This document shows, piece after piece, positions 1 through 64,000 of a stretch of 64,000 nucleotides of DNA. Each line of letters opens with the position of its first letter. Position 1 is the stretch's first letter. A program made the position numbers and the translations under genes. The DNA is from an uncultured Clostridia bacterium (GTDB lineage Bacteria; Bacillota; Clostridia; Tissierellales; Sedimentibacteraceae), in the NCBI GenBank assembly GCA_964371035.1, contig CAYJLG010000001.1, forward strand, positions 702 through 64,701, in the 5' to 3' direction. The notes under the pieces were generated by a model that ran no database searches, had not been told where the DNA came from, and saw only the letters and a list, made by a program, of their open reading frames with translations.

Positions 1-2
1 GG

Positions 3-842
3 TTTAACTCAATTTTATTTAATGATAAAAATATGATTACTTTATGGGCAAGTAGGTACGATTGTCTTAATGATACCAGTGAGGGAAAAATAGCTCTTGA
101 AATGTATAAAAAAGTTTGTGTTAAAATGCTAAATGAAAATAAATTAACAAAAGAGTTATTTGATTTTTTTGTGGATATTAAACCTACAAAGACAACCTAT
201 ATTTCATATCTTGAAAATGATATTAATAGATTTACACGAGTTGAATGTGATAGATATATTTGTTCATTTTCTAAAAATAATGATTCTTTGGCAATGTGGA
301 ATTATTACTCAAAAGGTAATATGTATGAGGGATTTAACATTGGAGTACATAGCCTAAGTGTACGTGATGAATTGAATATAAACAAGTTAGAATATACTAA
401 TTACAAAATTTCTTCTGTATTTTACGGGCAAAGCGAGCAAGAACCTCTAATTCGAAATGTACTAAATGAACTTATAGCATTGTATTCAAAAGAAGAAGAA
501 ACATCTATTAGATATATGATTTCAAATTATTTAGAAGAGTGGAGCTTAATATTTAAAAGTGAGTATTTCAAACATGAGGAAGAAGTAAGATTGATAGTTA
601 GCATTCCTAAAAAAACCAAAGTTTCAATATTTGATATTAAGTATAGAAATTCAGCTGGATATATAATCCCTTATATAGAACTCAAATTTAATAAATCAAC
701 CGTATTAGAAACCTCTTTTGGTCCTTTAACCTGTTCCGAAGATCAAAAATATCTACAAACGCAGATTTTAGATGAGCAACTTAAAGGCTCGAATTTCCCA
801 CATACATCCACTACATATTCTAATATTCCAGTAAGGTATTAA
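3..842 (+). CDS. DUF2971-family protein; 5' end probably outside the window
   Basis: The reading frame of ORF 33..842 stays open back to base 3. LWASRYDCLNDTSEG and YICSFSKNNDSLAMWNYYS resemble the DUF2971 signature (recalled, not searched). Confidence 0.55.
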   Translation, partial: FNSILFNDKNMITLWASRYDCLNDTSEGKIALEMYKKVCVKMLNENKLTKELFDFFVDIKPTKTTYISYLENDINRFTRVECDRYICSFSKNNDSLAMWNYYSKGNMYEGFNIGVHSLSVRDELNINKLEYTNYKISSVFYGQSEQEPLIRNVLNELIALYSKEEETSIRYMISNYLEEWSLIFKSEYFKHEEEVRLIVSIPKKTKVSIFDIKYRNSAGYIIPYIELKFNKSTVLETSFGPLTCSEDQKYLQTQILDEQLKGSNFPHTSTTYSNIPVRY

Positions 843-1311
843 AATGTTGTTTTATGCAAACATCATTAGGAAGCCTGCCATCTAAGATAGCTTTTAGAGT
901 GAAGTATACAAATATTACTTCCTCCGACCACCTTTACCCTGTTTAAGCACATCAGATTTTTCAAGAGCTTTCATAACAGTAAGTGTAAATCAGTGTATGC
1001 GATATGTGATGATATAAAAAAGGATGTAAATTATGAGTAAAAAAAATGATACAAAGCCTATTGGTGTATTGATAAATGTGGATAGTTATTTTTATAATAG
1101 CAATTTTAAATTTTATTGCATATATAATGCATGCTAGGGTTTTATCATTAATAGTATCTATAGGTCATGTTTATTTTGGCATACAACAAATGAAAAAGTA
1201 TTATCGTGGAAAAAATAATTAACTACGCAAAGTAGCTCATAAAGAAAGTTCGTTGTTTCACAAACTTTATGAAATTTATATTGAAAATAATATAATCACA
1301 AATGGTAAAAA

Positions 1312-1347
1312 AAATCAAAGAAAATTTTTATTTTTCTTTGATTTTTT
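1312..1347. terminator. Hairpin terminator, possibly bidirectional
   Basis: 13-bp stem AAATCAAAGAAAA / TTTTCTTTGATTT with a 7-nt loop, an A-run before it and a T-run after it. Confidence 0.5.
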
Positions 1348-1365
1348 AATTATTTGTGGTATAAT
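1338..1365 (+). promoter_or_regulatory. Sigma-A-type promoter for the DUF512-der operon
   Basis: TTGATT, 16-nt spacer, TGgTATAAT (extended -10), about 28 nt upstream of the RBS GGAGAA and the ATG at 1393. Confidence 0.5.
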
Positions 1366-1392
1366 TTATAGGATTAAAAAACGGAGAAAAAA

Positions 1393-2733
1393 ATGATTAG
1401 GAATAAAATTGTTAAAATTTTGAAAAACAGCATAGCTGAAGAGCTAGAACTTCAAGTCGGAGACGTGCTTTTGAGCGTAAATGGTGCTGAGGTTCAAGAT
1501 TATATAGATTATAAATTTCAAATTTCGGATGACTTTATAAATATAGATATCGAGAAGCCAGATGGAGAAATATGGGAGTTTGAAATAGAAAAAGAATATG
1601 ATGAAGATTTGGGTATCATATTTGAAAACCCTTTGATGGATAATATTAAAGTATGCGAAAATAATTGTGTGTTTTGTTTTATAGATCAGATGCCAAGAGG
1701 GATGCGAAAAACACTTTATCTCAAAGATGATGACACAAGACTTTCGTTTTTATATGGAAATTTCATCACTCTTACAAATTTGACAGATGATGAGATAAAC
1801 AGAATTATACAATATAGAATCAGTCCAATAAAAGTGTCTGTTCATGCTACTGACTTGATGCTTAGAAATGAACTGATGGGCAAAAAAAACGGTAAAGATG
1901 TCATGATATATCTAAAAAGATTGGCAGACAATGAAATAACTGTTGATTGTCAGATAGTTCTTTGCAGAGGGCTTAATGATGAAAAAGTGCTTGAAAAAAC
2001 TATTGAAGATTTATCTGATTTGTATCCTTATGTGAGAAGTGTAGCGGTAGTACCAGTTGGACTTACCGATTTTAGGGAAAATTTATATAAACTTAACAAG
2101 TTTGACTATGAAAGTTCTTTGGGTTTAATTGAGCAAGTAAAAACAATTCAATCTAAGATGTTAAATAAATTGACTACAAGATTTATTTTCATAGCTGATG
2201 AGTTTTATATTTTGAGCAAGAGTGAATTTCCGAATTATGATGAATATGAGGATTTTGATCAGATTGAAAATGGAATAGGATTGTATAGACTTCTAGAAAG
2301 AGAAGTAGATGAAGCACTCAAAGAAGTATCTCATCGAAATTCTACATGTTTAGATGATTTGAAAAAATTGGATAATGGTACTAAAACCTTCACAATAGTC
2401 ACTGGCGTGGCTGCATATGAAATCATGAAAGAATTATCTGAAAAAATCAGTGCAGTGACGGGTATTAAAATAAATACAGTGAAGATAATAAATGAGTGTT
2501 TTGGTGAAAACATCACTGTATCGGGACTAATAACGGGCAAAGATATAATTAAGCAATTAGAGGATAAAGGATTTAGTAATCTTATCATACCAAAGGTAAT
2601 GGTAGAGCATGAAGAAGAGATATTTCTTGATGACACTAAGATTGAAGAAATTGAAAATAAATTAAATACGAAAGTTTATGTATGTAATGTCAATGGCAAA
2701 GAATTTGTAGATTTGCTGTTAAGACATGCTTAG
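1393..2733 (+). CDS. DUF512-type radical SAM-related protein with N-terminal PDZ-like domain
   Basis: 446 aa. CxxxCxxC cluster CENNCVFC. Lies immediately upstream of der, as is common in Clostridia. Confidence 0.7.
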   Translation: MIRNKIVKILKNSIAEELELQVGDVLLSVNGAEVQDYIDYKFQISDDFINIDIEKPDGEIWEFEIEKEYDEDLGIIFENPLMDNIKVCENNCVFCFIDQMPRGMRKTLYLKDDDTRLSFLYGNFITLTNLTDDEINRIIQYRISPIKVSVHATDLMLRNELMGKKNGKDVMIYLKRLADNEITVDCQIVLCRGLNDEKVLEKTIEDLSDLYPYVRSVAVVPVGLTDFRENLYKLNKFDYESSLGLIEQVKTIQSKMLNKLTTRFIFIADEFYILSKSEFPNYDEYEDFDQIENGIGLYRLLEREVDEALKEVSHRNSTCLDDLKKLDNGTKTFTIVTGVAAYEIMKELSEKISAVTGIKINTVKIINECFGENITVSGLITGKDIIKQLEDKGFSNLIIPKVMVEHEEEIFLDDTKIEEIENKLNTKVYVCNVNGKEFVDLLLRHA

Positions 2734-2745
2734 GAGGAAATTAAT

Positions 2746-4065
2746 ATGGCAAGACCTATAGTTACTATAGTCGGAAGACCAAATGTTGGAAAATCAACAT
2801 TGTTTAACAGATTGGCAGGAAAGAGAATAGCTATAACAGAAGATACACCAGGAGTTACGAGAGATAGAATTTATGCAGAATGTGAGTGGTTGGATAATTA
2901 TTATACACTTATTGATACAGGAGGAATTGAACCTAATACGACTGACACGATTTTTGCTCAAATGAGAAGACAAGCTGAAATAGCCATAGATATGGCAGAT
3001 GTCATAATCTTTATGGTAGATGGAAAAGAGGGCTTGACTGGTTCTGATTATGAAGTAGCACAAATGCTTAGAAAATCTAAAAAAGAAATTATTTTAGTTT
3101 GTAATAAAATCGATAAACACGTTAATGAAGAAAATATCTTTGAATTTTATAATTTAGGTATTGGAGATCCAATTGCAATTTCATCTTCTGAAGCATTAGG
3201 ACTTGGAGATTTACTTGATGTAATTATTTCTAAATTTGATGAAACTCATGACACAGAAGTTGAAGAGAATGTAACTAAGATTGCTGTTATAGGAAAACCT
3301 AATGCTGGCAAATCTTCTCTAATAAACAGATTAATAGGTCAAGAAAGAGTTATAGTTAGTGACATCCCAGGAACTACTAGGGATGCAATTGATACTGAAT
3401 TTGAAAGAGGCGAACAAAAGTATACATTAATTGATACTGCAGGGATAAGAAAAAAGAGTAAAATAGATGAAAACATTGAAAGATATAGTGTTATTCGTTC
3501 TTTTGCAGCAGTTGAAAGAGCGGATGTTTGCTTGCTTGTTATAGATGCGGCAGATGGAGTTACAGAGCAGGATGCAAGGATTGCAGGGTATGCTCATGAA
3601 AGTGGAAAGGCTATGATAATTATAGTCAATAAATGGGATTTGATTGAAAAAGATAATAGTGCTTTTAACAAATATATTGAAGAAGTTAGAAATAAACTTG
3701 CATACTTGACTTATGCACCAATATTAACGATGTCTGCGCTTACAGGACAAAGAGCAAATAAGGTATTAGATATGGTGGATGAGGTCATAGGATTTAGAAA
3801 TCTTAGAATTTCGACAGGTGTTCTAAATGATATAATTACTGAAGCAGTATTAATGAATCAACCTAGATCTGTAAAAGGAAAGAGGCTTAAAATTTTATAT
3901 GGAACACAAGTAAAAGTTGCTCCGCCAAAGTTTGTTGTTTTTTGTAATGATCACACTTTAGTACATTTTTCATATATCAGATACTTAGAAAACAAAATTA
4001 GAGAAAATTATGAATATAAAGGAAACCCTATAGTTATTGAATTTAAAAATAGGGGTGGTGAATAA
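2746..4065 (+). CDS. der: Ribosome-associated GTPase Der/EngA
   Basis: Two tandem G domains: [17 protein letters not shown] and [17 protein letters not shown], plus a KH-like C-terminus. Confidence 0.95.
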
Positions 4066-4066
4066 C

Positions 4067-4654
4067 TTGACTTTGAAAATTATTCTTATTGCGATAATAG
4101 CGTATGCGTTTGGAAATCTATCGTTTGCCGTTGTTATAGGTAAAATATTTTACAAAAAAGATGTTAGAAATTATGGTAGTGGTAATGCAGGTACTACCAA
4201 TATGATTAGAGCTTTTGGGAAAAAGGCAGGAATAATTACTTTTGTAGGTGATGCTTTAAAAGGCTTTTTAGCTGCTTTAATAGGCATGTTAGTTGGTGGC
4301 GAAATGGGAGGATATGTTGCAGGAGCTTTTGTTATAGTAGGTCATAACTGGCCATTAGCATTGAAATTTAAAGGTGGAAAAGGTGTTGCAACTACAATAG
4401 GAGTCATGTTGTTTGTACTTCCAGTAATTACTGTAATTTGTTTTGTGATTGGATTGTCTATAGCAATGTTTACTAGAACTGTTTCTTTAGGTTCGTTGAT
4501 TGGTGTAGGAATTTCTCCTTTAGTAATATTAATTTTTTATAAACCATTTGATTTTTCGCTTTTTATATTTTCGTTGTTTTATACCTCGTTGTGCTTATTT
4601 AAGCACAGAGAAAACATAAAGAGATTAATAAAGGGTGAAGAGAAAAAACTATAA
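4067..4654 (+). CDS. plsY: Glycerol-3-phosphate acyltransferase PlsY
   Basis: GSGNAGTTN and GHNWP motifs in a polytopic membrane protein. The track ATG at 4037 overlaps der. An in-frame TTG at 4067, preceded by GGGGTGGTG, is the more likely start. Confidence 0.85.
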   Translation: MTLKIILIAIIAYAFGNLSFAVVIGKIFYKKDVRNYGSGNAGTTNMIRAFGKKAGIITFVGDALKGFLAALIGMLVGGEMGGYVAGAFVIVGHNWPLALKFKGGKGVATTIGVMLFVLPVITVICFVIGLSIAMFTRTVSLGSLIGVGISPLVILIFYKPFDFSLFIFSLFYTSLCLFKHRENIKRLIKGEEKKL

Positions 4655-4718
4655 TTTATATAAAGGTGTAATTTGATTTTTTTCTATATTATAAATTACA
4701 TTTTTTTGGAGGTTTGAT

Positions 4719-5714
4719 TTGAAAAAGATAGGCGTTTTAGGCGGAGGAAGCTGGGGGACTGCGCTTGCAAAAGTATTATGTGAAAATGGACATGATGTAA
4801 CAGTGTGGTTAAGAGATGAAATACAATGTGAAAACATTAAAAATACAAGAATTAATTCAAAATATTTACCTAACATAGAACTTCCTGAAACTATGAAATT
4901 TACAACAAATTTTGAGAAAGCGTTTCAAGATTGTGAAATTGTACTTAATGCTATTCCTACTCAAATGATTAGGTCGGTGCTGAAAGGTATTCCAAAAGTA
5001 CTTTTAGAAGGAAAAATAATAATAAATTCATCAAAAGGTATTGAAATTGGAACACATAGTTTGATTTCAGCTATTTTTGAAGAGGAGATAAATAATTGTA
5101 GATATGTAATTTTATCGGGTCCTTCACATGCTGAAGAAGTTGCACTTAAGCTTCCTACAGCAATTACAGCTGCTAGTGTTTGTGAAGAAACAGCTAAAAT
5201 AGCTCAAGATTTGTTTATGACGGATTATCTAAGGGTATATACAAGTAAAGACGTAATAGGCGTGGAACTTGGAGGAGCGGTTAAAAATGTCATAGCATTA
5301 GGTGCAGGCATATCTGATGGTGTTGGATTTGGAGATAATGCAAAGGCAGCATTAATTACTAGAGGCATATTAGAGATATCAAGGTTGGGTGTTTGTATGG
5401 GTGCTGAAGTAGCTACATTTCAAGGATTATCTGGGATTGGAGATTTGATAGTAACTTGTACAAGTAAGCATAGTAGAAATAGAAATGCGGGATTTTTAAT
5501 AGGTAAAGGCAATACAAAAAATCAGGCGGTTAAAGAAATTGGCATGGTTGTAGAAGGCATGAGTACTACTTATGCAGTGTATGAGTTGTCAAAAAAACAT
5601 AATATAGATATGCCTATAGTAAATGTTATGTATAAAGTACTTGAAAATTCTGCTGACGTTAAAAAAACAGTAGCTGAATTAATGTTGAGGGAAAAAAAGG
5701 ATGAACACATGTAA
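4719..5714 (+). CDS. gpsA: NAD(P)H-dependent glycerol-3-phosphate dehydrogenase
   Basis: Rossmann motif GGGSWGTALA and GGAVKNV. TTG start after GGAGG. der-plsY-gpsA synteny. Confidence 0.95.
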   Translation: MKKIGVLGGGSWGTALAKVLCENGHDVTVWLRDEIQCENIKNTRINSKYLPNIELPETMKFTTNFEKAFQDCEIVLNAIPTQMIRSVLKGIPKVLLEGKIIINSSKGIEIGTHSLISAIFEEEINNCRYVILSGPSHAEEVALKLPTAITAASVCEETAKIAQDLFMTDYLRVYTSKDVIGVELGGAVKNVIALGAGISDGVGFGDNAKAALITRGILEISRLGVCMGAEVATFQGLSGIGDLIVTCTSKHSRNRNAGFLIGKGNTKNQAVKEIGMVVEGMSTTYAVYELSKKHNIDMPIVNVMYKVLENSADVKKTVAELMLREKKDEHM

Positions 5715-5734
5715 AATCTATATGGAGGGGACTA

Positions 5735-6562
5735 ATGAACATATTAGAAATAAAAGATTTTAGTAAAAATTATGGGAATTTTCAGGCTGTAAAATCTTTA
5801 AATTTAGAGATTCCGGAAGGGAAAATAGTTGGATTTGTAGGTAAAAATGGTGCTGGTAAAAGTACTACAATTAGAAGTATTTTGAATATGATTAATCCTA
5901 CTTCAGGAAGCATTTCAGTTTTTGGATTAGATAGTATCAAAGACACTAAAAAAATAAAAGATTCAGTTTCGTATATTCCAAGCGAAGCATCTTTTTATGA
6001 TGATATCACATGCAAACAATTATTTGATTTTGCGAAACAATTTACAGATACATCTGATGAAGAAATACAAAATTTAGCAAAGTATTTTGAACTTGATTTA
6101 TCTAAAAAGATTACAGAACTAAGTTTTGGTAACAGAAAAAAGGTTACGCTAATTCAAGGATTTCTTAAAAATTCAAAACTAATGATTTTAGATGAACCTA
6201 CTAATGGACTCGATCCTTTGATGCAAAATAAATTTTTCGAACTTATTTTAAAAGAAAAAGAAAAAGGCAAGACAATATTTTTATCTAGCCATAATTTAAG
6301 CGAAGTAGAAAAATATTGTGATAAAGTAGCAATTATCAAAGAAGGTGTTCTTGTAGATTATTTTGATATGAAAGATATTAAAATTAAGCATAAGCAAGTA
6401 GTTACTTATACTACATCAGATGGTAAGACAGAAAGTTTTGAGATTGAAGGCAATATCAATGAATTGATTGTTAAATTGTCGAAATTAGATTTAGTAACAC
6501 TTGAAATCAAGGCAAAAACTATCGAAGATGAGTTTATTGATTACTACAAGGAGGAAAACTAA
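5735..6562 (+). CDS. ABC transporter ATP-binding protein
   Basis: Walker A GKNGAGKST, signature LSFGNRKK, Walker B LMILDEP. Confidence 0.9.
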   Translation: MNILEIKDFSKNYGNFQAVKSLNLEIPEGKIVGFVGKNGAGKSTTIRSILNMINPTSGSISVFGLDSIKDTKKIKDSVSYIPSEASFYDDITCKQLFDFAKQFTDTSDEEIQNLAKYFELDLSKKITELSFGNRKKVTLIQGFLKNSKLMILDEPTNGLDPLMQNKFFELILKEKEKGKTIFLSSHNLSEVEKYCDKVAIIKEGVLVDYFDMKDIKIKHKQVVTYTTSDGKTESFEIEGNINELIVKLSKLDLVTLEIKAKTIEDEFIDYYKEEN

Positions 6563-7381
6563 ATGAAAAATTTTGATTTTAAAAATGTGTTTAATATATT
6601 TAAATTAAATTTTTATACTTCAAGAAAAGTAGTTTTTGGTTGGTCCTTATCTATTATGGGCATAATGTTTCTTTATATGATTTTATTTTCTTCTATACAG
6701 GACATGGCTACTATGAAGTTTGAAGCTATGCCTGAACAACTTTTACAATTTGTAGGTATGAGCGACATGTCTGACTTAAGTGATTTTACTACATATTTTG
6801 GCATGATTTATACACTCGTACTTACTGCAATGGCAATATTTGCTTCTACATTTTCAGCAGGTCTTATAACTAAAGAAGAAAAAACTAAATCTATAGAATT
6901 TTTGAATTCTTTGTCTGTAAGTAGAGCTGAAATATATGTTGCAAAATATATTACTGCTACAATTTCAATAGGTATAATTTTAACACTTGCTGTTATTACG
7001 ACTATTATTTGTGGTTTGATTAACGGAGGAGATTCTTTTGATTTATTTGATATAATTTCTACTGCAAAAATAACTAGTTTTTCTGCATTGTTTTTCTCAG
7101 GAATTGCGTTTTTAATTGCAGGTGCGAGTTCAAAATTTGGAACAGGTGGAATTGTGAGTGGTGTAGTGCTTTCTAGCTATATGATAGGATATTTAGGCGA
7201 ACTTTTAGGCGAGAATGGAGAATTTCTTTTAAATCTATCACCTTTTATCTCATTTAGCGTTAAAAATATTTTAGAAGCAGGAAGTGAATTATACATTGTT
7301 TTAGCTATATATATTGTAGTTTATATCGCTTCACTTGTAGTTGGAGGATATCTTTATAACAAACGAGATTTAAGAATTTAG
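6563..7381 (+). CDS. ABC-2-type transporter permease
   Basis: Starts at the stop of the ATPase gene. About 6 hydrophobic segments. No specific motif recognised. Confidence 0.6.
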   Translation: MKNFDFKNVFNIFKLNFYTSRKVVFGWSLSIMGIMFLYMILFSSIQDMATMKFEAMPEQLLQFVGMSDMSDLSDFTTYFGMIYTLVLTAMAIFASTFSAGLITKEEKTKSIEFLNSLSVSRAEIYVAKYITATISIGIILTLAVITTIICGLINGGDSFDLFDIISTAKITSFSALFFSGIAFLIAGASSKFGTGGIVSGVVLSSYMIGYLGELLGENGEFLLNLSPFISFSVKNILEAGSELYIVLAIYIVVYIASLVVGGYLYNKRDLRI

Positions 7382-7398
7382 AAAATTGGAGGTACTTT

Positions 7399-8238
7399 AT
7401 GTTAAATATAGGAGCGCATTTATCTATTTCGAAAGGTTTTTCAAAAGCAGCACAAATTGCTGTAGATATTGATAGTAATACTTTTCAATATTTTTCAAGA
7501 AATCCAAGAGGTGGTAGCGTAAAAGCTTTAGATGATAAAGACGTTGAAAGGTTCAAGGAAATAGTAGATACGCATAAATTTGCACCAATTCTTTGTCATG
7601 CACCTTATACATATAACTTATGCTCTGCATCTGAAGATACTAGAGAATTTGCAAAAAGATCAATGAGAGAAGACTTAGAGCGATTAGAATTGTTGCCTGT
7701 TAAATTGTATAATTTTCATCCTGGAAGCCATGTTGGACAAGGCGTTGAAAAAGGTATAGAACAAATAATTGAGATTTTAAATGAAGTAGTAACAGGCGAA
7801 TTAACTTCTTTTGTATTGCTTGAAGGTATGTCTGGTAAAGGCTCAGAAGTAGGAAGTAAATTTGAAGAATTAAGAGATATTATAGATGGTGTTAAACATA
7901 AAGAGAGAATGGGTGTTTGTCTTGATACTTGTCATCTATATAGTGCAGGATATGATATTGTAAACAACTTGGAAAGCGTGCTTGAAGAGTTTGACAAAAT
8001 TGTAGGGCTTGATAGATTAAAAGCTATTCATCTAAATGATAGTATGGTGCCTTTTGAATCTAAAAAAGATAGGCATGCTGAAATTGGAAAAGGCGAAATA
8101 GGATTAGACGCTATAATTAGAATAGTGAATCATCCAAAGCTTAAAGATTTACCGTTTTTCTTGGAAACACCATTAGAAGAAGATGGTCATAAGTTAGAAA
8201 TAAAAATGATTAAAGAGCTTTTTGAGGCGAATAAGTAA
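7399..8238 (+). CDS. nfo: Endonuclease IV (AP endonuclease family 2)
   Basis: Motifs HAPY, FHPGSH, CLDTCHL and HLNDS, typical of Nfo TIM-barrel zinc sites. Confidence 0.85.
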   Translation: MLNIGAHLSISKGFSKAAQIAVDIDSNTFQYFSRNPRGGSVKALDDKDVERFKEIVDTHKFAPILCHAPYTYNLCSASEDTREFAKRSMREDLERLELLPVKLYNFHPGSHVGQGVEKGIEQIIEILNEVVTGELTSFVLLEGMSGKGSEVGSKFEELRDIIDGVKHKERMGVCLDTCHLYSAGYDIVNNLESVLEEFDKIVGLDRLKAIHLNDSMVPFESKKDRHAEIGKGEIGLDAIIRIVNHPKLKDLPFFLETPLEEDGHKLEIKMIKELFEANK

Positions 8239-8246
8239 GGAGATTT

Positions 8247-10097
8247 ATGATTGAAACTAAAAAATTAGATAAACTTTTATTGACTGTAGAAAAGCCAGCT
8301 AGGTATGTTGGGAGTGAGCTAAATTCTATAGTTAAAAATAAAGAAGATGTTGATGTAAGATTTGTATTTGCTTTTCCTGATACGTATGAAGTAGGTATGT
8401 CGCATCTAGGTATGCACATAATTTACGGACTTTTAAATTCGTATGATAATATTTGGTGTGAAAGATCTTTTGCTCCTTGGGTAGATATGGAAAAAGTTAT
8501 GAGAGAAAATAATATTCCATTATACGCATTAGAAAGTAAAGATGAATTAAAAAATTTCGACATTATTGGATTTACACTTCAGTATGAGATGAGTTATACA
8601 AATATTTTAAACATGCTTGATTTGTCTGAATTACCTCTTAGAAGCAAGGATAGAAGCGATGACATGCCATTAGTAATAGCGGGTGGGCCTTGTGCATTTA
8701 ATCCAGAGCCTCTTTATAACGTGGTAGATCTATTTGTTATTGGCGAATCTGAGGAAGTTTTGCCACAACTATGTAAATTGTACGAAGAAAAGAAAAAGTT
8801 AGGTCTTACAAAAAAACAATTTTTAGAAAATGCTGTAGCAATTGAAGGTATATATGTACCAGAATTTTATGAGGAAGTATATAATACTGACGGCACAATT
8901 AAAGAAAGAATAGTATTAAATGATAAAGCTCCTAAAATAGTAAAAAGAGCAATAGTAAAAGATATTGATAAGAGTTATTTTCCAGATAAAGTTATTGTGC
9001 CGTATATTGATACTGTACATGATAGAGTAGTTTTAGAAATTCTAAGAGGATGCATAAGAGGATGTAGGTTTTGTCAAGCTGGGATGTTATATAGACCGTA
9101 TAGAGAAAAAACAGCAGAAACTTTGTTTGAACAAGCAAAAACTTTATTTAAAAACACAGGGCATGAAGAAATTTCTTTATCTTCATTAAGTTCAAGTGAT
9201 CATTCATGTATCAAAGAATTGACTACTATGCTTTTGGATGAATATAAAAATAAAAATATAGGCATATCTCTTCCTTCACTTCGACTTGATACTGTAACTT
9301 TTGATTTGATTGAAAGGTTGCAGGAAGTCAGAAAATCAGGACTTACTTTTGCTCCTGAAGCAGGGTCGCAGAGATTAAGAGATGTAATTAATAAAAATTT
9401 AACTGAAGAACAAATTTTAAACCCAGTTAAAACTGCTTTTGATATGGGATGGTCGACTGTAAAATTATATTTTATGATTGGACTTCCAACAGAAACAGAA
9501 GAAGATTTGTTGGGTATTAAAGAGTTGGCGTACAAAGTTAAAGATTCTTTTTTTAATAGAGAAAAATCAAAAGTTAAAGGTAATCTCAAAGTCACTGTGA
9601 GTGCAGCATGTTTTGTTCCAAAACCTTTTACACCGTTTCAGTGGGTAGGGCAAAATAGTGTAGATGAATTTTATGATAAAGCAAAAATGATAGATAGAGA
9701 AATAAAAGATAAAAAAGTTAATTTTAACTATCATGCACCAAGAATTAGTTATTTAGAAGCTGTTTATGCAAGAGGAGATAGAAAAACAGCTGATGTAATG
9801 ATTAAGGCTTTTGAAAAAGGATGTAAATTTGATGGTTGGGGTGATCAGTTTAAGTATTATTCTTGGATTGAAGCATTTGACGAATTAGGCATTGATCCTG
9901 TTTTCTATGCAAATAGACAAAGAGAACTTGATGAAGTTTTGCCTTGGGATTTTATTGATATAGGCGTAGATAAATCTTATTTGATGAAGGAATATGAAAA
10001 AGCTTTGGCTGCAACAGCTACTCCTAATTGTAAGGAAAGCTGTAGCAATTGCGGTATGCTTAGAAGAGAGATAGGTGGTGTATGTGAACGTGTTTAA
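8247..10097 (+). CDS. B12-binding-domain radical SAM protein (TIGR03960-like)
   Basis: 616 aa. Radical SAM cluster CIRGCRFCQAG. Followed by its usual DUF2344 partner. Confidence 0.75.
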   Translation: MIETKKLDKLLLTVEKPARYVGSELNSIVKNKEDVDVRFVFAFPDTYEVGMSHLGMHIIYGLLNSYDNIWCERSFAPWVDMEKVMRENNIPLYALESKDELKNFDIIGFTLQYEMSYTNILNMLDLSELPLRSKDRSDDMPLVIAGGPCAFNPEPLYNVVDLFVIGESEEVLPQLCKLYEEKKKLGLTKKQFLENAVAIEGIYVPEFYEEVYNTDGTIKERIVLNDKAPKIVKRAIVKDIDKSYFPDKVIVPYIDTVHDRVVLEILRGCIRGCRFCQAGMLYRPYREKTAETLFEQAKTLFKNTGHEEISLSSLSSSDHSCIKELTTMLLDEYKNKNIGISLPSLRLDTVTFDLIERLQEVRKSGLTFAPEAGSQRLRDVINKNLTEEQILNPVKTAFDMGWSTVKLYFMIGLPTETEEDLLGIKELAYKVKDSFFNREKSKVKGNLKVTVSAACFVPKPFTPFQWVGQNSVDEFYDKAKMIDREIKDKKVNFNYHAPRISYLEAVYARGDRKTADVMIKAFEKGCKFDGWGDQFKYYSWIEAFDELGIDPVFYANRQRELDEVLPWDFIDIGVDKSYLMKEYEKALAATATPNCKESCSNCGMLRREIGGVCERV

Positions 10098-10773
10098 AGT
10101 AATAGGCAAATATACTAAGACAGGCGATCTAAAGTTTATATCACACTTAGATGTTTTGAGAATGATGCAAAGAGCAGTTTCACGAGCTGGATTACCTGCC
10201 AAATATTCAGAAGGATTTAATCCACATATAAAACTGACTTTTGGTTTTCCGTTATCGCTAGGAGTAGAAAGTATCGGTGAATATTTTGAATTAGAACTTC
10301 TTGAAAAAATTGAGATTGAAAATTTAGTAGATTTATTAAATCAAGCTTTGCCTGAAAAAGTTAAAGTCTTAGGGGCTAAGTATTATGAAGGTAAAGAATC
10401 TCTTATGTCAATGTGTAAGTATTCAGAATACTTGATTAAGTTTGATTTTGAAAATTTAGATTTTGAAGCGTTAAATAATACAGCTGATTTAATAACTTCA
10501 AGTGGTGTGATATTTACGAGAGAAAAGAAAAATAAATCTAATAAAACTGTTATAAAAGAGTTAAATACTAAAGAATATATACATTTTTTAAAACTGAGCA
10601 AAATAGGTGAAGACCAAGTTAGAGCAGAAGTTGTAATAAAAACTTCAGGTGATGGAAGTATGAAAGTGTCTGAAGTTGTAAAAGTTTTAGAAGAAAATTC
10701 AAATTCAAAAGTAATCTATTTTTCTGCAATTAAAACAGAATCTCTAGATATAAATTCAAAACCGATTATTTAA
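10075..10773 (+). CDS. Radical SAM-associated protein (DUF2344/TIGR03936-like)
   Basis: Overlaps the upstream radical SAM gene by 23 nt. KFISHLDVLRMMQRAVSRAGLP resembles DUF2344 (recalled). Confidence 0.6.
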   Translation: MVYVNVFKVIGKYTKTGDLKFISHLDVLRMMQRAVSRAGLPAKYSEGFNPHIKLTFGFPLSLGVESIGEYFELELLEKIEIENLVDLLNQALPEKVKVLGAKYYEGKESLMSMCKYSEYLIKFDFENLDFEALNNTADLITSSGVIFTREKKNKSNKTVIKELNTKEYIHFLKLSKIGEDQVRAEVVIKTSGDGSMKVSEVVKVLEENSNSKVIYFSAIKTESLDINSKPII

Positions 10774-10860
10774 CAGTATTTAAGGATTGAATTTAATTGT
10801 TTTGTGTTATTAATTTTTAAAATTTAGAAAATGTGTTGATTTAGTACAAGGGGTGTAAGA

Positions 10861-12990
10861 ATGAAGTTAATTATAGCAGAAAAACCTTCTGTTGCAAAAG
10901 ATATAGGAAGTGTTTTAAATGCATCTAAAAGAGAAAATGGTTATATTAGCGGAAATGGCTATATAATTACTTGGTGTGTAGGACATCTGATACAATTAGC
11001 TATGCCTGAAGAATATGATTTAAAGCTCAAATCTTGGAATATAAATACTTTACCAATTTTTCCAGGGAAATTCAAATATGTCGTAAATGACTCTACAAAG
11101 AGCCAATATGATATAGTCAGTAAACTTCTGAATAGAGATGATGTCGATGAAATCATTTGTGCAACTGACGCAGGAAGAGAAGGGCAATTAATATTTGGAT
11201 ACGTTTATGTTGCATCTCAATGTAAAAAACCTGTTAAGAGGCTTTGGATCAATAGTATGACAGATGAAGCAATACGTGAAGGTTTTGATAACTTAAAAGA
11301 TAATAAAGATTATTTTTTGCTTTATCAATCTGCCAAATCGCGTTCTGAAGCAGATTGGCTCGTAGGAATAAACGCTACAAGGTTGTTTTCAGTGAAATAT
11401 AATCAAAAATTGACTATAGGCAGAGTGCAAACTCCAACTCTTGCTATGATTGTTCAAAGACAGCTAGAAATTGAAAATTTTGTTTCTGAACCATTTTATG
11501 AAGTAGTAGCAGAATGTGAAAATTTTGCTGCCACTTGGTATGATGAAGATGGTACAAAGATTAAAGTAAAAGAAAAAGCTGAAGGAATCATCAAAAAATG
11601 TGAAGGTAAGACAGGTAAAATTACTAAAATTACAAAGAAAAAATCGAGTACCGAAAGACCTTTATTATATGATTTAACAGAACTTCAAAGAGACGGCAAC
11701 AGAAAATATGCATATACTGCAGAGCAAACGTTAGAAGCCGCACAAAACCTGTATGAAAAATTTAAGTTGACCACATATCCAAGAACAGATAGTAGATATT
11801 TAAGTACAGATATGAAACCTAAACTTTCTGGAATATTGCAAAATGTAAAACAAGGATGGAAAGTTGCTGATAAATGTATTGATAAAATTATTGGCCAAGG
11901 ACTAAATACAGATAAAAGAATAATTGATGATAAAAAAGTTACAGATCACCATGCAATTATTCCTACAGATAATATTAAAAACTTAGGAAATATTAAATTA
12001 CCTGAAAGAGAAAAAAACATCTTGCAGCTAGTTCTTACAAGATTTATTGTGTCTCTAGACAAAAAACATGAATTTGATCAGACTGACATAGAATTAGTAA
12101 TAGAAGATGAAACTTTTAAGGCAAGAGGTAAAAAAATTACTTTTGCTGGATGGAAAGAAACGGAAGATACTTTATTAGGTAAAAATATTAATCCAGACTT
12201 AGAAGAAGAAAAAGAAATAACTGGAAATTTAAAGAAAAATGATGCTGTAGAGGTTCAGGAATTGTTGTTATCAGAAAAAAAGACTTCTCCTCCTAAACCA
12301 TTTAATGAAGCTACACTACTAACAGCCATGGAAACTGCTGGTAAACATATAGAAGATGAAGAATTAAAAGAAAATATGAAGGGTGTTGGATTGGGTACAC
12401 CCGCAACTCGTGCAGGAATTATTGAAAAACTTGTTTCTGTAGGGTATATTAAGAGAAACAAAAAAAATCTACTACCTACAGAAAATGGTATAAAATTAAT
12501 AGAATTAGTTCCTGAAAAATTGAAAAAACCTGATTTGACGGGAGAATGGGAACAAACATTAAACAAAATCACATCAGGTGAAGAGAAGGCACAAGATTTT
12601 ATAGTAAGTATTAAAAAATATGTATATGAAATTATTAATGAAGGTAAAAAAAGCAATGTTAAAAACATTAATTTTACAGGACAATCGCTCAACAATCCAA
12701 ATAAAGAGAGTATAGGCATATGTCCTGCTTGTGGCGAAAATATTTACGAAAGTGAAAAAGGTTTTTATTGTGCGGGATTTAGAAATTATCCAAAATGTAA
12801 TTTTGGTATATGGAAATCTAATAAAATTTTTGAAGAAAATGAGATAGTATTAACACCAGAATTAATTAAAATATTAATCACAGAAAAAGTTTTTAAGGGT
12901 TTAGAGAGCAAAGACAAAGAAGGCAAGATAATAAACATTATGTTAACCATGACTCTTAATGGTAGTTATGCCAATTTTAAAATAGAATAA
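10861..12990 (+). CDS. topB: DNA topoisomerase III
   Basis: Toprim LIIAEKPS and DAGREGQ, catalytic Tyr context TYPRTDSRYLS, C-terminal Cys zinc-ribbon CPACGENIY..CAGF..C. Confidence 0.85.
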   Translation: MKLIIAEKPSVAKDIGSVLNASKRENGYISGNGYIITWCVGHLIQLAMPEEYDLKLKSWNINTLPIFPGKFKYVVNDSTKSQYDIVSKLLNRDDVDEIICATDAGREGQLIFGYVYVASQCKKPVKRLWINSMTDEAIREGFDNLKDNKDYFLLYQSAKSRSEADWLVGINATRLFSVKYNQKLTIGRVQTPTLAMIVQRQLEIENFVSEPFYEVVAECENFAATWYDEDGTKIKVKEKAEGIIKKCEGKTGKITKITKKKSSTERPLLYDLTELQRDGNRKYAYTAEQTLEAAQNLYEKFKLTTYPRTDSRYLSTDMKPKLSGILQNVKQGWKVADKCIDKIIGQGLNTDKRIIDDKKVTDHHAIIPTDNIKNLGNIKLPEREKNILQLVLTRFIVSLDKKHEFDQTDIELVIEDETFKARGKKITFAGWKETEDTLLGKNINPDLEEEKEITGNLKKNDAVEVQELLLSEKKTSPPKPFNEATLLTAMETAGKHIEDEELKENMKGVGLGTPATRAGIIEKLVSVGYIKRNKKNLLPTENGIKLIELVPEKLKKPDLTGEWEQTLNKITSGEEKAQDFIVSIKKYVYEIINEGKKSNVKNINFTGQSLNNPNKESIGICPACGENIYESEKGFYCAGFRNYPKCNFGIWKSNKIFEENEIVLTPELIKILITEKVFKGLESKDKEGKIINIMLTMTLNGSYANFKIE

Positions 12991-13025
12991 TATTACTAAT
13001 AATTTTGTTTTGAAATATAACAATT

Positions 13026-13268
13026 GTGTATTATGGAGGTTTTATGAAAAAATATTTTGCACCAATAATTATAGGTCTGTTTCTTGTAATTTATCTTTCG
13101 ACTATGGGCATGCACATTTGGTTTTCAAGTGATGCATCAATATCACTTTTTTATAAATTATTATTTACTTTAATTCCTATTGGGATTGCTTGTGGAGCTA
13201 TATATGTTACATTAGAAAGAATAAAAGAAATTAAAGGAGGTGAGGAAGATGATGCTAGTAAATATTGA
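13026..13268 (+). CDS. Small membrane protein (2 TM), unknown function
   Basis: 80 aa with two hydrophobic segments. No family recognised. Confidence 0.35.
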   Translation: MYYGGFMKKYFAPIIIGLFLVIYLSTMGMHIWFSSDASISLFYKLLFTLIPIGIACGAIYVTLERIKEIKGGEEDDASKY

Positions 13269-13563
13269 TTATATTCCTGGTAAAGAATTTAATGTTTTAG
13301 GTGTAGTAAAAGGCAGTATCATTCAATCAAAGCATGTAGGTAAAGATTTTTTATCAGGATTAAAGACGATTGTAGGTGGAGAATTAACCGCATATACTGA
13401 AATGATGGATGAAGCAAGGAAAATAGCTACGCTTAGAATGGTAAAAGATGCTGAAAGTATAGGTGCAGATGCTATTATTAATTTGAGATATACTTCTTCA
13501 GCAGTAATGCAAGGTGCAGCTGAAGTTATGGCATATGGTACAGCAGTTAAATTTAAAATATAA
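13249..13563 (+). CDS. YbjQ/UPF0145 family protein
   Basis: GGELTAYTEMMDEARKIA and DAIINLRY are typical of YbjQ. AGGAGG lies 8 nt before the ATG at 13249 (the track start 13240 is a GTG inside the RBS). Confidence 0.8.
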   Translation: MMLVNIDYIPGKEFNVLGVVKGSIIQSKHVGKDFLSGLKTIVGGELTAYTEMMDEARKIATLRMVKDAESIGADAIINLRYTSSAVMQGAAEVMAYGTAVKFKI

Positions 13564-13581
13564 TTTTGGAGGAATTGTTTA

Positions 13582-15363
13582 ATGAGCTATTCATGGAGTT
13601 TGGATAAGTTATATGTGAGCTATGATTCACAAGAGTTTGTTAATGATTTAGAAAAGTTACAAAATGCAGGAAATGTAATGAAAAGTTTTTGTGAAAAAGA
13701 ATTATCTAATTATGAAAATACTGCAAAAAAAATAGAAGAATACTTAAAATTAACTAGTGATTACAACGCATTAGCATCAAGATTAACAGCATATTCTTCT
13801 CTTAGAGTATCTACTAACTCAAAAGATAAAGATGCAAATGCATTTATGGGAAAAATAGGCAAGTTTTCTAGTGAATTAACAGGCCCTAAAACTGCTTTTC
13901 AAATCTATCTTAAAGAATGTGATAATTTACAAGAGATAATAAACAGTTCTGAGTTTTTGAAACAGTATGAATTTCATTTAAATGAATTAGTTGAGCATGC
14001 TAAATACATGTTGAGCGATAAAGAAGAAATTTTAATCTCTAAAATGAAGTTGACTGGATCAGCTGCATGGGCTAAGTTGCAAGGTAAAGTTTCTTCAGAG
14101 GCTGTGGTTGAAATTGAAGAAAATAATGAGAAAAAAATCATTCCTGTTACTGCACTTCCACAACTTCCTAGCACAGATGATGTGAATGTAAAGAAAAAGA
14201 GATTTGAAGCTGAATGTAGAGCTTACGATACTTATGCTGAAATTTCAGCAGCTTGTTTAAATAATCTAAAGGGTGAAGTTATTGCTTTGTCTGATTTAAG
14301 AGGCTACAATTCACCTCTTGAAATGACTCTAAATGAATGTAGAATGGATCAAGAAACTTTGAATGCTCTTATTGGTAGTATTGAAGATTACTTGCCTGAA
14401 CTTAGAAGATATTTTAAAATTAAGGCGAAACTATTAAAGTATGATAAAGGCTTACCGTTTTTCGATGTATCTGCATCAGTAGGTAAATCTAATAAAAAAT
14501 ATACAATTGAAGAAGCTAAAGAATTAGTTCTTAAATCATTCAAGGCTTTTAGCCAAGAAATGCACGATTTTGCAAAAGAAGCTTTTGATAATAATTGGAT
14601 AGATTACGAACCAAAAGCTGGAAAAAGAAGTGGAGCTTTTTGTATGGGTGTATACGCAATTAAAGAAAGTAGAATACTTACTAACTTTAATGGTAATATT
14701 AAAGACATTAATACTTTAGCTCATGAATTAGGTCATGGATATCACGGCAGACAACTTGCAACTGAAAACATTTTTAATAATGCTTACCCTATGCCACTTG
14801 CAGAAACTGCTTCTACGTTCTGTGAAGAAGTTTTAAAGAATGAATTGTTAAAACACATAACTGATGAAGAAAAACTATCATTTTTAAGTTTCAGTTTGCT
14901 AAGCGGAATTCAAGTAACAGTCGATATACTTTCAAGATATTATTTTGAAAGTGAATTTATGGATAAGAGAAATGATCGAGAGCTATCAGTTGATGAAATT
15001 AAAAAATTGATGATAGACGCGCAAAAGAAGAGTTATGGAGATGGACTTGATCCTGAACTTCTAAATCCTTATATGTGGTTAAATAAAGTACATTATTATA
15101 TGCCACAAAGAAATTTTTATAATTTCCCTTATGCTTTTGGATTGCTATTTTCTTTAGGATTATATTCACTTTATGAGCAAAAAGGCGAATCTTTTGTAAA
15201 TGAATATAACAATTTATTAAAATCTACAGGTAAAATGAAAATATACGATGTGTGCAAACTTGTAGGTATAGATGTAAGAGATAAAGCTTTTTGGAAGATG
15301 TCATTAGATAAAATAGTAGAATCCATTGATGAGTTTGAAAAATTAGCAGAAAGTTATATTTAA
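13582..15363 (+). CDS. pepF: M3B oligoendopeptidase F family
   Basis: 593 aa with zinc motif HELGHGYH. Confidence 0.85.
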   Translation: MSYSWSLDKLYVSYDSQEFVNDLEKLQNAGNVMKSFCEKELSNYENTAKKIEEYLKLTSDYNALASRLTAYSSLRVSTNSKDKDANAFMGKIGKFSSELTGPKTAFQIYLKECDNLQEIINSSEFLKQYEFHLNELVEHAKYMLSDKEEILISKMKLTGSAAWAKLQGKVSSEAVVEIEENNEKKIIPVTALPQLPSTDDVNVKKKRFEAECRAYDTYAEISAACLNNLKGEVIALSDLRGYNSPLEMTLNECRMDQETLNALIGSIEDYLPELRRYFKIKAKLLKYDKGLPFFDVSASVGKSNKKYTIEEAKELVLKSFKAFSQEMHDFAKEAFDNNWIDYEPKAGKRSGAFCMGVYAIKESRILTNFNGNIKDINTLAHELGHGYHGRQLATENIFNNAYPMPLAETASTFCEEVLKNELLKHITDEEKLSFLSFSLLSGIQVTVDILSRYYFESEFMDKRNDRELSVDEIKKLMIDAQKKSYGDGLDPELLNPYMWLNKVHYYMPQRNFYNFPYAFGLLFSLGLYSLYEQKGESFVNEYNNLLKSTGKMKIYDVCKLVGIDVRDKAFWKMSLDKIVESIDEFEKLAESYI

Positions 15364-15413
15364 TGATAGAGAGCGACATATTAGTCGCTCTTGTCTTGAG
15401 AATAGGAGATAAT

Positions 15414-15917
15414 ATGATTAGAAAATATAAAGGAATTGAGCCTAAAGTTCATGAAAACTGTTTTATAGCAGAAGAATGTACTATTACTGGAGATGTGACA
15501 ATAGGAGAAAAATCTAATGTATGGTTTTATTCTGTTATTAGAGGTGACACAAACAGCATTAAAATCGGAAAATATACTAATATACAAGATGGAGCAATAA
15601 TTCATGTAGATGCAGAATATCCTACAAATATTGGAGACTATGTAACAATAGGACATGGGGCAAAACTTCATGGTTGTACAGTAGGAGACAATGCGTTGAT
15701 AGGTATTGGAGCTATTATTCTTGACGGTGCAGAAATTGGTAAAGGTGCAATGGTAGCAGCTGGATGTTTAGTACCTCCAAATAAAAAAATACCAGAAAAT
15801 GTATTGGTAGTTGGTAATCCTTGTAAGATAATTAGAGATGTTACAGAAGAAGAAAAAACAGGTATTTTAAACGGATGTTTGAAATACGCAAACGTATATT
15901 CTCAAGAATATAAATAA
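15414..15917 (+). CDS. Gamma-carbonic-anhydrase-like hexapeptide-repeat protein
   Basis: Left-handed beta-helix repeats (IGHGAKLHGCTVGDNALIGIGA). The internal ATG at 15414, preceded by AGGAGA, is favoured over the track start at 15363. Confidence 0.85.
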   Translation: MIRKYKGIEPKVHENCFIAEECTITGDVTIGEKSNVWFYSVIRGDTNSIKIGKYTNIQDGAIIHVDAEYPTNIGDYVTIGHGAKLHGCTVGDNALIGIGAIILDGAEIGKGAMVAAGCLVPPNKKIPENVLVVGNPCKIIRDVTEEEKTGILNGCLKYANVYSQEYK

Positions 15918-15936
15918 AAATTATGGAGGTATTTTT

Positions 15937-16305
15937 TTGATAGATTTAAGTAATAAAATAAAAACAATTTTAGAGGCGTGTGATGACAAAAAAGGTTATA
16001 ATTTTAGTGTTATAGATATTTCTGAGGTAAGTTCAGTTTGTGACTATTTCATTTTGTGTAGTGGCAATAGCGACAAACAAGTACAAGCTATAGCAGATGA
16101 AGTAGAATTTAAGAGCAAAAAAGAAGGTAATGAAGTTTATCATATTGAAGGACTAGATACTGGAAGATGGGTTCTTATTGATATGGGTGATGTAATTGTA
16201 CACGTTTTTCATAGAGATGAAAGAGATATTTACAATCTTGAAGAACTTTGGAATGAAGGTAAATTTATTAATTCTGAAGACTATGGAGTTGAAAACTGGA
16301 AATAA
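15937..16305 (+). CDS. rsfS: Ribosomal silencing factor RsfS (iojap)
   Basis: DYFILCSGNSDKQVQAI and WVLIDMGDVIVHVF. TTG start 8 nt after GGAGG. Confidence 0.85.
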   Translation: MIDLSNKIKTILEACDDKKGYNFSVIDISEVSSVCDYFILCSGNSDKQVQAIADEVEFKSKKEGNEVYHIEGLDTGRWVLIDMGDVIVHVFHRDERDIYNLEELWNEGKFINSEDYGVENWK

Positions 16306-16347
16306 AGAAGTTGTTGTTACTATGAAAATTAATAATGTAGAAAAATT

Positions 16348-16402
16348 AAGTTCCAATGCGCCAACCATACAAGCAACACTTGTGATAGGTGCATTGGAAC
16401 TT
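16348..16402. terminator. Long hairpin between convergent rsfS and dac genes
   Basis: 12-bp stem AAGTTCCAATGC / GCATTGGAACTT with a nested CAAG..CTTG hairpin. The T-run is weak. Confidence 0.45.
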
Positions 16403-16420
16403 TTGCTTTAAGAAGTTTTT

Positions 16421-17725
16421 TTATAATCTTCCTTGTCGCCTAAGTTGTTCACGCCTTTTTTTTCTTTTATACTTTCGATATTTTATTCTAGATTTATTAT
16501 AGAATCTTAATGCAAGAACTAAAAGAATTAAGATTATAATGATGTCTAGCCATAATGGCATATCAAAAGATTCTTTAGGTTCTTCAGTTATAACGTTAAC
16601 AATTTCAGGTTCTATATCGGAAGATTCGGCTGCTATTAGCTCAGTCGTAGCAACGACTACACCTTCTGATACAAAATCTAGTTGTCCAATAGTATCTCCT
16701 TTTTTTATAGGAAAAATTGGATCGTTTAGCGTGATTTTTCTTTCAGTGATTGCATCTGATGTTATTGGAGTAACAACATATACATCATCTTTTGTGATTA
16801 AAGGAACAGATTCTTCATCATTTATTATAAAATCTTCAATATATTCATTTGATTTTTCTAATAAATCTAGTTTGTAATTTGCAAATCCGTAATCGAGTAG
16901 TGTATGAATATCTGTATAATTGTCATTTGCAGAACCATTTAATGCTATAACTACTAATCCCATACCATTATTTCTAGTGTAAGAAATTAAACAATGTCCA
17001 GCTTCCGGAGTATAACCAGTCTTTACTCCTAAAGATCCAGGATATTCTTTTTGAATCCATGCACCCTCATATAAAAACAAATCTTTAGAATTGAGTAAAT
17101 CGTTTGTAGATGCGATTAATCTTGGTTCTTTTAAATTTGTAGCTGAAATCTCATACCTTGGTACTTTGACAATTTCTCTAAATGTTTCATTTTCCATTGC
17201 ATATATTACTAATTTAGCTAAATCTGAAGCTGTTGAATAATGATTTTCTTCATGAAAACCGTGTGGATTCATAAAATTTGTATCATTCATTCCCAATTCT
17301 TTAGCCTTTTCATTCATCATTTGAACAAAATGATCGTTAGTGACACCATAGTGCATAGAAATTACTAGTGCCGCATCGTTTGCCGAAGGGAGCATAAGTG
17401 CATAAAGCAAATCTTTTAAAGAGAGTTGTTCACCAGTTTCTAAAGCTATATGGCTACTTCCAGCAGGAAGAAGTGTATGTATACTTTCATCAACAACTAG
17501 CTCATCATCTAAATTACCTAATTCGATAGCCAAAATAGCAGTCATGACCTTAGTGAGACTTGCAGGGTACATATGTTGATCTGGTAATTTTTCGTATAAT
17601 ACAGTTTGAGTTTCTAATTCAAACATTAACAAAGATTCACAGCTAGTTGTAGTAGCATATATTTTAAATGGAAATAGAAAAACAGTTAAAAGCGAAAATA
17701 TAATAATGAAAATTTTACGAATCAT
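16421..17725 (-). CDS. D-alanyl-D-alanine carboxypeptidase (class C low-molecular-weight PBP)
   Basis: SxxK (ASLTK), SxN (PSAND) and KTG (VKTGYT). Signal peptide, C-terminal TM and a basic tail. Confidence 0.9.
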   Translation of the reverse strand: MIRKIFIIIFSLLTVFLFPFKIYATTTSCESLLMFELETQTVLYEKLPDQHMYPASLTKVMTAILAIELGNLDDELVVDESIHTLLPAGSSHIALETGEQLSLKDLLYALMLPSANDAALVISMHYGVTNDHFVQMMNEKAKELGMNDTNFMNPHGFHEENHYSTASDLAKLVIYAMENETFREIVKVPRYEISATNLKEPRLIASTNDLLNSKDLFLYEGAWIQKEYPGSLGVKTGYTPEAGHCLISYTRNNGMGLVVIALNGSANDNYTDIHTLLDYGFANYKLDLLEKSNEYIEDFIINDEESVPLITKDDVYVVTPITSDAITERKITLNDPIFPIKKGDTIGQLDFVSEGVVVATTELIAAESSDIEPEIVNVITEEPKESFDMPLWLDIIIILILLVLALRFYNKSRIKYRKYKRKKRREQLRRQGRL

Positions 17726-17934
17726 GCTGAACTCCTAAACTACACATATAATAAACATTAAAATACAAAGTAATTCAATGTCAATAAGTAATAAAAATTT
17801 GTAACAATCAATTAAGAGATATTATAGCAGAAAAATTTTAAAAAAGATATTAAAAATTTTGTATTTTTGAATTTTTTTGTGTATAATATAATTGGGCTTA
17901 AAAATTATTTTAAGAAAAAATATTGGAGGGTATT

Positions 17935-18594
17935 ATGAATAGGAATATATATAAAAGGGGATTAGTTTTTTTATCTTTAATTTTAATTGCTTTATTAACA
18001 TTTTTTGGATATAAAATTAGTATGTCTAAAAATATTAAGGATTCATCCTTTGATGTTGATTCATTAGTCTTCTCAAGTGAAAATACTAAAGAATTAAGTG
18101 TAGAAGATGTTGCTACGGAGATAAAAGATGATTCAATAATAGAGACCATCTTTATTGATATTACTGGTGCCATAAATAATCCAGGGGTGTATGAAATAGA
18201 AGTGGAATCTAGAGTTTCAGATATAATTGAAATAGCAGGTGGTTTTACTGAAACAGCTAACGAGGAGTATATTTCAAAACATCTAAATCAAGCCAAGATT
18301 TTAGAGGATGAAGAAAAAATTTACATACCTTCAAACGATGAAAACATTGAAGAAGTAAAAAACTTACTTGATTCCAACAATGCTAGCGGCATAGGAAAAG
18401 ATGGAAAAATCGAATTAAATACTGCTTCTGCTGAACAATTAATGACGCTAAAGGGTATTGGTGAATCTTTTGCACAAAGAATTATTGACTATAGAGAAGA
18501 AACAAAATTTGAAACTATAGAAGAAATAATGAATGTAAAAGGAATAGGTGAAAAAACTTTTGAAAATATTAAAGATAATATTATTATAGAATAG
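17935..18594 (+). CDS. comEA: ComEA-like helix-hairpin-helix DNA-binding protein
   Basis: N-terminal TM, SLBB-like middle region, two HhH motifs (LMTLKGIGESFAQRII, IMNVKGIGEKTFENI). ATG at 17935 follows GGAGGG. Confidence 0.8.
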   Translation: MNRNIYKRGLVFLSLILIALLTFFGYKISMSKNIKDSSFDVDSLVFSSENTKELSVEDVATEIKDDSIIETIFIDITGAINNPGVYEIEVESRVSDIIEIAGGFTETANEEYISKHLNQAKILEDEEKIYIPSNDENIEEVKNLLDSNNASGIGKDGKIELNTASAEQLMTLKGIGESFAQRIIDYREETKFETIEEIMNVKGIGEKTFENIKDNIIIE

Positions 18595-18604
18595 GTGGTG
18601 CGAA

Positions 18605-19648
18605 ATGAATATAAATGATGTTAAATTAACTGATTATTCAAAAACGGCAGGCTGAGCTGCCAAGATAGGTCCTGAGACCCTTGCACAAGTTTTGTGCAAA
18701 TTACCAAAATTTAATGATGAAAATTTATTAGTAGGGATTGAAACTTCTGATGATGCCGCAGTTTACAAAATTACAGATGAACTCGCGATGATACAAACTG
18801 TAGATTTTTTTACACCTGTAGTTGATGACCCGTATCTTTTTGGCCAGATTGCTGCAGCAAACTCACTTAGTGATGTGTATGCAATGGGTGGAGAACCCAA
18901 ATTAGCTTTAAATATTATCGGATTTCCTAACTGTCTTGATCCAGAAATTATGGGAGAAATATTAGCTGGTGGAGCTTCAAAAGTTATAGAAGCAGGCGCA
19001 ACTCTTGCAGGTGGACATTCTATTGAAGATGATGAACCTAAATATGGACTTTGTGTAACTGGTTTTGTAGATATTAAAAAAATACTTAAAAACTCAGGTG
19101 CTAAAGTGGGTGATATGTTAATATTAACAAAGCAAATTGGCTCAGGTGTTATTAATACAGCATCTAAGGCAAATATGGTTTCACAGGAATCTTATGACGA
19201 AGCTGTTGTTGTTATGACTTCATTAAATAAAAAAGCAAAAGAAGTTTTAGATAATTATGAGGTTAGTAGTTGTACAGACGTGACAGGTTTTGGGCTGCTT
19301 GGACATAGTGTTGAGATGGCAAAAGGGAGCAATGTTTCGTTTGAATTAAATGTTAACAGTGTGCCTTTAATAGCTAATGCATTAGATTATGCAGAAACTG
19401 GGCTAATACCAGCAGGTGCATACAAGAATGCAAATTATTTTAAAAATGAAGTCATGTTAGGTGATGTAGAAGACGCTTATATAGATTTGTTTTATGATCC
19501 TCAAACTTCAGGAGGTTTATTGATTAGTATCAGCGAAGAATTGGCTGAAAAATGTTTGAGAGATTTAGAAGCTGCAGGCATAGATACAAAATGCGCTATA
19601 GTTGGAAAAGTAATAGAGAAAAAAGACAAGTGGATATATTTAATTTAG
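18605..19648 (+). CDS. selD: Selenide, water dikinase (selenophosphate synthetase), selenocysteine-containing form
   Basis: The track ORF 18692..19648 is SelD-like. Reading in frame from the ATG at 18605 gives [32 protein letters not shown]. This is the conserved SelD N-terminal glycine-rich loop, where Cys or Sec sits (TGA at 18653..18655). Confidence 0.9.
18661..18699 (+). promoter_or_regulatory. Candidate bacterial SECIS hairpins downstream of the selD TGA
   Basis: CAAG-aua-GGUC-cuga-GACC-CUUG (18661..18683), overlapping by 3 nt the perfect 8-bp stem UUGCACAA-guu-UUGUGCAA (18681..18699), so the two cannot both form fully. Confidence 0.45.
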
Positions 19649-19660
19649 AGAGGTTTTGTG

Positions 19661-21073
19661 ATGAATAAGAACATATTTTTTAGGAACATTCCAAAAGTTG
19701 ATTTGCTTTTAGAAGAACCAGAATTAAAATTACTTATTGAAAATAACAATAGAGATCTTGTTGTAGATGTAGTTAGAGAAAAGATTGAAGAATTAAGGCA
19801 ATTTATTTTCGCAAGCAATGATGAAGAGGCTATCAATAAAAGATTAAATGATCTTATAGATGATATTTTATCAAAATTCAATAGAATAGTTAACTTTAAT
19901 ATGAGAAAAGTTATAAATGCAACAGGTACAATTCTTCATACAAATTTAGGTAGATCAGTAATTTCTGAGGAAATAGCAGAAGATATAAAAACTATAATTA
20001 CTGGCTATTCTAATTTAGAATACGATATAGAAAACGGCATGCGAGGCGAAAGATATTCGCATTTTGAAGATGTAGTTTGTAGAATTACAGGCGCGGAGGC
20101 TGCTATGGCTGTAAATAATAACGCAGCGGCAGTAATGCTTATTTTAAGTACTCTTGCTAGAAATAAAGAAGTAATAGTATCAAGAGGTGAGTTAGTTGAA
20201 ATTGGTGGGTCTTTTAGAGTTCCAGATGTAATGAGTCAGAGTGGCTCTATTCTAAAAGAAATAGGAACTACAAACAAGACGCATCTAGTTGATTATGAAA
20301 AAGCTATCACTGCAGAAACTGCTGCTTTATTGAAGGTGCATACTAGCAATTACCAGATAGTAGGATTTACAGAAGATGTTTCTATAAAGGATTTATCAGA
20401 ATTATCAAAAGAATATAAAATTCCTTTAATAGAAGATATAGGAAGCGGCGTCTTGATAGATTTGAGCAAATACGGGTTAAGTTATGAACCTACTGTTCAG
20501 CAATCTATTAAAAACGGTGCGGATGTAGTTTGCTTTAGTGGAGACAAACTGCTAGGAGGACCACAAGCTGGTATTATTGTTGGAAAAAAAGAATATATTG
20601 ACATGATGAAGAAAAATCCTTTGACTAGAGCTTTTAGAATAGATAAGTTTACAGTTGTAGCACTAGAAGCTATTTTTCATAAATATTTGGATGAAAAAAA
20701 AGCTGTAAATCATATACCAGTGTTAAAAATGATGACCAAAAATATTGAATTGATTGAATTAGCTGCGGAGTCGTTAAAAGAAAAAATAATGCCAGTTGCA
20801 GCTAAAATCAATGTTTCTATTGAAGATTGTTTATCTCAAATTGGTGGAGGCTCTTTACCTCTTGAAAGGATTAATAGTAAATGTATTTCTATTGTTCCAA
20901 AGTATATGAGTACTGCTTTGTTTGAAAAAAGGTTAAGAGAAGTCAATATTCCTGTAATTATACGTATTGCAGAAAATAAAGCTATATTTGATTTGAGAAC
21001 TATAGCTGATAATGAATTAGATATAGTTGCAAATGCGATAATAGAAGTTTTTTCAAAGCCTATTAACGATTAA
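19661..21073 (+). CDS. selA: L-seryl-tRNA(Sec) selenium transferase
   Basis: About 470 aa. PLP-lysine context FSGDKLLGGPQAG. Sits between selD and selB. Confidence 0.9.
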   Translation: MNKNIFFRNIPKVDLLLEEPELKLLIENNNRDLVVDVVREKIEELRQFIFASNDEEAINKRLNDLIDDILSKFNRIVNFNMRKVINATGTILHTNLGRSVISEEIAEDIKTIITGYSNLEYDIENGMRGERYSHFEDVVCRITGAEAAMAVNNNAAAVMLILSTLARNKEVIVSRGELVEIGGSFRVPDVMSQSGSILKEIGTTNKTHLVDYEKAITAETAALLKVHTSNYQIVGFTEDVSIKDLSELSKEYKIPLIEDIGSGVLIDLSKYGLSYEPTVQQSIKNGADVVCFSGDKLLGGPQAGIIVGKKEYIDMMKKNPLTRAFRIDKFTVVALEAIFHKYLDEKKAVNHIPVLKMMTKNIELIELAAESLKEKIMPVAAKINVSIEDCLSQIGGGSLPLERINSKCISIVPKYMSTALFEKRLREVNIPVIIRIAENKAIFDLRTIADNELDIVANAIIEVFSKPIND

Positions 21074-21121
21074 TATGTATTTTAATCAAAATTATTAATT
21101 GAAAGGATTAAATTCTCAAAT

Positions 21122-23029
21122 ATGAAAAATATTATAGTCGGTACTGCAGGACATATAGATCATGGTAAAACTTCACTTATAAGAGCCTTGACTGGTAAGG
21201 AAACAGATAGATGGGAAGAAGAAAAAAGACGTGGCATTACTATTGATTTAGGGTTTGCTTATTTTGATTTACCAAATGGCAATAGGATCGGTATCATTGA
21301 CGTGCCAGGGCATGAAAAATTCATAAAAAATATGCTTGCAGGCGTAATTGGTATGGATTTAGTTTTATTGGTAATCGCTGCAGACGAAGGTATTATGCCT
21401 CAAACCCAAGAACATATCAATATATTAAACATGCTAGGAATAAAAAAAGGAATTGTAGTTTTAACTAAATGCGATTTAACTGATGAAGATTGGATAGAAC
21501 TCGTAAAAGAAGATATAAAAGAAGAATTGGAAAATACTTTTTTTAAAGATGCTGAAATTATTGAAGTTTCATCTGTTACAGGATCGGGGCTAGACGTTCT
21601 TACTTCTGCGATAGAAAGAATTACATCAGAGGAACTTGAAGAAAGAGATATTTATACAATTCCAAGACTTCCAATAGACAGAGCTTTTACAATTTCAGGG
21701 TTTGGCACTGTAATTACTGGAACGTTAATCTCTGGTCAAATTAAAAAAGGTGATGAACTTGAGATATATCCGATAAATCAAGTTTGCAAAATTAGAAATA
21801 TTCAGGTGCATGGACATGATACAGATAATTGTTATGCTGGTCAACGTACAGCAATAAATCTATCAAACGTAAAGAAGAGCCAGCTCTATAGAGGATGTGT
21901 AATTGCTCCTATGAATAGCATGAAAAATACAATGATGTTAGATGTGAAAATAAATTTATTAAAGTCGTCTAAACGTATGGTAGAAAACAGAAGTAGACTT
22001 CATTTATACACTGGTACTAGCGAAGTTCTTTGTCGAATCGTGTTATTCGAAAAAGATGTGTTATCTCCTGGAGAAAGTTGTTATGCACAGCTAAGGCTTG
22101 AAGAAGAAATTGCTGTAAGAAGAGGCGATAAATTTATTTTACGTTTTTATTCGCCTATGGAAACTATTGGTGGTGGAGTAATAGTAGAGCCTGTAGCTAT
22201 AAAAAAAGCTAACAGCGATGATGTTTTTATAGAAAATCTTAAAATTAAAGAACAAGGTTCCAAAGTAGATGTAATTGAAAGCAAGGTAAAAGAAAATAGC
22301 TATCTGATTCCGTCTATCACAGAGTTAGCTAAAATAACTGCTCTTTCGAAAGATGAAATAGATGAAAATTTAATTGAACTTGAAAAAGAGGGGAAAATTT
22401 CGATTTTCAGATTAAACAATGACAGTTTTATATGGCACAAATCTTATGAAGATGAAATGAGTGCAAAAATATTTTCAGTTATAGAAAATTTTCATGTGGA
22501 AAATAGGTATAAACATGGAATTAAAAAATCAGAAGTTAAAAGTAGGTTTTTACCTAAATTAAAACAAAATGTTTTTGATTCTGTGCTTAGCATTATTATT
22601 AAAAATAGCAAGTTAAAACTAGAAGGCGAATTTTTAAGTTTAAATGAATTTACAATTTCTGAAGATGAAAAATATAAAATTTCAAGAGAAAAAATTGACA
22701 AAAAAGTAAAATCATCTGGTTATAATTTTGTAAAAATTGCGGAAATCCTTGAACTTGATAAAGACGCTAAAAATTTAGAGGATATATTAAATTTAATGAT
22801 AGAATCAGGTGATATCATTAAATTTGAAGACGATGTATTTACATATAAAAAACTTGTAGATGATGCAAAACACGAGTTATTACAATATTTAAATCAAAAA
22901 AATAAAATTTCAGCTGCTGAATTTAGAGACATGTTAGATGCTAATAGGAAAAGCGCTATTTTGTTATTAGAGTATTTTGATGCTTTAAAAATTACTAAAC
23001 GAGTCGAAAATGACAGAGTTTTATTTTAA
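21122..23029 (+). CDS. selB: Selenocysteine-specific translation elongation factor
   Basis: G1 [10 protein letters not shown]3 DVPGHEKF, G4 TKCD, and a long winged-helix C-terminal extension. Confidence 0.9.
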
Positions 23030-23050
23030 ATTATTTATTATTTTAAAATG

Positions 23051-23079
23051 TTGACAAATATAGAATTTGCAAGTAAAAT
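23051..23079 (+). promoter_or_regulatory. Sigma-A-type promoter of the orphan response regulator
   Basis: TTGACA, 17-nt spacer, TAAAAT. Confidence 0.6.
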
Positions 23080-23147
23080 TATAAGTAATGTATTTTTTGT
23101 AATAATCATATTACAAAATTTTAAAATTATTGTTTGGGGAGTTAATG

Positions 23148-23837
23148 ATGAAAGTATTGCTGGTTGACAACGATTTAGTATCTGTGAAAACTCTTAAATA
23201 TAGCTTAGAACAGGATGGTAGTGAAATCGTGTCTGTTGATGGCGGCTCGGAAGCTTTAAATTCAATCAGCAGAGAAGACTTTGACATCGTATTGTTAGAA
23301 TTGTTGTTGCCTGATTATGATGGTCTTGAAATTTGTAGGATTATTAGAGAGAAAAGTAGTGTTCCGATTATTATTTTATCTACTGTTAATGAAGATATGA
23401 ATAAAATATTAGGCTTAGAGTATGGTGCAGACGACTATATTACAAAGCCATTCAACCTTCTAGAATTAAAAGCAAGAATTAAGGCTATTCTGAGAAGAAC
23501 AAAATTTAACAACCAAAACTCTGGAGAACAAATCTTATTGATTGATGATTTTACCATAAATACTCTAGGCAGAAAAATTAGTATTAATAATAAAAATATA
23601 AATTTAACGGCTAAAGAATTTGATTTACTATTGTTGCTAGCTACTAATCCTGGAAAAATTTATTCGAGAGAAGAACTGCTTGGGACAATATGGGGATATG
23701 AATATTTCGGAGATTTAAGAACAGTAGATGTACATATTAGAAGGCTTAGAGAAAAAATAGAAAAAAAATCTCATGATTATGAATACATATTGACCAAATG
23801 GGGAACAGGTTATTATTTCAAAGGCAGTTATAAATAG
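23148..23837 (+). CDS. OmpR/PhoB-family response regulator (no adjacent kinase)
   Basis: Receiver domain (LLVDND, DIVLLELLLPDYDG, K in ITKPF) plus winged helix (LTAKEFDLLLLLATNPGKIYSREELL). Confidence 0.85.
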   Translation: MKVLLVDNDLVSVKTLKYSLEQDGSEIVSVDGGSEALNSISREDFDIVLLELLLPDYDGLEICRIIREKSSVPIIILSTVNEDMNKILGLEYGADDYITKPFNLLELKARIKAILRRTKFNNQNSGEQILLIDDFTINTLGRKISINNKNINLTAKEFDLLLLLATNPGKIYSREELLGTIWGYEYFGDLRTVDVHIRRLREKIEKKSHDYEYILTKWGTGYYFKGSYK

Positions 23838-23847
23838 CTGCCTTTTT
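23821..23847 (+). terminator. Rho-independent terminator after the response regulator
   Basis: AAGGCAG-N10-CTGCCTT followed by TTT. Overlaps the stop codon. Confidence 0.6.
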
Positions 23848-23870
23848 ATGATATATTTATTAGTATTTAC

Positions 23871-24824
23871 TTGGAGGATGCTTTGTTAAAATTAGGAATT
23901 GACTTAGGAGCAACAAATATTAAGATAGGTATAGTAAATGAACAGAATGTAATAATAGTAAAAAATAGTTATAAAACTATGCCTAATAGATTTTGGAAAG
24001 AAGTCATTAATGATATAGCAATGTTTTCGCTTGATATGATAAAAAAAGAAGGCTTATCGATTGACGAGTTTGAAAATATTGGTATTGGATGTCCAGGCGC
24101 AATAGATTCTAAAAATGGAGTAGTAGTATTTTCTAGTAATTTGATTGGATGGAAAATGACTCCATTAAGAGATGAACTTAAAAAGTTATTAAAAAAAGAT
24201 GTAAAAATTAGTAACGATGCTAATTGTGCAATTTTAGGTGAAGTATTAGCAGGTGCAGCTAAAGGTTATAAGAATGTTATCTTGTTTACATTAGGATCAG
24301 GTGTAGGTGGAGGCATTGTTTTAGATGGAAAAATCTTTGAAGGTGGAGTAGGTGGGACTGAGTTAGGTCATACTGTAATAGATAAAAATGGGATTAATTG
24401 TGGCTGTGGTAGAGTAGGATGTTTAGAGATGTATGCAAGTGCTAGAGCACTAATAAATCAAACAAGAGACGCTGCATTAAAAAATAAACAATCTTTGATA
24501 TGGAAAATGATAGGTGGAGATTTAAACAAGATAGATGGAAAAACTGTTTTTGAAACTGCAGAATTGGGTGATTTAGTAGCAGTGAAAGTACTTGAAAATT
24601 ATGTGGCATGTCTAGGAGAAGGGATTGTTGATATAATTAATATTTTCAGACCTGAAATTATACTTTTATCTGGAGGCATTTCTTCTCAAGGTGATAACTT
24701 GACAATACCTTTATCTAAGTACGTAACAGATAATTCTTATGGTGTAAGTGCATTGAAAATACCTGAAATTAGAATAGCGACATTAGGCAATGACGCAGGA
24801 ATAGTAGGCGCAGCAAATTTGTAG
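23871..24824 (+). CDS. ROK-family glucokinase
   Basis: LGIDLGATNIK and the ROK zinc motif CGCGRVGCLE. The start is ambiguous (TTG 23871 or TTG 23883). Confidence 0.85.
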   Translation: MEDALLKLGIDLGATNIKIGIVNEQNVIIVKNSYKTMPNRFWKEVINDIAMFSLDMIKKEGLSIDEFENIGIGCPGAIDSKNGVVVFSSNLIGWKMTPLRDELKKLLKKDVKISNDANCAILGEVLAGAAKGYKNVILFTLGSGVGGGIVLDGKIFEGGVGGTELGHTVIDKNGINCGCGRVGCLEMYASARALINQTRDAALKNKQSLIWKMIGGDLNKIDGKTVFETAELGDLVAVKVLENYVACLGEGIVDIINIFRPEIILLSGGISSQGDNLTIPLSKYVTDNSYGVSALKIPEIRIATLGNDAGIVGAANL

Positions 24825-24849
24825 TGATTTCCAAAGGAGTTTCTAATTT

Positions 24850-27300
24850 ATGAAACAAAATAATAGAGAATTTGTTTTGAAACTGTCAACTTTTATTGTT
24901 GATAAAAGAAACTTAATATTTTTATTCTTTATTTTGGCAACTATTTTTTCTGCCTTTTCTTTTTCATGGGTAGAAGTACAAGAAGATATCACTGTATATC
25001 TTGATGAAAATACGATGACTAGACAAGGTGTTACTGAAATAAATAAAGAATTTGTTACCTTGGGAATGGCAGATATTATGCTTAGTAATATTACTTATGA
25101 ACAAGCTGAAAAAGTGTATAATGAAATTAGCGAAATAGACGGAATAATGAGTGTCATGTTTGAAAATACAAACGAGTATTATAAGGATTCTACAGCGTTA
25201 ATATCTGTAACTTTTTCTGATACAGCAGAATCAGAAGTTACTTTGTCTGCTATGGATAAAATCAATGATATTACAAAATCATATGATGTTTCTGTTAAAA
25301 GTTCAATAGGGTTTGATATGATAGCTAGCCTAGCTGAAGAAATGGCTGTTATTACTATTTTGGCAGCAATTATTATATTTTTAGTTTTAATATTTACTTC
25401 TAAATCTTTCGGAGAGATCCCTGTGTTGTTTATTACCTTTGGGGTAGCTGCGATTTTGAATATGGGTACAAATTTTATTTTTGGCGAAATTTCATTTATG
25501 TCCAATTCAGTTGCAGTTGTCTTGCAATTAGCTTTAGCGGTAGATTATGCAATTATTTTTTGCCATAGATTTACTGAAGAACGTGAACATTTGAACTTAA
25601 GAGAAGCTTGTATAACAGCTTTATCAAAAGCGATTCCTGAAGTTTTTTCAAGTAGTTTAACTACAATTTCAGGACTTTTTGCTTTATCTTTTATGACTTT
25701 CCAAATTGGCGAAGATTTATCGTTTGTAATGATTAAGTCTATACTGTGTAGCTTAATTACTGTTTTTGCTTTAATGCCAGGATTGTTAATGATATTTGAT
25801 AAATTAATGACTAAAACAAAGCATAGAAATTTTGTTCCATCTATGAGAAAATTAGGAAATTTTGCAATAAAAACAAGGTTTATAGTTCCTCCGATATTTT
25901 TACTTATAACAATATTAGCAATTTATTTTTCGGGAAAAATTGATTATCAATTTGGAATTTCTAGCGCAAGAGCAGTTAATCCTTCAGAGTCACAATTACA
26001 AACAGATAGAGTTAACGAAAAGTTTGGCATTAAAAATATGTTAGCTATTTTAGTGCCTAAAGGTGATTACGAATCAGAAAAAGAGTTAGTTGAAAAATTC
26101 GAAAGTTATGATGAGGTAGACAGTGTGCTTAGTTTGGCTAATACAGAGATTTCAGATGGGTATTTTTTGAGTGACGCTTTAACTGCACGAGAATTTTCAG
26201 AATTTGCCAATATAGATTATGAACAAGCTCAGCTTCTATTTACTGCTTATGCATTAAACGATGAAGATTATGCCAACACGTTAGATCTTACAGGAAATTA
26301 TACAATTCCTTTTGCAGAATTAATGTTCTTTATTATGGAGGCAGCTGAAGAAGGTTATTTGGATACTTTATCTGGAATTTCTGGAAATTCTGATATGATG
26401 TCAGAATTAACTGAAAATATGGGAGATGAAGCGGAAGAATCATTTTCTCAAATTCAAAGTGAAAATTATAGCAGGATAGTACTTTTTTTAAATTTGCCTG
26501 AAGAAGGACAAGAAACGTATGAATTTCTTGATGTTATCGAAAGTGAAACTAGACAATATTATGACACTGTTTATATGGTAGGTAATTCAACAAGCACTAA
26601 AGATTTATCTTCAACTTTTACTATGGATAATGCAATAATTAGTATACTGTCAGCTCTCTTTGTTATGTTGGTATTGTTATTGACCTTTAAATCTACAGCA
26701 TTAAGCGTTTTGCTTATCGTTTTAATTCAATCCGCTATATGGACAAATTTTTCCTTACCTTATTTTCAAGGAATGGGAGTATATTTTTTAGGGTATTTGA
26801 TAGTTTCAGCCATACAGATGGGTGCAAATGTTGACTATGCAATTGTACTTACAAGTAGATATTTAACAGCTAAAGAAACTATGCCCAAAAATGAAGCTGT
26901 AATTACAGCACTTGACCAAGCTTTTCCAACTATTTTTACTTCAGGTAGTATTATGACTTCAGCAGGAATAATTATCCAATATTTAAGCTCTGATGGTTCT
27001 ATTTCTTCACTTGGAGGAGTTTTAGGTAGAGGAACTTTTATATCTATGGTTTTAGTAGTTTTTGTTTTACCACAATTGCTATATTTAGGCACAACACTTA
27101 TTGAAAAAACTTCTTTTAGCATGAAAACTAATATTTCTTCGACAGCAAAATCAGGAAAAATATCTATGCGTGGACACATAAAAGGACAAATTTCTGGTTT
27201 TATAGACGCTAAAGTTGAAGGAAGGCTGATTGGTGATTTTTCGGGAGTTGTAAAATCTGATAATGACATAGAGGAGGCAGAAGAAAATGAAGAAAAATAA
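24850..27300 (+). CDS. MMPL/RND-superfamily membrane transporter
   Basis: 816 aa with two blocks of about 6 TM, each preceded by a large extracytoplasmic loop. Confidence 0.7.
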   Translation: MKQNNREFVLKLSTFIVDKRNLIFLFFILATIFSAFSFSWVEVQEDITVYLDENTMTRQGVTEINKEFVTLGMADIMLSNITYEQAEKVYNEISEIDGIMSVMFENTNEYYKDSTALISVTFSDTAESEVTLSAMDKINDITKSYDVSVKSSIGFDMIASLAEEMAVITILAAIIIFLVLIFTSKSFGEIPVLFITFGVAAILNMGTNFIFGEISFMSNSVAVVLQLALAVDYAIIFCHRFTEEREHLNLREACITALSKAIPEVFSSSLTTISGLFALSFMTFQIGEDLSFVMIKSILCSLITVFALMPGLLMIFDKLMTKTKHRNFVPSMRKLGNFAIKTRFIVPPIFLLITILAIYFSGKIDYQFGISSARAVNPSESQLQTDRVNEKFGIKNMLAILVPKGDYESEKELVEKFESYDEVDSVLSLANTEISDGYFLSDALTAREFSEFANIDYEQAQLLFTAYALNDEDYANTLDLTGNYTIPFAELMFFIMEAAEEGYLDTLSGISGNSDMMSELTENMGDEAEESFSQIQSENYSRIVLFLNLPEEGQETYEFLDVIESETRQYYDTVYMVGNSTSTKDLSSTFTMDNAIISILSALFVMLVLLLTFKSTALSVLLIVLIQSAIWTNFSLPYFQGMGVYFLGYLIVSAIQMGANVDYAIVLTSRYLTAKETMPKNEAVITALDQAFPTIFTSGSIMTSAGIIIQYLSSDGSISSLGGVLGRGTFISMVLVVFVLPQLLYLGTTLIEKTSFSMKTNISSTAKSGKISMRGHIKGQISGFIDAKVEGRLIGDFSGVVKSDNDIEEAEENEEK

Positions 27301-30300
27301 AATTTTAATTTATTTTACAATGCTTATTGTTTTCTTATGTGTTTCGAATTTTCAGATAGCATTAGCAGATCAAATACAAGACACTAAAAAATTAGAGCTA
27401 TATGATTATGATGATCTAAAATTATTTGCAGAAAATTGCGTATATGATGGATATAGCAAGGGTTTGACAGTAATATTAATGGAAGATATAGATTTATCTG
27501 GAACCAACTTTGAAGGAATTCCAATTTTTAGAGGAACTTTTGACGGAAATGATAATTCAATTAAAGGTCTAAATATTAATAATCAGAAAGATTTTCAAGG
27601 TTTTTTCAGATATTTAACCACTGAATCAGTAGTTAAAGATTTAGAAGTAATAGGTGATATTAATTTAGGAAACAATAATGGTATTGCAGGTGGTATCGCT
27701 GGCGAAAACTCTGGGCTAATACAAAACTGTAGTTTTTCAGGAAATATTACAGGAAATTTTAAATTAGGTTCAATTGCTGGAGTAAATACTGTTAGCGGAA
27801 AATTGATAAAAGTTAAATCTGATGGTAAAATAAATGGAGAAACAAGCATTGGTGGCATTGTTGGGGAAAACTTTGGAAGCATAATTCAAGCTACAAACAA
27901 CACAGTTGTTAATGAAACTATAGATAGTACTATAGACTTAGAAATAGTAGATATAGGCGGAATAGCTGGAGTAAATACTGGAATAATTCAAGGCTGTACA
28001 AATTTATCAGATATTGGATATCCGCATATGGGATATAATATTGGTGGTATTATTGGAAAACAATCAGGCTATGTTACTAACTGTACTAACAAAGGTAATG
28101 TTTATGGTAGGAAAGACGTTGGTGGTATTATTGGTCAGATGGAACCTTATTCGTTCACTGTATACTCAGAATCTAAGCTAGGTCAACTTCAAAATGAGTT
28201 GAATATTCTTAGAAATATGATAACTAGCTTGAATCTAGGAATTAATCAAGATTCTGAATTAGTGAACACAAGTGTTAGTTCGTTAATTGATTCTGTTGAT
28301 AATGCTACGGCAGACGCTGAAAAACTAATTAATCAGACACAAAATATTGCTGAAGAAAATTTAGATCAAATCAATATCTTAAGCGTAACAATATCAGAAT
28401 TAATAGATAGATTGGTTCCATTAACAGATGAAATGACAAAAGTAGCTGGTCATTTAACTGAAGTCAGTAGATTGCTCTATTTATCACTTGATGAATTAGA
28501 CAGCGTATTATATGAATTACAAGGAATAGATAGTGATGTTGATGCAATTGATGTATACGTTGGACAATTATCGAAGGAAATGGATGTCGTTTCAGCTAAA
28601 ACTCAAGATGGATTAGAAGATTTTCAAAAAGCAATTGATATTGCGACTACAGGTGGAGCAATTAATGTTGCTAATTTGCCACAAGCTTTAATTCATCTAA
28701 ACGATGCAGCTGTTGACTTACAAGAAGCTTCTGTAGCTCTTGAAAAATCGATAAATATCATGGCGTCTATTTACAGCGAAATAAGCGATATTTTTGATGA
28801 TTTAAGCGATGCAAATTATGCTGCAAGAGATACTATTGAACAATTTATGGTTTTGGCGGAAGAATTAGAATTATTGTCTTATGATTTTGAAGATTTGACA
28901 ATAGAATTAGATAGTGTTGTTAAATGGTTAAGCGAACAACCTGATATTTATTTTATTGCACCTGATGATAGTTACGAAATATTAAAATCAAATTTGTCAT
29001 TATCACTAGATTCTATTTTTGAAAATTTGAGAAAAGTTAATACAACTTTCACTGATTTCATTCAATCATTTTCGTCAAATTTTGAACAAATTAATCAACA
29101 GTTAGGTATAGTTTCTGATAATTTATTTGAAATTATTAATGAAGCTACAGGATACGACTATCTATCTCCAATAGTATTGGAAGATATTTCTGAAACTACA
29201 AACAACATTACTGCGGGTAAAGTGCTAAATTCATATAATTATGGCAAAATACAAGGTGATATAAGCGTGGGGGGAATCGCAGGTTCAATTTCTGTAGAGG
29301 AAGTCACCGATAGAGAAGATGATTTTCTAGGAAAGACTTACGCTGATTTTACATCTACTAGAAAAGCTAATGCAGTAATACAAAAATGTCACAATGATGC
29401 AGATATTATATCTAAAAAAGATCAAGTAGGTGGAATTGCAGGCAATATGACTTTAGGATATATTAGTGAATCTACGTCTATTGGTACTATTAAAAGCACT
29501 GAAGGAATATATGTCGGCGGTATTGTTGGTAATTCTAACGCAATTGTACATAAATGCTACTCGAAATCTAACATTTCAGGAAATGAATATCTAGGAGGAA
29601 TCGCTGGATTTGGATATATAGTAAGAGATAGCTATTCGATGACATTTTCAAATTCTGATGTAGGATATTCTGGCGCGATATTAGGTTATTATGAAGATCT
29701 TGAATTGATAGAAAACAATTATTTTCTAAGTGAAAATTTGTCAGGTATAGATGAGATCAGTTATGAAGGTGTTGCACAACCAATATCTTATGACGACTTA
29801 AAATTGCAATCTTCAATTTTTGAGAAGGTTACTGTTGATTTTTTTATAGAAGAACAGTTAATCGATACGATTGAGATAGATTACAATGGTGATTTTCCAA
29901 TAGAAAATATGCCTGAAGTAAGGATTGTAAATGGAAAATATGGAGAATGGGATGAATTTCAGACAGAAAATATAACCATGGACATAGATGTACATGCCGT
30001 TTATAATAAAAACATTGCTACTTTAGCGTCAGAAGAAAATATTGAAGAGACAAAGCCTATAATATTGATTGAGGGAGTTTTTGACAATAACTATGTCTTA
30101 AATAATAAACAGATAGAAATTGAAAATTTTGTTGGCGAAGCATATACTATAGACAATCCTGATCTTTTGATAGACAAAGTTAGGTTTTTAACTAGTTTTG
30201 AGATTGATACATTAGAAATTTTGATTGACGATGCTTGGGAAGAGGCAGCATTTGAAATAGATGGTAATTACATTGTCTTTGATATTAGTGATGATATTGA

Positions 30301-30433
30301 TGATAGTATTACATTTAGAGTTGTTGAAAAAGATATGCTTAGCATTAAAACAATAGTAACTGCGTCTGTTTGCATACTTTTCTTTTTAATAATAATTTTA
30401 ATATTAAAAAGAAAAAGATCTTTAAATAAATAG
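27287..30433 (+). CDS. Large surface protein with GLUG-type repeats, central coiled-coil region and C-terminal TM anchor
   Basis: Signal peptide. Repeated GGIAG/GGIVG-x-N-x-G-x-I-x-N/C units in two blocks. The Asp/Glu/Leu-rich helical middle spans about residues 300-620. C-terminal TM plus KRKR. Overlaps the MMPL gene by 14 nt. Confidence 0.6.
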   Translation: MKKNKILIYFTMLIVFLCVSNFQIALADQIQDTKKLELYDYDDLKLFAENCVYDGYSKGLTVILMEDIDLSGTNFEGIPIFRGTFDGNDNSIKGLNINNQKDFQGFFRYLTTESVVKDLEVIGDINLGNNNGIAGGIAGENSGLIQNCSFSGNITGNFKLGSIAGVNTVSGKLIKVKSDGKINGETSIGGIVGENFGSIIQATNNTVVNETIDSTIDLEIVDIGGIAGVNTGIIQGCTNLSDIGYPHMGYNIGGIIGKQSGYVTNCTNKGNVYGRKDVGGIIGQMEPYSFTVYSESKLGQLQNELNILRNMITSLNLGINQDSELVNTSVSSLIDSVDNATADAEKLINQTQNIAEENLDQINILSVTISELIDRLVPLTDEMTKVAGHLTEVSRLLYLSLDELDSVLYELQGIDSDVDAIDVYVGQLSKEMDVVSAKTQDGLEDFQKAIDIATTGGAINVANLPQALIHLNDAAVDLQEASVALEKSINIMASIYSEISDIFDDLSDANYAARDTIEQFMVLAEELELLSYDFEDLTIELDSVVKWLSEQPDIYFIAPDDSYEILKSNLSLSLDSIFENLRKVNTTFTDFIQSFSSNFEQINQQLGIVSDNLFEIINEATGYDYLSPIVLEDISETTNNITAGKVLNSYNYGKIQGDISVGGIAGSISVEEVTDREDDFLGKTYADFTSTRKANAVIQKCHNDADIISKKDQVGGIAGNMTLGYISESTSIGTIKSTEGIYVGGIVGNSNAIVHKCYSKSNISGNEYLGGIAGFGYIVRDSYSMTFSNSDVGYSGAILGYYEDLELIENNYFLSENLSGIDEISYEGVAQPISYDDLKLQSSIFEKVTVDFFIEEQLIDTIEIDYNGDFPIENMPEVRIVNGKYGEWDEFQTENITMDIDVHAVYNKNIATLASEENIEETKPIILIEGVFDNNYVLNNKQIEIENFVGEAYTIDNPDLLIDKVRFLTSFEIDTLEILIDDAWEEAAFEIDGNYIVFDISDDIDDSITFRVVEKDMLSIKTIVTASVCILFFLIIILILKRKRSLNK

Positions 30434-30489
30434 ATCGACGCAAGGTTACAGAACCAATATTATGTAAACATTATTAAAAAGAGGTGCTT

Positions 30490-31173
30490 ATGAATAGATT
30501 GGAAACTATAGTTTCTTTAATTGATAAATGCAATATAATTGCAGATGTGGGGACGGATCACGGATATGTTGCTGAAATGGCATTGAAAGCAGAACTGTGT
30601 AAGGTAGTTATTGCATCTGATATTAATCAAGGCCCACTAAATAGCGCTATCAAACATCTAACGTCTATCGGACTTAATCATTTGACTGATTTTAGATTAG
30701 GTTCAGGGATTAGTGTTTTATCTGAAAATGAAGCGGATTGCGTTATCATTGCCGGCATGGGTGGAGAATTGATTGCTACTATATTAGAAGACTCAAAAGA
30801 TATCGCTAAGTCTATTAATTCATTTGTTTTACAGCCAATGACTAATATCTCGGCATTAAGAAAATATCTTTTTGAAAATGATTATACTATAAAAAAAGAA
30901 GTGATTATCAAAGAGCTGCATAGATATTATTTCATATTGAAAATTGAACATGGCAAAGATGAAGTTGCTGATGAAATTTACTTTGATTATAGTAAGTATT
31001 TATATAAAAATAGAGACATGTTATTTATGGAGTATTTAGAGTATTCATTAGAAAAAGAACTGTTAATTTTGGAAAATCTAAAAAATTCTGATAGTGATAT
31101 CAATAGACATAAATCAGTATTGTTAAATGAAAAAATCATGAAAATGAAATTGATGCTCGATTATAAACTTTAA
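30490..31173 (+). CDS. trmK: tRNA (adenine22-N1)-methyltransferase TrmK-like
   Basis: IADVGTDHGY and IAGMGGELI SAM-MTase motifs. ATG at 30490 follows AGAGG. Confidence 0.7.
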   Translation: MNRLETIVSLIDKCNIIADVGTDHGYVAEMALKAELCKVVIASDINQGPLNSAIKHLTSIGLNHLTDFRLGSGISVLSENEADCVIIAGMGGELIATILEDSKDIAKSINSFVLQPMTNISALRKYLFENDYTIKKEVIIKELHRYYFILKIEHGKDEVADEIYFDYSKYLYKNRDMLFMEYLEYSLEKELLILENLKNSDSDINRHKSVLLNEKIMKMKLMLDYKL

Positions 31174-31253
31174 ATTGATTAAAAAATGGATGTAGGTAAT
31201 TCATTCAAAGAATTTTAAAGAATGTATGAAACAGAAAATTGAAAATAAATAAT

Positions 31254-31289
31254 AAGGACACTATAATGGTATCATTATAATGTCCTTTT
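31254..31289. terminator. Hairpin terminator between convergent genes
   Basis: AAGGACACTATAATG / CATTATAATGTCCTT (one mismatch), followed by TTT. Confidence 0.6.
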
Positions 31290-31304
31290 ACAATTATCAA
31301 CATC

Positions 31305-31550
31305 TTAGCTCTTACTATAAGATTTTCTAGTAACATGATAGCTAACAATAGCTATAAAAGATAAACTTATAAACGTAATATATATATTGTCATTAAAATA
31401 TATATTGCCTATAGCAATAATTATATTGCTTATTAATAAAATGATTTCAAAAGAATATTTAATATTACTCTTGTAATTTGAGTATATTCTCCATGAAAGA
31501 TAAACAATTCCTAAAGTTAATAATATTAAGTTCATCGTAATCACATCCAT
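31305..31550 (-). CDS. Small membrane protein (3 TM), unknown function
   Basis: 81 aa, strongly hydrophobic. No family recognised. Confidence 0.3.
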   Translation of the reverse strand: MDVITMNLILLTLGIVYLSWRIYSNYKSNIKYSFEIILLISNIIIAIGNIYFNDNIYITFISLSFIAIVSYHVTRKSYSKS

Positions 31551-31638
31551 ATTATATATTAATCTTATAATTTTAATGGTATAGTGGGTCAGTTGTCAAG
31601 ACAAATATTTGTAACAATATATTATTGTAAATTATTAT

Positions 31639-31667
31639 TTGACTTTTACTAATTGTTTTTATATAAT
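31639..31667 (+). promoter_or_regulatory. Consensus sigma-A promoter of rnpB
   Basis: TTGACT, 17-nt spacer, TATAAT. Ends 7 nt before the predicted 5' end of the RNA. Confidence 0.65.
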
Positions 31668-31674
31668 AAATCCA

Positions 31675-32003
31675 AGAGTAAATCATACAATCGCGTGCAT
31701 TGCACGAGGAAAGTCCGGGCTCCATAGAGCGAGGGTGCCGGTTAATAACCGGTGAGGGTGACCTTAAGGAAAGTGCAACAGAAAATTACCGCCTGTAAAG
31801 GTAAGGGTGAAAAGGTGAGGTAAGAGCTCACCGGCGATTAGGCGACTAATCGGCCGTGTAAACCCCACCCGGAGCAAAACCAAATTAGGATTTAGAGTGG
31901 CTGCTCGTCACAATCCGGTAGGTAGGTTGCTTGAGCTTGTTGGTAACGATAAGCCTAGATAGATGATTGTTTAGTACAGAACCCGGCTTATAGATCTACT
32001 CTT
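31675..32003 (+). ncRNA. rnpB: RNase P RNA (bacterial; probably type B as in Firmicutes)
   Basis: Universally conserved GAGGAAAGUCCGGGC near the 5' end and ACAGAACCCGGCUUA near the 3' end. P1 pairing AGAGUA...UACUCU. GC-rich relative to its surroundings. Confidence 0.9.
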
Positions 32004-32067
32004 TTTTTATTTTCATTATTTTTTGTTGAATTTATAGTATGTAGAGTATATTTTGAAAGGTGATGTT

Positions 32068-32301
32068 ATGATAAAATTAGAAGATTTTAAAAAATTGATA
32101 AATGAAGAAAACCTCAAAAATATGAATAACTTAAAAATGCCATTTGAATGGGCATACAACGAATTTTTAGAAATAATAGATACTGAAGCAGTGTTAACTT
32201 CTGAAGAGATAAATGTAGAAGTAAACAATATTATTAACGACTATATGAACTGGATGCTAAAAAGTGATTTTTCAAAATATGAACTTGAAGACGCAGATTA
32301 A
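32068..32301 (+). CDS. Small acidic hypothetical protein
   Basis: ATG at 32068 follows AAAGGTGAT. No family recognised. Confidence 0.3.
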   Translation: MIKLEDFKKLINEENLKNMNNLKMPFEWAYNEFLEIIDTEAVLTSEEINVEVNNIINDYMNWMLKSDFSKYELEDAD

Positions 32302-32391
32302 TCTAGAATTCTAAGCATATTTGCTAAATTTTTTATTCATACTTAGTTCGTAATTTTATATTGCGAAAAAATTTCAATTTTAGGAGGAAAA

Positions 32392-33558
32392 ATGATAGTT
32401 ATTAAAGGTGGTACAATCAACACTGTTTCAGATGGAATAATAGAAGATGGTGTGATTATTGTAAAGGATGGTAAAATTGCTAATATAGGTAAAGGTATTG
32501 AGATACCTTCAGATGCTGAAGTTATTGATGCTTCAAATTGTTATATAACACCTGGTTTGATAGATGCACATACGCATATATCAACTTTTAGCGAACCTCA
32601 CACGAGATTTGCAATGATGGATGGCAATGAGATGTCAAATCCAATAACTCCTTTTATACGAGCTATGGATGCTCTAAATCCTTTTGATTTTGCTGTTGAT
32701 AGAGTTAGAGATGCAGGATTTACGACTGTTTGCACACTTCCTGGCTCTGCTAATATAATAGGGGGAACGGGAATTACATTTAAGCTACGTGGACATACTG
32801 CGGAAATAATGATAATACCTGGCACTGAACAAATGAAGATGGCTCTAGGCGAAAATCCAAGAGGTGTATATGGTCATGATAAAAAATTACCTATGACAAG
32901 AATGGGCGTAGCAGGACTTTGGAGACAAACTTTATCAGAAGCAAAAGATTATTCAGATAAGCTTAAAGAAGCAGAAACAGATCCGTCTAAAGCACCTAAA
33001 TATGATTTTAAATTAGAATCTTTAGTTAAAGTTATAAGAAAAGAGATGAAGGCTAGAATTCATTGTCATCGTTCAGATGATATAATTACAGCTATCAGAA
33101 TAGCAGAAGAATTTGATCTAGATTATTCATTAGAACATGCTACTGAAGGATATAAGGTTGTAGATGTATTGGCTCAAAAAAATCCTACATGCGTGATAGG
33201 ACCATTATTTATGGAACCAGTCAAGCAAGAACTTCATGCAGTTAAGGAAGAAAATGCTGGAATTTTGTCTAATTCGGGAGTTGAAGTATGTATATCAGCC
33301 GATACAGGGTCTGGAACGGCATGGTTGCCAGCACAAATCGGACATCTTATAAGAAGAGGACTAAAAGAAGAGGATGCATTTAAATCAGTTACTATCAATC
33401 CTGCTAGACTTTTAGGGGTAGATGATAGAGTAGGTACTCTTGAAATAGGAAAAGATGCTGATATTGCAATTTTTGATGGATTTCCTTTTAGCTCCATGAC
33501 ATTATGTAGAATGACTATGATAGATGGTGTAGTTTACAAAAATACTCTATCAGAATGA
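32392..33558 (+). CDS. Metal-dependent amidohydrolase family protein
   Basis: GLIDAHTHI (HxH) and later H/D ligands (HCH, EHA, GKDADI). Confidence 0.8.
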   Translation: MIVIKGGTINTVSDGIIEDGVIIVKDGKIANIGKGIEIPSDAEVIDASNCYITPGLIDAHTHISTFSEPHTRFAMMDGNEMSNPITPFIRAMDALNPFDFAVDRVRDAGFTTVCTLPGSANIIGGTGITFKLRGHTAEIMIIPGTEQMKMALGENPRGVYGHDKKLPMTRMGVAGLWRQTLSEAKDYSDKLKEAETDPSKAPKYDFKLESLVKVIRKEMKARIHCHRSDDIITAIRIAEEFDLDYSLEHATEGYKVVDVLAQKNPTCVIGPLFMEPVKQELHAVKEENAGILSNSGVEVCISADTGSGTAWLPAQIGHLIRRGLKEEDAFKSVTINPARLLGVDDRVGTLEIGKDADIAIFDGFPFSSMTLCRMTMIDGVVYKNTLSE

Positions 33559-33567
33559 TATAAAAAT

Positions 33568-33620
33568 AAAAAACGCCATAGTGGTTAGTTGCGAGGTTTA
33601 CCACTATGGCGTTTTTTATT
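33568..33620. terminator. Bidirectional rho-independent terminator
   Basis: 13-bp stem AACGCCATAGTGG / CCACTATGGCGTT with flanking A- and T-runs. Confidence 0.8.
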
Positions 33621-33634
33621 TTTTAAATATGTCT

Positions 33635-34153
33635 TTAACTAACAGAATATATAGCAATTGTAATGAAAATTTTGCGTTTTCCTGTAATTCCAAGTCCTGT
33701 TTTAAAAACTTTTGCTAAAACTGTAGCATCTTCTTCTAAGCTATAAGCTAAAAATTTTCTATTTGGATAAGTGTATGGTACAACACCTAAGGTTTCCCCA
33801 TTTAAATTGGTAACTTTAACATGATTCTCTTTTCCTTGTAACGTCACTAATTTGAGCATAAGTTCATTATCTTTTTTCATTTTTTTAATATTGTGTTGAA
33901 TAGAATCTAAATGATCTAGGTCATCTGTAACTACTAAAGGAATATCTTCCATAATTGAAGCTCTTTTTTTACCTGAGTCATCAAATTTTGGAAATTTCAA
34001 TTTTACATTTTTAACGTAAGTAAAAGTACCTAAAAGTATTAACAATATACTAAGTAATACTGTTGATATAAAAATTTTTCCAGTGTATATTTCAAGTGCT
34101 AGTGCCATTACTCCTAGAGTAGATATACATATTCCTACTATTCTCATTGACAT
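33635..34153 (-). CDS. Membrane-anchored hypothetical protein (2 TM plus a soluble C-terminal domain)
   Basis: 172 aa. The C-terminal part (LVTLQGKENHVKVTNLNGETLGVVPY) loosely resembles HIRAN-like folds. Not verifiable here. Confidence 0.4.
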   Translation of the reverse strand: MSMRIVGICISTLGVMALALEIYTGKIFISTVLLSILLILLGTFTYVKNVKLKFPKFDDSGKKRASIMEDIPLVVTDDLDHLDSIQHNIKKMKKDNELMLKLVTLQGKENHVKVTNLNGETLGVVPYTYPNRKFLAYSLEEDATVLAKVFKTGLGITGKRKIFITIAIYSVS

Positions 34154-34307
34154 AATTATTAACCACCTATTTATTATTAATCAATATTGTATCAAATAAA
34201 TATATAATATTCAATCAAATTTTCATATATTGAAATTAAAAATTTTTTTCAATAATGAATTGTAAAATTTAAAAGTATCTGCTATAATATTATCTGGAGG
34301 TGCAATT

Positions 34308-34697
34308 ATGTCCGAAAATAATCAAATTTTTGAAAATGGAGCTGTGAAAATTTCAGATGATGTCGTAATGATCATTGCTGGCATTGCAACTGTTGGAATT
34401 GAGGGTGTGCATAGCATGCATACGGGATTAGTTGAAGGTTTTTCAAATTTGTTTTCAAAAAATAACTATTCAAAAGGTGTAAAAGTTGACATTACTGAAG
34501 AAACTGTTAGTATTGATGTGTTTATTAATGTCAAATATGGATGTAAAATTAATTTAGTAGCTGAAGAAGTTCAGAAAGCTGTTAAAAAAGAAGTTGAAAC
34601 AATGACTGACCTTTCAGTTACGTTAGTAAATGTTAATGTACAAAACATAGTTACAGAAAAAAATGAAAAAATTGAAAAAACAGAAGAAGAGAAGTAA
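34308..34697 (+). CDS. Asp23/Gls24-family alkaline shock protein
   Basis: ISDDVVMIIAGIATVGIEGV and a VNVNVQ region. Confidence 0.85.
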   Translation: MSENNQIFENGAVKISDDVVMIIAGIATVGIEGVHSMHTGLVEGFSNLFSKNNYSKGVKVDITEETVSIDVFINVKYGCKINLVAEEVQKAVKKEVETMTDLSVTLVNVNVQNIVTEKNEKIEKTEEEK

Positions 34698-34723
34698 CCA
34701 ATAGGTTATTTCTCGGAGGATTT

Positions 34724-35161
34724 ATGGTAAACAGAAAAATCACAAGAGAAGAAGCAATTAAAATAATTTATATCATGGATGTTATTAACAGCTATGATAT
34801 TGTAGTTGCAAATGATCATCTTGAATACTTTTCACACTGTGAAAAAAACTCAGAAGACTTTGATTTTGATGAAGCTCAGATTGATAAAAATTACCTTTTT
34901 AAAACACTTAATGATGCTATAAACAATCTAGAACTTATAGATAATAAAATTAAGGATAATGCAAAAGGATGGAAATTAAAGAGAATAGCAAAGGTTGATT
35001 TAGCTATATTAAGAATTGCTTTATCAGAAATTTTGTTTAATGAAGAAATTCCTAATGGTGTTTCAATTAATGAGGCTGTAGATATTGGTAAAAAATATTC
35101 TACTGATGATGCACACAAATTTATTAATGGAATTTTAGGTACCATTTTCAGAGGATTGTAG
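34724..35161 (+). CDS. nusB: Transcription antitermination factor NusB
   Basis: DLAILRIALSEILF and INEAVDIGKKYS..FINGILG. Confidence 0.85.
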   Translation: MVNRKITREEAIKIIYIMDVINSYDIVVANDHLEYFSHCEKNSEDFDFDEAQIDKNYLFKTLNDAINNLELIDNKIKDNAKGWKLKRIAKVDLAILRIALSEILFNEEIPNGVSINEAVDIGKKYSTDDAHKFINGILGTIFRGL

Positions 35162-35163
35162 CA

Positions 35164-36156
35164 ATGAAAAAGTATATATTAGGTTTTGATACTAGTGCAT
35201 ATACTGCTTCTGTTGCTTTAATTGATTTTGATGGAAATGTTATTTATAATCTTAAAAAAATACTTGATATACCTAAGGGCGAAAAGGGCTTAAGACAAGA
35301 AAGCGCTCTTTTTTTGCATTTTAACATAATAACGCAATTTTTGCTAGAGTTGGACATTGATTATTCTCAAATAAAATTAGTTACAGTCAGTGCGTTTCCT
35401 CGAAATGTTGAAGGGTCGTACATGCCTGTTTTTTTAGTTGGAAAAAACTTTGCCAAAATTGTTTCAAAATCTTCAAATGCTGATTATATTGAGTATTCTC
35501 ACCAAGAAAATCATATTTCAGCAGGCTTAATGGAATTTTACAAAAATCATGATTTCAGCACAAAACCATTTTTAGCTTTGCATAATTCAGGAGGAACACT
35601 AGAATTACTTATGGTTGAGAAATCAGAACGAGGTTTTAAGACTGAAATCGTTGGTGGTACGCTAGATATTACATTTGGACAATTGATAGATAGAATAGGG
35701 GTTTATTTGGGATATGATTTTCCATGTGGCCGCTATATGGAAGAGTCTATTGATAAATCAGATTATGAAGTTTTAAAATCATGTGCATTAAAATTTCCAA
35801 TGCCAAAAATTTCAGGAAAAGATTTTTTAAACTTATCTGGTATTGAAAATTATTTTAAAAAAATTATAGATGAAGAAAATTTTGATACTTCGACAATAAT
35901 ATATGCGTTGTTTAATTATGTAAGTTTGTGTACTGTAAAAATAATTAATAGCGTGATGGCAGACAAGAAAATTGACAAATTAGTAATTATTGGTGGAGTT
36001 GCTTCAAATACATATATCAGAAATTATTTGGTCAAAGAATTAAGTGAAAAAATCAACTTGTTTTTTTCTGACAAATTACTTTCCTCTGATAATGCAGTAG
36101 GAGTGGCATTTTTGCCATTGATTGATAGGTGGTATAATGAAATTAAAGCCGATTAA
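35164..36156 (+). CDS. TsaD/Kae1-like (Peptidase_M22, ASKHA fold) paralog
   Basis: ILGFDTSAYTASVAL N-terminus and an HxxxH motif (SHQENH), as in TsaD metal sites. Confidence 0.5.
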   Translation: MKKYILGFDTSAYTASVALIDFDGNVIYNLKKILDIPKGEKGLRQESALFLHFNIITQFLLELDIDYSQIKLVTVSAFPRNVEGSYMPVFLVGKNFAKIVSKSSNADYIEYSHQENHISAGLMEFYKNHDFSTKPFLALHNSGGTLELLMVEKSERGFKTEIVGGTLDITFGQLIDRIGVYLGYDFPCGRYMEESIDKSDYEVLKSCALKFPMPKISGKDFLNLSGIENYFKKIIDEENFDTSTIIYALFNYVSLCTVKIINSVMADKKIDKLVIIGGVASNTYIRNYLVKELSEKINLFFSDKLLSSDNAVGVAFLPLIDRWYNEIKAD

Positions 36157-37333
36157 AGTTTCACTTTTAAATCAGTATATTAAAAAATATTTAAAAAGTA
36201 ATAGTCTGTTTCATAATTTGAATGTTGAAGGTGAAATATCAAACTTTAGAATAAGCAAAACAGGATATAGTTATTTTAATCTAAGTGATGAAAGTTCAAG
36301 CATAAATTGCGTTTGCTTTTTCATAGTACCTGATATAAAGGATGGAGATAAAGTAACTATACAAGGTGAATTATCAGTTTACGAAGCAAAAGGTTCGTAT
36401 CAAATCATTAGTAACAGTGTAGAAAAAACTGGGAAAGGTGATATACTAAAGGAACTTGAGCTGTTGAAAAAAAAGTTGTATGAGAACGGAATGTTTGAAA
36501 ACAACAAAGTAGTGCCATTATTGCCTTCAAAAATTGGAGTTATCGCATCAAAAAATTCAGCAGCAGTAAAAGATATATTAAAAACATTTGATTCTGTAAG
36601 CTGCAGTTTTGAAGTTTTCATATTTGATTCTCTAGTCCAAGGTGAAAATGCAAAAAAAACAATACTCGAAGGTATAGATTACTTTAATCTCCAAGAAAAA
36701 ACGGATTTAATAGTCTTATCAAGGGGTGGTGGTAGTTTTGAAGATTTAAAGATCTTTAATGACATTGAAATTGCTGAGAAGATTTTCTTGTCAAAAATAC
36801 CAATTATCACAGGCATAGGACATGAAACAGATGTTACTCTTTCAGATTACACCGCAGATGTACGCTGCCATACTCCAACAGCTGCAGCTGAGTATGTGAT
36901 TAGAGGATATAAAAACCTTAATACAGAATTGCTAAATCTATATCAAAGCTTACAAAGCAAAAAAAATTATATCTTAACTCAACTAGATACGAATTTGAAT
37001 AAATCAAAATTTATTTTAAAAACGTATGATCCACAAATGATTGTTTTAAAACTAAAAAATCAATGTGATATAAATAAAGCTACACTAAATAATTTTGTTT
37101 TTAGAGAGTTAAATAATAGGCAAAATGAATTGAATATTTTATTCGAAAAATTAAGTGCACATAATTATAAAAAAATGCTAAATAATGGATATGCACTAGT
37201 TTTCGATAAGAAAAATGAATTACTAAAAACTAAAGATGACTTTTTGATTAATGAAGAAATTTTAATTAAATTTGATAATTTTGAAATAGAAGCAAAAGTA
37301 AAAAAAATTAGAGAGGGTAGTAATGAAAGATAA
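36137..37333 (+). CDS. xseA: Exodeoxyribonuclease VII large subunit
   Basis: OB-fold N-terminus, SRGGGSFEDL motif, helical C-terminus. The ATG at 36137 is preferred over the track start. Confidence 0.9.
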   Translation: MKLKPIKVSLLNQYIKKYLKSNSLFHNLNVEGEISNFRISKTGYSYFNLSDESSSINCVCFFIVPDIKDGDKVTIQGELSVYEAKGSYQIISNSVEKTGKGDILKELELLKKKLYENGMFENNKVVPLLPSKIGVIASKNSAAVKDILKTFDSVSCSFEVFIFDSLVQGENAKKTILEGIDYFNLQEKTDLIVLSRGGGSFEDLKIFNDIEIAEKIFLSKIPIITGIGHETDVTLSDYTADVRCHTPTAAAEYVIRGYKNLNTELLNLYQSLQSKKNYILTQLDTNLNKSKFILKTYDPQMIVLKLKNQCDINKATLNNFVFRELNNRQNELNILFEKLSAHNYKKMLNNGYALVFDKKNELLKTKDDFLINEEILIKFDNFEIEAKVKKIREGSNER

Positions 37334-37550
37334 TTTTGAAAACTTTGAAAACTTTGAAAAAGCAATGGAAATTCTTAAAAATACAGTAGATGTTTTTAAT
37401 GATGGCAAGTTGTTAAACCTTGATGAAATTGTGAACAATTATGAACTCGGAATGAATGCTTATAACTATTGTGCAAAAAAACTTGAAGAAACACACAAAA
37501 AAATAAAAATTATAGAAAGTGATTTAAGTATGCAAAACAAAAATGCATAA
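37323..37550 (+). CDS. xseB: Exodeoxyribonuclease VII small subunit
   Basis: 75-aa helical protein overlapping the xseA stop. Confidence 0.8.
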   Translation: MKDNFENFENFEKAMEILKNTVDVFNDGKLLNLDEIVNNYELGMNAYNYCAKKLEETHKKIKIIESDLSMQNKNA

Positions 37551-37686
37551 AATTTTGTTAAAAATACAAAAAAAGCTTGTATTGTGTAAAAACGTATGCT
37601 ATAATATAAATGAATACAATAATAAATGCTTGTATTTGCAGTATTACAAGTTACAATGCATGTATATTTAAAGGTAAAAAGTAGTA

Positions 37687-38526
37687 ATGGAAGTTTGCAG
37701 AATTGATGTTTTGTTAAATGAGAGGGGTTTCGTCAAGAGCAGAGAAAAAGCCAAACATTTGATTTTAAATGGTAAAGTTTTTGTAGACGATAAACAAGTA
37801 ATAAAACCTGGAGCTATGGTTAACAAAGATAGCGTAATTAAAATTTGTGGAGAAAGTGATGAGTATGTCAGCAGAGGTGCTTACAAATTGCAAAAAGCCA
37901 TACAAGAGTTTGAAATTTCTTTAAAGCTGAAAATTGCAGTTGATGTAGGGGCATCAACCGGCGGATTTACAGATTTTATGCTTAAAAACGGATGCATAAA
38001 AGTCTATGCTGTAGATGTTGGACATAATCAACTTTCTGAAAATCTTGTAACAAATCAAAAAGTAATATCTCTAGAAAAAACAAATTTCAGATATGTTGAT
38101 ACGAAAATATTTACGGAACCTATAGATTTCGTATGTATTGACGTATCTTTTATTTCGTTAGATTTAATTCTTCCGAAAGTAGCAGAAATTTCAAATGAGA
38201 AAACTGATGTGGTTGCATTGGTTAAACCGCAATTTGAAGTAGGTAAAGGTAAAGTTGGCAAGAATGGTATAGTCAGAGATAAAAATCTGCATATTGAGGT
38301 TTTAAAAAAAATCTATCATTCTTGTTTATCTAATGGCTTAAATGTAAAAGCTATTTGTTTTTCTCCAATAAGAGGCGGAAATGGGAATATTGAATATTTA
38401 ATTCACGCAAATAAATCTGTTGAACATGAACTTGAGGATGTATTTTGTAGAATTGTGACGCAAACTGTAGAAGAAGCCTTTAAAAGCTTTGAAAAATTGG
38501 AAAGCAATTATTATCCAAACATGTAA
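37687..38526 (+). CDS. tlyA: TlyA-family rRNA (cytidine-2'-O)-methyltransferase
   Basis: N-terminal S4 domain and FtsJ-like VDVGASTGGFTD. Confidence 0.85.
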   Translation: MEVCRIDVLLNERGFVKSREKAKHLILNGKVFVDDKQVIKPGAMVNKDSVIKICGESDEYVSRGAYKLQKAIQEFEISLKLKIAVDVGASTGGFTDFMLKNGCIKVYAVDVGHNQLSENLVTNQKVISLEKTNFRYVDTKIFTEPIDFVCIDVSFISLDLILPKVAEISNEKTDVVALVKPQFEVGKGKVGKNGIVRDKNLHIEVLKKIYHSCLSNGLNVKAICFSPIRGGNGNIEYLIHANKSVEHELEDVFCRIVTQTVEEAFKSFEKLESNYYPNM

Positions 38527-38550
38527 AAAGGGTAATAATAAGGAGGAAAA

Positions 38551-39003
38551 ATGAAAAAATACACAAGGCAATCAAAGATCTTAGAACTCATCTCTAAAAG
38601 AGAGATAGAGACTCAAGAGGAATTAGCAGAAGGCTTGAGAGAAATGAACATAGAAGTTACTCAAGCAACTATTTCAAGAGACATAAAGGAACTTAGACTA
38701 GTAAAAACTACTGCTAAAAGCGGTAAACATAAGTATACAACTATAGGCCAAAGTCAAGAAGGCGTGACTGAAAGATTAAACAAGATTTTTGAAAATTCAG
38801 TAGTATCAATAACTAATGCGATGAACATCGTAGTTATTAAAACTATACCAGGTGCAGCACCGATATGTGCTTCAGCTATTGATTTTATGGATATTGATAA
38901 TATGGTTGGATGCTTAGCAGGAGACGATACAATATTTGTAACAGTAAAAGATATGGAATACGTTGAAGATGTTTTAGAGGCACTTAGACAAAGTATAAGA
39001 TAA
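38551..39003 (+). CDS. argR: Arginine repressor
   Basis: Winged-helix VTQATISRDIKELRLVK and C-terminal GCLAGDDTIFV. Confidence 0.9.
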   Translation: MKKYTRQSKILELISKREIETQEELAEGLREMNIEVTQATISRDIKELRLVKTTAKSGKHKYTTIGQSQEGVTERLNKIFENSVVSITNAMNIVVIKTIPGAAPICASAIDFMDIDNMVGCLAGDDTIFVTVKDMEYVEDVLEALRQSIR

Positions 39004-39020
39004 TTTGGTGAGATGATTAT

Positions 39021-40694
39021 ATGTTGTTAAATTTGAGCATACGTAACTTAGCAATATTTGAAGATGTTTCGATTGACTTTCAAAAAGGTTTTAATGTGAT
39101 AACTGGTGAAACAGGTGCCGGAAAATCTATTTTAATAGAATCTTTATTTTTACTAATGGGCTCAAGAGCCGGAAAAAACTTAGTGAGAAAAGATAGCCAA
39201 AATGCCCGTGTAAGCGCTGTATTTGACATATCGGGCAATGAAAAAGTTGCAAAGTTTTTAGTACAAAATAATATTAAAATTGAAGAAGAAGATTGTTTAA
39301 TAATTATTAGAGAAATAACAGAAACAGGTAAGAGCATTAACAAAATTAATAACAATGTTGTATCAATTAGTATTTTGAAGGAACTTGGTGCTTTCATATT
39401 GGATATTTTCGGTCAGTTTGAACATCAATATATATATAAGAAAGAAAACCATTTAACACTTTTAGATAATTTAAACGGTGCTGAGGCTGATAATACCTTG
39501 TTTGAATATAAGGCTATTTATTCTGAATATAAGGATAAATGTAAAGAAGTTTCAGAACTTGAAGAAAAATTAGTAAATAAAGACAGAAAAGCAGAACAAT
39601 ATAGATTTGAGTTAGATGAGATATGTAATGCTAATTTAACTGAAAATGAAGAGGAAGATTTAATTAATGAATTAAAAATTTTATCTAATGTAAAAGAGAT
39701 AAAGGCATCTTTATTTGAAGTAATTAATAATATAAATAAAGATGAGAAATCAGCAGTAAATATGTTGAATAATTCATTTAGTTTGTTAAGTAAATTGAGA
39801 AACTTAGATGAAAATTTAGAAAGTTTTACTAATAGAACTGATTTATTAGTAGATGAATTGCAAAATTTAGTTTTTGAAATTATGAATTACGCAGAAAAGT
39901 TAGAAGTTAATGAAGAGAGTCTGTTTATTGCTGAGGATAGATTATCGGTAATAAACAGACTTAAGAGAAAATATGGTTTTAGTATCGACAAAATTGAAGA
40001 GTATCGGTCAACTATTGAAAAAGAATATAATGTTCTTATAGATGCTGAAGAAAATTTAAATATTTTAAATTCAGATATTGATAAGTTGAAGATGAAATTA
40101 TTTGAAAAATCAGAAGTATTGACAAATTTGAGATACAAATCAGCTAATTTTTTAGAGAATAATATTGTGTCTGAATTGGAAGATTTAAACATGAAGGACG
40201 TTAAATTTAAAGTAAATATTTCTAAAAAAGATGACTTTTCACCTAATGGATTAGATAATATAGAATTTTTAATGTCTACTAATTTAGGTCAAGAACTTAG
40301 TCCGATACATAAAATTGTTTCAGGTGGAGAAGCTTCTAGAATAATGTTAGCACTTAAAAAGCTGAGCAATCAAGATGAATATTCACAAACATTAGTATTT
40401 GACGAGATAGATACTGGTATCAGTGGAAAAACTTCTCAAATGGCTGGGAGTAAGATGAAATATATTTCGCAAAAGAACCAAGTTATTTGCGTTACTCATT
40501 CTCCACAGATTGCATCTATTTCAAAAAATCACTTTTGTATAGAAAAAGAGTCTGATGGTTCTAAGACTAATAGCATAGTTTCTAGGCTAAGAAAAGATGA
40601 AAGAATTAAAGAAGTTGCTAGATTATTAAGTGGTATGAATATTACAGAAAAATCACTAAATAATGCTAAAGAATTGATAGATTTTGATATTTAA
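39021..40694 (+). CDS. recN: DNA repair protein RecN
   Basis: Walker A GETGAGKS, coiled-coil middle, signature VSGGEASR, Walker B LVFDEID. Confidence 0.9.
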   Translation: MLLNLSIRNLAIFEDVSIDFQKGFNVITGETGAGKSILIESLFLLMGSRAGKNLVRKDSQNARVSAVFDISGNEKVAKFLVQNNIKIEEEDCLIIIREITETGKSINKINNNVVSISILKELGAFILDIFGQFEHQYIYKKENHLTLLDNLNGAEADNTLFEYKAIYSEYKDKCKEVSELEEKLVNKDRKAEQYRFELDEICNANLTENEEEDLINELKILSNVKEIKASLFEVINNINKDEKSAVNMLNNSFSLLSKLRNLDENLESFTNRTDLLVDELQNLVFEIMNYAEKLEVNEESLFIAEDRLSVINRLKRKYGFSIDKIEEYRSTIEKEYNVLIDAEENLNILNSDIDKLKMKLFEKSEVLTNLRYKSANFLENNIVSELEDLNMKDVKFKVNISKKDDFSPNGLDNIEFLMSTNLGQELSPIHKIVSGGEASRIMLALKKLSNQDEYSQTLVFDEIDTGISGKTSQMAGSKMKYISQKNQVICVTHSPQIASISKNHFCIEKESDGSKTNSIVSRLRKDERIKEVARLLSGMNITEKSLNNAKELIDFDI

Positions 40695-40710
40695 TAAGTA
40701 TAATAAGTAT

Positions 40711-40761
40711 AAGAATAAAACTTTTGCAAACAAGATAGTATTTTGCAAAAGTTTTATTCTT
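40711..40761. terminator. Bidirectional terminator between recN and cls
   Basis: About 20-bp stem AAGAATAAAACTTTTGCAAA / TTTGCAAAAGTTTTATTCTT. Confidence 0.7.
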
Positions 40762-40820
40762 TTATTACTTTTAATTAGTTGATGAAATTTTACTTATAGC
40801 ATAAGTCTGATGCACATTTA

Positions 40821-42344
40821 TTAAAAGAGTGGAGCAAAAGTTCTTAGTATTCCTAATAGTACTAATTGTGCAAATTTTAATTTTTCTGGAAAAGGATGGT
40901 TTTCCATGGTTATTTCAACGCATTTTGCTTGAGTATTAAGAAAATCTTCTTTAATTCTTGATACGGCTGATGAATTATATATAAATGCTCCACATTCGTA
41001 ATGAAGTGCTAAGCTTCTATAATCTAAGTTTATAGTGCCAATTACAGCTGTTTCATCGTCACATACAAACATCTTGGAATGGACAAACCCTGGAGTATAT
41101 TCGTATATTTTGACGCCTGCATTGATTAATGTTTTGTAATATGATCTAGATAAGAAAAATACTAGCTTCTTATCTGGTACCCCTGGTAACATTAATCTAA
41201 CATCTATTCCTGATTTTGCTGCTGTCATTAAAGATACCATCATTTCACGGCTAATAATCAAATATGGAGTAGTGATATATACATATTTTTTTGCACAATT
41301 TAACATGCTCATATAAACATTTTCTCCTACAGCATCATCATCTAATGGCGTGTCAGCATAAGGTTGAATTACACCATCAGTTTTATATGTTTTAGTAGGA
41401 GCGTATTTAGAGAAATTTTCTATCATGCCTGTCTGAGAGCTCCACATTGAAAGAAACATTACTGTTAGATTAAATACAGCTTCACCTTTAAGCATTATTG
41501 CGGTATCTTTCCAATGTCCGTGTTTCTCAATATGGTTAATATATTCATCAGCTAAGTTAATACCGCCTGTGAAACCTACATTGCCATCTATCACACATAT
41601 TTTTCTATGATCACGATTATTAAAATTTGCATTAAATAGGTTGTTAAATTTATTAAAAGGAATACATTTAATGTTATAATTTTTCAATCTTTTTGCAAAA
41701 TTTATTGGCAGTGTGATTAGACAACCTAGATCGTCATACATAAGTCGGACATCTATTCCTTCAGCTGCTTTTTCTATTAAAACTTCTTCTATGGCATCCC
41801 ACATTTTACCTTGTTCGATTATGAAGTATTCTAAGAATATGAATTTCTCAGCAGCTTTAAGCTCTTTAATCATAGTATTCCATTTATCTTCTCCTAAAGG
41901 AAAATACGTTACTTCAGTATTTATATATGCAGGAGAATTAGAAATTTTTCTGATATATTCTGATTGTCGCATAACACTAGGGTTTTCTTTGAAAAATTCA
42001 GGATTCAACTTATCTGCATTTGCTAATCCCCGTTTTTGTTCTACGTCGATTTGTTTCAAAATATCTTTTTTCTTTTTACTTATCTTAGCTTTTCCAAAAA
42101 CAATATAAATTACTGCTCCAACAATAGGGAGTAAATTTAAAATTATAATCCACGGAATCTTTGTTTCAGGATAAGTATCAATAATAATAATATTTATAGT
42201 AACAATTAAGTTAACAATCAACAATACTAAAACAAGTAAATCTACAAAATTCCCTAAAAAATAAATAAGTGCCATCCAAAACACCATTTGTAAAAAAATT
42301 GATATCCCAATTAAAATAGCTCTATAAAATAATCCTAGTTTCAT
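40821..42344 (-). CDS. cls: Cardiolipin synthase
   Basis: Two N-terminal TM and two HKD motifs (HRKICVIDG, HSKMFVCDD). Confidence 0.9.
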   Translation of the reverse strand: MKLGLFYRAILIGISIFLQMVFWMALIYFLGNFVDLLVLVLLIVNLIVTINIIIIDTYPETKIPWIIILNLLPIVGAVIYIVFGKAKISKKKKDILKQIDVEQKRGLANADKLNPEFFKENPSVMRQSEYIRKISNSPAYINTEVTYFPLGEDKWNTMIKELKAAEKFIFLEYFIIEQGKMWDAIEEVLIEKAAEGIDVRLMYDDLGCLITLPINFAKRLKNYNIKCIPFNKFNNLFNANFNNRDHRKICVIDGNVGFTGGINLADEYINHIEKHGHWKDTAIMLKGEAVFNLTVMFLSMWSSQTGMIENFSKYAPTKTYKTDGVIQPYADTPLDDDAVGENVYMSMLNCAKKYVYITTPYLIISREMMVSLMTAAKSGIDVRLMLPGVPDKKLVFFLSRSYYKTLINAGVKIYEYTPGFVHSKMFVCDDETAVIGTINLDYRSLALHYECGAFIYNSSAVSRIKEDFLNTQAKCVEITMENHPFPEKLKFAQLVLLGILRTFAPLF

Positions 42345-42617
42345 ATAAAACCTCCAAAAAACTATATTGTATTAAATATACACGTTTTTAAGAGAAAAAT
42401 CAATTAAAATTTCATTTTAGCACTTTAAAATTAACGAATAGTAACAACGAATAAATTGTTAGCACTGTTAAATTGTTAGAATAATACTTGCTTTTACAAT
42501 TGTTGTATATTATTATAATAAATAGAGTAATAAAATATATATTCATAAATATAATCATTGATTTGAAGACGACTATAATAATTTCTAAAAATTAGATAAG
42601 AAAGGAATTAAAATGAT

Positions 42618-43304
42618 ATGAAAAATTTTACTGAAAGACAGCATGCTTTTATATCTGCCACATTTTACAAACGAATGAAAGAGCAAAATTTTGCCAAATA
42701 TACAGATGTTTTTCGTATGGCAACACAAATATATGCTCAACAAAGAGGGAGTAGAATGGCTCAAAGAGCGCTTCGTGATGGTAAAGAACTTGACTTTGCT
42801 ACTTACCGCGCATATGGAGAGTGGAAATTAACCGAAGAAACACTAAATGAATTGAATACCAAAGTAAATATTGAAAATGAAAGTAATGATGCATGTATAA
42901 AAATTTGGGGATGTCCTTGGTCTACTCAGTTCAAAAATATGGGACTAGAAGACGGTGGTATTGCATATTGTGATGATTTAGATATTTCTATTGCAAGAGG
43001 TTTTAATCCCTATATTACTTTCGAGGTTAATCAAACTCAATATGGAGATAAAGAATTTTGTCTTCAATATCAACGTGACGCTAAATTTAAAAATAAAATA
43101 GAATCGCCCAAAGATTTACCATTGTCTTTTGAATATCACTGTGCACACATTTATTACACATTTTCACGTTTAGTAATATCAATATATAAAACTGCTGGCG
43201 TTAAATTATCTGCAGAAGTAATGTCAGATTTTGCAAATGAATATGGGAAAGAATCGGCTGATTTAATAATAAATTATAAAGACGTAGATTTTAATTATAT
43301 CTGA
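42618..43304 (+). CDS. Hypothetical protein, possibly ATC-hydrolase-like family
   Basis: 228 aa with conserved-looking Cys positions (WGCPW, AYCDD). The family assignment is from memory only. Confidence 0.35.
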   Translation: MKNFTERQHAFISATFYKRMKEQNFAKYTDVFRMATQIYAQQRGSRMAQRALRDGKELDFATYRAYGEWKLTEETLNELNTKVNIENESNDACIKIWGCPWSTQFKNMGLEDGGIAYCDDLDISIARGFNPYITFEVNQTQYGDKEFCLQYQRDAKFKNKIESPKDLPLSFEYHCAHIYYTFSRLVISIYKTAGVKLSAEVMSDFANEYGKESADLIINYKDVDFNYI

Positions 43305-43363
43305 TAATTAAACAATAAAAAACAAGGCTAAACTAAATAAAAAAGTTGCCTTGTTTTTTTAAA

Positions 43364-43660
43364 TTAAGCTTCTATTGCATCTTCTAAATCTTCTTCTGTG
43401 CAAGTTACAATATCATCTTCATTAAAGTTCATTTCTTTTTCTGCTATCAAATCTTCTATGTCTTCCTTAGTTTCCATAAGTTCTTCAAGCGAAAGTTCAG
43501 AAAAATCTTTAGTTCCTGAATCACAGTTGCAAATACCGTGTTTATTCAAAAAACTATTAACTTGTTTTTCATTTTTTTTATACATATAAAATCCTGCTGC
43601 ACTTACACCTAAGCCTATAGCTAAACCTTTAATAAATCCATTACTAAAAAAATTATTCAT
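43364..43660 (-). CDS. Small membrane protein with CNC motif and acidic tail (last gene of the ATPase operon)
   Basis: One Gly-rich TM (GLAIGLGVSAAGFY), HGICNCDSG, then a Glu/Asp-rich C-terminus. Starts 31 nt after the upstream gene ends. Confidence 0.4.
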   Translation of the reverse strand: MNNFFSNGFIKGLAIGLGVSAAGFYMYKKNEKQVNSFLNKHGICNCDSGTKDFSELSLEELMETKEDIEDLIAEKEMNFNEDDIVTCTEEDLEDAIEA

Positions 43661-43691
43661 TTTTCCTCCTAATATTATTATAATTTATATT

Positions 43692-44462
43692 TTATTTTTT
43701 ATTAAATAAACCTTGCTGTGTGCCTCTACTCATCAAATTCATTCTTTGATAATTGTTGATATATTTGTTGAAAAATTCTCCGAAGAAGTTTACTTTTCCA
43801 TGTTTAGGAACTTCTTTTAAAACGTAAACTTTATACTTTTTTTCTTGGTTTAAACAGTTTTCTTCTTTTATTTTAACTATTATACCATCTTCAACACTTG
43901 AAAACAAGTGTCTTCCAAAAACTAATATCCATACAAGTGGAGTAGAGTAGATAGTTTGGCCTTTTCCAATGGAATCTAAAAGATACATAATTGACATAAC
44001 TTCAGGATCAAAAGAACCTCTGTCAGAAAGTTCATGATACGCATGTTCAATAACAGCACCAGCAGTAGTTCCCACTGCACACCATTTTGTGATTGTTGCA
44101 ATGTAAGACGTTGGAATTGATAATTGAATCGCGGTATTAGTTATAATACCCAATAATGCTATAGTTCCACTTGGAGTTACTTTTTCTTCACCGTAATTTG
44201 TGCAATCTTTAATATGTACATTTTTAAGTTCGTTTTGCATACTATATAAAGTAGCGATTCTTGTGAGAACTTTATCTTTAGTTAATTCACTATCGAAAGT
44301 GACTAGGGCAGTTTTTATTACTTTGTTATAAGAAAACGTATAAATGCTTTCTTCACTACATATATATTTTTCTGCAGTTTTAATGTTAGAAATTCCATCT
44401 GGTAGGTGTAATCTCATTCTGTTAGGTAAAATATGTGTAATTTCTAAATCAATATGTTTCAT
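43692..44462 (-). CDS. HMA-like (GR-x-R type, here NRMRL) domain fused to a membrane region resembling the N-terminal TM pair of P1B ATPases
   Basis: HILPNRMRLHLP...ALVTFDS, then hydrophobic segments. HAYHELSDRGSFDPEVMSIMYLLDSIGKGQ parallels ATPase residues YKSALNGVVKDKMLNADFLTVTSIFASILLGQ. Its start abuts the ATPase stop. Confidence 0.5.
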   Translation of the reverse strand: MKHIDLEITHILPNRMRLHLPDGISNIKTAEKYICSEESIYTFSYNKVIKTALVTFDSELTKDKVLTRIATLYSMQNELKNVHIKDCTNYGEEKVTPSGTIALLGIITNTAIQLSIPTSYIATITKWCAVGTTAGAVIEHAYHELSDRGSFDPEVMSIMYLLDSIGKGQTIYSTPLVWILVFGRHLFSSVEDGIIVKIKEENCLNQEKKYKVYVLKEVPKHGKVNFFGEFFNKYINNYQRMNLMSRGTQQGLFNKK

Positions 44463-46658
44463 TTATTTATCATTCCTCCTTCCATATAAAAGCAATCTAC
44501 AAGAGTTACTAACAACCGCTATAGTACTCATATTATGAAGTACAGCACTCCAAAACACAGATATATTGCTTGCTGCTCCAAGCAAGAGTCCTAATGTGTT
44601 TATAGCTATAACAATACCGAAGTTTTGTCTTACAACTTTCATTGTATCATCAGCTAAAACTTTAACTTTAGAAATAAGCATAGGATCATTTCTATTAATT
44701 ATTACGTCTGAAGTTTCCATGGCCACATCAGTTGATTTACTTCCAAGTGAAATACCTACATCTGAGTAAGAAAGAGCCAAAGCATCATTAATCCCATCGC
44801 CAACCATAACAACATGATTTCCGTTAGCCTGAAGCTTTAAAACTTCTTCTGCTTTATGCTCAGGTAATAAGCCTGCTTTAAAAGAATCGACTCCGAGCTT
44901 TGATGCAATAAATTGAGCTTGTTCAGTACTATCACCTGTAAGCATAGATATTTCATTTACACCCTTGCTCCTAAGGCTATTTAGTGTTCTTCTCATATTC
45001 GCTCTAGGTTTATCCATGGCACAAATAACGCCAATAAGTTTATTGTCTTCACTTACGTAAATAGGAGTACCTAATTCAGGGCTGACTGATGCATTTTTAG
45101 GAATGCTAATTTTGTTTTCTAGCATATATCGTTTGCTACCAACTCTTATGCATTTGTCATTAACATATGTAATACTTCCTTTAGATACAACAGTCTCAAT
45201 TTCAGTATGTAACGGTATATCTGCACCAATTTTCATGCCATAATCAAGTATAGCAGAAGCTAATGGATGAGAAGAAGTTTCTTCAGCAGCACAAGCTAGA
45301 CCGATAACATCATTTTCACTATAAGACTTTTTTATGATTTTTACTGTAGTAATTTCAGGTTTACCTTCTGTCATTGTACCAGTCTTATCAAAGATAATAG
45401 TATTTGTTCTACTCATCATCTCTAATTTTGCTCCACCTTTTATTAGAATACCTTTTTTTACTGCTGCATTAATAGCTGCGGAAAATGCTGTAGCAGTTGA
45501 AAGTTTAATTCCGCAAGAATAGTCAATAACAAGCATCTTAAGTGCTTGATCTGTCTTTTTCGTAACTAAATATATAGTTAGAGCAGCTAAAAAATTAAGA
45601 GGTACTAGATAATTTGAAAATTGATCTGCATAATGCTGCATAGGAGCCTTTTTAGAATCAATATTTTCAACCATATCTATAATTCTTGAAACTACAGTGT
45701 CATCTCCAACTTTTTCTGCAATAACTGTAATTACACCACTTTTAATGAGCGTACCAGCTAGAACTTTATCACCTAACTTACATATAACTGGTAAAAATTC
45801 ACCTGTAGTCGAACTTTGATCCACTAAAGCTTGTCCAGAAACAACTGTTCCATCTACAGATATTTTTTCGCCTGTGTGTATAACAATTTTATCATCTATT
45901 TTTAATTCTTCTATTGGGCAGTGAATAAGTTCACCAGTTTCGCTAGTTTTCCATGCATAAGGTTCATCTAAGCTTAATAGATCTTTAATAGATTTTCTTG
46001 TTCTTTCTATAGTATGAGAAGTCATATATTCAGCGATATCAGACAACATGACAATAGTCAATGCAGAATAACTTTGACCTAATAAAATACTAGCAAATAT
46101 AGAAGTAACAGTTAAAAAATCAGCATTTAACATCTTATCTTTGACAACACCATTTAAAGCAGATTTATATAAATTGCTAGTTAATCCTAGCGCTACAAGC
46201 GAAGGAATAGTAGTAAATTTTCCAAGAATCGTACCTGGTATAAATCCAATATTAATAATACTTTTTAGTACAGTATTGCCTAAACCTATCGTTAATGCAG
46301 ATAATGCTAACCTTTTTAAAATTAAAGTAGAATCTATTTCTTCATTTTGAACATTTTTCAATTGAGAAGATGCCTGCTTTGTTTTGTCTTCAACATAAGC
46401 TTTTAAAGAGTAGGGTTCTAATACATAATTCAAAACATCTATCAAATTTTCAGTGCTATGTCTTTTTTCAATATGATATATTAATATAGTTTCTGTTATA
46501 GCATTAAAAGTAACTCCTGTAATAAAAGGGTTGTTACAAAGTTTCTTTCCTATTTCATTATAATCTGATTTTAAATATCTTAAACCTAAATATTTAAATC
46601 TAATTCTTCCATTTGTTTTATGTATCGTGACTGGTTTTAAAAACATGTTTTCATTCAT
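44463..46658 (-). CDS. Heavy-metal-type (P1B-like) P-type ATPase with a non-canonical TM metal motif
   Basis: TGE (TGEFLPV), DKTGTMT, MLTGDS, GDGINDA and HNMST..NSCRLL. VIDYSCGIKLSTATAF stands where CPx is expected. The N-terminal HMA-like domain has NGRIRFKY and no CxxC. Confidence 0.85.
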   Translation of the reverse strand: MNENMFLKPVTIHKTNGRIRFKYLGLRYLKSDYNEIGKKLCNNPFITGVTFNAITETILIYHIEKRHSTENLIDVLNYVLEPYSLKAYVEDKTKQASSQLKNVQNEEIDSTLILKRLALSALTIGLGNTVLKSIINIGFIPGTILGKFTTIPSLVALGLTSNLYKSALNGVVKDKMLNADFLTVTSIFASILLGQSYSALTIVMLSDIAEYMTSHTIERTRKSIKDLLSLDEPYAWKTSETGELIHCPIEELKIDDKIVIHTGEKISVDGTVVSGQALVDQSSTTGEFLPVICKLGDKVLAGTLIKSGVITVIAEKVGDDTVVSRIIDMVENIDSKKAPMQHYADQFSNYLVPLNFLAALTIYLVTKKTDQALKMLVIDYSCGIKLSTATAFSAAINAAVKKGILIKGGAKLEMMSRTNTIIFDKTGTMTEGKPEITTVKIIKKSYSENDVIGLACAAEETSSHPLASAILDYGMKIGADIPLHTEIETVVSKGSITYVNDKCIRVGSKRYMLENKISIPKNASVSPELGTPIYVSEDNKLIGVICAMDKPRANMRRTLNSLRSKGVNEISMLTGDSTEQAQFIASKLGVDSFKAGLLPEHKAEEVLKLQANGNHVVMVGDGINDALALSYSDVGISLGSKSTDVAMETSDVIINRNDPMLISKVKVLADDTMKVVRQNFGIVIAINTLGLLLGAASNISVFWSAVLHNMSTIAVVSNSCRLLLYGRRNDK

Positions 46659-46670
46659 TTATGTACCTCT

Positions 46671-47066
46671 TTAACTATGGAAAATAGATAATTTTTTCAA
46701 TATTTCCATAAAATAAGCTTCAATTTCATTTTGATTTTTTAAATTACGGTCCTTTAAATCGGGGACGCTATCTAATATAGTAGAAATTATTAACTCAATA
46801 GTATTCATAATAATTTTAGAGTCAGTAATCTTAGAGTTGTATAAAATTAAAATACTTCCAATTTCAGAATTTACTTGAACATCAGTAATCCCATTTAACA
46901 TTTTTAATGTATTAATTACAGAAGGTAAAAATATAGTTACTTCATTTTTAGGAATCATAGAATAATTTTTAACTCTAATTCTTAATCTTCCCGAGACGTC
47001 TGATTTTATTTCTGGTTTAAACAATTTTTTTATTGCAAACAATTCTATATTAATCATGGCCACCAC
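46671..47066 (-). CDS. Stand-alone Cys-less HMA-like domain protein (GRLRI type)
   Basis: 131 aa. SGRLRIRV ... VQVNSEIGSILILYNS. No Cys at all. Confidence 0.5.
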   Translation of the reverse strand: MVAMINIELFAIKKLFKPEIKSDVSGRLRIRVKNYSMIPKNEVTIFLPSVINTLKMLNGITDVQVNSEIGSILILYNSKITDSKIIMNTIELIISTILDSVPDLKDRNLKNQNEIEAYFMEILKKLSIFHS

Positions 47067-47067
47067 G

Positions 47068-47634
47068 CTATAATAGTTGTCTTATTCCCCAACGGCACAA
47101 TGTATATCCATCAGGTAAAATTCTTGGAACACGACAAATCCTACACAATCCAAACATTAATAAAATAATAGCAGTTATAGTTTTTATATCAAATAAAAAA
47201 CCTGTTTTAGATTTTACTGCTTCATTTAATGATTTCAAATAAGCTTTTATTTCTGTACCTATAATACTTTCACTATCATCATTTATAAATACGTCTAGAT
47301 TAAGTAATTTAATTGCAGCAGCTTGTAATAAATGTGGTTCAACCTCATTTTCATCATAACAAATCAATAAAGATCCAGTAATGAAATTTACAGATATCTC
47401 TTTAATACTATCAATTTTCACAAGATTAGAATATAATTCATTACATAAAGCTTCATTATTTTTTAATATTGGAATATTGAGTCGCATCCTTCCTTTAATT
47501 GCACTTTTAACTGTTACTATACCTTTAAAATCAGGTAATTTTGAAATGTTTTTATTAGCAACTTTTTTATCGCTTTTAGTTATGTTCATACAAATAAGAG
47601 CGATGATGCTTGCATTAAGAATATTTCCTATCAT
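47068..47634 (-). CDS. HMA-like domain protein (GRMRL type) with hydrophobic N- and C-terminal segments
   Basis: KGRMRLNI ... ISVNFITGSLLICYDE. C-terminal FDIKTITAIILLMFGLCRI. ATG at 47634 follows GGAGGA (the track TTG at 47646 lies in the RBS). Confidence 0.5.
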   Translation of the reverse strand: MIGNILNASIIALICMNITKSDKKVANKNISKLPDFKGIVTVKSAIKGRMRLNIPILKNNEALCNELYSNLVKIDSIKEISVNFITGSLLICYDENEVEPHLLQAAAIKLLNLDVFINDDSESIIGTEIKAYLKSLNEAVKSKTGFLFDIKTITAIILLMFGLCRICRVPRILPDGYTLCRWGIRQLL

Positions 47635-47852
47635 ATTATCCTCCAAAATTTCAATAAAACTCTTTTTTTATTTATACCCTTTATCATTCTTTTAAAACAA
47701 CTATAAAAATGTAAGAGAGTAGCACTATATTATTATTTATTATATTTTAACATAAAATGACAAAGTATGAAATAATAATCTTATTATAACTCAAAAAACT
47801 CAAGATATAATCTTAAGTTTTTGAGTTTATTATAAATTGTAAAACTGTTGTC

Positions 47853-48263
47853 TTAAGCTAATTTTTCACCATGTGTTGTACAAGCTGCTTTTGCATCATC
47901 ATCTGGGGATTCGTTAGCCATATACGTATCTAATGTCTTAGCTGTAGTTTCATCTTCCCAGTTTCTCATCCATTCTCCGTCTCCCCAACCATATGAGCCA
48001 AATAAAAGTACATTTTTATCGGCAAGACAATCTTTCACGTCATCCCACATAGGTTGAAACTCAGATTCCTCTAATACTTCTGCTCCCATAGAAGGGCAAC
48101 CAAAAGCAATAGAATCATAGTTTGCTACCATATCTTTTGTAAAATTTGCTGAAGTCATAACGTCAACTTCTGCACCTTTAGATTTTGCGCCTTCAGCTAT
48201 ACAGTTTGCCATTACCTCTGTATTTCCAGTTCCACTCCAATAAACTACTGCTACTTTACTCAT
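47853..48263 (-). CDS. Short-chain flavodoxin
   Basis: VVYWSGTGNTE FMN-phosphate loop. 136 aa. Confidence 0.9.
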   Translation of the reverse strand: MSKVAVVYWSGTGNTEVMANCIAEGAKSKGAEVDVMTSANFTKDMVANYDSIAFGCPSMGAEVLEESEFQPMWDDVKDCLADKNVLLFGSYGWGDGEWMRNWEDETTAKTLDTYMANESPDDDAKAACTTHGEKLA

Positions 48264-48308
48264 AAAAAATTCTCCTTTATTATTTGATATTAATATTTGT
48301 TTAATATA

Positions 48309-48863
48309 TCAAGCAACTACAGTTAGTTGCAATATATCTCTACCTTCAAGCCATAATTTCTTATAAACTGCTTTGCACTTATCATACTTAGCAAATTTTA
48401 TTAATGCTTCTTCTTCGTTACCATATACTTTCCAGTATCTACATAAATTACAGTTTTGTCCTTTGTTACAAATAAAACCCTCTACATCCTCTGGTGGATA
48501 ACCTAAAAATAAACCTATTTCATGAGGAAATTCATCGTATGTATTAAGTCTCTCTAAAAGTTTTTTAATTGATAAATCTACGTTTAAATCTTTATAACCA
48601 TATGATGATAGTATTTTCTTTGCTTTTAAATTATTCATGTCATTTTTAAGCATAGCATCTCTATACAAATATATAAGCGCATTATTATGATCAGTTTTTA
48701 ACAATTTTAGTTTGATACCTCTAGATGCAAACTTATTATTCCACATTAAAATATTAAAATTTAAATTTTCTAAACTATTAAATTTTACAGTAAACAAATT
48801 TGCTGTTTTTAATGAAGATAAGGTAAGTGCACAGTGTTCTATCAATAATTTTTCGCTAATCAT
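48309..48863 (-). CDS. DUF3793-like protein
   Basis: FPHEIGLFLGYPPEDVEGFI and YWKVYG match my recollection of DUF3793. ATG at 48863 follows GGAGG. Confidence 0.5.
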   Translation of the reverse strand: MISEKLLIEHCALTLSSLKTANLFTVKFNSLENLNFNILMWNNKFASRGIKLKLLKTDHNNALIYLYRDAMLKNDMNNLKAKKILSSYGYKDLNVDLSIKKLLERLNTYDEFPHEIGLFLGYPPEDVEGFICNKGQNCNLCRYWKVYGNEEEALIKFAKYDKCKAVYKKLWLEGRDILQLTVVA

Positions 48864-49039
48864 AACAACCTCCAAAATAATATAAATCAACATGAAAATT
48901 AAACAAAATAAAATAGTAAAACGCTAGTTGTTGCAAGCTAACTTTAAATGCAAAAATTAGTTGCCTATAGACAACTACGATTAGCTAAAGCTAACTATAT
49001 ATACTATACAAAAAAATTATTGCTTTGTCAAGATGAAAA

Positions 49040-49093
49040 TTTTAGTTTTTTACTTTTTCCTTGTTTACACCAGAAATCGACTGTGAGTAGTAA
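49040..49093. repeat. Partial copy (one arm) of the dispersed TIR repeat family
   Basis: TTTACACCAGAAATCGACTGTGAGTAGTAA is the reverse complement of 61020..61049 with one mismatch. A second TIR-like TTAACTGTGAATAACTA lies at 49108..49124. Confidence 0.6.
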
Positions 49094-49246
49094 CATTGAA
49101 GTTTCATTTAACTGTGAATAACTATGGTTTAAGCAACTTAAAATAATACTTTTTACACAATATTGAATTTTAATGTTGATTTATGATTAAATATGCTTTA
49201 TAATTTAGAAACAATGTATAAAATATAATATTTTGAGGTGAATTTT

Positions 49247-49621
49247 ATGAAAATGATAGAAAAAATGAATTTTAATCTTGATTCGAAATTTAATTATTTA
49301 GAAAAAATTACAGTTAAAGATACAGTAGATGGAAAAGAAGACTGGTTTAATCAAACTCTTTGCAAAGTTAATTCTTCAGTTATGCGTATAGGTGTATTTA
49401 ATGGTGAATTAGAAATGCATACTCACGAAGATGATGATGAACTATTTTTCGTACTAGAAGGCAACGTAGTGATAGAAAGTGAAAATGGCAATTTTGAATT
49501 AAGTACACATGAAGGTGTATGCATACCAAAAGGAGTAAAACATAGACCTACAGCTAAAGAACGTTCCATAGTTTTAATGGTAGAAAATGAAAGCAATGAT
49601 CCAAGAGGTGATAAAGCGTAA
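49247..49621 (+). CDS. Cupin-domain protein
   Basis: Cupin motif 1, ELEMHTHEDDDELFFVLEG, and a later HRP. Confidence 0.55.
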   Translation: MKMIEKMNFNLDSKFNYLEKITVKDTVDGKEDWFNQTLCKVNSSVMRIGVFNGELEMHTHEDDDELFFVLEGNVVIESENGNFELSTHEGVCIPKGVKHRPTAKERSIVLMVENESNDPRGDKA

Positions 49622-49705
49622 TAAACGAGATATTAAATCATAAAAATTTGACTAACAAACGTTTTAACAGTATAATATCAAAAAGCAACTTTAGGAGAAC
49701 GTATC

Positions 49706-50650
49706 ATGTTAGATGAAAAGAAAATTTCAAGACTTACTCTTATAGCAAGATTATATTATGAAGAATGTAAAAGTCAATATGAAATAGCAAAAATCATTGG
49801 AGTTTCTAGACCTATGATTTCAAAATTACTAGCAGAAGCTAGAGAAATAGGAATAGTAAAAATAACAATTAGTGAGTTAAAAAGTAAAAATCAAACTCTT
49901 TCAGAAAATTTAATAGATGCTTTTGGATTGAAAGACGCTTATATGTTTGATTGCAACATTCATGATTTTGCTACTTATAAATCAGAAATTTATAAAATTA
50001 CTCAAAAGTTACTTTCAAAATCTAATGAAATTAACTTAGGCATAGGTTGTGGTTCATCTCTTGGTATGATTTCAGAAGCGTTTGAAGATTCTTCGGATAA
50101 GTTAAAGAACAGCTTATTAAAAGGCAATATTTCGCCATTGATAGGTGGTTTTAAAGCGACATTTAGAAGTTATCACACAAATGAACTCGTGAGAAACCTG
50201 TCTGAAAACTTAGGTCTAAAAGCTAACTATTTGTATTTACCTGCTATGTTGTCGTCTAACGATGAAAAAGAGTTGTATATAAAATCTGATTCATATATGC
50301 AAATAAGGACGTTATGGCAAGAATTAGATGTTGCTTTAATAAATATTTCACCACTTTATGCACCTCCTGATTTAGCAACCTCACTAAGGTTTGGAAAAAG
50401 ATTGCAAATAGAAAAAGCAGTTGGCCGTTTTTTAGTGTATTATTACGATATAGAGGGTAATTTTATAGAACCTAATGCTGATAACATAATTCAAATAGAA
50501 TTAGCAGAATTGAAGAAAATTAAAAATGTAGTTGCTATTTGTTCAAATTCCGTTGATCCTGAATCAGTAATAGGGGCATTGCGTACAAATTGTTTTTCAA
50601 GTATAATTCTTAGCAGTAATTTAGCAGAGAAAATTATCAATTTGTTATAA
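49706..50650 (+). CDS. SorC/DeoR-type sugar-binding transcriptional regulator
   Basis: N-terminal HTH (SQYEIAKIIGVSRPMISKLLAEAREIGIV) followed by a SorC-like sugar-phosphate-binding domain. Confidence 0.8.
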   Translation: MLDEKKISRLTLIARLYYEECKSQYEIAKIIGVSRPMISKLLAEAREIGIVKITISELKSKNQTLSENLIDAFGLKDAYMFDCNIHDFATYKSEIYKITQKLLSKSNEINLGIGCGSSLGMISEAFEDSSDKLKNSLLKGNISPLIGGFKATFRSYHTNELVRNLSENLGLKANYLYLPAMLSSNDEKELYIKSDSYMQIRTLWQELDVALINISPLYAPPDLATSLRFGKRLQIEKAVGRFLVYYYDIEGNFIEPNADNIIQIELAELKKIKNVVAICSNSVDPESVIGALRTNCFSSIILSSNLAEKIINLL

Positions 50651-50672
50651 CCTTATAATTATAGTTTAACAT

Positions 50673-50727
50673 AAAAGAGCGTAGTTACAAATGTAACAAA
50701 TTTTGACTGTGCTCTTTTTATTTTTTT
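50673..50727 (+). terminator. Hairpin terminator after the SorC-type regulator gene, enclosing an operator-like palindrome
   Basis: AAAAGAGC ... GCTCTTTT followed by a T-run. The loop contains GTTACAAATGTAAC. Confidence 0.5.
50684..50697. promoter_or_regulatory. Palindromic operator candidate O1
   Basis: GTTACAAATGTAAC. Confidence 0.4.
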
Positions 50728-50760
50728 AATTTATAAATATTGATATTACTAACATTTTGC

Positions 50761-50789
50761 TTGACAGTTACTGTTGCATTTGTTAGAAT
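50761..50789 (+). promoter_or_regulatory. Sigma-A-type promoter of the dhaL-dhaK-aldolase operon
   Basis: TTGACA, 17-nt spacer (starts with the half-site GTTAC), TAGAAT. Confidence 0.6.
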
Positions 50790-50813
50790 TAAATGTAAAT
50801 TAAAATATCATTG

Positions 50814-50827
50814 GTTACATATGTAAC
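50814..50827. promoter_or_regulatory. Palindromic operator candidate O2
   Basis: Perfect 14-bp palindrome GTTACATATGTAAC, directly before the RBS of dhaL. Confidence 0.45.
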
Positions 50828-50839
50828 TTAGGAGGAAAT

Positions 50840-51460
50840 ATGTTGGATATTATAACTTTTTCTAAAATGATTTTATCTGGTGCAAATTTAGTAATTTCTG
50901 CTGAAAATGAACTTACTTCTATCGATGCGAAATTTGGTGATGCAGATCATGGAATTACAATGTCAAAAGTTATGAATAATGTAATTCAAACGACTCAAAC
51001 TGTTAACGAAAATACTAATTTTAATGATTTTTTAAATGATTTATCTATGACTGTAATGTCTATTAATGGAGGGTCAGCAGTTCCGCTTTGGAGTACTTTA
51101 CTAGAAGGAATGAGCGAGGGTGCGCCATCTAAAAATAAATTATCTTGCGAAGAATTCAAACAAATTTTCAAAAAAGGCTTAGAAGAATTATCTATTATTT
51201 CAAAGGCTAAATATGGAGACAAAACTATGATGGATGCCTTAATCCCTGCTGTAGAAGCAATTGAAAATTCAGATGGAGATTTCAGCGATATAATTAAAAA
51301 TGGAAGTGAAGCTGCAATTAATGGAGCAAAGGCAAGCGAAGGTTTTGTTTCAAAATTTGGCAGAGCAAAAAGTTACAAAGAACAGACAATAGGCACTGCT
51401 GATGCAGGTGCAGTATCAATGAAATATTTTTTTGTCGGAATGAGTAATGAATTAAACTAA
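50840..51460 (+). CDS. dhaL: Dihydroxyacetone-kinase L-type subunit (Dak2 domain)
   Basis: IDAKFGDADHG nucleotide/Mg site and GRAKSY near the C-terminus. Confidence 0.8.
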   Translation: MLDIITFSKMILSGANLVISAENELTSIDAKFGDADHGITMSKVMNNVIQTTQTVNENTNFNDFLNDLSMTVMSINGGSAVPLWSTLLEGMSEGAPSKNKLSCEEFKQIFKKGLEELSIISKAKYGDKTMMDALIPAVEAIENSDGDFSDIIKNGSEAAINGAKASEGFVSKFGRAKSYKEQTIGTADAGAVSMKYFFVGMSNELN

Positions 51461-51488
51461 TATAATAATAAAAGAAAGAGGTAGTTTT

Positions 51489-52487
51489 ATGAAAATGAAA
51501 AAATTTATTAATGATCCTGCTAACTTAACAAATGAATTAATGAAAGGATATGCTTTAGCTGCAGCTGATCATGTAAGAGTTTTAGAAAACAATATTGTTG
51601 TGTCTAAGGCATTAAAAGATGCAGATAGAGTAACTGTAGTGTCTTTTGGTGGAACGGGGCACGAGCCCGCTATTTCTGGGTTTGTTGGAGATGGAATGCT
51701 TGATATTTCAGTACCTGGAGATATTTTTGCTGCACCGAATCCACAATTAGTTTTTGAAGCTATCAAAATGGCGGATAAAGGACATGGAGTTTTGTTGTTA
51801 GTGCTTAACCATGCAGGTGACATGCTTACTGGTGACATGACTATGAAGCTTTGCAATAAGGCTGGAATGAAAGTGATTAAAGTTGTAACACAAGAGGATA
51901 TCTCGAATGCTCCTAGGTCTAACTCTGATGATAGACGAGGTTTGGGTGGAGCGATACCGCTATATCACATCGCAGCATCAGCGGCTAAAGATGGAAAATC
52001 ATTAGAAGAAATAGCAGAAATCGCACAAAGATATGCTGATTCTATGGCTACTATAGCGGTTGCTGCTAGATGTGCTACTCATCCTGCAAATGGAGCACCT
52101 TTTGGTGATTTAGGCGAAGATGATATGGAAATAGGCATGGGACAACATGGAGAAGGTGGTGGTGGTCGCCAACCGATGAAAACTTCTAAGGAGACTATAG
52201 CAATAATGGCTGGTGCATTAGTTAAGGATATTCCTTTATCGAAAGGTGATAAAGTGTTTGTAATGATTAATGGATCTGGTGCTACAACTCTTATGGAGCA
52301 ATTTATATTGCTTAATGATTGTGTTGAATATTTAGAAAGTTTAGGAATGGAAGTTGTCGCAAACATGACAGGTAATTTGTTGACTGTTCAAGAACAAGCA
52401 GGTTTCCAGTTGAATCTTGCTAAATGGGATGATGAATTCTTAAAATATTGGAATACACCTGCAAAATCATATGCTTTTAACAAGTAA
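51489..52487 (+). CDS. dhaK: Dihydroxyacetone-kinase K-type subunit (Dak1 domain)
   Basis: FGGTGHEPA and GMGQHGEGG motifs of Dak1. Confidence 0.85.
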   Translation: MKMKKFINDPANLTNELMKGYALAAADHVRVLENNIVVSKALKDADRVTVVSFGGTGHEPAISGFVGDGMLDISVPGDIFAAPNPQLVFEAIKMADKGHGVLLLVLNHAGDMLTGDMTMKLCNKAGMKVIKVVTQEDISNAPRSNSDDRRGLGGAIPLYHIAASAAKDGKSLEEIAEIAQRYADSMATIAVAARCATHPANGAPFGDLGEDDMEIGMGQHGEGGGGRQPMKTSKETIAIMAGALVKDIPLSKGDKVFVMINGSGATTLMEQFILLNDCVEYLESLGMEVVANMTGNLLTVQEQAGFQLNLAKWDDEFLKYWNTPAKSYAFNK

Positions 52488-52505
52488 TAGAAATGGAGAA
52501 TTAAA

Positions 52506-53390
52506 ATGGCAGATGCAATTGGAAATAAAATAGCTAAAGATTATCACTTTGACAAAGAAGTCGTAATGACAGGTTTTCATGCCAAAGGGCTAAATCATAC
52601 AGGCTGGGGAATGAAAAATAGATTGTCAAAGATATTTAGAAAAGACACTGGTAATACTGTGATGTTGGCTTTTGATCACGGATATATAATGGGTGCAACT
52701 GCAGGACTTGAGCGTCTTGATATTGCAATTCCACCGCTAGTTTCAACAGTTGATGTTTTAATGGGTACTAGAGGCGCACTAAGAAGTTGTGTTGATCCTT
52801 CGATGGATAAAGGTATTTGCTTAAGAGCTACTCATGATGCTACAGTATTATTCGAAGATATGTCTATAGGTAGCGGGTTAGGTGCAGATATGGAAGACGC
52901 ACTCAGGATAAATGCTTCTTGTCTTGCAATACAATGTTTTATAGGTAGCAAAGGAGAAGGCAACTCACTTGACACGCTTTGTAGAGCTATTGATGCAGGA
53001 GAAAAATATAATATGCCAATTATGGCAGTTACAGCCGTAGGAAAAGAGTTAGAGCGTAATGACAAATATTTTTTACTTGCTACAAGAGTTCTTGCAGAAC
53101 TTGGAGCACACTGTATTAAAACTTATTACTGCGAAGGATTTGAAAAAGTTGCTGCTGCATGCCCTGTGCCGATTGTAATTGCAGGTGGCAAAAAAACTGA
53201 TGAAAAAACTGCGCTAGAAATGGCATATAAAGCTATGAATGAAGGTGCTAGGGGTGTTGATATGGGAAGAAACATTTTTCAGTCAGAATCATCACTAGGT
53301 ATGGCGACTGCAGTAAGCAAAATTGTGCATGAAAATTATAGTGCAAAAGAAGCGTATGAATTGTTTTTAGATATTAAAAATTCAAAATAA
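52506..53390 (+). CDS. LsrF-like class I aldolase/thiolase (DeoC/FbaB superfamily)
   Basis: Near-colinear with E. coli LsrF as I recall it: GWGMKNRLSKIF, VMLAFDHGY, IKTYY, CPVPIVIAGGKK, GVDMGRNIFQS. Confidence 0.8.
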   Translation: MADAIGNKIAKDYHFDKEVVMTGFHAKGLNHTGWGMKNRLSKIFRKDTGNTVMLAFDHGYIMGATAGLERLDIAIPPLVSTVDVLMGTRGALRSCVDPSMDKGICLRATHDATVLFEDMSIGSGLGADMEDALRINASCLAIQCFIGSKGEGNSLDTLCRAIDAGEKYNMPIMAVTAVGKELERNDKYFLLATRVLAELGAHCIKTYYCEGFEKVAAACPVPIVIAGGKKTDEKTALEMAYKAMNEGARGVDMGRNIFQSESSLGMATAVSKIVHENYSAKEAYELFLDIKNSK

Positions 53391-53413
53391 TTACTAATAT
53401 TGGAGGAATTAAC

Positions 53414-53728
53414 ATGTTTGAAGTTGTACATATTGGAATACCAACTACTCAAGAAAGAGAAGGGGAAGTATACGTAGAAGGTGCTAAAATTTATGTAACT
53501 GCACCTGAATTGAGTCCATTTTCGATTGAATATGTTAGGTTTATGCCTGGGACTATTTTCCCTGAAGAGATGCATTATGAGCCTCATGTTGCAGCAAAAG
53601 TAGATTCAATAGATGAATTTGTAAGATTAGCAGATAAAGTTATAGTTCCGAAAATGGATAATGGAGATTGCTATTTATGCTTTATTAGAAAAGATGGAGC
53701 AATAATTGAACTTATTGAAATGAAATAA
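53414..53728 (+). CDS. Small VOC/glyoxalase-fold-like protein
   Basis: 104 aa. HIGIP...HVAAKVDSIDEF...IELIE pattern. Confidence 0.45.
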   Translation: MFEVVHIGIPTTQEREGEVYVEGAKIYVTAPELSPFSIEYVRFMPGTIFPEEMHYEPHVAAKVDSIDEFVRLADKVIVPKMDNGDCYLCFIRKDGAIIELIEMK

Positions 53729-53749
53729 AATTAATATACTATTACAATG

Positions 53750-53785
53750 AAGGATTAATTTGGATTTAAAACTAAATTAATCCTT
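53750..53785 (+). terminator. Hairpin after the sugar operon
   Basis: AAGGATTAATTT / AAATTAATCCTT stem. Only a weak T-run. Confidence 0.5.
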
Positions 53786-53790
53786 ATTAA

Positions 53791-53918
53791 TTACTATTCA
53801 CAGTTGATTAGATTGTTAACGAGATAAAATAATGAAATATGGTGCCGGGTACTCCGAATAAGGCTTCCATATTTTATTACTTTTTCCTTAAATATTTAAA
53901 GTCAACTGTGAGTAGTAA
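53791..53918. repeat. Compact MITE-like element (128 bp) with 18-bp terminal inverted repeats
   Basis: TTACTATTCACAGTTGAT ... GTCAACTGTGAGTAGTAA (imperfect TIR). The two arms are largely self-complementary around a short GC-rich centre, GCCGGGTACTCCGAAT. Confidence 0.7.
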
Positions 53919-54034
53919 ACCTTAGTATTATATTTATATTCAAGAAATAATATTTTTGTTGATTTTTACAAGAAAAAAATGTACAATTAAATTAATATAT
54001 TTCAATAAATATAATTTAATTGAAAGAGGAGTTT

Positions 54035-54544
54035 ATGATGAATGCAATTTTTACAAGAAGAAGTGTACGTTCTTTTACAGAACAAGAAGTAGAGCCTGAG
54101 AAAATAGAGAGAATTTTAAAAGCTGCAATGCAAGCTCCATCAGCGCATAACCAACAACCATGGGAATTTATAGTTGTAAGAAATAAAGAGACATTAAAAA
54201 AAATATCTAAAATGCATCAATATAGTAGTTGTCTAGAAAATGCACCATTAGGGATAATTATTTTAACAAATAAAAGCAAGTTAAAGATACCAGAGTTTAT
54301 TCAACAAGATTTGTCGGCTTGCACACAAAATTTAATGGTTGAGGCTACGGACCTTAATTTAGGAACTGTTTGGTTTGGATTATATCCAATTGATGAAACT
54401 ATTAAATATATTAAGTCATTATTTAATTTAGATGATGAAATAATCCCTTTTAGTGTTGTAGCAGTTGGTTATCCTAAAAGTGAAAATGCACTTAAGCACA
54501 TAGATAGATATGAACCAGATAGAATTCATTATGAGAAATGGTAA
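54035..54544 (+). CDS. Nitroreductase-family protein
   Basis: RRSVRSF and APSAHNQQPWEF. ATG at 54035 follows GAGGAG. Confidence 0.85.
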   Translation: MMNAIFTRRSVRSFTEQEVEPEKIERILKAAMQAPSAHNQQPWEFIVVRNKETLKKISKMHQYSSCLENAPLGIIILTNKSKLKIPEFIQQDLSACTQNLMVEATDLNLGTVWFGLYPIDETIKYIKSLFNLDDEIIPFSVVAVGYPKSENALKHIDRYEPDRIHYEKW

Positions 54545-54599
54545 ATTAAAAGTAATTTCAATTTAAAAAAGTCATATTTAAATAGACAAAGGAGCAATT

Positions 54600-55154
54600 A
54601 TGGTTTTCCTAATTGATTTTGAAAATGTATCGAATAATGGTTTTGTAGGTATAGAAGAGCTTGGAGAAACTGATAAAATTATAGTCTTTTATTCTGAAAA
54701 ATCATGTAATATAACTATAGCTACCCATTTAAAACTCGAAAATTCTAAAGCAGTTAAAGAATTTTTTGGTGTTAAAACAGGTGGCAAGAATGCACTTGAC
54801 TTTCAACTGTCATCTTACTTAGGGTATTTAATATCTAAAGACAATAAGGAAAGTTATGCTATTGTCAGCAATGATGAAGGTTTTAATTTTGTAGTCAATT
54901 TTTGGATCGAAAAAGGTATTGACGTGGTGCGATGTGTAAATTTATTTAGGCAAATAAAGAAGACTCAAAAAGAAGAACTTGAAAATATTTTACACGAGCA
55001 TACAGAAGATATTAACAAAGTTGGATTAATAATAAATAAATACAAAACAAAGCAAGGCATCAACAATGCTCTTGTTAAGGAGTTTGGGACAGAGAAAACT
55101 GGAGCTTTATACAAACTTATACGTCCACTTATAAAAGATAAAAAAGGTAAGTAA
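54600..55154 (+). CDS. PIN/NYN-like (LabA-like) domain protein
   Basis: The N-terminus FLIDFENV and later SNDEGF resemble NYN-type nuclease folds. From memory only. Confidence 0.4.
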   Translation: MVFLIDFENVSNNGFVGIEELGETDKIIVFYSEKSCNITIATHLKLENSKAVKEFFGVKTGGKNALDFQLSSYLGYLISKDNKESYAIVSNDEGFNFVVNFWIEKGIDVVRCVNLFRQIKKTQKEELENILHEHTEDINKVGLIINKYKTKQGINNALVKEFGTEKTGALYKLIRPLIKDKKGK

Positions 55155-55200
55155 TATTAAGCTGATTGTAGTCAAGTATTAAAATTTTTCAACTAACATA

Positions 55201-55248
55201 AAAAAACAAGGTAATTAAACTAATTCTAGTTTAACTACCTTGTTTTTT
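55201..55248. terminator. Bidirectional terminator
   Basis: AAAAAACAAGGTAATTAAAC / GTTTAACTACCTTGTTTTTT. Confidence 0.75.
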
Positions 55249-55277
55249 AAAAGATTATTTTAAATAATAATAATTGG

Positions 55278-55901
55278 CTAATACTTTCTAATTACGCCTT
55301 TTACAACCCCAATTATTTCAACTTCTTTAAGCAAAATAGGTTCCAATGTACTGTTTTCAGGTTGCAATCTGATATGATCTTTTTCTTTATAAAAAGTTTT
55401 TACAGTTGCAGAATCTTCAATAAGAGCAACTACAATCTCAGCATTTCTAGCAGTGTTTTGTTTGTTCACTATAATATAATCATTATTTAATATTCCTGCT
55501 TCAATCATACTATCGCCTTTAACTTTTAGAATAAAAGATTCTGAATTTCCTATGAAATCGATAGGAATAGGCATTAAATCTTCGATATTTTCAACTGCCA
55601 ATATAGGTGAACCTGCGGCTACATTTCCTAAAACTGGTAGATGTGCAATTTCTTTTTTAGGTAAGTCAGCATAAGCATTGTCAATGTCGATGACTTCAAT
55701 TGCTCTCATTTTATTGTTACCTTTAACAATATATCCTTTTTTTTCAAGAGTATTCAAATGTGCATGAACTGAAGAAGTAGAGCTCAAACCTGTAGCTTTA
55801 CAGATTTCTCTAACCGATGGAGGATATCCTTTTTCAGATAATTCATTTTTAATGTAAGTTAAAACTTTAATTTGCATGTTACTTAATTCTTCATAAGCCA
55901 T
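55278..55901 (-). CDS. lexA: LexA repressor
   Basis: Winged-helix N-terminus, Ala-Gly cleavage site (VAAGSP), catalytic Ser (KGDSM) and a Lys near the C-terminus. Confidence 0.95.
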   Translation of the reverse strand: MAYEELSNMQIKVLTYIKNELSEKGYPPSVREICKATGLSSTSSVHAHLNTLEKKGYIVKGNNKMRAIEVIDIDNAYADLPKKEIAHLPVLGNVAAGSPILAVENIEDLMPIPIDFIGNSESFILKVKGDSMIEAGILNNDYIIVNKQNTARNAEIVVALIEDSATVKTFYKEKDHIRLQPENSTLEPILLKEVEIIGVVKGVIRKY

Positions 55902-56001
55902 AACAATACCTCCAATTAGTAAATTAATTTTATTAAGAGTAGTATAACATAATACAAATCAAAAAGCAAACATTTGTTTGGTTTGAAGTTGAAAAATAAT
56001 T

Positions 56002-56015
56002 CGTACAAAAGTTCG
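56002..56015. promoter_or_regulatory. Cheo (LexA) box, one mismatch
   Basis: CGTACAAAAGTTCG versus CGAAC-N4-GTTCG. Confidence 0.45.
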
Positions 56016-56024
56016 AAAAAAAAC

Positions 56025-56053
56025 TTGACAACGAACATTTGTTCTGTTATCAT
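56025..56053 (+). promoter_or_regulatory. Promoter of the yneA-like gene
   Basis: TTGACA, 17-nt spacer, TATCAT. The spacer is occupied by a Cheo box. Confidence 0.6.
56032..56045. promoter_or_regulatory. Cheo (LexA) box
   Basis: CGAACATTTGTTCT contains GAAC-N4-GTTC exactly. Confidence 0.7.
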
Positions 56054-56064
56054 ATATTTATAAC

Positions 56065-56078
56065 CGAACAAACATTCG
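56065..56078. promoter_or_regulatory. Cheo (LexA) box, one mismatch
   Basis: CGAACAAACATTCG. Confidence 0.5.
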
Positions 56079-56087
56079 ATAGGAGAA

Positions 56088-56402
56088 TTGAAAATGATAA
56101 TATTTAATAGATACAAAATAAAAAACATTAATAGATTTAGAACTTTTATATTTACATCTGTATTAATTGGAAGTATGTTTATATTCTTAATTTTATCCTC
56201 ATTTACTCAAGCATTTTCTTCGTCTAATATTATATATGAAAATATATATGTTAATAGTGGTGACACTTTGTGGGGAATAGCTTCTGCACATTCAAATGGT
56301 ACTAGAATAGAAGAATTGGTATATCAAATAAGAGAAATTAATGATTTAGGAACTAATCATATATATCCAGGTGACATAATAAAAGTACCAATAAATAATT
56401 AA
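56088..56402 (+). CDS. YneA-like LysM-domain SOS cell-division inhibitor candidate
   Basis: N-terminal TM plus LysM (YVNSGDTLWGIAS...PGDIIKVP). Divergent from lexA, as in Bacillus subtilis. The start may be the ATG at 56094. Confidence 0.55.
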   Translation: MKMIIFNRYKIKNINRFRTFIFTSVLIGSMFIFLILSSFTQAFSSSNIIYENIYVNSGDTLWGIASAHSNGTRIEELVYQIREINDLGTNHIYPGDIIKVPINN

Positions 56403-56404
56403 TA

Positions 56405-57391
56405 TTATTTATTGGTATCATCATCATCCATAAACGTACTCAATGGGTTGTTTTTTACTGCTTCTTTAAGTCGTTCATCGTTTATGTGTGTATATATTTG
56501 CGTAGTTGCAACACTTTCGTGCCCTAATATGTCTTGTAAAGCGACAATGTCCACATTACCGTGTTGGTACATTAAAGTTGCTGCGGTATGCCTTAGTTTA
56601 TGAGGTGAAAAATTACTACTACCTAATCCAGCTGCTACGAGCGATTTTTCTACTAAATGTTGAATTGCTCTTTGTGAAATCCTAGTTTTTCTATTGCTCA
56701 AAAACATAGCATTTTCATGACCATCTAAACCATCAGGCCTGATTTTAATATAATCACGTAATGAAGCAATGCACGCATCGTTTAAATAAATTGTACGCTC
56801 TTTATTTCCTTTCCCAATAACTGTAAGTGTTTCATCTTTATAATTGTTTAAATTAATACTTACTATTTCTGATAATCGAACACCACAATTTAAAAAAATC
56901 ATGATAATTGCAAAATCTCTTTCTTTGTTTTGGCCTTCAATCGACTTTAATAGATACTTAGATTGTTCTAAAGTGAGATGCACAGGTAGTCTTTTATTAG
57001 ACTTAGGTGACTCAAGCTTGATTGCAGGATCTTCTGCTATTAGCCCCATAGTAGAATATAAATATTTGTAAAAAGATTTTAAACAAGCAACTTTTCGCGC
57101 TTTAGTTCTATTTGAATTATTTCTGTCTTTATCAATAAATGCAATGAAAGCATGCAAATCTAACAAATTAACTTTCTTTATAATGCTTAAGTCAATTAAA
57201 AAAATATCAACATCTTCAAATGGAGTATCGCTCTTTACAAGCTTATATCTAAAACATAAAAATCTGTGAAAAGTTCTTAAATCTAAAAAATATTCTCTGA
57301 CAGTCCTTGGCGATTTTCCTCTTATAGAAACTAGATATTCTAAAAAATCACACATAGGGGAGGGTGCTATCTCAAAATAATTATATTCCAT
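56405..57391 (-). CDS. Tyrosine recombinase, XerC/XerD-like
   Basis: SAM-like N-terminal domain. Catalytic residues in GVRLSE (R), HKLRHTAAT (H-x-x-R) and LGHESVATTQIYTH (H, Y). Confidence 0.85.
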   Translation of the reverse strand: MEYNYFEIAPSPMCDFLEYLVSIRGKSPRTVREYFLDLRTFHRFLCFRYKLVKSDTPFEDVDIFLIDLSIIKKVNLLDLHAFIAFIDKDRNNSNRTKARKVACLKSFYKYLYSTMGLIAEDPAIKLESPKSNKRLPVHLTLEQSKYLLKSIEGQNKERDFAIIMIFLNCGVRLSEIVSINLNNYKDETLTVIGKGNKERTIYLNDACIASLRDYIKIRPDGLDGHENAMFLSNRKTRISQRAIQHLVEKSLVAAGLGSSNFSPHKLRHTAATLMYQHGNVDIVALQDILGHESVATTQIYTHINDERLKEAVKNNPLSTFMDDDDTNK

Positions 57392-57800
57392 ATGACTCCT
57401 TAATATATAAATTGAAATTTTATAAATAAATATATTTTCATATTAATTATATCAAAAATCTAAATATATACAATAAATAAATCAAAAATTAATAAAATTT
57501 ATCGAACATATATCGAACAAGACAATTATTTTATAAATTTGATCTAAATATGATTAATATTGATTATAAACGATTTAATAATTTAATCAACTGAATCTTC
57601 ATTGCAAATAAAACAAGTGGCTTAAAATCGATTTTTAAGCGTAGTAGGGAAAGAAGATTTAAATTTATTTTGTCGCAAAATAATAATTTTGTGACAAAGA
57701 CGGCATATTTTCAAGAGGGGGCCTATTTATTGCAAATATTGTTATTTCAATGCTTTTTTTCAATGTTGAAACATTTTACATCACGTAATTATTTAGCTAA

Positions 57801-57848
57801 ATAAAAAATCAATCGTCAATTTTTTAAATTTAACGATTGATTATATTT
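57801..57848 (-). terminator. purB terminator
   Basis: AATCAATCGT / ACGATTGATT stem followed by a T-run on the minus strand. Confidence 0.7.
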
Positions 57849-57865
57849 TTTTATTAAATAAATAT

Positions 57866-59299
57866 TTAAACTTTTAGATCAATTTCAATTCCAAGTTCTG
57901 ATTTGTTTTTTTCTAGAATTTCCTTTATAACATCTTCATAAAAATCTACAACTTGTTCTGATGCACGACCAATGAAATTTTTAGGATCTAATATACTATC
58001 AATTTCTTCGTTAGATAATGTGATTTTTTCGCTATTTTTCATTCTATCTATTAAGTCATTCGAATTGCCATGTTTCTTTACTTGAATTCCGGCTTCCATA
58101 GATAATATTCGTATTTCCTCATGAAGTTCTTGTCTGTCGCCACCTCGTTTAACACATTCCATGATTATATTTTCTGTAGCCATGAACGGAAGTTCTTCCA
58201 TAATACGTTTTTCAATTACTTTTTCATTTACTACCATACCGCTAAATATATTTATTGCAATGCCTAAAATAGCATCACAAGCCATAAATCCTTGTGGTAT
58301 GCTCAATCTTCTATTAGCAGAATCATCTAAAGTCCTTTCAAGCCATTGGGTTGCAGCAGTATTATCCATATTTGAAGCGTTTGAAATTATAAATCTAGCA
58401 AGCGATGCTATTCTTTCACTTCTCATTGGGTTTCTTTTATAAGCCATTGCTGAAGATCCAATTTGATTTTTTTCAAACGGCTCTTCAAGTTCTTTTAAGC
58501 TTTGCAATATTCTTATATCATTAGTTGCCTTATGCAAGCTTTGTGCTATTCCCGAAAGAACATTTGCAACTAATGAATCCATTTTTCTTGAATAAGTTTG
58601 ACCTGTCAAATAAAAAGATTTATCAAATCCCATTTTTTCAGCAATTAAGCAGTCTAATTTTTTAACTTTTTCACTATCATTTTCAAATAAACTCATGTAA
58701 CTTGCTTGAGTGCCCGTAGTTCCCTTTGCACCTCTAAGTTTCAAATTATTAATACAAAACTCTAGTTGTTCAAAATCCATATATAAATCTTGAAGCCACA
58801 GGCCTGCTCTTTTGCCGACAGTAGTTAATTGAGCGGGTTGAAAATGAGTAAAACCAAGAGCTGGTAAATCTTTATATTCTAAGCAAAACTTAGACATAAC
58901 ATCTATTAAATTTAATAACTTGTTTTTTATTAGAAGCAATGCTTCTTTAATGATAATTACATCTGTATTATCTCCAACAAAAGCACTCGTCGCACCTAAA
59001 TGTATTATTGGCATAGCTTTTGGACAAGTTGTACCAAAAGTATGCACATGAGCCATCACATCATGTCTAAATTCTTTTTCTTTTTGAGCTGCCAGAACAT
59101 AATCTATATTATGTAAACTGTTTTTCATTTCTTCAATTTGCTCCTCAGAAATATTCAATCCTAGTTCTTTCTCTGATTCAGCTAAAGCAACCCATAACTT
59201 TCTCCAAGTACTAAATTTTTTATCATCTGAAAAAACATGGCTAATTTCTTTGCTGGCATATCTTGATATAAGCGGATTTTCATAAACTTCTCTATTCAT
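57866..59299 (-). CDS. purB: Adenylosuccinate lyase
   Basis: 477 aa with fumarate-lyase signature GSSAMAYKRNP. Confidence 0.95.
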   Translation of the reverse strand: MNREVYENPLISRYASKEISHVFSDDKKFSTWRKLWVALAESEKELGLNISEEQIEEMKNSLHNIDYVLAAQKEKEFRHDVMAHVHTFGTTCPKAMPIIHLGATSAFVGDNTDVIIIKEALLLIKNKLLNLIDVMSKFCLEYKDLPALGFTHFQPAQLTTVGKRAGLWLQDLYMDFEQLEFCINNLKLRGAKGTTGTQASYMSLFENDSEKVKKLDCLIAEKMGFDKSFYLTGQTYSRKMDSLVANVLSGIAQSLHKATNDIRILQSLKELEEPFEKNQIGSSAMAYKRNPMRSERIASLARFIISNASNMDNTAATQWLERTLDDSANRRLSIPQGFMACDAILGIAINIFSGMVVNEKVIEKRIMEELPFMATENIIMECVKRGGDRQELHEEIRILSMEAGIQVKKHGNSNDLIDRMKNSEKITLSNEEIDSILDPKNFIGRASEQVVDFYEDVIKEILEKNKSELGIEIDLKV

Positions 59300-59410
59300 T
59301 TTTACCTCACTTTTTGATTTAAAATATAATTATTTAATATGTTATTTCTTCAAATAAATTATAACATTTTTAAATATATGTCGCAAGTGTTTGTTGTTTT
59401 ATAATTTAAT

Positions 59411-59450
59411 AAAAAAAAATCGTTATTAAATATTATTTAACGATTTTTTT
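59411..59450. terminator. Terminator after the thioredoxin-like gene
   Basis: ATCGTTA-N13-TAACGAT flanked by long A- and T-runs. Confidence 0.6.
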
Positions 59451-59463
59451 ATCTATTTTATTG

Positions 59464-59805
59464 TTAGATGTTATTTTGAATTAATGATTTTGCCTCTTCA
59501 ACACTAATTAACTTACCATAAGATACTACTTTATTAGCTATAACTAAAGCTGGAGTTTGCATTATTCCATACTTTGCAATTTCTGCCATATCTCCAATAT
59601 TTATAACTTCTTCAGATATTCCTAATTCAGACACTGCAATTTTTACATTTTCAAAAGTTTGCGAACTTTTTTTACAACAAGCTCCTAAAACAATAAATTT
59701 CGATGTTTCACTTGATGTTTCTTTCTCTGGTGAACACGCACCGCTAGCACAGCCTCAAGTATTTGAAGCTTTTACTTCTTTTTTACCAAATTTAAATAAT
59801 CCCAT
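59464..59805 (-). CDS. Thioredoxin_3 (redox-active disulfide protein 2)-like protein with in-frame TGA: candidate selenoprotein
   Basis: Absent from the ORF track. AAAGGAGA RBS, 5-nt spacer, then ATG at 59805. Translation: MGLFKFGKKEVKASNT-TGA(59755..59757)-GCASGACSPEKETSSETSKFIVLGACCKKSSQTFENVKIAVSELGISEEVINIGDMAEIAKYGIMQTPALVIANKVVSYGKLISVEEAKSLIQNNI-stop. 114 codons, with no in-frame ATG/GTG/TTG plus RBS after the TGA. Confidence 0.7.
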
Positions 59806-59849
59806 TTTAATTCTCCTTTAAATTTCTAAATTTTTCTATAAATTAAGTT

Positions 59850-60863
59850 TTATATTATGAGTGGTTGTAGTGCATTGAACACATATCCTACACTTACAAT
59901 ACCAATGAAACAAATTATTATGAATAGCGCTAAAAGTTTAGGTTTAATAGCTTTTCTTAACATTATCATAGATGGTAAACTAAGCGCTGTAACAGCCATC
60001 ATAAATGATAATATAGTACCTAGCTGTGCACCTTTAATTAACAAGGCTTCTGCTATAGGTATAGTTCCAAAAATATCAGCATACATAGGTATGCCTACTA
60101 TAGTCGCGAGTATAACTCCAAATGGATTGTTGCTACCTAAAGCTGCTTCTACCCATGACTGCGGAATCCAGTTATGAATAATAGCACCAATACCTACACC
60201 TACTAAGATATATGGAAAAACTTTTTTAAATGTTTCTACGACTTGATCTTTAGAATAGACTAATCTATCTTTTACTGTCAATTCTGGTGATTCTAGATCG
60301 ACGCTACTAGCAGATAATATAAATTCTTCAACATGCTTTTGCATCTTTAATTTTTCTATGATCATTCCACCTATTATTGCTACTATTAATCCAAATATTA
60401 CGTATAAAACAGCTACTTTAGTCCCAAATATACTCATTAATAATACTAAACTTCCTAAATCAACCATAGGAGATGATATTAAAAATGAAAAAGTAACCCC
60501 TATCGGTAAACCTGCACCAGTAAATCCAATAAATAATGGTATCGAAGAGCAAGAGCAAAACGGTGTTACAGTTCCTAACAATGCTCCCATTGCATTAGCA
60601 CCCAAGCCTTTAAATCTACCTAATATTTTTTTGCTTCTTTCAGGTGGGAAAAAACTTTGAATATACGAAATTATAAAAATCAAACTGCAAAGTAAAACTA
60701 CAATTTTTATAACATCATAGAAAAAAAACTGAATACTTCCACCTAATCTTTCTGTCACATCTAATCCTAGTGCTGTAAGTATATCGCCTACTAATTGATT
60801 TAACCACTTCATGCCTAGTATTTGATCTTGAAAAAATGACCATCCATTGCTTAAAATTTCCAT
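59850..60863 (-). CDS. ArsP_1/DUF318 (COG0701) family permease
   Basis: Polytopic membrane protein with the characteristic VTPFCSCSSIP motif. Usually paired with a thioredoxin_3 gene. Confidence 0.8.
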   Translation of the reverse strand: MEILSNGWSFFQDQILGMKWLNQLVGDILTALGLDVTERLGGSIQFFFYDVIKIVVLLCSLIFIISYIQSFFPPERSKKILGRFKGLGANAMGALLGTVTPFCSCSSIPLFIGFTGAGLPIGVTFSFLISSPMVDLGSLVLLMSIFGTKVAVLYVIFGLIVAIIGGMIIEKLKMQKHVEEFILSASSVDLESPELTVKDRLVYSKDQVVETFKKVFPYILVGVGIGAIIHNWIPQSWVEAALGSNNPFGVILATIVGIPMYADIFGTIPIAEALLIKGAQLGTILSFMMAVTALSLPSMIMLRKAIKPKLLALFIIICFIGIVSVGYVFNALQPLII

Positions 60864-60888
60864 AACTACCTCTATTTATATTTTCATT

Positions 60889-60908
60889 ACATAGACAACT
60901 ATCTATGT
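60889..60908. promoter_or_regulatory. Inverted-repeat operator candidate in the permease 5' leader
   Basis: ACATAGA-N6-TCTATGT. The related TATCTATGTG also occurs, inverted, at 60962..60971 inside the promoter spacer. Confidence 0.45.
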
Positions 60909-60950
60909 GTTGAGTAAAAAAAATTTGACTTGCTTTTTTATCTTAAAATC

Positions 60951-60979
60951 ATTATATACATCACATAGATAATTGTCAA
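60951..60979 (-). promoter_or_regulatory. Consensus sigma-A promoter of the permease/thioredoxin-like operon
   Basis: On the minus strand: TTGACA, 17-nt spacer, TATAAT. Confidence 0.65.
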
Positions 60980-61019
60980 TATGTTTTTTAAAAAAAGTTT
61001 TACTAAATTTTTATTTTGG

Positions 61020-61372
61020 TTACTATTCACAGTCGATTTCTGGTGTAAATAAGGGAAAAATAATAAAATATGGAAGCCTTATGGAGATTGGATTAAGTTG
61101 TGTGAAGTTTTATGAGCGTTTTAGTCATCTTTGGCTTAGCCCTAAAAATATACTGCGTTATGACTTTGCGAATAAAACTACTCATGCCCTAACCCCATTT
61201 TCTAAATGAAAATGGCGGTAGGTCACATGCATGGAGAACCAAATCTTTGTGAGTTTAACGAGCAAAAAGATTTGATGTTCTCTTCTGTGCCAGACAACTT
61301 CCCAATTGGAGTACCAGCGCGACAGATTTTATTATTTTTTCATGTTGACATACATTCAACTGTGAATTATAA
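61020..61372. repeat. Long copy (353 bp) of the TIR repeat family with non-coding cargo
   Basis: TTACTATTCACAGTCGAT ... TTCAACTGTGAATTATAA. The arms are homologous to 53791..53918. The interior contains several strong hairpins and no convincing ORF. Confidence 0.65.
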
Positions 61373-61409
61373 AAAGCTATTAAATTATAGTTTCATAATT
61401 TAATAGCTT
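61368..61409 (-). terminator. rny terminator
   Basis: 14-bp stem AAGCTATTAAATTA / TAATTTAATAGCTT followed by TTTTATA on the minus strand. Confidence 0.7.
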
Positions 61410-61417
61410 ACTTTTAA

Positions 61418-62953
61418 CTATTTTGCATATTCTATTGCTTTAGTTTCTCTTATAACATTAACCTTAATTTGTCCTGGATACTCAAGTTCATCTTCGATTC
61501 TCTTTACAATATCTCTTGCAACCAAGATCATTGAGTTATCATTAATAACCTCAGGTTTTACCATTATTCTAATTTCTCTACCTGCTTGAATAGCAAATGA
61601 TTTGTCTACGCCTTCAAATGAGTTAGATATTTCTTCTAATTTTTGAAGCCTCTTAATGTAAGTTTCTAAAGTTTCTCTTCTAGCGCCTGGCCTTGCTGCT
61701 GATATCGCATCTGCTGCTTGAACCAATATGGCTTCAATGGTTTGTGGTTCTACATCATTGTGGTGCGCTGCAATCGCATGTAGTATAGCTTTATTTTCTT
61801 TATATTTTCTAGCTAAGTCTTCGCCTATAGAAACATGAGATCCTTCCATTTCGTGGTCTACTGCCTTGCCAATGTCATGTAACAAGCCTGCTCTTTTAGC
61901 AATTTTAACATCTGCGCCTAATTCAGCAGCCATGATTCCTGCTAAATGAGAAACTTCTATAGAGTGCTTTAAAACGTTTTGACCATAGCTTGTTCTAAAT
62001 CTTAATCTACCCAATAATTTTATAAGTTCAGGATGTATACCATGTACACTAGTTTCAAATGTAGCTTGTTCACCATCTTCTTTCATCTTTTGTTCGATTT
62101 CTTTTTTAGATTTTTCAACCATTTCTTCTATTCTTGCCGGATGTATTCTTCCATCGAATATAAGTTTTTCTAGTGCAAGTCTTGCAACTTCACGTCTTAC
62201 AGGGTCAAAACCTGAAATCACAACAGCTTCCGGCGTATCATCTATGATTAAATCAATACCAGTAAGAGTTTCTAAGGCTCTGATATTTCTACCTTCTCTA
62301 CCGATAATCCTACCTTTCATTTCATCATTTGGTAAGCCAACTACGGATACAGTTGTTTCTGCAACATGATCTGCAGAACATTTTTGAACTGCATAAGTTA
62401 TGAGTTCTCTTGCTTTTTTCTCAGCATTTTCTTTTGCTTCTCTTTCAATTTCTTTATAGATGATTGCTGCTGCCTGTTCCGCTTCACTTTTAATGTTGTC
62501 AATTAATATAGATTTTGCTTCATCTGCCGTCAATCCTGAAATCCGCTCAAGTTCTTCATTCTGCTTTTCATGTATTGCCGCCAGCCTTACTTGTTTTAAT
62601 TCTACTTCCTTAATTTTCTTTTGTAAAGTTTCATCTTTTTTCTCAATGTTCAAGCTTTTTGCATCTAGCGTTTCTTCTTTTTTAAACAACCTTTTTTCTG
62701 TCTTTTGAAGTTCTGCTCTTCTTTCTTTTGTCTCACGCTCTATTTCATTTCTTAATTTGTGAGATTCTTCTTTTGCTTCAATAAGTATTTCTTTCTTTTT
62801 TGTTTCTGCATCTTTTATGGATTCATCCATAATCCTCTTTGCTTCTGATTCGGCACTGCCTATTGCTTTTTCAGAATGATTCTTTCTAACTAAAAAACCA
62901 ATTGCTGTTCCTATAGCAATCGCAATAATACCGACTATTATTTCACTGAGCAA
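61418..62953 (-). CDS. rny: Ribonuclease Y
   Basis: N-terminal TM, coiled coil, KH ([15 protein letters not shown]), HD (LLHDIGKA). TTG at 62953, 7 nt after GGGAGGTG, is preferred over the track start at 62989. Confidence 0.95.
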
Positions 62954-63201
62954 TTCTATACACCTCCCTATTAATTTTTCAAGCTGCAAATAATATTATA
63001 TTACTATTTAACAATTAGATAAATAGCAATATCTTTATATATTAAATACATTTTGTACTTACTTGTATATAAGCCTATACATATTGTATTATTTTTTTAC
63101 TAAATTGTCAAGAATTGAATAATTTTTATTACATAAAATATTTTAAACTTTATTATTTTATTAATTTTATAAACAATATTTATAAAAAAAACTAATAAAT
63201 T

Positions 63202-63294
63202 AAATAAAAATAGGAGTATTTACATATGTAACTGAAAACATGGTATCTTACCTTGAGCTTAGTTACATGCGAATTACTCCTATTATAATTTGCA
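63202..63294 (-). terminator. Long-stem terminator after recA
   Basis: AATAGGAGTA ... TACTCCTATT outer stem plus ACATATGTAACT/AGTTACAT inner pairing, followed by TTTTTATTT on the minus strand. Confidence 0.6.
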
Positions 63295-63345
63295 TATATA
63301 ATTTTTAATTTTTTTAAATACAAAACATCAAATATATAAATAAAA

Positions 63346-64000
63346 TTAGTCTTCTAGCTTGGTTTCTTCAATCTTAACTTCAGATTCTATCAAATTATGC
63401 TTTTGTCTTACTAACGTATCTATTTCATTTAATAATTCTATATTGCTTGATAAAAATTCTTTAGCATTTTCTCTTCCTTGGCCTATTCTTGTAGAACCAT
63501 ATGAATACCAAGCACCTGCTTTGTTTACAATATCCGCTTCTACAGCCATATCTAATACACAACCTTCTCTAGATATACCTTTTCCATAGATAATATCAAA
63601 TTCAGCAACTTTAAACGGTGGTGCAACTTTATTTTTTACAACTTTTACTTTAGTTCTATTACCGTATATTTCATCACCTTTTTTTAGTGCTTCTATTTTT
63701 CTAACATCTAATCTAATTGAAGCATAAAATTTAAGCGCACGTCCACCAGTAGTCGTTTCTGGGCTACCAAACATAACACCAATTTTTTCACGCAACTGAT
63801 TAATAAATATTGCAGTGCAATTCGACTTATTTATAGCACCTGCTAATTTTCTTAAAGCTTGAGACATAAGTCTAGCCTGTAAACCGATAAAAGAATCCCC
63901 CATTTCTCCTTCAATTTCAGCTTTAGGAACTAATGCTGCAACTGAGTCAACTACAACTACGTCTACAGCCCCACTTCTTACTAGTGCTTCAGCAATTTCA
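63346..64000 (-). CDS. recA: Recombinase RecA, 5'-truncated by the window edge
   Basis: [17 protein letters not shown] (L2 region). The frame stays open upstream of the track start (..[34 protein letters not shown]). Confidence 0.95.

Follow-up and report, generated by a model that had tools for sequence, protein, structure and literature searches.

A candidate Thioredoxin_3 selenoprotein gene directly behind an ArsP_1-type permease gene in a Sedimentibacter-like Bacillota bacterium

The permease-thioredoxin cassette and the selenocysteine genes of the window

We analyzed a continuous 64-kb stretch of DNA (the window) from a Sedimentibacter-like Bacillota bacterium. On its minus strand, a TGA-containing frame lies between the gene of an ArsP_1-family permease and purB. 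An untracked frame with a ribosome-binding site (RBS), an ATG and a TGA at codon 17 had been claimed for this gap in a preliminary description of the sequence, and every one of these elements was recovered where it had been placed. The features of the locus, and those of the selenocysteine (Sec) genes found elsewhere in the window, are as follows.

59464..59805, minus strand: candidate selenoprotein coding sequence, 113 codons including the TGA, plus the TAA stop (translation, profile matches and homologue alignment)
59812..59819, minus strand: RBS AAAGGAGA, 6 nt on the 5′ side of the ATG (sequence reading)
59755..59757, minus strand: in-frame TGA, proposed Sec codon 17, in a UxC motif (homologue alignment)
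59727..59747, minus strand: SECIS-like hairpin, upper stem GGUG/CACC (59742..59739 with 59732..59729), loop CGUGUU
59850..60863, minus strand: ArsP_1-family permease of 337 aa with a TPF-CSC-S motif (Pfam PF03773, E = 5.2e-66)
60951..60979, minus strand: promoter-like site of the cassette, TTGACA, 17 nt, TATAAT (12/12 matches)
60889..60908, no strand: inverted repeat ACATAGA-n6-TCTATGT between promoter and permease, the core of a larger inverted repeat
59413..59450, minus strand: terminator-like hairpin with 13-nt perfect arms and a T run, an inverted repeat that ends the permease-thioredoxin unit
59386..59358, minus strand: promoter-like site of purB itself
18605..19648, plus strand: selD, itself a selenoprotein gene (TIGR00476, 371.2 bits)
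18661..18683, plus strand: SECIS hairpin of selD, CAAG-[AUA]-GGUC-cuga-GACC-CUUG
19658..21073, plus strand: selA, L-seryl-tRNA(Sec) selenium transferase (TIGR00474, 611.7 bits)
21122..23029, plus strand: selB, Sec-specific elongation factor (TIGR00475, 387.7 bits, model positions 1-579 of 581)

The frame opens with the ATG at 59805..59803 and reads MGLFKFGKKEVKASNT, which makes 16 sense codons on the 5′ side of the TGA. On the 3′ side, 96 sense codons follow without interruption up to the TAA stop at 59466..59464. The first in-frame start past the TGA is a GTG at 59634, from which strand 1 and the CC site of the protein would be lost. Because its product would lack a complete domain, we do not regard this GTG as a usable start. 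It is nevertheless where the only entry for this gene in the public protein collection begins, a 56-aa fragment (P0091) beyond which nothing longer is recorded. The annotation would need a Sec-aware correction. The gene is present as a single copy in the window. A reassigned genetic code was ruled out, as TGA is the ordinary stop of 3 of the 48 long ORFs in the window and the genes are unfragmented.

The promoter-like site of the cassette lies 3′ of the inverted repeat at 61374..61409, which is the terminator of rny, and 5′ of the permease start. About 400 nt separate rny from the promoter, and the ORFs of this spacer (60973..61403, plus strand) had no Pfam match. The inverted repeat at 60889..60908 is a candidate operator, to which a repressor acting in trans might bind, and no ArsR-like gene was found anywhere in the 64-kb window. 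In the nearest PurB relatives (84% identity), rny is directly followed by purB; the cassette is absent from them and they offer no orthologue for comparison of the TGA.

At related loci elsewhere, the permease gene was on the same strand in 128 of 140 cases and immediately upstream in 108 of the 140. An ArsR-type regulator was present at 113 of 141 loci, and both of the ArsR proteins examined carry a CxC motif, EKCAC. The CSC motif of the permease was retained in all 120 of the 120 motif matches across these loci and the window. The gene of the protein with the Sec/Cys-rich tail nearly always follows an ArsP_1 permease gene directly, in most cases together with an ArsR-type repressor, and this arrangement is a lead to its function.

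Profile matches also bore out that selD, selA and selB are all encoded in the window. SelD itself contains Sec: its TGA (18653..18655) is codon 17, at the canonical site ...SKTAG-U-AAKIG. Standard ORF calling truncates this protein at its N-terminus, so that selD would need a Sec-aware correction as well. ARAGORN and Rfam searches of the 64-kb window, which is part of a contig of 203,666 bp, found no tRNA-Sec (selC) gene. When TGA-interrupted frames were scanned across the window for other selenoprotein genes whose SECIS elements could serve as comparators, selD alone was found. Two further candidates, 47853..48923 and 55278..56057, were rejected as adjacent genes that are coincidentally in frame.

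The thioredoxin domain and the Cys-rich tail

The part of the frame past the TGA had been described as a thioredoxin_3 fold, and both relevant profiles agree. Pfam Thioredoxin_3 (PF13192) matched residues 38-109 with an E value of 5.1e-19 and 68.5 bits (cutoff 24.8), and the NCBIfam model TIGR00412, 'MTH895/ArsE family thioredoxin-like protein', scored 69.6 bits (cutoff 62). None of the 16 positions that are invariant in the family alignment has changed. The fold was judged on an AlphaFold2 model of a Cys homologue (P0005) that is 66% identical to the window protein. In this model the thioredoxin domain had pLDDT values of 77-90, while residues 5-27 of the tail were below 50 and are predicted to be disordered, so that the model is uninformative on the tail. 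MTH895 (1ILO) was the sole PDB sequence match (E = 9e-8) and also the best PDB fold match of the model (TM 0.77, normalised to the target). By way of this homologue, the window protein is thus predicted to adopt a thioredoxin fold.

The canonical CxxC is not retained. At the start of helix 1 the window protein reads CC-KK-S, in keeping with the CKKS (CxxS) reported earlier, and the CANC of MTH895 aligns to this CKKS. In an alignment of 52 sequences the CC pair (C43, C44) was invariant and Ser occupied the resolving position in at least 90%.

The domain is preceded by a tail of 37 residues, MGLFKFGKKEVKASNT-U-GCASGAC... The preliminary description placed Cys-rich stretches in relatives at this point and suggested looking for a Cys aligned to the TGA. 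The relatives do have such a stretch, a CxCGGxC cluster, and the TGA falls on its first Cys. This column is Cys in 66 of the 74 long-form homologues, and for the second and third Cys of the cluster the counts are 68 and 59 of the 74. The window protein would read U-G-C-x4-C where the family has CxCGGxC. The 16 codons on the 5′ side of the TGA are preceded by a strong RBS and encode the N-terminus that is conserved in the family, MGLFxFGKKxE (here MGLFKFGKK).

We surveyed Sec forms by reading through, in frame, 80 loci from genomes and 59 from metagenomes. Only one of them had a TGA within the gene: L005, from the metagenome-assembled genome of an uncultured Lachnospiraceae bacterium. Its TGA is at the adjacent Cys and gives C-E-U-GGQC, a CxU motif. 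The hairpin behind it has a z score of -2.6 and a GGU loop and was the most stable among look-alike peptides; it is stronger than the hairpin in the window. Sec forms thus amount to 2 of about 140 loci in the subfamily. Another apparent case, P0211, the sole match in a search with the 56-aa fragment, was rejected as a Sec form since its ORF is merely cut by the end of a contig.

Orthologues that start 3′ of the TGA position with an RBS of their own had been named in the preliminary description as evidence that would count against a selenoprotein. Such orthologues do exist in some lineages (L081, L082, L025 and L028). However, they do not count against it, because they are natural short forms, and a start of this kind is lacking in the window gene. 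Two short database matches (P0044 and P0061) are also genuine short forms, with starts about 20 nt after the permease gene.

Selenocysteine insertion or loss of the gene

The upper stem of the hairpin begins 12 nt 3′ of the UGA and its loop has a G at position 2. A 3-nt bulge on the 5′ side (AGC) and a 2-bp lower stem (CU/AG) were drawn by eye and are absent from the minimum free energy (MFE) fold. The MFE was -6.4 kcal/mol over 43 nt, with z = +0.9 against shuffled sequences, i.e. there was no excess of stability. Among equivalent sites after the Cys codons of homologues, the energy ranked at the 43rd percentile. The position of GGUG-cguguu-CACC was confirmed as first described, and the hairpin is thermodynamically weak.

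As thermodynamic significance was absent, we turned to geometry and frequency. The hairpins of selD and of the window gene share the order UGA, 12 nt, and a 4-bp G+C-rich stem beginning with GG. In selD the fold further contains a lower stem and, on the 5′ side, a bulge of 3 nt, and the counterparts of these at the window gene are seen only by eye. Under a narrow definition, a 4-bp G+C-rich hairpin at the 12-nt spacing occurred after 20 of 16,612 codons of window genes and after 0.9% of the Cys codons in the tails of homologues; under a broad definition, the same-spacing rates were 1.3% and 8.8%, respectively. The definitions were set after both hairpins were known, so these rates are post hoc and the narrow P value is optimistic.

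We consider it probable that 59805..59464 (minus strand) is a functional gene for a selenoprotein of about 12 kDa in the Thioredoxin_3/MTH895-ArsE family, with UGA codon 17 read as Sec. In the proposed mechanism, SelB and tRNA-Sec would decode this codon with the aid of the minimal stem-loop 12 nt downstream. Insertion of Sec at codon 17 is suggested here on sequence grounds. The claim of an untracked Thioredoxin_3 gene with a candidate Sec TGA in a Cys-rich extension is supported by the alignment to Cys, the conserved peptide upstream of the TGA, the lack of another start from which a whole domain could be made, the Sec machinery in the window and published precedent.

The main alternative is that a Cys codon (TGT or TGC) recently mutated to TGA, or that an error of assembly or consensus produced the TGA; only 16 residues would then be made, and no thioredoxin-like protein. 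A single third-position substitution is enough for this change, and in the sequence neither an assembly error nor a nonsense mutation of very recent date could be told from a Sec codon. The stability of the hairpin, which exceeds neither that of shuffled sequences nor that at the Cys codons of homologues, and the rarity of Sec forms in the subfamily are both in line with this alternative. The source genome also appears to be poorly sampled, all of the proteins looked up being singleton clusters. In addition, the cassette is accessory, absent from the nearest relatives and has lost the usual ArsR gene, which makes relaxed selection conceivable. However, of the 63 stops that can arise in the gene by a single substitution, just three fall on Cys codons of the tail. 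An independent repeat of this coincidence would also have been needed in L005 (3 of 53). No further damage was found: the RBS, start, N-terminus, invariant residues, terminator and permease are all intact. A G+C-rich hairpin follows the TGA after 12 nt, just as in the selD gene of this genome, the organism uses Sec (selA, selB and a Sec-containing selD), and Sec is known in this family at exactly the UxC/CxU motif. We therefore regard a pseudogene or sequence error as unlikely.

UGA is the leakiest stop codon of bacteria, and low-level read-through by a near-cognate Cys or Trp tRNA, without Sec, would make the hairpin irrelevant and fit its minimal form; nevertheless this is very improbable, as no sequence feature specifically favors it, TGA is a normal stop for three of the 48 window genes, and Sec decoding is simpler given selA, selB, selD and the selD-like hairpin.

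Possible function and related systems

Proteins with a PF13192 domain and a short N-terminal extension bearing a conserved Cys or Sec were described as a selenoprotein family in Brachyspira (Santesmasses, Mariotti and Guigo 2017, PMC5330540). A 2026 review tabulates two Thioredoxin_3 selenoproteins, Sec.1 with CxU (WP_232817751.1) and Sec.2 with UxC (WP_218069652.1) (PMC13188914). Most likely, the window gene is a further case of the family published in 2017 and not a new category, and a selenoprotein specialist would consider the finding expected. The window protein resembles the Brachyspira proteins in its small size, its domain and its extension. One published form likewise has no CxxC, and the published genes were also missed or truncated in annotation. 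The U-G-C of the window protein matches the UxC of Sec.2 and the C-E-U of L005 matches the CxU of Sec.1, an equivalence of Sec columns that rests on the tabulated motifs only.

The differences lie in host and setting. The host of Sec.1 and Sec.2 is a spirochaete; if the window gene is real, Thioredoxin_3 selenoproteins reach from Brachyspira into Bacillota, namely the Sedimentibacter-like host and the Lachnospiraceae genome with L005. The Brachyspira genes occur as three clustered paralogues, of which one is a Cys form and two are Sec forms, and their SECIS elements are termed 'good' candidates, whereas the window has one gene behind an ArsP_1 permease and a minimal element. No mention of a pairing with an ArsP_1 permease was found in the parts of the 2017 description that were consulted (PMC5330540). 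This pairing leads to a testable hypothesis on the function of the selenoprotein family, i.e. the capture and hand-off of a metal or metalloid.

The score above the curated TIGR00412 cutoff links the window protein to the MTH895/ArsE family (1ILO). The PF13192 partner of ArsP has been named 'ArsE', an organoarsenical resistance protein, in a preprint (10.1101/2022.10.17.512643). Most loci related to the window gene have the context usual for this family, an ArsR-type regulator and an ArsP_1 permease. As in an ArsR-ArsP-ArsE operon, the ArsP_1 (PF03773) permease gene is directly upstream in the window; unlike in such an operon, no ArsR/SmtB repressor is encoded, and there is no ArsR or ArsC gene nearby. 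The protein also differs from MTH895 in having CC-KK-S in place of CxxC and, at the N-terminus, a Cys/Sec cluster in a tail of 37 residues.

In the mechanism that we propose, the gene would be co-transcribed with the ArsP_1-type permease gene from the consensus promoter, as a self-contained two-gene cassette. The protein might act as the cytoplasmic partner of the permease and bind a thiophilic substrate, such as a soft metal or a metalloid of the As(III) type, through the Sec and Cys residues of the tail and the vicinal CC pair. The substrate could then be passed by ligand exchange to the invariant CSC of the permease, as ArsD serves ArsA. Compared with Cys, Sec in the tail would offer a lower pKa and a higher affinity or reactivity. 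Both the identity of the substrate and its hand-off to the permease are inferred. That the tail Sec is a high-affinity ligand of a metal or metalloid and not a redox catalyst, with the disordered tail delivering the substrate to the CSC, is a rather doubtful proposal at present. If true, the protein would be a chaperone that contains Sec, resembles ArsD and serves a secondary transporter, and the CxC, UxC or CxU of the tail and the CxC motifs of the permease and ArsR would belong to one ligand-exchange relay.

An alternative chemistry would be a selenenylsulfide redox relay linking the tail and the CC site. A further reading, which competes with the proposed mechanism but leaves the gene call untouched, is that the tail Sec resolves or attacks at a monothiol CxxS; the protein would then be a thiol-selenol oxidoreductase, acting for example on a substrate or on the permease itself, and no carrier of metals or metalloids. 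In proteins of the thioredoxin fold, Sec most commonly serves selenenylsulfide chemistry. The CKKS at the CxxC position, whose Ser at the resolving position is nearly invariant in the subfamily, fits this reading, and the tail, predicted to be flexible, could reach the active site. However, the Cys cluster accompanies 19 of 37 CCxxS domains and 54 of 77 ordinary xCxxC domains and is therefore not more frequent with the former. Moreover, 17 CCxxS proteins have no Cys at all in the extension, so the tail is not an obligatory substitute for the lost Cys. The idea of a Sec or Cys in the extension as resolving partner, raised in the preliminary description, is thus not specifically supported. The vicinal CC, the invariant CSC of the permease and the ArsR-type regulators at most related loci suggest ligand binding instead. 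We regard the oxidoreductase reading as possible but not likely.

For ligand capture and hand-off, ArsD (3MWH, 3KGK) offers a functional analogy only. It has a thioredoxin-like fold without CxxC, serves an efflux system and carries vicinal Cys residues immediately ahead of helix 1, MCCSTGVC (PDB sequence, residues 1-109). It appeared among the fold matches of the model (3kgk_B, E = 0.036), where the TM scores of 0.47-0.52 are weak. Sequence homology was rejected, as hhalign gave a probability of 3%. A flexible tail rich in Cys, CCGGNTSCC, is also part of ArsD but lies outside the PDB constructs. Its partner is the ArsA ATPase, whereas the window protein is paired with an ArsP_1 permease, and ArsD has no known Sec forms.

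The SAO locus provides another comparison. It encodes SaoT (NF040730), a thioredoxin-like selenoprotein, and SaoE (NF040736), an efflux transporter (Haft 2022, 10.1101/2022.07.06.499078), and Sec in this locus was argued to be a ligand of heavy metals or metalloids, not a catalyst (10.1101/2022.07.06.499078). As at the window locus, transporters adjoin a protein of thioredoxin fold that bears Sec or 'overloaded' Cys motifs. However, SaoT is MJ0307-like with its Sec inside CxxC, whereas the proposed Sec of the window protein is in the N-terminal tail; the SaoT profile NF040730 did not match the window protein (NCBIfam, E up to 0.01), and the window contains no further gene of the SAO locus. The window permease shows distant similarity to SaoE (110.6 bits, cutoff 325) and to the SO_0444 Cu/Zn efflux transporter family (NF033936; 99.9 bits, cutoff 300), far below both curated cutoffs. 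The SO_0444 family is listed with a UxC Sec form (PMC13188914), to which the CSC of the window permease is likened by motif alone and not by aligned position. The window protein would add to the recent argument that some Sec residues of bacteria are metal ligands rather than catalysts.

The reading frame and its TGA codon

The thioredoxin-like gene lies between an ArsP_1 permease gene upstream (59850..60863; Pfam, E 5e-66) and purB downstream. The following features were read from the sequence and, for the TGA, also from its translation:

59850, minus strand: stop of the upstream gene
59819..59812, minus strand: RBS AAAGGAGA
59805, minus strand: start codon ATG
59757..59755, minus strand: in-frame TGA
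59466..59464, minus strand: TAA stop, closing 96 sense codons after the TGA

The sixteen codons before the TGA are all sense (MGLFKFGKKEVKASNT, minus-strand translation). With the TGA counted as a residue, the product has 113 aa and is matched by Pfam Thioredoxin_3 (E 5.1e-19, 68.5 bits, residues 38-109) and by NCBIfam TIGR00412, "MTH895/ArsE family thioredoxin-like protein" (69.6 bits; cutoff 62). The minus-strand sequence, translation and profile matches thus reproduced exactly the frame, domain and neighbours of the preliminary description. In the public protein collection, the gene is represented only by a 56-aa fragment that starts from a GTG at 59634 (P0091). Therefore, the gene is effectively unannotated.

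We found 87 relatives by protein search, and most of them span the entire query, including the N-terminal extension. The aligned relatives share M-G-L-F-x-F-G-K-K-x-E, a variable linker, the cluster t-C-x-C-G-G-x-C and the domain. Among the 74 long-form homologues, Cys occupies the first cluster position, which is the column of the TGA, in 66, the second in 68 and the third in 59. Cys-aligned homologues, the check proposed in the preliminary description, were thus present, and in this alignment the TGA and the homologue Cys would form a Sec/Cys pair by the classical criterion. The stretch before the TGA encodes a conserved peptide and has a strong RBS in front of it, so translation is expected to begin before the TGA. 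No in-frame ATG, GTG or TTG occurs between the TGA and 59634, and a start at 59634 would give a protein that lacks strand 1 along with the Cys pair of the active site.

As the main alternative, the TGA might be a very recent nonsense mutation or a consensus error. Damaged copies of the family do occur in public assemblies: the thioredoxin-like frame ends a few codons into the domain at three related loci (L051, L133, L139), suggesting frameshifts or misassembly. However, single-base substitutions could produce a stop codon in this gene in 63 ways, and just 3 of these affect tail Cys codons, which gives a random nonsense hit there a chance of about 5%. The window protein keeps every one of the 16 positions that are invariant in the family alignment. 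We consider damage or error unlikely and regard it as quite probable, from these comparisons, that the gene encodes a selenoprotein with Sec at the TGA. The original selenoprotein reading agrees with every comparative test available, and Sec insertion is predicted.

Sec decoding and candidate SECIS elements

The window encodes selD, selA and selB, each far over its curated cutoff. The selD gene (18605..19648, plus strand) is itself a selenoprotein gene, with its ATG at 18605, a TGA as codon 17 (18653..18655) at the canonical site SKTAG-U-AAKIG, and a SECIS-like hairpin at 18661..18683. Mechanical ORF calling puts its start at TTG 18692, and the N-terminus is lost. By coincidence, selD and the thioredoxin-like gene each have codon 17 as their (putative) Sec codon. 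TGA stops 3 of the 48 window genes and is otherwise an ordinary, rare stop. Neither ARAGORN nor Rfam found tRNA-Sec in the window (64 kb of the 203,666-bp contig), and ARAGORN found zero tRNA genes across these 64 kb. The sole Rfam match at gathering threshold in the window was RNase P RNA class A (bacterial; RF00010, 31675..32006, plus strand, 293.6 bits).

The hairpin after the thioredoxin-like UGA (GGUG-CGUGUU-CACC), previously called weak as a SECIS, is present, and thermodynamically it is no better than shuffles (z = +0.9). Among equivalent sites that follow homologue Cys codons, it stands at the 43rd percentile. Its layout closely resembles that of the selD element: in both, the UGA is followed by 12 nt and a GG-initiated, G+C-rich upper stem of 4 bp (GGUC/GACC in selD, GGUG/CACC here). 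In selD, the fold also includes a lower stem and a 3-nt bulge (AUA) on the 5' side; here, a corresponding bulge (AGC) and a lower stem of 2 bp (CU/AG) can be traced by eye but are absent from the MFE fold. Such G+C-rich hairpins are rare after codons in this genome of 30% G+C. They follow 20 of 16,612 codons of window genes under a narrow definition and 1.3% under a broad one; after Cys codons of homologue tails the rates are 0.9% and 8.8%. Both definitions were set after the two hairpins had been seen, so these frequencies (roughly p = 0.01-0.09) are suggestive, not decisive. By the SECIS criterion, the site is compatible with Sec insertion, not proven.

We read through 139 related loci in frame (80 from reference genomes, 59 from metagenomes). 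Only one, L005, had an in-gene TGA. It belongs to an uncultured Lachnospiraceae bacterium (contig CAYIYM010000013.1; gene 3002..3355, TGA 3079..3081), with the same permease immediately 5' and the RBS AAAAGGAGA. Its tail reads ...GAC-E-U-GGQC..., so that the TGA here takes the place of the second cluster Cys. The stem-loop after this UGA, (C)GAUAUC-GGU-GAUAUC(G), has -10.9 kcal/mol (z = -2.6 against shuffles) and ranks most stable among nine homologues with near-identical encoded peptides. No match to the L005 protein occurred among the family hits from the searched public protein set. It is a candidate second, independent Sec form of the same subfamily.

[quoted passage not shown] Of the motif types tabulated for the published family (PMC13188914), U-G-C in the window protein is UxC and C-E-U in L005 is CxU. 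Architecture and motif suggest membership in this Thioredoxin_3 selenoprotein family. As the family was already described, the gene adds a member to it; the added value is modest, namely a host range that takes in Bacillota, a tight link to the permease and a family function that can be tested.

The permease cassette

The segment with the permease and the thioredoxin-like gene contains or adjoins these features:

61374..61409: rny terminator, inverted repeat
61206..61403, plus strand: short ORF, no Pfam match
60973..61209, plus strand: short ORF, no Pfam match
61185..61225 and 61240..61274: further inverted repeats in the rny-cassette spacer
60979..60951: promoter-like site TTGACA-17-TATAAT, perfect sigma-70 consensus
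60908..60889: 7-6-7 inverted repeat, ACATAGA n6 TCTATGT, 3' of the promoter-like site
59413..59450: terminator at the far end of the segment, inverted repeat

In the closest relatives (PurB 84% identical), purB comes directly after rny (gap of 152 nt in L144-L146), and the cassette is absent. Thus, the ~1.95-kb segment between the two terminators, which comprises the promoter, inverted repeat, permease and thioredoxin-like gene, is an inserted or accessory cassette. The best relatives of PurB include Sedimentibacter (up to 79% identity) and others (up to 84%). The cassette permease is 60-79% identical to permeases of taxonomically scattered MAGs, and this kinship suggests horizontal movement of the cassette. 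No mobility gene or flanking repeat of the cassette was noticed. Downstream of purB lies an XerC/D-like tyrosine recombinase (56405..57391, minus strand), which the relatives L142, L145 and L146 share in synteny; it is therefore unconnected to the insertion. The spacer of ~400 nt from the rny terminator to the cassette promoter (60980..61373), with the two short ORFs in different frames, could be the remains of a gene or a scar left by an insertion.

A homologous same-strand permease was found at 128 of 140 related loci, directly upstream in 108, and an ArsR-type regulator at 113 of 141. Both ArsR proteins inspected (L081, L082) carry an EKCAC motif. Some related loci add an LMW-PTP-type gene (Pfam LMWPc), which we infer to be an ArsC-type arsenate reductase. 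There is no ArsR-type gene anywhere in the 64-kb window; expression of the cassette may be constitutive, or a regulator may act on it in trans. The permease motif TPF-CSC-S occurred in 120/120 motif matches. The window permease shows only distant similarity to the equivalogs SaoE and SO_0444 (Cu/Zn efflux), scoring well under both cutoffs; the SO_0444 family is listed with a UxC Sec form (PMC13188914).

Fold, tail and proposed role

In AlphaFold2, the 66%-identical Cys homologue P0005 has a confident thioredoxin fold and a tail (residues 5-27) with pLDDT below 50. The top PDB match, by sequence and by fold, is MTH895 (1ILO). MTH895 has C-A-N-C where the window protein has C-K-K-S with an extra Cys just before, giving a vicinal CC pair ahead of helix 1 and no resolving Cys. 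It had been proposed that Cys or Sec in the tail replaces the lost resolving Cys, but the cluster is not specific to such proteins: at least two tail Cys/Sec occur in 19/37 CCxxS proteins and in 54/77 xCxxC proteins (zero tail Cys in 17/37 and 21/77). As it accompanies both active-site types, the tail is an accessory module of the permease-linked family. Natural CC-KK-S short forms (L025, L026, L028, L032, L042, L081, L082), starting ~20 nt past the permease stop, lack the whole tail, so the domain can work without the Cys/Sec cluster. At two loci (L022, L023), long tandem Cys-rich EETSCCSSAQ repeats precede the domain. The N-terminal MGLF(G/N)FGKKKE is kept in both subfamilies across many Bacillota and Spirochaetota lineages (alignments A1 and A2; L001-L141); our guess is that it docks to the permease or membrane.

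The protein might serve as a carrier, binding a thiophilic metal(loid) and passing it to the permease by ligand exchange. This role fits the thioredoxin-like fold, which has a vicinal CC and lacks CxxC, the flexible Cys-rich tail, the invariant CxC of the partner transporter and the ArsR-type regulator that most related loci encode. Alternatively, the protein may act through a selenenylsulfide redox relay. As a carrier, the protein with its permease would functionally resemble ArsD with ArsA; the fold match to ArsD is weak and there is no sequence homology, so the likeness is one of analogy, not membership. Candidate substrates are As(III) or an organoarsenical, as against Cu, Zn or Hg.
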